From Eledone cirrhosa (lineage: Eukaryota): a stretch of 64,000 nucleotides of DNA. Within the stretch, counting starts at the first letter, position 1, and each line of letters begins with the position of its first letter. The notes under the pieces are model-generated. The model saw only the letters and a program-made list of their open reading frames with translations, did no database searches and was not told the DNA's origin. Position numbers and translations under genes: made by a program. This document shows positions 1-64,000 of this stretch, piece after piece. The stretch lies in NCBI GenBank assembly GCA_964016885.1, contig OZ024754.1:39060001-39124000 (forward strand). The letters run 5' to 3'.

Positions 1-14400: not shown

Positions 14401-15319
14401 GTTATTGTTTAGCCCAAAGTCATGGTTGATCAAAGGCGTTTCATTCAGTGACCATCCTGTCTTGGTATATCAAAGACTATTTTAACATACAATTGTATGT
14501 TTGTGTGTGATGTACGTATTTTTTATGTGTATGACAGAGAAACACATATAGGTGAGTAATAGACATACACACACATAGATGTATGTACATATGTATATAT
14601 GTACATATATATATATATTGAGCAGAATATGTATATATGTATGTATATATAGAGAGCGTAATCCTTACAAAGAGAATATGGAATGTGTATGTATGTGTCA
14701 AGACGAACGTGAGATTACGGACGTCTTTCTGTGCGTATATACACACACTCATAGATAAATATGTGAGTGTGTGTGGATGTAAGTAAAATCTAATACTATT
14801 ATGTACTATTTTCTAATGAACACCTCCCACACATACACATACACACACATCTAGATGGCCCACAAGGTAGCTAGCAAACATTACCATCTTTTCTTTATGT
14901 AGTATAGTCGAGATCAACCCCTTCTGTTAAATTCTAATAGATAGTCATAGTCATAGTACCAACCACCTGTTGAGTTGCTTCCCACGTTGATATGGGTTGG
15001 ATGGGGCTGTCAAGTTCTGAAATTAGACAAGTCAGATGACCACATCTTGCTCATTCATTCCATTCTGTCGTGATATCTATAGCTGGATGCCCTTCCTAAC
15101 ACCAACCACTTTTACAGAGTAGACTGAGTGTAGATACATTTTATCGTGTCACCAGCACTGTAACTTTACAGTGTCAGGCCTGTCAACTCTCTCCTTCCGG
15201 CGGAGGAGATCTCCCACCCACTTTTGATAGGTATAGCTTAGTAAAATCTCCCCATTTTGCCTCATTTCTCCCCGTTTTGGGTTATTAAAGGTTAGCAGGT
15301 CTACACAGTGTACCAATTC

Positions 15320-15360
<41 letters not shown>

Positions 15361-16239
15361 GTTTTAATATAGATGAGATTCTACAGGACTAGAACTGTTT
15401 CATTCTTTAGAAATCATCAGGAATATATATATATATACGAATTACACATTAGAGTAGTGTAGTTGGTGTGTATGTATGTTTGTAAACATATATACATACA
15501 TACTTAGCTATTTATTTACCCCCTTTCACATTTAGGCAAGTAATACACTGATTTTTTTAAAAACACTAAATGGTAGTTTTATGAGGAACTTGTCTATATA
15601 ATATACGCTATTTATAAATGCCCACATCGTCTACATTTTGTTCTTAATGACATTCCTTGCATATTCCATAATTAAACAAATTTAATTATAATTATAAAAT
15701 GATGACATATAGCTGGTTAATTAATTAAAGATATGTAAACTTTTTTTAACGGTATTCTTTCTACACCTAATACTGCATCGTTTTCTGGAAATGGTTGAAA
15801 TTATTATATAAAGAAACTAGGGAAACGACGAGAAAGGATGTAATGTGTGTGTGTGTGTGTGTAGCACTATGAAGGGTTAATTTATGTGGAAGAATCGATA
15901 CCGTTTTCGACGGAGAACCCAAATTCTGTCCAATCACGCTCCATAAGGATGATGTTGATAAAAAAAGAATTAGAACGAGAAAGAAATGCGAAGGAACAAC
16001 TGGGGTGAGGGGGCATTTTTCAGATGTAATAATCCAACTATTTTTTTTTTATCTGATTTTGGTCAGATTTAGCTGCTATTTCTAGCAGGATGAGTCACCA
16101 TGTAGTGGCTTCCTCGTTGGCTTGGATTGTTCAAAAAAGATGCCATAAAGGTGCCTATTTCATACGAGAGAAGGGAGGAGCAAAGAGAGAAAGAGAAGAG
16201 AGAGTAAAAGACAAAATGATTGAGAGTGAATGACTGGTT

Positions 16240-16272
<33 letters not shown>

Positions 16273-16986
16273 AGGAGAAAGAGAGAGAAGGAGAAAGAGA
16301 AAAAGAAAGGAGAAAGAGAGAAAGAAAGAAGGAAGGAAGGAAGGAGAGAGTGGGGGGAGAATGATGGCAGAATATATTTTCCGAGAATGAAGGAAATTGG
16401 TGAAATTGGTTTAATTGCTTCAGCAATCGAAGACAAGGTGGGTGCAGGAGGGAATGTTGGCGTGGAAACAGAATATCAAATATTATTAATCTGGGAAGAG
16501 GGAGGGAGGTATTCGAAGATGTACAGCGATCGAACAACTTCGGAAATATTGTTAACTAATCCAACTTTTACTCAGTCCATCCCATCTTCAGCGAAATGAC
16601 AATAACCGCTTCTAATTTAGGTACAAGCCAGCAATTTTTTTTTTTTTTTGTAAGGGAGAGTACTTGATTGATACTATATTTTATCGATCCCGTAAGAATG
16701 AAAGGCAAAGAGTTGAAACAGATACCACTAGACGTTTTGTCCGACGCCCTATCGATTCTGTCAATCCTAATAACTGTTTCTACTTTAGGCACAAGGCCAG
16801 CAATTACCCAGTACATTACTGGTACTTTATTTTATCGACCCCGTATGAAAGGCAAAGTCAATCCTAATAACATTATAGGAACACATTAGCTAATCACACA
16901 CTGCAATTGAACACAATGTCATACACACTAATATTTATATGTGTGTGTGTGTCAGTAATACAAAGCTATATATATATATATATATT

Positions 16987-17125
<139 letters not shown>

Positions 17126-17535
17126 AGTCGATATCCATTCGTGTATCTTTATTTCTATAAAATACATCCACACGTTTGTTGTCAAGGTATGTTTACGTGC
17201 TGCACGCTCGCTTACATGTATATATATATTTATACACACACGCATACATGCATGCATGCATACATTATCATTATGCACAACGCACACATATATACACACG
17301 CTTATATGTATATATACATATCTATTTTCACGCATAACACTAAATACACGCATACGTACAAACTGGTTTTCATGCATACATTTCCTCGCATGCTTACATA
17401 TCCTTACGTGTACACTCACATAAACATATACATATATACATGTTTGCACGTATACATATCTATCGTTACACATACACAAACATATATGTATATGAACGCT
17501 TACATGTATGCACACATATCTATCGTTACACACAC

Positions 17536-17572
<37 letters not shown>

Positions 17573-17593
17573 TATGTATACTTATCTATCCTT

Positions 17594-17638
<45 letters not shown>

Positions 17639-19411
17639 TATGTATACTTATCTATCCTAACATATAAAACTCATATACATACACATATATACACACACGC
17701 TTACATATATCTATCCTTACACATGCATGCACACATATATTAAGACTAACTCAGTGACATACATACACGTTCACAAAATAATATGTAATAAAGTAAACAA
17801 GATTCATTTTCTGAAGTGGTCGAATGATTGAACGGGAAAATGGTAAAGTCAAAACGGTATGTAAAGACCATAATATAAGGAAGCTGAGAGGAAATCATTG
17901 AAGAACTCTCAGAGAGGCCAACCACTCGTGACTTCCATTGGAAGAGATGAACAGGCGGAGGAAAGCAGAAATTAACGATAATGTCTTTTATATTGAAGAT
18001 GTTTTATCAAATGACACACACACAAGCACAAGCTTGGAGTGTTTGAAACTGAGATAAACAATGTGCTTATGTATTAGATCGGTGGTTGTTAGAAGAAACC
18101 CAGGTCACATTCCTTCCCATACAATCCTAGGTTTCTCTCCCGCCCCTCCGTATTCAATTGTCATCTAAACCTCAATAATTGTTTATGGTTCTCAAAACAC
18201 CCTTATCACATCCCTCCACTTACAATTCCAGACTTCTGCAATTCCTCTCGCATCTAGTCATTTTTCACACGGGCTAAACCTCAATAACTCTATATAATCC
18301 AGTGGTTTTCAGAAACTTGGGTCAATCCCATGTTTCTTCAATTTTTCTCCCATATTGAATTGTCATCAACTTTTTTTTTTTTTTTTACCCGAGCTCCATA
18401 TTAATATATTCAAGTTTTTTTTCAAACCTCAATAATTGTATAGTTTTATAGTCTCAAACGGGATAAAGTCTGAAGAAGTATTTTTTTTTTCTTTCTATTT
18501 GTAAACTGTGTGTATGTAAAAGAATATGAGAAAAAAACAACTAAATGTGTAGGGGTGAAAAAGAGAAGGTCGGAGAGAGTGAGAGTACTGGTCGGCAACT
18601 TGTCAAATTAAATTAAGAAAAATGTTAATAAAAATATGTATTATAAACTCACAAAAGTATGGAATGACGACAGACTAAGAAACGACAAATTAAAAAGACA
18701 TTGACAGGGTTGGGGATTATTTTTAAACAGATAGACGAACACAGAAATACATAGGACTCACTGACAATATGTAAATACATAAGTAGATAGACTTGACAGA
18801 ACATATATAGAGAGACAGATTATAGATATAATATATATATATATAATTTATGATATAAAAAGCATGCAGGGGATGTAATATAAAGCACACTTTCCAGATT
18901 GCAACAACAAAAAATTGAGATATATATTTTTTTAAATATGCATATATACATATACGTACCTATATATATATACATATACGTACCTATATATATATATATA
19001 TATATATACATACGTACATACATATATATAGGCATACGTACATACATATAAGCATACGCACATATATATAAGCATACGCACATATATATATGCATACGTA
19101 CATATATATATGCATACGTACATATATATATATGCATACGTACATATATATATATGCATACATACGTCCATACATATATACATACGTCCATACATATATA
19201 CATACGTCCATACATATATACATACGTACATACATATATACATACGTACATACATACATACGTACATACATACATATATACATACGTACATACATACATA
19301 TATACATACGTACATACATACATATATACATACGTACATACATACATATATACATACGTACATACATACATATATATATACATACGTTGATACATATATA
19401 CATACGTACAT

Positions 19412-19446
<35 letters not shown>

Positions 19447-20044
19447 CACATGTATATGTACATTACATATAACATACGTACATACATATACATACGTACA
19501 CATATATATATATACATACGTACATACATACATATATACACACATACATATATACATACGTACACACATATACATACGTACATACATACATATATACATA
19601 CATATATACATATATACATACGTATGTACATACATATACATACGTACGTACTCATATACAAAGATAGATAGATAGATAGATATATAATTAATCAAACATT
19701 TTTAGAAAAATCACATAAGCGCAAAAAAATGAGAACGGCTGCTGGTGTGAGGCTGATGTGTTAATTTAGAGATGGATAGATAGACAGACAGATAGAGAAA
19801 GAGAAAGAAAGAGTGGAAAACGGAGAGATCTTCATACCTAAGAGGCTCAAATCAAACTAAATATTTTGCTAATGTAATATATATTATTATAAAAACCCAG
19901 GTTAAGACGCATTTCCATTATTTGTTCAATGTGTGGTGGAAAATGGCCTAAAGTGTCTGGTCGAAACTAAAATAAAATTCAGTGCCAGAAACTTTAATAC
20001 ATTTTGAAATATATATGGAAATGCATATTTCTCTACCTCGGTTC

Positions 20045-20119
<75 letters not shown>

Positions 20120-20218
20120 CATTGCATTAAATTATATATTAGTTAATCGAAGTGGATAGATTGATTAGCTGGATTAATATGTAGAGGTGTACAGTCTAAT
20201 GAGTCAGCCAAATCCTAC

Positions 20219-21704
20219 CTTCTAATGTCGACTGTGGTTGTGCTTCTTTAGGTTGTTCTGTAAAATTAGGACCTGTTTGTACTGTGGGTTCTGATGAGGA
20301 ATCGGGTTCTGAGGAAAAGCGGTTCTCGTTGGTGCTTGGAGTGTTATAGAAAGTAGGTGGTGCTTGTTGGTGTTTAATGGTGATGCAGTATGGATCGGGA
20401 TCGACTTCGGCTAGTTGAGGGCTCGAAATCAGAGGGGACGGTTGTTTAGGTGGACTAATAGAGGAGCTAGCCGATGTTACGACAGGTGTCGACATTAGCA
20501 GTGATGGTTGCTCAGGAATTTCATATCGCTGATGGTCAGAGTACTCAACATCATCATCATTGTCACTACCAGCGACTTGTACATCATCATCATCATCACC
20601 CGCCACTTCATGGGCTAGATCGCTTACAAACTGACCGCTAGGAGTTGCAGTCTCAACAGATGAGGCAACTTCGTCATAGCTAAAACTAGTGACAGGGGCG
20701 GATGGTGACGGCGGTTTACCTGCATCACTGGTGCTAGTAATGAAAGGATCTGAGGGTATGAATGGGGGTGAGTCCACGATTTTGCCTTCGTCGGACTGAG
20801 AAACTGTCGCAACATCGTTTTCAGCTGTAGAATCAAAGGGGGAAACTTCTGAGTGGAAGGGTGCTTGAGGGGCTGGAGATGTTTGAGATGACAAAGAGGA
20901 GGGATCTAAGGGGGAAAGTGGTGGTGCCTGGACATTATCTGAAGATTTATCAATCGCGTTGGCTGAATCAGCCACAGCAGAAGAAGTCGAGTAAACAAAA
21001 TCATTATCTTTAACCACATCTACTTCATCATCTTCAATATTATATTCGATGAGGGAACTTTCTCCATCGTCATCTTCGTCATCGTACTCGTCTTGACTGT
21101 GTTGTTGGTCCTCACCATGTTGCGATGTAAGCACAGTCTGACCTCTAACAAGACTATCATGGTCACATTTCTCATAATCATCGCTGTCAGACTCTCCACT
21201 GTCAACCTCGTCATCTTTAGACGATGGTTCAATAAAATGGTGCTGTTGTTGGTGTTGCGGTGCTGGTGGTGAATCAGACCTTCCATAATTACTATTGTCA
21301 AGATTAAAATTTTCTCCGGTGTCACGAGTATCGACTTGAACATGACTAGCATTATAGTTACCGTCATGATCAACGGGGTTAGAAGTATTATTATAAATTA
21401 GCTCACCCGGGGTATAGGATGAAGACTGAGCCGAATTGATGCTGCCGCTGCTGGTGGTATTCGAACCTGGATTAACCGTGTTGCTTGAGGTGATGTGCGA
21501 GTCAAAACCAAAGTCGTCATCCAGAGGATTAGACGAAGAAATTGATCCAGAAGACATCTGATGAGGTGCTGACGGTTGAGGTTGCAGAGGTTCCGATTGG
21601 AAAGCAGTAGAACTGTAATTATCCAAGCTGCCTAAATGGCTATCTCCGATGAGGTTGCCAACTGAATCCGGCTGGGTCATGTTATTAATACCTTCGTCAG
21701 CCAT
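20219..21704 (-). CDS. Large first coding exon of a host gene encoding an acidic, Ser/Pro-rich disordered N-terminus (possibly a long reticulon isoform)
   Basis: A 502-codon non-repetitive ORF with ATG in strong context (gagccATGG). Splice donor AG|gtagga after codon 495 (phase 1) at 20218, seven codons before the in-frame stop. No transposon motifs. The family assignment is inference only. Confidence 0.85.
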
Positions 21705-22730
21705 GGCTCGTTTGCTTTATATATTTGCGTGTGTTGCACTAATGAAATACGTAGGGTTGTTGTTGTTGTTGTTTTGTCTGAAGGCCAAATTACTAGCTCT
21801 TTCAGTAATCCTCCTCAGTTGAGAATATTTTTGTTTTTTGTGATTTTTTTTTTTTTTTTTCAGACAGGTCGACTTACTGAATGAATGAGAAAACAAGTCT
21901 TTAACCTCTCAAGATCGGTATATACAGTGGATATACACCATATACATATACAGGGTGGGGGGGGATTTGATAAATATTGGTGAATTTAAATTTTATGGAT
22001 GTATGTATGTGTGCGAGTATTTAATTTAAAATCTACACACTAAGTATATATATATATATATCCAAATATCCTGTTTAGGGAGTTTTTTGTTGTCGTTTTT
22101 TTTTTAATTTTAAAACATGCGAAAAATGAACGGATTTGTCCGTTGGTGGTTGACCCAGCGGGGTTTGTTGAAGTGTAAAGTACAGAACAGTTGTCTATAA
22201 TTGAAGTGGTGAACAACAACGACGACTACTATAATACAGCTACTGACTGACTGGCACTAATATAGAGACTGGTGGTCGTTGAGGAAGAAAGGACTACCGC
22301 AGTGAGAGCAAGAAGGGGGAGGAGGAAGAGTTAGTAGCAGCGCGGTGGGTGCAGCTTACGGAGCGGGGAATGGAGGTGGCGGTATCAGAAGTGAGTGACT
22401 GACGAGGTAGGAGGTACTTAACTTAGTAGAAGGAGGTAGTGGCGGTGTCAGTAGTAAGTGACTGACGAAGTAGGAGGCACTCGACTTAAGAGGAGGAGGA
22501 GGAGATAGTTGTGGTGTCAGTAGGTAGTGTATGAGGAGGTAGGGGTAGTTAACTTAGTAGGAGGAGGTAGTAGTGGTATCAGTAGGTAGTGACAGACGAG
22601 GTAGGAGGCACTCGACTTCACTGCAGCAGCAGCAGCAGCAGAGTACTGACCTCTGAAGCAAATCAATTGGTTCTTCATATAGAAGACATTTGGCGCTAAG
22701 AAGTCCTAGCTATGGAATCCGGGCTGCAGT
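21705..22730 (-). promoter_or_regulatory. Putative 5' UTR and promoter region of the minus-strand gene
   Basis: TE-poor stretch immediately upstream of the ATG, with a locally GC-richer segment at 22260-22730. The TSS cannot be located from sequence. Confidence 0.4.
22370..22620. repeat. Imperfect ~60-bp tandem repeat, ~4 copies
   Basis: ggaggt.g.gg.ggt.tcagtag...gtgactgacgaggtaggagg.act..actt recurs four times. Confidence 0.75.
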
Positions 22731-23899
22731 ATAATTTTCGCTCCAATAGACACGACTACATAATTTATTAAATTTATTTTTTCTTTCTCTCTTCTTTTCA
22801 CTTGGTTACGTTTTTACTATTACGCAATATTTTCCTACTATATCTGTCTATTTACTCTAAAAGGAATATATTTCATTAAAGAATCTATAGAAGCTAGAAT
22901 GAATGAGTAAAATGAAAATCTAGCTGTATTATATACTTCACACTATCTGATTTATTCGTCTTCATAATCTTCATTTATGGGAATTTGTATTACAGCTTTA
23001 TTCTTTTTTAATATATGTTATATACATTTTCATCAAATGTATGTATGGTGGCAGTTGACTAACAAAAGACGCTATTTATCGATTTATGAGAGACTATAAT
23101 AGACTATATATATATATATACTTATAAAAGGGAAATTTGTTTCTACGTTGACCGCTAATAACACTAAATAAAATTGATAATAATGTTTTTTGTGTGTTTT
23201 CAACTAATCTGACCTCCAATAAGCTTGCTGTCAACATTTTTTCCGAAAACAGAGTGGGGAGAAGGGGCAGCTGTAGGAGAATTTACTGCTCTTTCTAGCA
23301 CGCAGATGCTGTCTGTTTGTCCGTCATCTATATACATATGTATAAAAAGGAAGTTTGTTTGTACGTAAACCGCAAATAACACTAAATAAAATTGATAATA
23401 ATTAAGGATTTTCGTGTTTTCGGCTAATATGACATGCTCGCAATCGACTTTTTTTCCCCAAAAACGGAATATGGGAGGGACTTCGAATTTTCTCAGCCTC
23501 GGAGATTTCTTCTGTGAGAATTTTTTTCTTTTCTAGACTTTTTCCTTTATTTTCGAACAATCTGACATCCGACTCACTCGTCAACGACTCCAAAGGCAGG
23601 GAGTGAGGGGGACCCTTGTAGTTACAGATAAGCACTTCTCAGCTGTTTAAATTTATAGAAAAGCACCTGCTAAGGATCAAGAAGACATTTTTTTTCATAA
23701 GTTTTTTCGAATGTTTTCAACTAATCTGACCTCAGATTGCATGCTTGCAATAACCTTCTTTTCCGAAAACAGAATGGGGGTGGGTAACCCTCGGATTTCC
23801 TCAGCCTTGGAAATTTCTTCAATGTGAATAAGAGAGGCAGGAAGGGAACCCCTATTAGCACTTTCATTACCATATTTCTCATGAAATATATTGAATGTT

Positions 23900-24122
23900 T
23901 CAATTAATTTGGGTTTCTGATTTAGGCACAGGGCCATCAATTTTGGAGGAGGGGAAAGTCGACTAAACGTCCCCAGTGCATTACTGGTACTTTATTTTAT
24001 CGACCCTGTAAGAATGAAAAGCAAAGCTAATCTCAGCAGGATTTGAACTCAGATCGTAAATGGCCATAACTTTATGCCATATAGCATGTTGTCTGACACT
24101 CCACTGATACTGCCAACCCACC
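23900..24122 (-). mobile_element. tRNA-derived SINE, family A-like
   Basis: Reverse complement of the family A consensus (ctggtactttattttatcgacc...gatttgaactcag...gatactgcca). Confidence 0.8.
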
Positions 24123-24185
24123 ATTATGTTTCAATTAATTTTGAAAACAATTTGAATGGTTTTTGTAAAATAACATTTTCATTTA

Positions 24186-24564
24186 ACTCTTTTGACACCA
24201 CCTTACCTCACCCCAAACCACTTCTGCTGCTGAGGAATAAAACCACATATTTTAAACTGTTCTATTTTAAATTAAAATTTTTCAACAATTTTATATAAGA
24301 ATCTTTTGTTATGTTAGAAATTCCATCATAATAATTGATTTGTTTTTAGTAAATCCCTCCAAATTTTTCATTGATTGTTCCAAATACAGTGTATTTTATT
24401 AAAAATATGTTAACAAAAGGGTTAATTTTAGTGTTAAGAACATAAGAAAATAAAGTTTTGCATAAAATTATGACTAAAAGTTTTAATTTAGATATGATCA
24501 CTTTAAAATGAGCAGTTTTATTACAAAACCAGGGGTGGTTTCAGGCATGTTGGTATCAAAAGGG
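24186..24564. mobile_element. piggyBac-like MITE(s), TTAA-flanked
   Basis: Ends ttaa|ctcttttgacacca ... tggtatcaaaaggg|ttaa, plus an internal aaaagggttaa end at 24415-24425 that suggests nesting. Confidence 0.55.
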
Positions 24565-24941
24565 TTAATACTATTGAAATACATACATCATTTGTATTGT
24601 GTATCAGTTGTATCCTGTTATTTGTCTGTTGAGAGGTGCAAGAGTCTAGATTGATGAATATTTCTTCCACTATATTCAGTTAGTTATTTTTATATATGAT
24701 GTCAGTATTGTAACTAATGGGATTGTCTACCTTACAGTGATAACCCCTCCTTGAAACTACATATCATGAGTTACTGTGGTGCCTTGAAAATATAGAATAT
24801 ACTAGTAAGTATATTTTAGACACAGCGAGCGAGTTTTAAATTAAAAATAGAAATGGCCAGGCTGATACCAAAAAGTTATTAAAGAATTGCTATTTTAGTC
24901 AATCTTTTCAGATTCTTAGTGATTTTCAAAGTTAAACTTCA

Positions 24942-25172
24942 CCCTTTAGCATTTAAACCAGCCATATCCGGCCAGAATTCTCTCACCTCTTTCTGTTCAA
25001 AATGGCTGTAACTGGCCACTCACACTGATGTTAAGGTATTGTTCTCAAAATAAATAATATCTAATAATATCTAAATCTCATAGATTCAATATTATGTGAG
25101 ATAATTATCTGAGTTAAAGTCTTTACCATCAAAATACAATAGTAAATATAGAATAATGCAAATGCTAAAGGG
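24942..25172 (+). mobile_element. piggyBac-like MITE (TIR CCCTTTAGCATT)
   Basis: TIRs ccctttagcattt/aaatgctaaaggg, followed by TTAA. Two further copies at 26200 and 26563. Confidence 0.85.
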
Positions 25173-25723
25173 TTAACAGATGGAAATATGGCCTAGAATG
25201 GGTTAAAAATATTAACATTAATATATGATTGTTTCTTGAGCTCTAAATAAATAATGTGTAAACATATTTGGGTGTGGTGGTGGGTTTCTAAGAAACATTT
25301 ATGTGTTCAAGAGTCATGCAGCCTTTTTAGAACAGTAAGACACAAATATTTTAGTGAAAAAGGATGCCATTTTATCAGAGGTAACATTCCCATAGATCTA
25401 TCTGCTTACCTATTTTCTGCCAGATATTTTCTCAACTGAACACATAGACATAGACTAAAGTGTAGCAAAAACCCAGGGATATCATGAAGTGTGCCTAGAG
25501 AAAGACAGGCTTAGTATTATAACTTTGGTAATACTATATCTTATCAACATAGTTATGTACACAAACAAACAATCATACATACACAGCTCATACACATATA
25601 CACACACATACAACATACACCAACCTATTTACATAGATGCATATGTGAGTTATATATGTATATATATACATATACATATGCACACACACATATATATATA
25701 TACATACATACACATATATACAT

Positions 25724-25763
<40 letters not shown>

Positions 25764-25873
25764 TTGGCACCGTAAGTTGTATACATACATACATACAAAC
25801 ATATACATGTATACATACATATAGATATATATGTGTGTATATATGGTTGTATATATACTTATGTGTGTATATA

Positions 25874-25904
<31 letters not shown>

Positions 25905-25914
25905 ATATATATCA

Positions 25915-26100
25915 TTGTCACCATTGGCATCTCTTTGTGGATGTGAAGAACTCCATTCCATTCAAGGTATCTATGTGTTCTAAGACGGCTGTATAAACCT
26001 ACGTATGACCTGAAATAACACTGACATTGAGGACGTGGGAATTGGGGCACAGCTGAGTCTAAGAATCTTTGTTTTCTGTCATTATTGACTGGCTTCTTCC
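25915..26100 (-). mobile_element. RTE LINE 3' fragment with degenerate C-terminal C2H2 finger
   Basis: FPRPQCQCYFRSYVGLYSRLRTHR resembles the C-x2-C...H-x3-H tail of RTE ORFs, followed by a short 3' tail. Confidence 0.55.
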
Positions 26101-26199
26101 TATCATCATATTCTTCTCACAGTCTCTAGATTAACACTTTTCATACGAAACTGGTAAAAACCCACCTCTGATTCTATGAAATAACAGCAAATATTTCAA

Positions 26200-26420
26200 C
26201 CCTTTAGCATTTAGATTACTCTATATATACTATCGTATTTTCATGGTAAATGTTTTACCTCATATAATTATCTCACATAATATCTAATCTATAAGATTTT
26301 GATATTATATATTTTGAGAACAATACCTTAACATCGGTATGAGTGGCCGGTTACGGCCGGTTTGAACAGAAAGAGGTGAGAGAATTCAGGCCAGATATGG
26401 CCAGTTTAAATGTTAAAGGG
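26200..26420 (-). mobile_element. piggyBac-like MITE, reverse orientation
   Basis: Same TIRs. The internal sequence is the reverse complement of 24942-25172. TTAA at 26421. Confidence 0.85.
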
Positions 26421-26562
26421 TTAAAGAGATCCTCTCTAAATTAAAATCTTCCAACCTAATTTGATATAAGAGCCTTTAATTATGTTACAAATATAAAGAC
26501 AGCTCTGTCTCATTCTAGTGAAACCCGCCTCTGATTCTATGAAACAAGTGCAAGCGTTTTAA

Positions 26563-26781
26563 CCCTTTAGCATTTAAACCAGCCGTATTCGGTCAGAATT
26601 TTCTCACTTCTTTCTGTTAAAACTGGCCACAACTGGCCAATCATACTGATGTTAAGGTATTGTTCTCAAAATGAATAATATCAAAATCTCATAGATTTGA
26701 TATTATGTGAGATAATTATGTGAGGTAAAGCCTTTACCATGAAAATACAATAGTAAATATAGTAATGTAAATGCTAATGGG
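26563..26781 (+). mobile_element. piggyBac-like MITE
   Basis: ttaa|ccctttagcatt ... aatgctaatggg|ttaa. Confidence 0.85.
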
Positions 26782-26857
26782 TTAAAGGGATACTGTCCAA
26801 ATTAAAAACTCACAACTTAATTCGATATAAGTGTCTTTTGTTATATTACAAATGTAA

Positions 26858-27353
26858 GGGTGGTGGATTGACAGTATCGGTAGAGGGTCGGACGCCATGC
26901 TTTCCAGCATGGTTACATCCCTTTATGGTCTGAGTTCAAATCCCGCCGAGGTTAACTTTGCCTTTCATTCTTACGGGGTCGATAAAATAAACTACCAGTA
27001 ATCATCATCATCATCATCATTTTACGTCCGCTTTTCCCTGCTTGCAAGGGTGGGACAGGAACTGATTCTGGGTTGATTTCTACAGCTGGATGCCCTTCCT
27101 AACACCAACCTCATTTACAGTGAGTGCTGGGTGCTTTTTTGCCGTGGCACCTCCACGACCACTTTGCAGTGGAATGATAGGGACCCCAGTCCCTATCATC
27201 TCATTTCTACAGCTGTGAAATAAAGTGTCTTGCTCAAGGAAACAACACATCACCCGGTCTGAGAATTGAACTCACAACCTTTCACTAAGCCATGTGCCTC
27301 CATCAGGATGTACTGGGTAATTGCTGGCCTTGTGCCAAAAGTAGAAACAATTA
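26858..27353 (+). mobile_element. SINE family A interrupted by nested minus-strand repeats (27002-27305)
   Basis: The SINE breaks after ...taccagtaat at ~27001 and resumes atgtactgggtaatt at ~27308. Confidence 0.75.
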
Positions 27354-27791
27354 TATTTCAAATGTAAGGAGAGTCTCATCCTAGTGTGCAGAAATGAGAG
27401 GTGGTCTCAGTAACAGATCATTTTGTTCTGTTGCTAGACATTTCAATATCACAGACAGACTGATAAGTATCAGTCTACAGGGGCAACATGAAATATATTG
27501 TCTTGCTCAAGGACACAAGGTACCACATGTTGTAGACAGGAATTGAATGTATGATCTTATGACAGTGAACCAAACATCCTAACCACTAAGCCACACACCT
27601 GCACTAAAACACCATCTTAATAATTTTAGTATATCCCTCAAAAATTCTTCATTAATTAATTAAAACACAGTGGGTGTCTTTAGAATTATGATCATAAAAG
27701 GGTTAGGGTTATTTTCAAAGCGATTGCATCAAACTTGATATATATATATGTGTGTGTATGTGTGTATGTATGTATATATGTATATGTATGC

Positions 27792-27839
<48 letters not shown>

Positions 27840-28642
27840 GTATGCATGTATATATATATATATAGGGCAGAAGAACTCATAAGAGTCAACGGCCACACAA
27901 AAATGTGTAAATATGTATATACATGTATACATGTGTATATATGTATATATATATGTATATACATGTATACATCTGTATATATATGCACGGGGACATAGAA
28001 ATAATCGGACTGGATACCCGATCGCCTAGTTAAACCACTGGGAGTGAAGGATCTCTAGCCTTTGTCAGGGCATTCTTCTAGGAGAAGCCAACTCAGGAAA
28101 CTGGGATTACTCCGACATAAAACCTGTGGCTCAGTAGTTACCGATGATGTTGATCTTTTCTTCAGAGAGTGGGATTGGGTCAGTGCACAGTCTTTACTCA
28201 CTTTAAAAAAATCACAGGCTCGGACGCCATGCTTTGCAGCAAAGAGTTACGGCCCTTTATGGTCTGAGTTCAAATCCCGCCAAGGTTAACTTTGACTTTC
28301 ATCCTTACTTGGTCGATAAAATAAAATACCAGTAATACACTGGAATAATTGCTGGCCTTGTGCCAAAAGTAGAAACAATTAATTAATAATTATTACTAAT
28401 GTTATATCGTGCAATGGCTATACTCGATAACGACGGGGCAGCCATCATATATATATTTTTTTTCATTTTACGTCCGCTTTTCCCTGCTTATATATATAAC
28501 TAACATATGCATCTATGAAAATATAATAGTACATATAGAGTAATGTAAATGCTAAAGGGTTAAAACAGATAGTTTAGTTTCATAGAATAGAATCGTAGAT
28601 TTGTCTGGGTTATCAGAAAACATACAAACACTTGTATACACA

Positions 28643-28673
<31 letters not shown>

Positions 28674-28798
28674 TACGTCTTTTATATTATTGTTCTGCAT
28701 CCTCCTGCATTGAACCACCTAGGTACTATGACATAACCTGTGTATTTGCTGGCATAGGCGTGCATCTGTGCGCTTATGTTAGTTGATATATTAAATTA

Positions 28799-28843
<45 letters not shown>

Positions 28844-41699: not shown

Positions 41700-41760
41700 G
41701 GAGGTGTGCATAATAAAATACATGGAACTCTTTTAACCATCTTTTGATCTTATATTATAT
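41593..41760 (+). mobile_element. Two tandem deletion derivatives of the 44984-45350 family
   Basis: tgtaggaggtg-tgcataataaaatacatggaactcttttaaccatcttttgatcttat at ~41593 and ~41696. Only the cleavage-site end of the hammerhead remains. Confidence 0.75.
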
Positions 41761-41766
41761 ATATTA

Positions 41767-41830
<64 letters not shown>

Positions 41831-42223
41831 TGAAATGATATATGATTAAGGCTTTCTGTATTATATTTATTTACCTCATTATTGTATTCCAAGGTGAGAG
41901 AGATTTTGTATTGTTCACTAAAAGTTCTTGTAAATGTCAAAGATGCCAAGAAGCAGCAAATCTATGTCTGTGTATGTGTGTGTGTGTGTGTGTACGAATA
42001 TATTTATGTATACAGATGTATATGTGTGTGTGTGTGTCTACGTATGTATTTATGTATACTCATGTATATGTATGTGTGTGTGTCTGCATGTGTATTTATG
42101 TATATGTGTGTATGTCTATGTATGTATTTATGTGTATACATGTATGTGTGTGTGTGAGTCTGTGTGTGTATTTATGTATGCACATGTATGTGTGTGTCTC
42201 TGTGTATGTGTGTATTCATGTGT

Positions 42224-42285
<62 letters not shown>

Positions 42286-42719
42286 GTGTATGTGTATTTA
42301 TATCTATATATCTATATGTTTATGTGTATGTGTATTTATATATATATATATATATATATGTTTATGTGTATGTGTGTATGTGTGTATTTATGTGTACATA
42401 TATATATATATATGTATATATATATGTATGTGTATTTATATGTATATATCTATATGTTTATGTGTATGTATGTGTTTGTGTATAGTTTCACATTTATAAA
42501 GAACAAAAGGATCTGATTACAAAAGGTTTGGTAGAATGAAGTTATCTACTTCCACTGGCAAATCAATGTCCCCACTCCACCCACCAATGTCCCCACGTCT
42601 TATAACTTGCAATCTATCCCCCACCCCCACCCACACCCACACCCTACCCTTCACACATATTGCTATCTTCATGTCTATAATATGTTCACTTCCCTTCATA
42701 TTTGACAGTTGAGTTTAAC

Positions 42720-43455
42720 ACCACCACCACCACCACCACTACCACCACCACCACCACTACCATCACTACTACCATCACCACCACTACCACCACCACCACC
42801 ACTATCACCACCACCACCACCATCACCACTACCACCACCATCACTATCACCAATACAGCCACCACCATCACCAAGACCACTACCACTATCACCACCACCA
42901 TCACCACCACCACCATCACTATCACCAACACAGCCACCACCATCACCATCACCATCACCATCACCACCACCACCACCTCCACCACTATCACCACTATCAC
43001 CACCACCACCACCATCACCACCGCCACCACTATCACCACCATCACCACCACCACTATCACCACCATCACCACTATCACCAACACAGCCACCACCATCACC
43101 ATCACCATCACCAAGACCACCACCACCACCTCCACCACTATCACCACCATCACCACCACCACTATCACCACCACCACCACCACCATCACCACCACCACCG
43201 CCACCATCACTATCACCAACACAGCCACCACCATCACCAAGACCACCACCACCACCACCACCATCACCACCGCCACCAACAACACCACCACCACAATCAC
43301 CACCACCACCACCACTACCACCAACACAGCCACCACCATCACCATCACCATCACCAAGACCACCACCACCACCTCCACCACTATCACCACCATCACCACC
43401 GCCACCAACACCACCACCACAATCACCACCACCACCACCACTACCACCATCATCA
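42720..43455. repeat. (CAC)/(CAT) compound trinucleotide repeat
   Basis: Directly visible. It generates the poly-P/T/G/V ORFs. Confidence 0.95.
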
Positions 43456-43749
43456 CATACCTCTCGTAGACTGCCAAGGTTACCCAAACCACCATCACAG
43501 CCTTCACCCTATGATAACTTTAGCATCCTGGCAAGGCCAACACTTTATTACACCTACATATTTCTAGTATGGTGAGAATAGCGACAGGGGAGACAAACAA
43601 TGGTGGGAATAAAGCTAATGATGAATGTTATAAAGAGAAATGGAATAGAATGAGATGTCTGGGACATGTGTTGAGGAAGGAAAAAAACCACTGGAAGAGA
43701 GGAGTTAGAAGACTAGAACCAGTAATGGATGTTGTGAGGTAGGATTTGC

Positions 43750-44330
43750 ATTACCAGTCTGGAACCCCTATCTTGCTCAGAACATTGACCGCCTGGAAAT
43801 TGTTCAGAGACGTGCAACTAAGTGAATACCCTTCATCAGGCATCTACCATACTTTGAACGCCTTGCTTCCCTGGGCATAGATATGGATACATTGAAGCTC
43901 TGTCGTCTGGCAACTGACTCACCCACAAAATTATTAACCATCTTGCCAACAACAACCCTGAGCACCTTTTTGAATTCTATGTGTCTAACACCCGCGGACA
44001 TGCCTACAAAGACAGAAAGCAGCACAGCTCCCATGACTTTCGGAAACATTTTTTCATGCTCAGAGTTGCTGAAGCATGGAACAAACTACCTGCATCAGTT
44101 ATTAGCTGTCGAGACACTGCATCCTTTGAAACTTCCATGCTTCCTGAAATTCGCCAACACTACACCTGATATCCCCTCTCCATATACACTAACATATGTA
44201 TATCATGACTCATATAGTGTTCACTTTCCTGACATTTTTACATTATTCTATGTACTATACATGCACCATTGATGAATTGTAGTGCACCTGAGCACTATAC
44301 ACAATGATTTCATTATAATTATTATTATAA
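43750..44330 (+). mobile_element. CR1-clade LINE 3' fragment inserted among RTE remnants
   Basis: VWNPYL...LEIVQRRATK...YFERLASLG, TRGHAYK...RKHFFMLRVAEAWNKLP, then 3' UTR gtgcacctgagcac and an (ATT)n tail. A decayed RTE tail GHVLRK...RGRPRK follows at 44380-44570. Confidence 0.85.
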
Positions 44331-44896
44331 GGATGGGAACCTGAGCTAGAGTGATGGGATTACAACCACTGATGGATGTTGTGAGGTAAAATGGAATGTG
44401 AGGGTTAGGTCATGTGTTGAGGAAGGATGTAAGTGAGTGGGGGGAAAAGAATAATGGAAATAGATGTGGAAGTAAGTAGAGGAAGGGGAAGACCAAGAAA
44501 GATATGGCTGAAGGTAATGGAGAGAGAAATGGAAGCCAAGGGTGTCTAGTAGGAGTGATGCAGAAGATAGGACAAAAAGCTTGTCATGGAGCTTGGAAAA
44601 CTAATTCCTGTTTTGTGTGCTGTTTTTGTAGACCTCTAGCACACTGCTAAAACCATTGAGACCTCAACAAATACAAAGCTTTGTATCGCTTGGGTGAAGT
44701 GACTGTTTCTGCGCATTCGTGTTCATACAGTTGTTCTTCCTGTTCCGTAAAGCCATGACCAGTACAAGCTGAAGATCCGCTAGCATGAAACAATTGTTCT
44801 CAGTATGGTGAACTAACTGTTGTGTTACCACTTCTACCTAACTCGTCCCATGGACTGAGTGCTCTACCACTACGGATATTGCTTTCCAGTGTTCTA

Positions 44897-44980
<84 letters not shown>

Positions 44981-44983
44981 TAT

Positions 44984-45349
44984 ATAATATAAGATCAAAA
45001 GATGGTTAAAGGAGTTCCATATATTTTATTATGCGCATTTCAAAAACAAACATCATCAAACAATAATATTTGTGTTTTCATCAGATAAAACAGATATGTT
45101 GATTTAAAACTGCACTATCAACAAATGTTTTTTAGCCTTCATATCATGTTCTCCTGTTTTATCTGATGAAAACACAAATATTATTGTTTGATGATGTTTG
45201 TTTTTGAAATGCGCATAATAAAATATATGGAACTCCTTTAACCATCTTTTGATCTTATATTATGCATACTCCAGTCCCACAAACTGTAGAGTGCTTCTTA
45301 TCCGATATCTGCATTGCTTTATTGTACTACAATAAAACTCACCTCCTAC

Positions 45350-45350
<1 letters not shown>
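44984..45350 (+). mobile_element. Hammerhead-bearing fold-back element in (TA)n
   Basis: 110-bp inverted arms (44984-45093 and 45154-45263) around a 60-bp spacer, then a unique tail ending tcacctcctaca|(ta)n. Confidence 0.85.
45155..45225 (+). ncRNA. Minimal type I hammerhead ribozyme (antisense mirror at 45022-45092)
   Basis: Helix I tgttttat/ataaaata, CTGATGA 45163-45169, helix II, GAAA 45206-45209, palindrome ATGCGCAT, AUA triplet ending at 45217. Confidence 0.8.
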
Positions 45351-45385
<35 letters not shown>

Positions 45386-45916
45386 ACAAGTTTTATTAAA
45401 AATACCTAATCACACATAACTGTTTTTTGTGTGTAAAGAACTCTTAGGTTTCTGGAGAATGGTGCTCTAGCTGGTTGCTAGACTTAAAAATAGCAGTCAA
45501 ACTTCCTCCATATTACACCCTGCCATCCTTAAACAAGAAATGACACAATTGAAAATGTAGTCCTAATTAGATACTCCTAAATATATGGGATGGTCATGAC
45601 TGGAATGTCTTTGATAATCGGTTTTATTAAAGAATGTATTCCTACTCTGCTGCTACACAACCTACTCACACCCTGTTCATCCACCCCCGTACTTACATCA
45701 GCCAATATGTACACTCACTCATACATATACTTTACACTCACATATGCACTCACATACACATACACAGATATACACATATACACACACATATACACATACA
45801 TACATGCACACATGTATACACACATACACAGGAATACACATGTATACACATGTACACAGGAACACACACACACACACGTTTCATCACCAACATCATTTTT
45901 ACATCCGTTTTTTTCC

Positions 45917-46270
45917 AATACGATGTATGCTTAATCAAATTATCATTCTGATGATTTGATTAAGCATACATCGTATTTAAAATTGAGTGACACAACTTCA
46001 AGTGATTAGCAATTTTAAGACAACTTAACCAATGAAACAATTGTTAATACTGTAAATAAAACCCTTTTTGTACTGTTGACCATGTTATTCTTCACTCTTT
46101 CACTATTATTACTCCAAGATTAACCTACATAGGAACTCCCGAGAACTCATATACTCGCTACCTAAGGGAAGCTCTTGTTGAGTCAAACAACGCTGTATGC
46201 TAAAACTATCCACAATACGGAGTATTCACAACCTCTAACTGGATTACCTATAACGATAATTTGTTATCCC
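45917..46270 (+). mobile_element. Hammerhead-bearing element with short 5' fold-back, ending at (TA)n
   Basis: Arm 45917-45945 is the inverse of 45949-45977. CTGATGA 45948-45954, helix II ttgattaag/cttaaccaa, GAAA 46034-46037, palindrome AACAATTGTT, GUU triplet. Confidence 0.7.
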
Positions 46271-47714
46271 TTATATATATATATATATATATTTGTGTGT
46301 GTGTTTCTATGTCTGTGTTTATATCTACTATATGTTTATGACCCATAACTTAGTAATTTGACAAAAAGGGATTGGTAAAAATAAGTACTGGGATCAATAT
46401 GACCGACTAAAATCCCTTCAAGATGGTGCCCCCAGCATGGCCACTGTCTGATGACTGAAAGAAGTAAAATAAGATAAAAGAATAAGAATAAGTAATCTTC
46501 TGCCTGTTATGTAAGCAACACAGTATGATCAGTGGATTTTGAAACTGGAAGAAAACTTCATATGAAATTATTTTCAAATATAGAATTTCTGGTTTTCATA
46601 TTTCAGTAAGACTGTTGGCATTTTACCAAAACTTATGGAGGAAACTTAGTGAAATTTAGTGAATTTTTAGGATTTTATGAAAACTTTTAAATAAAATCTG
46701 AGATCCCAAATAAATATTTAGTGTTTGTTTTGAATTTTTTTTTTATTCAATTTCAGAGAATTCTTCAGCCTTTCCCTTAACTCTTTCATTACCATATTTC
46801 TAATGAAATACACTCTACATTTGCTTCTGTTAAGGATTTTGTAATATAACTAACTTTCTTATTATCAAACTAGTATTTACAACATACCTTAACAAAAGAT
46901 TCTTAAATGAAATTATGAAAATTAGATAAAAACTGAAAACACTTTGAAACAGGTTTTTGCATCATAGAAACAGGCACAGTTTCAGGTTGTTTTGTATTAA
47001 AAGGAAAGAGATTTTTGAAATTTCAATGAAATCTCCACATCTATATTCTGATATTTAGGACCCATTACTAAAATACATAAGTAGTTTTAAATGGGTAGTG
47101 AGAGCTACATTTCACATGTAGCCTGGGCTTATTACCAGTTTTGGGGCTTACATATTGCATCTGGCATGGGCCTATTACTAGTTTTGGGCCTGGGCAGATT
47201 AGCAGTTACAGCGAATTACATTTTACATCTGGTTATGGCCTATTACTAATTTTAATGTATTAAAATTACACCTATACAAATGAGGAAAACCCAAATCAGG
47301 GGAGATAATCTAACCCAAATTAAGTACCACAGGTATGTACTAATATATAATTCTATTGTGTTTTTGTACGTCACGCGAAGGGAGGTAACTCATCTATGTT
47401 TCAGTTACCTGTGTTACTCATTCATACGCACACACACTCACACACATATGTGTGTGCATGTAATAATTATTTTCCCTGAGTCTGTTTATGTGTATGCTTG
47501 TGTAGATGTGTGTGTATGTAATAATTATTTTTAACTGGCGTTCTTAGATTGGCTACACTTTTGTGGGTGTATATGAGTGTTGTTCAAGGAGCCAAGTCCC
47601 TAGCAATATCGAAATAAATTAGAATTATCGAGAATATAAAACGACCGCAGTTGAAAGGTATATACAAATACACATCTGCTCTTTAGCCGTTATTTTTGAC
47701 GGCACGGGGCCAGT

Positions 47715-47905
47715 TAGTTCAAATGTACTTGAAAGCAGCGATAAACTGGACTCCACCTCGCAGCAAACAGAAGCGGGATTGCCCCAGGATCACCTGTTGA
47801 GGAACGTTCCCAAAAGACCTGATGGCAGTCAACATCACTTGGCACAGACGCGAAAAAGCCGCCGCTGATCGTGATCGTTGGAACCTAGTTACTGCGCGGA
47901 AAGGT
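47715..47905 (+). mobile_element. Decayed RTE LINE 3' fragment
   Basis: Translates to AINWTPPRSKQKRDCPRITC...AAADRDRWN, resembling RTE C-termini. Confidence 0.55.
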
Positions 47906-48464
47906 GCGGAAGAACCTAAGAATATGCAATATATCGAAATCATGACACCTCATAGTTAGTAAATGTTAGACCAAGGGACATAACAAGGTATGACATTATG
48001 TAAAGGGAAATAACTCTTGCTTTTCCATGTATACGGTGTACTGATTATAGACTAGATACATATAGTTACAAAGTCAGAAAGAAACAGTCGATTATATCAA
48101 CGCCAATACTTGACGGCTGCTATATTTTTATTGACCCCCGAAAGGATGAAAGGTAAAGTTGACTTCTGCAGGATTTGAACTCAAAACCCACAAGGCATGG
48201 TGTCACTCTGATACACACATACATGAATACATACATGATGGTTGCCTCCTCGGTATCGAGTATTAGAATTTTTTTCGTAACCGTAATACAATTTTCTGTT
48301 AGTTGACCTAAACTAAAGGGCTTCACTGATAGGGTTACATGTGTTGTAATTTCCCAGTTCCATGTTATGGAAAGAAGTTGTGGTGAATCTTTGGAATAGT
48401 GCTCAATAAATATTAATGGCCCTAATATTTGTTGCCATGTTCAAAAGTGGCCCGCCGATGGAAT

Positions 48465-48670
48465 ATGTTGCACACCCAGCTCTAGAGTGTGTCTGCCTAG
48501 AATATGGTGATGGTAAGCGCTCAGACGGGATAACCCTTTTCATGTTCAAGGGAGGTAAGTCTGCGACACGTTCTCCGCCTCCAGTTTTAGTCGAATCGGT
48601 CCCAAGCCCAGGCACTGCTGTTCGTAAGGCGGGGGGGAGAGAGATAGCTAAATATCGGTACTTATTTTGC
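48465..48670 (+). pseudogene. Fragment of a restriction-like endonuclease from a CRE-type non-LTR retrotransposon
   Basis: LE...L.YGDGKRSDGITLFMFKGGKS...PGTAVRKA...IAKYRYL resembles the DGKRPDG-x-TLxPW/F-x2-GK and AA..AE..K..KY motifs of CRE RLE domains. Confidence 0.6.
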
Positions 48671-49018
48671 ATATACATATGAGTTATTTTTGTTCATGTG
48701 GTTAATTATTTTTACATATATTTCATTACTGCACTAGGGCTTGATAAACACAACCACAAGGATATGGTCCGAACGTGGAAGAGCCGAACTCCCACTGTCA
48801 TCACTTCCATCTCTCTCGCCCTCCTCATCTCTCGGTATGATGAGTGGGTTACGTACAAAACGTCATTTTGACGTTCGTGTCGATTTCAGTATGGACGTCG
48901 CCCCTTACTTTTGCTATGTAATTATTTCTCTCTCTCTCTCTCTTTTTAATATGCAAACGTTAATGGGTTGTTCACTACTTTCTTATCTTGAAATAAATAT
49001 ATAGTTTCACTTTTATTT

Positions 49019-49062
<44 letters not shown>

Positions 49063-49584
49063 TAGATCTGGAGTGTGTGGTTTCGAGGAAATGGCTGAAC
49101 GGAATATTTCGATGCGTTTGTTTACATTTCGTCTATCGCTTAGAATTTTGTTTTTACTTGTTTAAATGCAAATATATTTCGTTAAATCAAGTATTCCAGA
49201 GACCTTTTAAACACTTTCAAATGACTTGCAGAAATATATTTCGCTTTAAATGACGTTAGGCGCCGATATATTGCGATGAATACCGGAAATAGGCGAAAGC
49301 TATCTGAATGTTTAACAATTATTAAACTAATTAAAGTTTCCATTTTAATTACTACATCATTTTGTTTTTTCCTCTATGGATATATATAAAACTGGTCAAG
49401 TTGATATTAAATTTTCGGCTTAGAAAATAACACAATCTCGTTCATTTCAATTCACCCACCTAATTATGAACTTTTGAATTCACTTTCACTTCGCGGTATA
49501 CCAACTCTGTAAATGTTATCAACTGTTATTTACTAACACAGATAATCATCGGTAATTTCCTTGCTTTCTTTTATTTTCTCAGTA

Positions 49585-50382
49585 ATGGAGACAAAGGAGA
49601 CAAAATGTATTTTCCTCAATGAGACGTTGCAGACTTTCTGTTCACGTTGTTCATCTTTTAAAGACATTTCTTATAAACACTTTTTTAAAATAGCTATTGA
49701 ACTTGGCTTGAATTTTATAGCTATCAAGACTTTAGAAGAAATACTTATGAAAAAAGACTTGGGCCATAAGCTGTATTATGTCTTCAGTGCATTCATCAGT
49801 ACCCGCTCTGACCGAACAAATAAAGAAATATGTGACGAAATTGCCGAGAGGATATCTCAGATTGAGAATGATGATTTAATGGTAGATATATTCAATGAAT
49901 TTAAACTATACCGTGAGTGTGCTGATGATGGTTGTAGCCATAAAATAGCTACCACCCTTTATCCAAATATTAAATGGCAATCTTTCGAGGAAAGTAACGA
50001 CGTTATATTATCAAACCAAGACCTTTTAATTTTGGTAGAAACAATACCTGATTCCAGCTCCACTTTTGCCAGCGAGATAGGATTATTAGACTACTATGCA
50101 GTAATTCTGAATAAGTTTCCAACAGACGAACTCGAGTGGCGTAGGAAAGTGGAAATTATCTTTAAAGGCCGAGAATTTTATACTTATCGTTTTTTAGATC
50201 TCCTTAACAATAATTATGACCAGGATAAAATTTGGGAGAAAAAGAAAATAGCGATTAAGACAGGTGTGGAAAACGAGAAGGAAAAAGAAAAAACTAAGAA
50301 AAGTGAGGAAAATACTGAGAATCGAAGTACAATTCATCAAAACACCTATATCAGAATTAGTAAAATACAATTCTCCGAATAA
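49585..50382 (+). CDS. 265-aa ORF, putative tandem death-domain-like protein
   Basis: Non-repetitive ORF with a polypyrimidine acceptor ttttattttctcag 2 nt before the ATG. Two segments have death-fold-like patterns (FKIAIELGL..IKTLEE...YYVFSAF; LSNQDLLILVETIP...FASEIGL...KFPTD). Confidence 0.65.
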   Translation: METKETKCIFLNETLQTFCSRCSSFKDISYKHFFKIAIELGLNFIAIKTLEEILMKKDLGHKLYYVFSAFISTRSDRTNKEICDEIAERISQIENDDLMVDIFNEFKLYRECADDGCSHKIATTLYPNIKWQSFEESNDVILSNQDLLILVETIPDSSSTFASEIGLLDYYAVILNKFPTDELEWRRKVEIIFKGREFYTYRFLDLLNNNYDQDKIWEKKKIAIKTGVENEKEKEKTKKSEENTENRSTIHQNTYIRISKIQFSE

Positions 50383-50869
50383 GGACGGTCGTTTTTGTTT
50401 TTTGCCACCCCCTCTCTTTCTTTTTTTCGCGCTTTGGTTATATATTTTGGTGCATTGTTCTTAGCAATAGTTTATTGTATTTGTTATGTTTTTATATTTT
50501 CATTCTAAAATAATTGTGAGCAATTTGTTATGTTATTTATGAGTATACTTAAAACTTTAAAAATTTATTTGCGTAAAAAAAAAAAAAAAAAAAAAAAATG
50601 TGAGAAATAATATCACAAAGAAATCAACGCTGACTCCGAATTATTGAACTCCGAATTGATTTGTGCCACAGCGTAGTCCGGTGATCTTTTGATGTAATAT
50701 GACAGACACTTCCGCATTCTCCACCTGTGAAAATGACTCGAGAATTTTGCTTGCTCAGTAATCGTCAGCATAATTTTATGCAATTTTTTTTTCTCTCACT
50801 TTGATTATATATTTTTGTGTATTATCATATTTATAAGGTTCCAATCAATAATTAATTATAAATATATTA

Positions 50870-51060
50870 GGGCGGTGGATTGGCAGTATCGGTGGAGGGT
50901 CGGACACCATGCTTTGACGCATAGAGTTACATCCCTTGCCATTCTGTGTTCAAATCCCGCCGAGGTTAACTTTGCCTTTCATCGTTACGGGGTCGATGAA
51001 TAAAGTACCAGTGATGTACTTGTATAATTCCTGGCCTTAACCAAAAGTAGAAACAATTAT
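50870..51060 (+). mobile_element. tRNA-derived SINE, family A, with TSD
   Basis: Full consensus flanked by attataaatata duplication. A 5'-truncated copy follows at 51194-51350. Confidence 0.9.
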
Positions 51061-51370
51061 AAATATATCATGTGTGTTTATTTTCACATCAGTCAATACT
51101 TATCTTGTTATATATAATTGTTACTTATTTTTCTTAGATATTAAATCACTCGATTTTAATCATTTTTGGTTTTATGTTTATCATAAGATAATTCCATGCT
51201 TTACAACATAGAGTTATGGCCGTTTACAGTCTGAATTCAAATCCTGCCGAGGTTAACTTTGCCTTTCATCCTTACGGGGTCGATAAAATAAAACACCAGT
51301 AATGTACTGGGATAATTGCTGGCCTAGTGCCAAAAGTAGAAACAATTATTCTATGTACTATACATGCACC

Positions 51371-51840
51371 TGTACAGCCACCGGAAATAACATCTGTGAA
51401 ATATACAGCGCCATCTACCTGTTAGCTAGCTACTTCAACGTGAAACAAAAGAACCCTTAAAACCTATCAGAATAAACGCCTACACATCGGCTAAACATCA
51501 AACGATTGTTTCTGTATAAATAGAGTGGTTCCAAACACTTCGCTAGTCGACTTTTGGCAGAGTCAGCTAGCACATCGTTGTTCCACCCCTTGTACCTCGT
51601 ATTGTCGCTTCATGTGAAAATAAATATCTGATCGAATTTACATCTTGCCTTGCTTCGTCCTTTCAACTTGTGCTTTCGTCTGTCCATCCTCAACAGTTCT
51701 TTTAAGGGCTATATGCGACAACAGTCCTTTTAAGGGCTATCTTCAGATCTGATCAGACCGTATGCGATAAGAGTCCTTCTAAGGGCTATTCTCGGATCTG
51801 ATCAGAAGTAGTGACTAGACTGACTAACCACGTCGCTACA
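51371..51840 (+). mobile_element. 5' LTR of a Gypsy element
   Basis: Starts TGT and ends cgctACA, immediately before PBS TGGTGACCCGAACGTG (51843-51858, tRNA-Trp-like). Internal TATAAATA, AATAAA and three copies of agt(c/t)ctt.taagggctat. Confidence 0.75.
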
Positions 51841-51899
51841 ATTGGTGACCCGAACGTGGGTCGAACGCGCAACCAGACAGCACCTAAGAAAATATCAAC

Positions 51900-54195
51900 A
51901 TGGGCATGTCACAAACGACAGAGGCCGAGATTTCGGAGCTGCAGGCTATGATCAGAGAGCGGGCTGGTCAAATTAAAGCCCTCTCGAATCAAGTAGAGAA
52001 CTTGACCTTTCAAACACACAGGCGACGCAGCAACATTCGATCCAGGCCTTTTCACAGTAGTCCCAGTCAAAATCGTGTGCCTGGCAACCTCTGCTGGTAT
52101 CACACAAATTTCGGCACACAGGCATCTAAGTGCAAAGCCCCGTGCTCTTTCCGGAATGCCACCCAGGGCCTAGCGACGACGTTCACGCCTGGTACTGAAA
52201 AGAAAAGTCGTCTATTTTTTATTAACGACCAGGCGACAGGCATCCGTTACCTCGTGGATACAGGAGCCCAGGTTAGTGTTATTCCTGTTTCACTAATCTC
52301 GGGCAAAAGACACCCAACCCCGTCCTTTTTGCAGGCAGTGAACCAATCGTCAATTCCGACTTTCGGGGAGAAGTCTCTGACCCTCAATTTAGGCCTGAGG
52401 CGGCGTTTTCAATGGGTGTTCGTCGTGGCAGACCTGCCGACCCCGATCCTAGGAGCCGATTTTCTCCACCACTTCAACCTTCTGGTGGATATGAAGAACC
52501 GGAGGCTTATTGACGCCACCACAAACCTCACTGTGAGAGGTATATTTACCACGCAATCCACAGTGAGCCCTGTAATTTGCCAGTCAGAGCCTTCGTGTTA
52601 CAACGGCATTCTCCAGAAATACCCAGACATCACTCGCCCGGTATTTAAGGATGGTCCCATTAAGCATAGTGTCACGCACCACATCGAGACAAAGGGACCA
52701 CCCACAGCTGCCTGACCAAGGAGACTGCCTCCAGACCGATTGAGAATCGCCAGACAGGAGTTCCAACACATGCTGGACCTCGGAATCATTCGCCCTTCCT
52801 CCAGCAACTGGTCTGCACCCCTACACCTTGTTCCAAAAAAAAACGAGAATGATTGGCAACCATGTGGGGATTATCGTGCACTTAACAATTCTACAGTGCC
52901 CGATAATTACCCTGTACCTCACCTGCACGATTTTTCCGCCTCTCTGCAAGGCGCACGCATCTTTTCCAAGGTAGATTTGGTGCGTGCATATAACCAGATA
53001 CCAATGGAGCCTGCAGACATTCCGAAGACCGCAATCGCAACACCGTTCGGTTTATTCGAATTCCTGCGAATGCCGTTCGGTCTGCGCAACGCTGCACAAA
53101 CTTTTCAGCGGTTTATTGACACCGTGTTACGCGATCTACCCTTCGTATACGCGTATATTGACGACGTACTGGTAGCAAGTGCTTCCGAGCATGAACACCA
53201 GAAGCACTTAGATCTCCTTTTCCGACGTTTGGCTGAGTACGGTATCATCATCAACCCCAGCAAGTGCCTTCTCGGCGTTCCTTCACTGTCCTTTCTCGGG
53301 TACATCATCGATAAAGACAGCATTCGTCCACTTCCCGAGAAAGTAGAAGCTATCCGCAGTTTTCCCGCACCTACATCACTTCGGAAACTGCGTGAATTCC
53401 TCGGTCTGGTGAATTTTTATAGGCGGTTCATCCCTCATTGTTCCGATGTAGCCAGACTGCTCACGGACCTTCTTCGTAACCAGACTCGCAAAAACGAAGA
53501 GATCACTCTAACCGAGGAAGAATTAACATCTTTTAACCGCCTGAAGGAAATATTGGCAAACGCTTCCATGCTCGTTTTCCCCAGGTCTGGTGCTCCTCTT
53601 TCGCTGCTAGTGGACGCATCAGACACGGGGGTTGGAGGCGTTCTACAACAACATGTCAATGGCGTGTGGCAACCCTTATCCTTCTTTTCTAAGCGGTTGC
53701 AACCGGCAGAAACGAAATACAGTACCTTTGGCCGCGAACTCTTGGCAACCTATCTTTCGGTTAAGCATTTTCGGCACATGCTCCAAGGATCAGATTTTGT
53801 GATCTACACGGACCATAAACCATTAGTTTATGCGTTCCGTACCAAACCTGATAGACATTCACCTAGAGAACTCCGACACCTGGATTTTGTCTCCCAATAT
53901 TCAACTGATATTCGGCATATCAAGGGATCAGACAACGTAGCAGCCGACGCACTGTCCCGAATCCAGCTGAACGCAATACATGTGCATTCAGGCATCGACC
54001 TTCAACAGATCGCAGCTGACCAAGAGTCTGACGAAGAGTTTATCAAGCTCCGAGATTCGCCATCCCTCAAGTTTCAGCAAGTTCCCATTCCTTCTTCTCC
54101 GGGACAAATTTGATGCGACTTTTCTACCGGTCATGAACGACAGATGCATCGTCGACAAGTTTTTTCTGCTTTACACTGCTTGTCTCACCCGGGAA
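51900..54195 (+). pseudogene. Ty3/Gypsy gag-pol remnant: gag C-terminus, protease, RT, RNase H, truncated before the integrase core
   Basis: CWYH...[44 protein letters not shown]...[16 protein letters not shown]. In-frame stop at 52713-52715. Breaks off at ~54195. Confidence 0.95.
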
Positions 54196-55200
54196 TCTTT
54201 GGTTTGTTTTTATCCTTCTATGTTGTTCACTTGTCCCCCTCGCTTTACGCGATTACTGGTCCCAATAACTTTTTTTAGATTATTGCTCGCACCAACCTGA
54301 GGTATCTGATTTTTAATGCGACCTGGACTACAACGGCAAATCCAGGAAATCCAGTCATTTCTGACGTGTATAAGTTGCTTTATAAGTGTTATTTGTTTTT
54401 ACTTGTTTGCTTTTGATAAGCTTGTCTAATAAAATAAATATATACTCTGTTGATTTAATTATATGAACTGATAAATTTTTTTAAAATGTGTTTTTTCTTG
54501 AAAAGTATGAAAATTTCGAAATATCAAACTCTTTACTACAAACCCAAACTTCTGATTAAATAATAGTGTTTTTTTAAATAATAATGGGATATAACAAACC
54601 ATGAAATGATACTTAGAACTGGGGAACAAAAAATATGTTACACGGTGTAATCGAATGGAAAGAAGTGCACCTGAATGACTAATTTAAAAGCGTGTATCCC
54701 AATATCCCAGTGGCCCATTTCAATCTTTCTTTCAAATTAGGCTAACACACTTGGACTCACACACACACACACATATACTCGCACGCATATTTTTCCCTTT
54801 TTATTATATACATATTTGCACACGCCTTACACTACATAACCTTACATTCATACACCCACAAACATCCCACTAAACACACTTACATTCATGCGCACAGATG
54901 CATATATCATACACTTTTCCCCATACATTTCACAACGTGCATGCTCAAAATTTTAATGTTTTCATTTCATTTAACTTAAATCTGCCTTCGAAACAAGTCA
55001 ACTCTGATCGATCCTTTAAATCTCTCACAGGGATAGTCCCTTGACAATGGGTTTTTAAACCCCAAAATATTTGGGATTATCAAATTTGCTAAGGTAAGAT
55101 TCTATTGTTATCTTGGCACTTTTGATTTTCTAGTGCATTGTATGGTTTTCAAAATTTGTGTTTCCTATTCAACAATGCGTCAAGCAAACTACAACACTGT

Positions 55201-55232
<32 letters not shown>

Positions 55233-56367
55233 TTTAGGTTTGAGCTGGATAGAGCTGGTCAATTCCGTATAGTCAATCTTGATGTAATAATATAGAGAGT
55301 ATTCAATGTAAAGCAGTTCAACCGTCTTCGTTTTTGTAGTTGGTGGTGCGAGTACGGAGTTAAATATTATATTTCGAATACCTGATATCACCGGATTCAT
55401 ACGGAACCCGGTCATTGAAATGATCATAGTATAATAAACCTTTCAAGGATTTACACAAGTCCAGCCTCCTGTTATTTTATTATAATATTATATATATATA
55501 CTTAACTTCTTTTTCTTTTTTCTTTTCAATGGACACACTAGAAGAGGAAGACCAAGGTTAACGTATGTTGATGTCCTAAGGACAGACACTGGTCTGTTGG
55601 AGACGCACGACATGGCAGCGATAATGAGGGACAGAGACTGCTGGAGAGAACTCGTCCATGGATCTCGGGAATTTTACCCACCTTAGATAGATAGATACTT
55701 AACTTCTGCTGGACACCACCAGAGGGCAATAGCCCCTGGTGTTTTTTGCATAGCTACGGCTTTCTAAATGTTTATCTATAAACATACTGTGTTTCTTCAG
55801 AAATACGAAATTCTAATACATATCTGTATACAGCTATGTCTGAAGCTAAATAGTTGACTATAGTATATTATTTTAGACAAAATGTTATATTGTTTCAATC
55901 TTAATGAAATTTAAAATTACATGTTGTTAACCCGGGCTCTAACACCTTGTAAACTTTGATCGACAGTGAAACATGTAATTAAATATGTTTATGATGCAAC
56001 ACCGATTCTTTGTTCCCTATATATATATATATATATGAGTGTGTGTGCATGTGTATAAGCGTGTGTGTCTGTATGAGTGTGTGTGCTACACGGGGCATAA
56101 CGTATTGATTTGATTGGCAGTTTCAATAAAACATGTTAGGCAAAAGCAGTGAAGAAAACCAAAAGAGTGAAAGGCAGATATATATATATATGGAGAGAGA
56201 GATTGATTGATAGATTCAGAGAGGGAGAGCTAGTTGACTGATCAACCTTGCTACTTGCAGTAAACCAGTTTGCAAGTAGAGACATGCATTTAGATCTGTA
56301 TGGTGTGTATATGTGAGTGTACATATGTGTGTGTGTGTGTGTGTGTTGATCAAACCAGGATTTTACA

Positions 56368-56399
<32 letters not shown>

Positions 56400-56458
56400 A
56401 ATGAAAGGTATAGAAAATATTGTAGCAAAAAGCCAATATATATATATATATATATATA

Positions 56459-56875
56459 CCAAGTGAAATCAGGGGTAACCAGTTAAGAAAGGTACTCAAT
56501 ACATTAGTAGAGTGGCAAACTTCGTTATCATTATTTAATATAGAAAGGGTGGTGGATTGGCAGTATTGGTAGAGGGTCGGAGGCCCTGCTTTGACGTATA
56601 GAGTTACGGCCCATTGCCCCATTACCATTCTGAGTTCAAATCTCGCCGAGGTTAACTTTGCCTTTCATCCTTACGGGGTCGATAAAATAAAGTACCAGTA
56701 ATGTACTGTGTAATTACTGGCCTTGTGCCAAAAGTAGAAACAATTATTTAATATAGAAATTACTTCTACTGGACTAGAACTGTTTCGTTCATTTAAAACC
56801 ATAAGAAATGCCTGATCCTGATGATTTCATATGATTGAAACAATTCTAGTCCTGTAGAAGTCATTTCTATATTAA
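56459..56875. mobile_element. Penelope-like terminal fragment with inverted arms (7803 family), disrupted by SINEs
   Basis: gtactcaatacatt motif. Arms 56744-56786 and 56837-56879. CTGATGA...GAAAC at 56818-56841. Confidence 0.55.
56547..56746 (+). mobile_element. SINE family A with TSD ttatttaatatagaaa
   Basis: TSD at 56531-56546 and 56744-56759. Confidence 0.9.
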
Positions 56876-57065
56876 ATAATTGTTTCTACATTTGGCACAA
56901 GGCCAGCAATTACCCAGTGCATTACTGGTACTTTATTTTATCGACCCCCGTAAGGATGAAAGGCAAAGTCAACCTCGGCGGGATTTGCACTCAGAATGGC
57001 AATGGCCGTAACTCTATGTGTCAAAGCATGGTGTCCGACCCTCTACCAATACTGCCATCCCAATC
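56876..57065 (-). mobile_element. SINE family A, inverted
   Basis: Reverse complement of the consensus. Its tail abuts the same ttatttaatatagaaa motif on the opposite arm. Confidence 0.88.
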
Positions 57066-57375
57066 CCCCACCCCCATCGACACCACCCCTTTCTTTGTAA
57101 AGTTATGTTGGTACCACAACATCCAGTCCTAAATAAATGAGGTTGTGTAGGTGTCACGACAAAAAAAACACAGTCCATGCTGTAATGTGGCCATGTAGGT
57201 AACATGGTAATAACCTCCCAGTCCACACTGTAAACGTGGTTGGTGTTAGGAAGGGCATCTAGCCATAGAAAACCTGCCAGACAGTCACGTACGAGCGAGA
57301 CGACCAATCTTGCCTCAAGTGGGATAATTCCCATCTAAACCCATGCTAGCGTGGAAGATAAACGTTTGATAATGA
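57066..57375 (+). mobile_element. RTE 3'-UTR-only copy
   Basis: Matches 1425-1745. Confidence 0.85.
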
Positions 57376-57869
57376 TATATATATATATATATATTGGAAA
57401 ATGTGTGAGATCCTTGGTACAGTTAGGTATATTTGAAAAAAAGGAAAAGAATGACTTCACTTGTAGTGTTAAAAAATTTGATTTAATATAATATAATATT
57501 ATGAGTTGGTAGATCTACCAACTCAAAATTTTATTTGATTTGGTCGAGCCATTTGAGAATGCATAAGGAAAAGACAGACAGACATACAGACAAAGAATTT
57601 TATATAGAGAGAGATGTATTGCTTATTTCAAGATTCACTTCTGTTAAAAGTTTCAAATTTCAACTTCTGTTATATCGCGTTGATATCATAACATTTTGCT
57701 GTAAAGTCAGGTTTGTTAGTATACCTGGGATGTTGTATATAAAATAATGAAAATTATTGTGCACAGTACTTTGCTGCATTACCACTGTTGTTCTTTGATT
57801 TTATAAAATATTCTATCTGATGTTCTAATGACTCTGCCAATTGGACACCCTTTGAAGAAATAGAGATAA

Positions 57870-60800
57870 TATATAAATAATGTTGAAATAAAACAGTCTA
57901 AATCTAAAATACATGCCTACCTGAAAAGTCATTCTTACCAGCTAAAAAACCACAATGTTTCAAATGTGGAAAAAACACACATTTAAAAACATTTTGCCCA
58001 ATGCTACATGCGGAAAAACAAAAGAAGGCATTGCTGCCAACCCCAAAACCACAACAGACACACCTGAAAACAAAAAACACAACCTGCAAACCATCAACAT
58101 TCACCCAACCATCACAAACCACAAAAGACACCACACCAAAAATTCCCCTGAAGGACTCTGTTGTCCCACCCCTTCCCCCTCTGCCTAACACTCCCACAAA
58201 CACCCCACCACCACACAACATACCCCTCCCACCTACCCACAATGATAACACCTCTGAGACGGGAACCTCTACATCTCCAAGTGAGGATGAAGAGGAACCC
58301 CAAAAATCCAAGAAGCAAAAAAGACAGAAAAAATACAAAAACAAAAACAGAAACAGAAAACACGCACACACTTAACACTGACATAAACATACCACTACAA
58401 ACGACAACCACACCAACAACACAACCAAACACTTCACCAACAAAACAAACACCCACACCACTACAATCACAAACCCCAACCACAAAATGAAAACTACAAA
58501 CAAACAGTACACATAAAAAACAAAACACATTACACATACATAAAAACAAGAAACAAAGAATTGGTGGAAACTGTCCAAAAGGACCCCACAATCCAAACGG
58601 AAGGGAAAACCTTCCCCAACAACGCCAAACCTTAAACTAATCAGGGTAACAACCCTACAGCACGAAACATTAAAAGTGAACTTCCCACATGATGTGGGCC
58701 CCCCTTGCCAAAAACCCCTTGACTGCGTCCTGCTAAAAGGATTCCCTCCCTCCTCAAACACCCCCAATCTGCTAAAAGGTAAGTGTTCCTACCTTTTCTC
58801 CCTAACTCTTTTTCACCAACATGGCGACTATACAAGTTGGATGTTTGAATGTACGTGGCCTGGGCATGCCTTGGAAACAGGGCCAGTTTTTAAATGATCT
58901 CAGGTCACGCTGTAAAGATGTGATAGCCATCACTGAGTCCAGGATTCACAACAAGCAGCAGCTAACCCCCGTGTTCGATGATTTTGAGATCTACGCATCT
59001 CTCTGTAGCCAGGAGGTGGAGGGGGAGTTGCTGTTCTGTTTCGAAAAAACCTGGATCTCAAAGTACAGATGATTCACTTGGACCCGGAGGGCAGCCTGGT
59101 GGTCCTGGACGTGAATGGTAGTGAAGGTGGAGCTTTCAGACTGGGGCCGTATATGCCATGACTGGGACATCGCGACCAGAGTTCTTCAAGCATCTGGAGC
59201 TATTCCTGGGAATTTCTCGCTCCTTAGTGTTAGCGGGGGACTGGAATGGCATCTTAGACACACATTGGGACTACGTAGGAGCTTGTGATAATAGAGTAGG
59301 GTGTAATTGCCTTAAAAATCTCACCAGCCAATTCCAACTGGCTGATAGATATCGACTAGACTTCCCAAGTGCACCACTGTGGACGTGGAGCAACTGCACT
59401 GGGTCTTCTAGATCGTATTTAGATAGATTTTTAATTAGACAGAATGATAAGGAAACATTAAGCTGTTCACAAATGCACATGATTGCCTATTCAGACCACA
59501 AATTAGTCACCTGCATAAGCAACCTTGATAGAACACATAGACAGGGAACCGGATACTGAAAGCTAAACATGTCACTCCCGGCGCGTAAGGCCTACAGTGA
59601 ACAGATTAACACCTTAGTTAAGAGCTAGTTGACGGGGGCCATCGTCAACACAAGTAGTGGAGCTCTCTCAAGAGAACAATTAGAATAGAATCGATAGCAT
59701 TTAGCAAGGAAGTAGCTTTAGAAAAAAACAAAACTGAAAAGAAACTGGTAGAGGCACTTAGAAATGGCAGTACAGCTGACGTGCTAATGGCGAGAATGGC
59801 ACTAGACCAGTTCTTCAACGTGAAACACGAAGGTTGTATTGTCAGAAATAGAACACGTGCTCTAAGAAACGAGGGAGCCAAGGCTGTTAGCTGGGCCCAA
59901 GTGGCAACAAATCCACAATTTGGTTTTTGAAAGACAAAGATGGACGCATTCTACTTGAATCCAAGCAGATGTGCACGGCCTTCCAGCAACACTTTGCACA
60001 ACTGTTCGGGCAAAGCAATACGTTGAGTGAGGTGGACTTCAGTTCCTACCACGACTCTCGAGCAAGGATGCAGAGAGCTGCAAAAGGCCAATCACAGCAG
60101 GTGAAATAGAAGATGCCCTAGGTTGCTGTGGGAAATGCAAATCACCCAGTTTAGATGGTCTACCCTATGAGTTTTACATAGGCATGCCAGACTTGTTCTC
60201 TGGCATCCTCAAAACGGCCTACTGCAATTAGCAGCAGAACGGGAGGATTCCCAGTTCTGTAGGCAGAGGCGTAGTAATGCTGATCAGGAAAGATGAGAAC
60301 AAGGGGAATGAGATAAGCAATTTCAGGTTCATAACTCTGCTCAACATAGAATTAAATATTTTGGCCAAGGTGTTAGCAACAAGGCTGGCACTTGTCGAGA
60401 ACCTGGTAGGGGAAGCACAAACATGTGCAATCCCGACCAGGTCCATACACGACAAGCTCCACCTCATGCGATACATCATAGAGAAGGTAGTGTGTAAACC
60501 TGGCTTCGTAGGGGCTCTGATCAATTTAGATCAGTTTAAGGCATTTGTTAGGGTCGACCATCAATACTTGGAAGTGGTTCTCAAGGCGGCCAGCTTCAGT
60601 CCCATCTTCAGAGGCTGGATCGCTGCCATATACACCAGCATCTGCTCGGCAGTCAAGGTGAATGGCTACCTATCGGAGCCATTCCAAATCATTTCATCCG
60701 TTAGGGATGCCCTCTCCTCCAATCTGTATGTACTGATTCTTGAGTCATTACTGCGGAAGGTGGAGCTGTTGCAGGGCATCCTAATTGAACCAGGACTGCG

Positions 60801-62410
60801 AAAAGCAGCGTCGGCCTATGCCAACAACGTAACCGTAATGGTGTTGAAAACCTTGGAAATCGGGATAATCCGCAACCTATTACAGGAATATGAAATGTTG
60901 ACAGGAGCAAGACTAAACCCAAACAAGTCTGTTGGTTTGCAACTCAGCAAATGGAGAGGCAAACCCATACCTTCTGACAGTGCCGTTGGACGGAAGGACC
61001 GGTGAAATTGATCGGGGTCTGGTTTGGTCCAGACCTCCAGGTGGACAAGAACTGGAATGAGGTCACGGCGAAGGTGTTTGCACTCACCCAGAAGTGGGCT
61101 GAGTGAAAACTCTCCTTGAAAGGTCGAGCGGAGGTGGCGAACACTTACATAGCGTCCGTTATCTACTACCGCTTGACAGTCGTGCCTTGCCCCCGCAAAC
61201 ACCTCACCAAAATGGAACGCCTACTCTTCAAGTTCCTCTGGAAGAAACAGGCTCCATTGGTGAGGAGATCCATCTGCTGTCAACACCCTTCTAACGGAGG
61301 GCAGGGCATGCCGTGGCTGATGATGCGCAAACATGCGCTGAGGCTACGCCACCTCCAGATATTTCTGACCGGTGAACTGGTATGGCTGTCGTTTGTGAGA
61401 CAAGCTCTTCCACAACTCATCTCACTAACAGAGCTGCAGTCCTGGGTCAAGCGAAGACCGAAAATGGGCGCCTGGCTTCTCGAGTGCTTTCAGGCACTCA
61501 CAGTGGTCTACCAAGCAGAAACGGCAATCAACGGAGACTCCACTTCGACAGTCTATAGAGGATTAGTGGAGGATAAGTGCGACGACGTTCTCGGGGAAAC
61601 TCTAGGCGTCGAGGAGGGCCTATGGATAACTTCCAGAGGTCTCTGGCCTGGCAGTGCTACCGAGGAGCTCTACCAGTTCAAGACAAAATCTACAGGCACA
61701 GACGCCCTGGCAGAGATCCTGCCAAAAGGACCTGTCCAAGATGTGAATAGGACATCGAAGCCGTTCTGCACGCAATTGTTCAGTACCCAGGAGTGACCAA
61801 CCTGTGGAATTATGTCGAACAGCTACTGTCACGTGTAGGATGCATCCAGTTGTCAGCCGAGTCCATCATGTGGTTCACCCACCGTCTTCATTTAAGAATG
61901 AAGGAGAGGCAGTTTTCCTCTGTCTGGTGGCTATGGCGAAAGAGGTAATATGGTGGACGAGGTTAAAAGGACTGGAGGGCAAACACCTTTCTCTCCGGAC
62001 AAAAACTCATCCACTTCTTTAAGTACCACTTCAGAAGGAAGGTGAGAGTGGAGAGAGAGGTGCTACACCCCAGTAAATTCGCTGAAAGGTGGGTGAATGT
62101 GGCGAAAATGGCCCGAGTGAATGGGCCTTCTCTGTAAATAAACCTGTAGGTTGAGGAAGATAAACAGAGGGAAGACGAGAACACCTACAAAACGTGTTCC
62201 TGGTGTTGAGGGGTGTTCTATCCATGGGGTGTAAAACAACCCCACATTAATGTCCCCCCCCCACCCCCACCCACCCTAATGGGGATTTCGATTGTTTTAT
62301 TTTATATATAGTTTATTATCATTCATTATTGTTAGAGATTTTATGTAAAACCCCTACCGTCATGTCTTGTAATGTTTCATTTTTGTACGCCCCTGTGGCA
62401 AATAAAGAAA
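57870..62410 (+). mobile_element. L1/Tx1-clade LINE, decayed: ORF1 C-terminus + full-span ORF2
   Basis: ORF1 zinc knuckle CFKCGKNTHLKTFC at ~57955. ORF2 from ATG 58821: CLNVRGL, AITES, LAGDWN, YLDRF, SDHKLV (APE), then RT (FRFITLLN..NILAKVLATRL, LDQFKAFVRVDH, AYANNV). Many stops and frameshifts. AATAAA at 62401. Confidence 0.92.
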
Positions 62411-62659
62411 GATATCTTACAAGATGAGTTGCAATATTACAGCTTTACTGATGAGATAACAAGGAGGGAGGAATGAAGGAAGATAATTTCCTTTAAAAAA
62501 AAAAGAATCTTGGAGGTAATTGTTGAAGTTATATGTATATCATCATCATCGTTTTAATGTCCATGTTCCATGCTAGCATATATACATATATATATTAATA
62601 TACAAATACATATATATATTAATATATATATACATATATATATTAATATACAAATACAT

Positions 62660-62912
62660 ACAAAAAAAAACAAAAAAAAAACACACAGCCCACGCTGTAA
62701 TGTGGCCGTGTAGGCAACACGGTAAAAACCTCCCAGACCCACACTGTAAATGTGGTTGGTGTTAGGAAGGGCATCCAACTGTAGAAAACCTGCCAGACAG
62801 TCTTATGCGAGCAAGACAATCACTCTTGCCTCAAGTAGGAAAACCCCCGTCCAAACCCATGCAAGCGGGGAACACGGACGTTAAACGTTGATGATGATGA
62901 TGATGATGATGA
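62660..62912 (+). mobile_element. RTE 3'-UTR-only copy
   Basis: Matches 1520-1755 and ends in (GAT)n. Confidence 0.88.
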
Positions 62913-62939
62913 TATATATGAATATATATGTATGTATGT

Positions 62940-63304
62940 ATGAAGGAAAACTCTGATATAACACCTGCAACTCTGATGGTATCCAATGATGTTGACTTGT
63001 TCTTCTTTTTGGTAAATATCATCTTGGTTAAGAGAGTGGGACTGGCTTTGTGCAGTACCTTTGCTCACTATAAAAGCTTCACGGCACAGGCATTGCTTTA
63101 TATCTGGAGATCTATCTGCACTTGTTGTCACATGATACCATAGGCCCAGCACTATGTGACAATAATTGTCACAAGTGTAGTGTTTGTACCAGAGTTTTCA
63201 AGTCGCTGGCTGGACTAAAATGGCACACTCGTTCAGCGCATCGGTAGGGGTTCTCCTACATGGATATAAAGTAGTGGCTGTACTCGAAAACGAGTTGGCA
63301 GCCA

Positions 63305-63310
<6 letters not shown>
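62940..63310 (+). mobile_element. Short RTE derivative: 5'-UTR-like part joined to a C2H2-finger 3' end
   Basis: gaaggaaaactctgatataa...agagagtgggac resembles 28080-28215. Then HKCSVCTRVFKSLAGLKWHTRSAHR* and tail tactcgaaaacgagttggcagccaccat (cf. 28413-28448). Confidence 0.55.
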
Positions 63311-63377
<67 letters not shown>

Positions 63378-63692
63378 AGAGAGAGGCAAAGTAAGAGAGA
63401 GGCTGGCATGCTTCCAACTTAGAAGGAATCCCCCTATTTTGCATGTGTTATATGATTTAGTATGGTTGTTGATGTTGTTGGTTCTGGTGGAGGTGTCGGT
63501 GTTGTTGGATGGGGTGGTGGTGCTGTTGTTTGAATTGTTGTTGTTGTCGGTGCTGGTGCTAGTGGCAGCATTGATATAGGATGTAGGAATTATCCAATTC
63601 AGTTGTGAGTGATATAACATGGGTTTGAGATAAATACACATAGTAGGGTATCACAGTTAAAAGCCAGGTTATATATATATATATATATATAC

Positions 63693-63723
<31 letters not shown>

Positions 63724-63816
63724 TGTATGTATGTATGTATGTATGTATGATATATATGTATGTATATATAAGTATGTATGCATATATATGTATGTATATA
63801 TAAGTATGTATGTATG

Positions 63817-63877
<61 letters not shown>

Positions 63878-63947
63878 ATATGTATGAATATATGTATATA
63901 TATGTATGTTTGTATATATGTATATATATATATGTATGTTTGTATAT

Positions 63948-64000
63948 ATAATAATAATAATGAAATTATTGTGTAAAGTGCTCAGGTGCACTACAACTCG
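63948..64000 (-). mobile_element. 3' end of a CR1 copy, continuing beyond the window
   Basis: Reverse complement of the 44275-44325 tail (tgtagtgcacctgagcact.tacacaat.atttcattatt). Confidence 0.75.

What the first reader, a model, noticed from the sequence alone, without database searches (positions are those of the whole stretch)
44984..45350. Cleanest ribozyme: intact hammerhead on both strands of a 110-bp inverted repeat
Seen: helix I (tgttttat/ataaaata), intact CTGATGA and GAAA cores, an 8-nt palindrome ATGCGCAT as helix III, and an AUA cleavage triplet ending at 45217. The inverted arm places an identical ribozyme on the minus strand. The diverged copy at 8233-8303 keeps the core and palindrome unchanged, has a full 8-bp helix I and differs mainly in the helix II loop. 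Inference: that pattern suggests selection on the fold. A transcript from either strand would contain one ribozyme plus its antisense, so it could either self-cleave or collapse into a dsRNA hairpin.
Basis: partly seen in the sequence, partly recalled or inferred. Interest (0 to 1): 0.75.

Follow-up and report, generated by a model that had tools for sequence, protein, structure and literature searches.

The report
Two-armed Penelope insertion carrying a hammerhead
This mirror-shaped repeat is one of many thousands of short, non-coding copies of the end repeat of a Penelope-type jumping gene, which carries a hammerhead ribozyme motif as such elements usually do; the mirror shape is likely a by-product of how the element is copied into DNA, likely from the still-uncut front end of its RNA.

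Summary
In detail: a perfect 110-bp inverted repeat puts the same type I hammerhead motif on both strands. It is not a stand-alone ribozyme locus. The unit is the pseudo-LTR of a young Penelope-like retroelement with Hydra-clade motifs; copies elsewhere in the genome carry an intact 800-aa ORF with RT and GIY-YIG folds. More than 14,000 arms match the motif exactly. In 57 of 66 sampled head-to-head pairs one arm ends at a short and one at a long fixed 3' end, in (TA)n. Hammerheads in inverted pLTRs are published, and this scan noted two-armed Penelope insertions on other DNA of this genome. Selection on the fold has modest support: lineage-shared stem changes keep pairing, but none is two-sided and rare changes hit the core like the flanks. 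A read-through RNA would zip into a hairpin (about 93 kcal/mol against the ribozyme fold), so the 'cleave or collapse' switch is unlikely. One addition: 57% of arms stop at one initiator-like base, often with an extra G, whereas under 5% can stop at the cut site. This suggests that short copies come from capped, uncleaved RNA. Cleavage and expression were not tested.

The parts
44902..44983 (.). (CT)n(TA)n microsatellite, left side of the insertion site
   Evidence: sequence
44984..45093 (-). Short arm: pLTR positions q61-q170 in inverted orientation, 5'-truncated, ends at the family's short 3' end
45022..45092 (-). Hammerhead motif of the short arm (core starts 45084, predicted cut after 45030)
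   Evidence: cleavage not tested
45093..45094 (+). Head-to-head junction; 45094 = q1, the fixed 5' stop of the family and likely transcription start; the G at 45093 is shared with the short arm and could also be a cap-derived G
45094..45351 (+). Long arm: whole pLTR plus tail (q1-q258), 2 differences from the pLTR in front of the intact ORF in L033
45155..45225 (+). Type I hammerhead motif: helix I 45155-45162 with 45218-45225, core 45163-45169, helix II 45170-45205, GAAA 45206-45209, palindrome 45209-45216, predicted cut after 45217
   Evidence: cleavage not tested
45264..45351 (+). Tail (q171-q258): the stretch between the two fixed 3' ends; in full elements it runs on into the 5' leader of the ORF
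45352..45382 (.). (TA)n, right side of the insertion site
   Evidence: sequence
8168..8338 (+). Second, older two-armed copy (93% identical): 12-nt inverted long-arm stub (8168-8179) joined to a short arm q7-q167 with the hammerhead motif at 8233-8303
41594..41655 (+). Tiny two-armed copy of the same family (long-arm stub plus about q117-q170), without an intact hammerhead
41697..41758 (+). Second tiny copy, a local duplicate of the one before

Best explanation
This is a short, non-coding, two-armed insertion of the pseudo-LTR of a young Penelope-like retrotransposon with Hydra-clade motifs, whose inverted repeat was likely made during integration when both ends of a cut (TA)n target primed reverse transcription on the same, likely capped and uncleaved, element RNA. 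Shown: the unit is the pLTR of a 3.7-kb element with an 800-aa RT-GIY-YIG ORF; insertions are head-to-head with one short and one long 3' end; 5' ends pile up at q1 and not at the hammerhead cut site; the two arms share lineage variants. Inferred: the endonuclease cuts (TA)n; two RT starts at about q170 and q258 copy back towards the RNA's 5' end; the two cDNA ends are joined by microhomology or a few added bases; q1 is the transcription start. The hammerhead is maintained for its role in the full element (likely slow, dimer- or protein-assisted processing of pLTR-ORF-pLTR transcripts), and is a passenger at this locus.
For: L032 and L033 hold an unbroken frame of 821 codons (800 aa from the ATG) next to the unit; L033 reads pLTR(q1-258), ORF, 0.9-kb 3' UTR, pLTR(q1-170). 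The predicted structure (mean pLDDT 80.9) matches RTs, best Foldseek row TERT 3du5 at E 9.9e-08, and residues 673-778 match the GIY-YIG domain of I-TevI (Z 9.3, rmsd 2.4, 89 aligned). Motifs RLRW, DKT, YRDD, CxCx5C, CxxC..E, N..CxH fit the Hydra description (PMC8557442 section 11). 14,145 exact matches to the core pattern and 15,161 to two anchors outside it, 0 for the reversed controls. In 78 loci: 57 of 66 head-to-head pairs are long + short; 3' ends cluster at q167-176 and q258. 7,074 of 12,419 arms that reach q1 lack the templated upstream bases, while only 967 of 20,415 arms lack q121-124; 0 of 34 5' ends inside the pLTR are at q125. 38 pairs reach q1 with both arms: 21 stop/stop, 17 through/through, 0 mixed (p 3e-11). 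Discordance at 19 lineage sites is 2.0% within insertions and 28.9% between. Neither arm is always nested in the other (short further 29, long further 8, same 19, 1 unresolved). In vitro a Poseidon PLE cuts and extends both strands, starts at two internal sites that bound the tail, and uses unprocessed RNA (PMC11167929, parts 1-2 read).
Against: No RNA data bear on the start site, cap or cleavage. The G before q1 is not clean: of 28 distinct G junctions read by eye, 6 fit microhomology with the partner arm, 6 are symmetric and ambiguous, and some of the other 16 could come from repeated copying of q1-q8. A CATATG palindrome at q0-q5 can by itself explain 6 of the 21 stop/stop junctions. 9 of 66 pairs are not long + short. 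A strong RT pause at q1 is not excluded. The tail is about 88 nt, longer than the 30-40 bp in print. The clade rests on motifs and a by-eye comparison with the published Hydra proteins, not on a tree. The sample comes from the first 43 Mb of one contig and needs exact anchors, so it favours young copies.
Confidence: 0.85

Rival explanations
1. A locus-specific RNA switch: the palindrome is kept by selection so that a transcript either self-cleaves or folds into dsRNA.
For: Arms are 110/110 identical and both motifs are intact. A read-through RNA would be a long perfect hairpin and so a possible Dicer or ADAR substrate (inference).
Against: Identity is expected of a young insertion: 18 of 50 sampled arm pairs are identical. 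Thousands of copies share the layout with different junctions. Rare substitutions hit the core at 0.42 per site against 0.50 in the flanks, as for unselected copies. In read-through RNA helix I has probability 0.0.
Confidence: 0.04
2. Self-priming (snap-back) on one template, as proposed for rotifer Penelope palindromes: one arm is a copy of the other.
For: Arms share lineage variants; CATATG palindrome and microhomology at junctions; the model is in print (PMC3846280 discussion).
Against: Snap-back needs one arm nested in the other; either arm can reach further 5' (29 against 8) and some pairs do not overlap at all (L083: q179-258 with q1-170). Some junctions have the extra G on both arms (L003, L028, L089).
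Confidence: 0.07
3. A non-autonomous element in its own right (MITE-like fold-back or retrozyme) that spreads as a fixed palindrome.
For: Short palindromic copies are the commonest form (21 of 38 pairs that reach q1).
Against: Junctions differ from copy to copy; ends are asymmetric; there is no tandem array of monomers; the unit is continuous with an RT ORF.
Confidence: 0.04

Closest known systems
Hydra clade of C-terminal EN+ Penelope-like elements (Craig et al. 2021, PMC8557442; passages, section 11 and supplement parts 1-2 plus search hits read)
   Same: RT followed by GIY-YIG; DKT, CxCx5C, CxxC and CxH motifs; (TA)n targets; hammerhead with palindromic helix III in the pLTR. Penelope-13_HM is listed there with a 5'-truncated inverted copy and the same hammerhead on both strands.
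   Different: A different family: its hammerhead matches none of the listed Hydra motifs (A-U closing pair and 36-nt helix II, AU...AU helix III, against AC...GU in the listed ones); RW is followed by T, not K; unit about 3.7 kb against generally under 3 kb; tail about 88 nt.
[quoted passage not shown]
   Same: Type I motif in the pLTR, palindromic helix III for a dimer, most copies in truncated elements; the paper reports pairs 100-700 bp apart on opposite strands and low activity in vitro.
   Different: Longer helix I (8 bp) and helix II; lacks G10.1-C11.1.
Poseidon element PAc of Anolis (Frangieh et al. 2024, PMC11167929; parts 1-2 of 4 read)
   Same: Both target strands cut and extended; two internal RT starts that bound the tail; hammerhead cleavage not needed for insertion and protein-assisted.
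   Different: Other clade; there the hammerhead overlaps the start codon, here the ATG lies about 210 nt past the cut site; a fixed 5' stop with an extra G is not described in the parts read.
L1 twin priming and the extra 5' G of full-length L1 insertions (PMC11702581; passages read)
   Same: Second RT primed from the other target end gives an inversion; an extra G marks a capped 5' end.
   Different: In L1 the two parts barely overlap and priming is at the poly(A) tail; here both arms start internally and overlap by up to 170 nt or more.
Animal non-LTR retrozymes (bioRxiv 10.64898/2026.07.22.740005; passages read)
   Same: Non-coding hammerhead repeats related to PLE pLTRs.
   Different: Retrozymes are tandem arrays of a monomer; this is a truncated copy of a coding element.

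Membership tests
EN+ Penelope-like element | Single ORF with a telomerase-related RT | tested here: met
   800-aa ORF in L032/L033; YRDD motif; fold matches RTs, TERT first in Foldseek. Pfam has no match for this ORF.
EN+ Penelope-like element | GIY-YIG endonuclease | tested here: met
   Model residues 673-778 align to I-TevI 1ln0, Z 9.3, rmsd 2.4, 89 of 92 residues.
EN+ Penelope-like element | pLTRs in partial tandem or inverted layout, one-sided tail | tested here: met
   L033 partial tandem; 57 of 66 pairs long + short.
Hydra clade | DKT in place of DKG | tested here: met
Hydra clade | RWK motif | tested here: inconclusive
   RLRW is present but followed by T.
Hydra clade | CxCx5C linker; CxxC and CxH around the conserved E and N; no CCHH | tested here: met
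   CNCRIKNKC, CNLCLNE, NRR..CLH; no second Cys inside the GIY-YIG stretch (read).
Hydra clade | Insertion into (TA)n | tested here: met
   Flanks.
Hydra clade | Placement in the clade by RT phylogeny | not tested
   Published reference proteins were seen in the supplement and compared by eye only.
PLE-type type I hammerhead (palindromic helix III) | CUGANGA and GAAA cores, NUH site, helices I and II, palindromic helix III, located in the pLTR | tested here: met
   palindrome duplex -10.5 kcal/mol.
Canonical type I hammerhead | G10.1-C11.1 pair and short helix II | tested here: not met
   A-U closing pair, 36-nt helix II in 100 of 100 arms at q77 and q112.
Canonical type I hammerhead | Match to an Rfam hammerhead model | tested here: not met
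   None at gathering score or at E up to 10.
Any hammerhead ribozyme | Self-cleavage at H17 | not testable with these tools
   Needs in vitro assay or raw RNA reads.
Non-LTR retrozyme | Tandem direct array of a short non-coding hammerhead monomer | tested here: not met
   No such array in 108 loci mapped; direct repeats are spaced by the element body.
MITE / fold-back DNA transposon | Fixed symmetric terminal inverted repeats and uniform interior | tested here: not met
   Asymmetric ends and variable junctions.

The most novel reading that the evidence does not exclude
The family's junctions record the Penelope replication cycle: one RNP copies a single RNA twice, from two starts 88 nt apart, into both ends of a (TA)n break, and there are two template classes. 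The capped, uncleaved 5' end of the mRNA gives the short palindromes (over half of the arms, marked by a cap-derived G at an initiator), whereas hammerhead-processed and re-joined (circular) RNA gives the long and greater-than-unit coding copies. A deliberately weak hammerhead would then set the ratio of dead to live copies.
Probability: 0.3. Interest if true: 0.6.

Novelty: new member of a known kind. Interest (0 to 1): 0.3.

Why it matters
As a ribozyme find it is ordinary: hammerheads in inverted PLE pLTRs are in print. What the hammerhead does in PLEs, and which RNA the RT copies, are stated as open in PMC8557442 and PMC11167929. This young family, with intact ORFs and thousands of independent junctions, gives sharp predictions: start site at q1, RT starts at about q170 and q258, no RT stop at the cut site, both arms from one RNA. 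These can be tested with CAGE, RACE and the published in vitro PLE assay.

Tried and rejected
Rfam: no family at gathering score; E-value hits are miRNA and snoRNA models matching the hairpin or (TA)n, far below their thresholds, and were rejected. Pfam and PDB sequence searches did not recognise the parent ORF; the fold searches did. Whole-window repeat search was swamped by microsatellites. Run search: no RNA holder listed; contigs of two runs of unrecorded kind laid on the locus show a very high-copy repeat and nothing on strand, start or cleavage. The protein atlas gave no answer for the C-terminal part. Covariation: 0 of 27 pairs change on both sides and the observed values do not exceed the shuffles. 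Core conservation is significant against the 16 nearest flank sites (0 of 18 against 7 of 16, p 0.002) but not against all other pLTR sites scored (19 of 137, p 0.13). Five of the 7 pair-keeping changes are A/G, which A-to-I editing or plain transition bias could also give. The twin-hairpin lead (e1-8804728) was only partly seen: a hairpin begins just after the short end (-5.3 kcal/mol) and a weaker, unlike one about 5 nt after the long end (-3.8). Target-site duplications could not be read in (TA)n. Paper searches for a cap-derived G or capped template in PLEs and a search of the scan's notes returned none; subscription papers, bioRxiv supplements and the unread parts of the cited papers may hold it. 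PMC7353768 (passages) was not relevant.

Full report
1. The observation. The arms 44984-45093 and 45154-45263 are exact reverse complements over 110 bp around a 60-nt spacer, and a type I hammerhead descriptor hits three places in the window: 45163 (+), 45084 (-) and 8241 (+), with H17 at 45217, 45030 and 8295. Shuffled windows give 0.01 such hits (100 shuffles). The motif is atypical: helix I 8 bp, a 36-nt A/U-rich helix II closed by A-U, and an 8-nt palindrome that gives only 2 bp in a monomer but an 8-bp duplex (-10.5 kcal/mol) between two copies. Rfam has no hammerhead match even at E up to 10. I number the plus-strand unit q1 (45094) to q258 (45351); the cut site is q124/q125.

2. It is the pLTR of a coding Penelope-like element. 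A DNA search of G000 gave 63 matches from 40 scored of 215 candidates. Upstream of the unit, L032 and L033 hold an unbroken frame, 800 aa from the ATG. L033 reads pLTR with tail, ORF (ATG at q337), about 0.9 kb of 3' UTR, pLTR ending at q170; its first pLTR differs from the window's long arm at 2 of 258 bases. Pfam does not recognise the protein. A model built on 25 sequences (mean pLDDT 80.9) matches reverse transcriptases, with TERT first in Foldseek (rows in the second search are led by DRT2, CART and DGR RTs with TERT tied within 1 Z), and its C-terminal part matches the GIY-YIG domain of I-TevI (Z 9.3). The motifs RLRW, DKT, CxCx5C, CxxC..E and N..CxH are those given for the Hydra clade (PMC8557442 section 11), except that RW is followed by T. 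The 27 homologues found are 30-38% identical. No tree was built.

3. The inverted layout is the family rule. Exact patterns match 14,145 places (core-based) and 15,161 places (anchors outside the core), with 0 for the reversed controls. I fetched 78 loci around the first matches listed (first 43 Mb of contig C1). 3' ends cluster at q167-176 and at q258, each running into (TA)n. Of 66 head-to-head pairs, 57 are long + short, 5 long + long, 1 short + short and 3 have another end. The window's copy (short arm q61-170, long arm q1-258), the copy at 8168-8338 and the two stubs near 41600-41760 all follow this plan. Inverted 5'-truncated copies with a one-sided tail are standard for PLEs (PMC8557442 passages); hammerhead pairs on opposite strands 100-700 bp apart were reported in 2014 (PMC4209133); and Penelope-13_HM is listed with one hammerhead on both strands (supplement). 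Earlier notes of this scan describe the same two-armed plan for other families in this genome; I checked it here independently.

4. How the arms were made. Within an insertion the arms differ by 1.5% (50 pairs, 18 identical) against 6.0% between insertions, and by 2.0% against 28.9% at 19 lineage sites. Either arm can reach further 5' (short 29, long 8, same 19, unresolved 1) and some pairs do not overlap, which argues against one arm being a snap-back copy of the other (the model in PMC3846280, discussion read). It fits two primings, one from each target end, as seen in vitro for a Poseidon element that cuts and extends both strands and starts at two internal sites bounding the tail (PMC11167929). 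That step is inferred.

5. Which RNA was copied. Of 12,419 arms that contain q1-q19 exactly, 5,345 continue into the templated upstream bases and 7,074 (57%) do not. Among 38 pairs in which both arms reach q1, 21 stop on both sides, 17 run through on both sides and none is mixed. At the cut site, only 967 of 20,415 arms (4.7%) lack q121-124, a figure that includes ordinary mutation, and none of 34 5' ends inside the pLTR is at q125 (nearest q128 and q130). The genomic base before q1 is C, in the context TTC-ATAT, which fits the metazoan initiator consensus (recalled, from no call); D. virilis Penelope has an internal, initiator-type promoter in its pLTR (PMC2377424 section 15 and passages). 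Of the 7,074 stopped arms, 2,329 have G before q1, 2,417 have A or T (25 of the first 100 listed are A, counted by eye) and 2,328 have C by subtraction. An extra G marks capped 5' ends in L1 insertions (PMC11702581 passage). Against this: of 28 distinct G junctions, 6 fit microhomology with the partner arm, 6 are ambiguous, and slippage on q1-q8 could explain some of the remaining 16 (by eye); the CATATG palindrome explains 6 of 21 stop/stop junctions. I put about 0.6 on q1 being the capped start. If so, short palindromes such as this one come from the uncleaved 5' end of the transcript, and long or greater-than-unit copies (L033, L075, L076, L084, L091) come from tandem read-through or circular RNA; my data do not separate those two.

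6. Selection on the fold. In 100 arms chosen by anchors outside the motif, variants shared by 4 or more arms occur at 0 of 12 core sites, 0 of 6 palindrome sites, 1 of 16 helix I sites, 8 of 36 helix II sites, 7 of 16 flank sites, and at the free core position N7. All 7 shared stem changes keep pairing; T-to-C occurs at 2 U-G sites and 0 of 18 U-A sites (p 0.005-0.03). But no pair changes on both sides and the structure does not beat the shuffles (45 rows, the 43 gap-free haplotypes of 50 plus the two window copies), the core is not significantly better kept than the rest of the pLTR (p 0.13), and five of the seven changes are A/G. Rare changes fall on core, helix I and flanks alike (0.42, 0.38, 0.50 per site). 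So any selection acted in the source elements, and inserted copies decay.

7. What a transcript of this locus would do. On either strand the antisense arm comes first, and forcing the hammerhead fold costs about 93 kcal/mol; helix I probability is 0.0. Expression was not tested.

8. Verdict. A real hammerhead motif and a real inverted repeat, explained as a young truncated two-armed insertion of a new family of a known PLE clade. The locus is ordinary. The family's junction statistics add a testable point on an open question, the template of the PLE RT and the role of its hammerhead. Interest 0.3.

Noticed in passing
window 44760-44890: Another very high-copy repeat directly left of the insertion, with hammerhead-like cores (CTGAAGA at about 44769, GAAAC at about 44788) resembling published Hydra motifs; a different family.
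   Followed up: no
window 32211-32726 and about 33020-33075: C-terminal fragment of another PLE (two Cys inside a GIY-YIG-like stretch, HxxxxH), followed by a hammerhead-like core pair; no Pfam match.
   Followed up: partly
window 7806-8080: Another fold-back or duplicated repeat in (TA)n just left of the second copy; a related stretch lies in L032.
   Followed up: no
L033, L075, L076, L084, L091: Greater-than-unit arms (pLTR, body, pLTR), as expected from a circular or tandem read-through template.
   Followed up: partly
L160, L164, L165 junctions: Short reiterated copies of the first 5-20 bases of the pLTR at the junction, as if the RT slipped or re-primed at the RNA's 5' end.
   Followed up: no
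L033 ORF residues 577-653: Low-confidence, Asn/Ser/Thr-rich linker between RT and endonuclease, recalling the Asn-rich inserts of rotifer PLEs (PMC3846280).
   Followed up: no
window 185-1366, 37845-39968, 51888-54113, 59125-61796: Other retroelement remains: two RTE-like LINEs, a Gypsy-type pol and an L1-like LINE (class names recalled, Pfam shows RVT_1 and RNase H only).
   Followed up: no
window 20196-21716 (-) and 49546-50382 (-): Long open frames that look like host exons (506 aa acidic low-complexity; 278 aa without a Pfam match).
   Followed up: no
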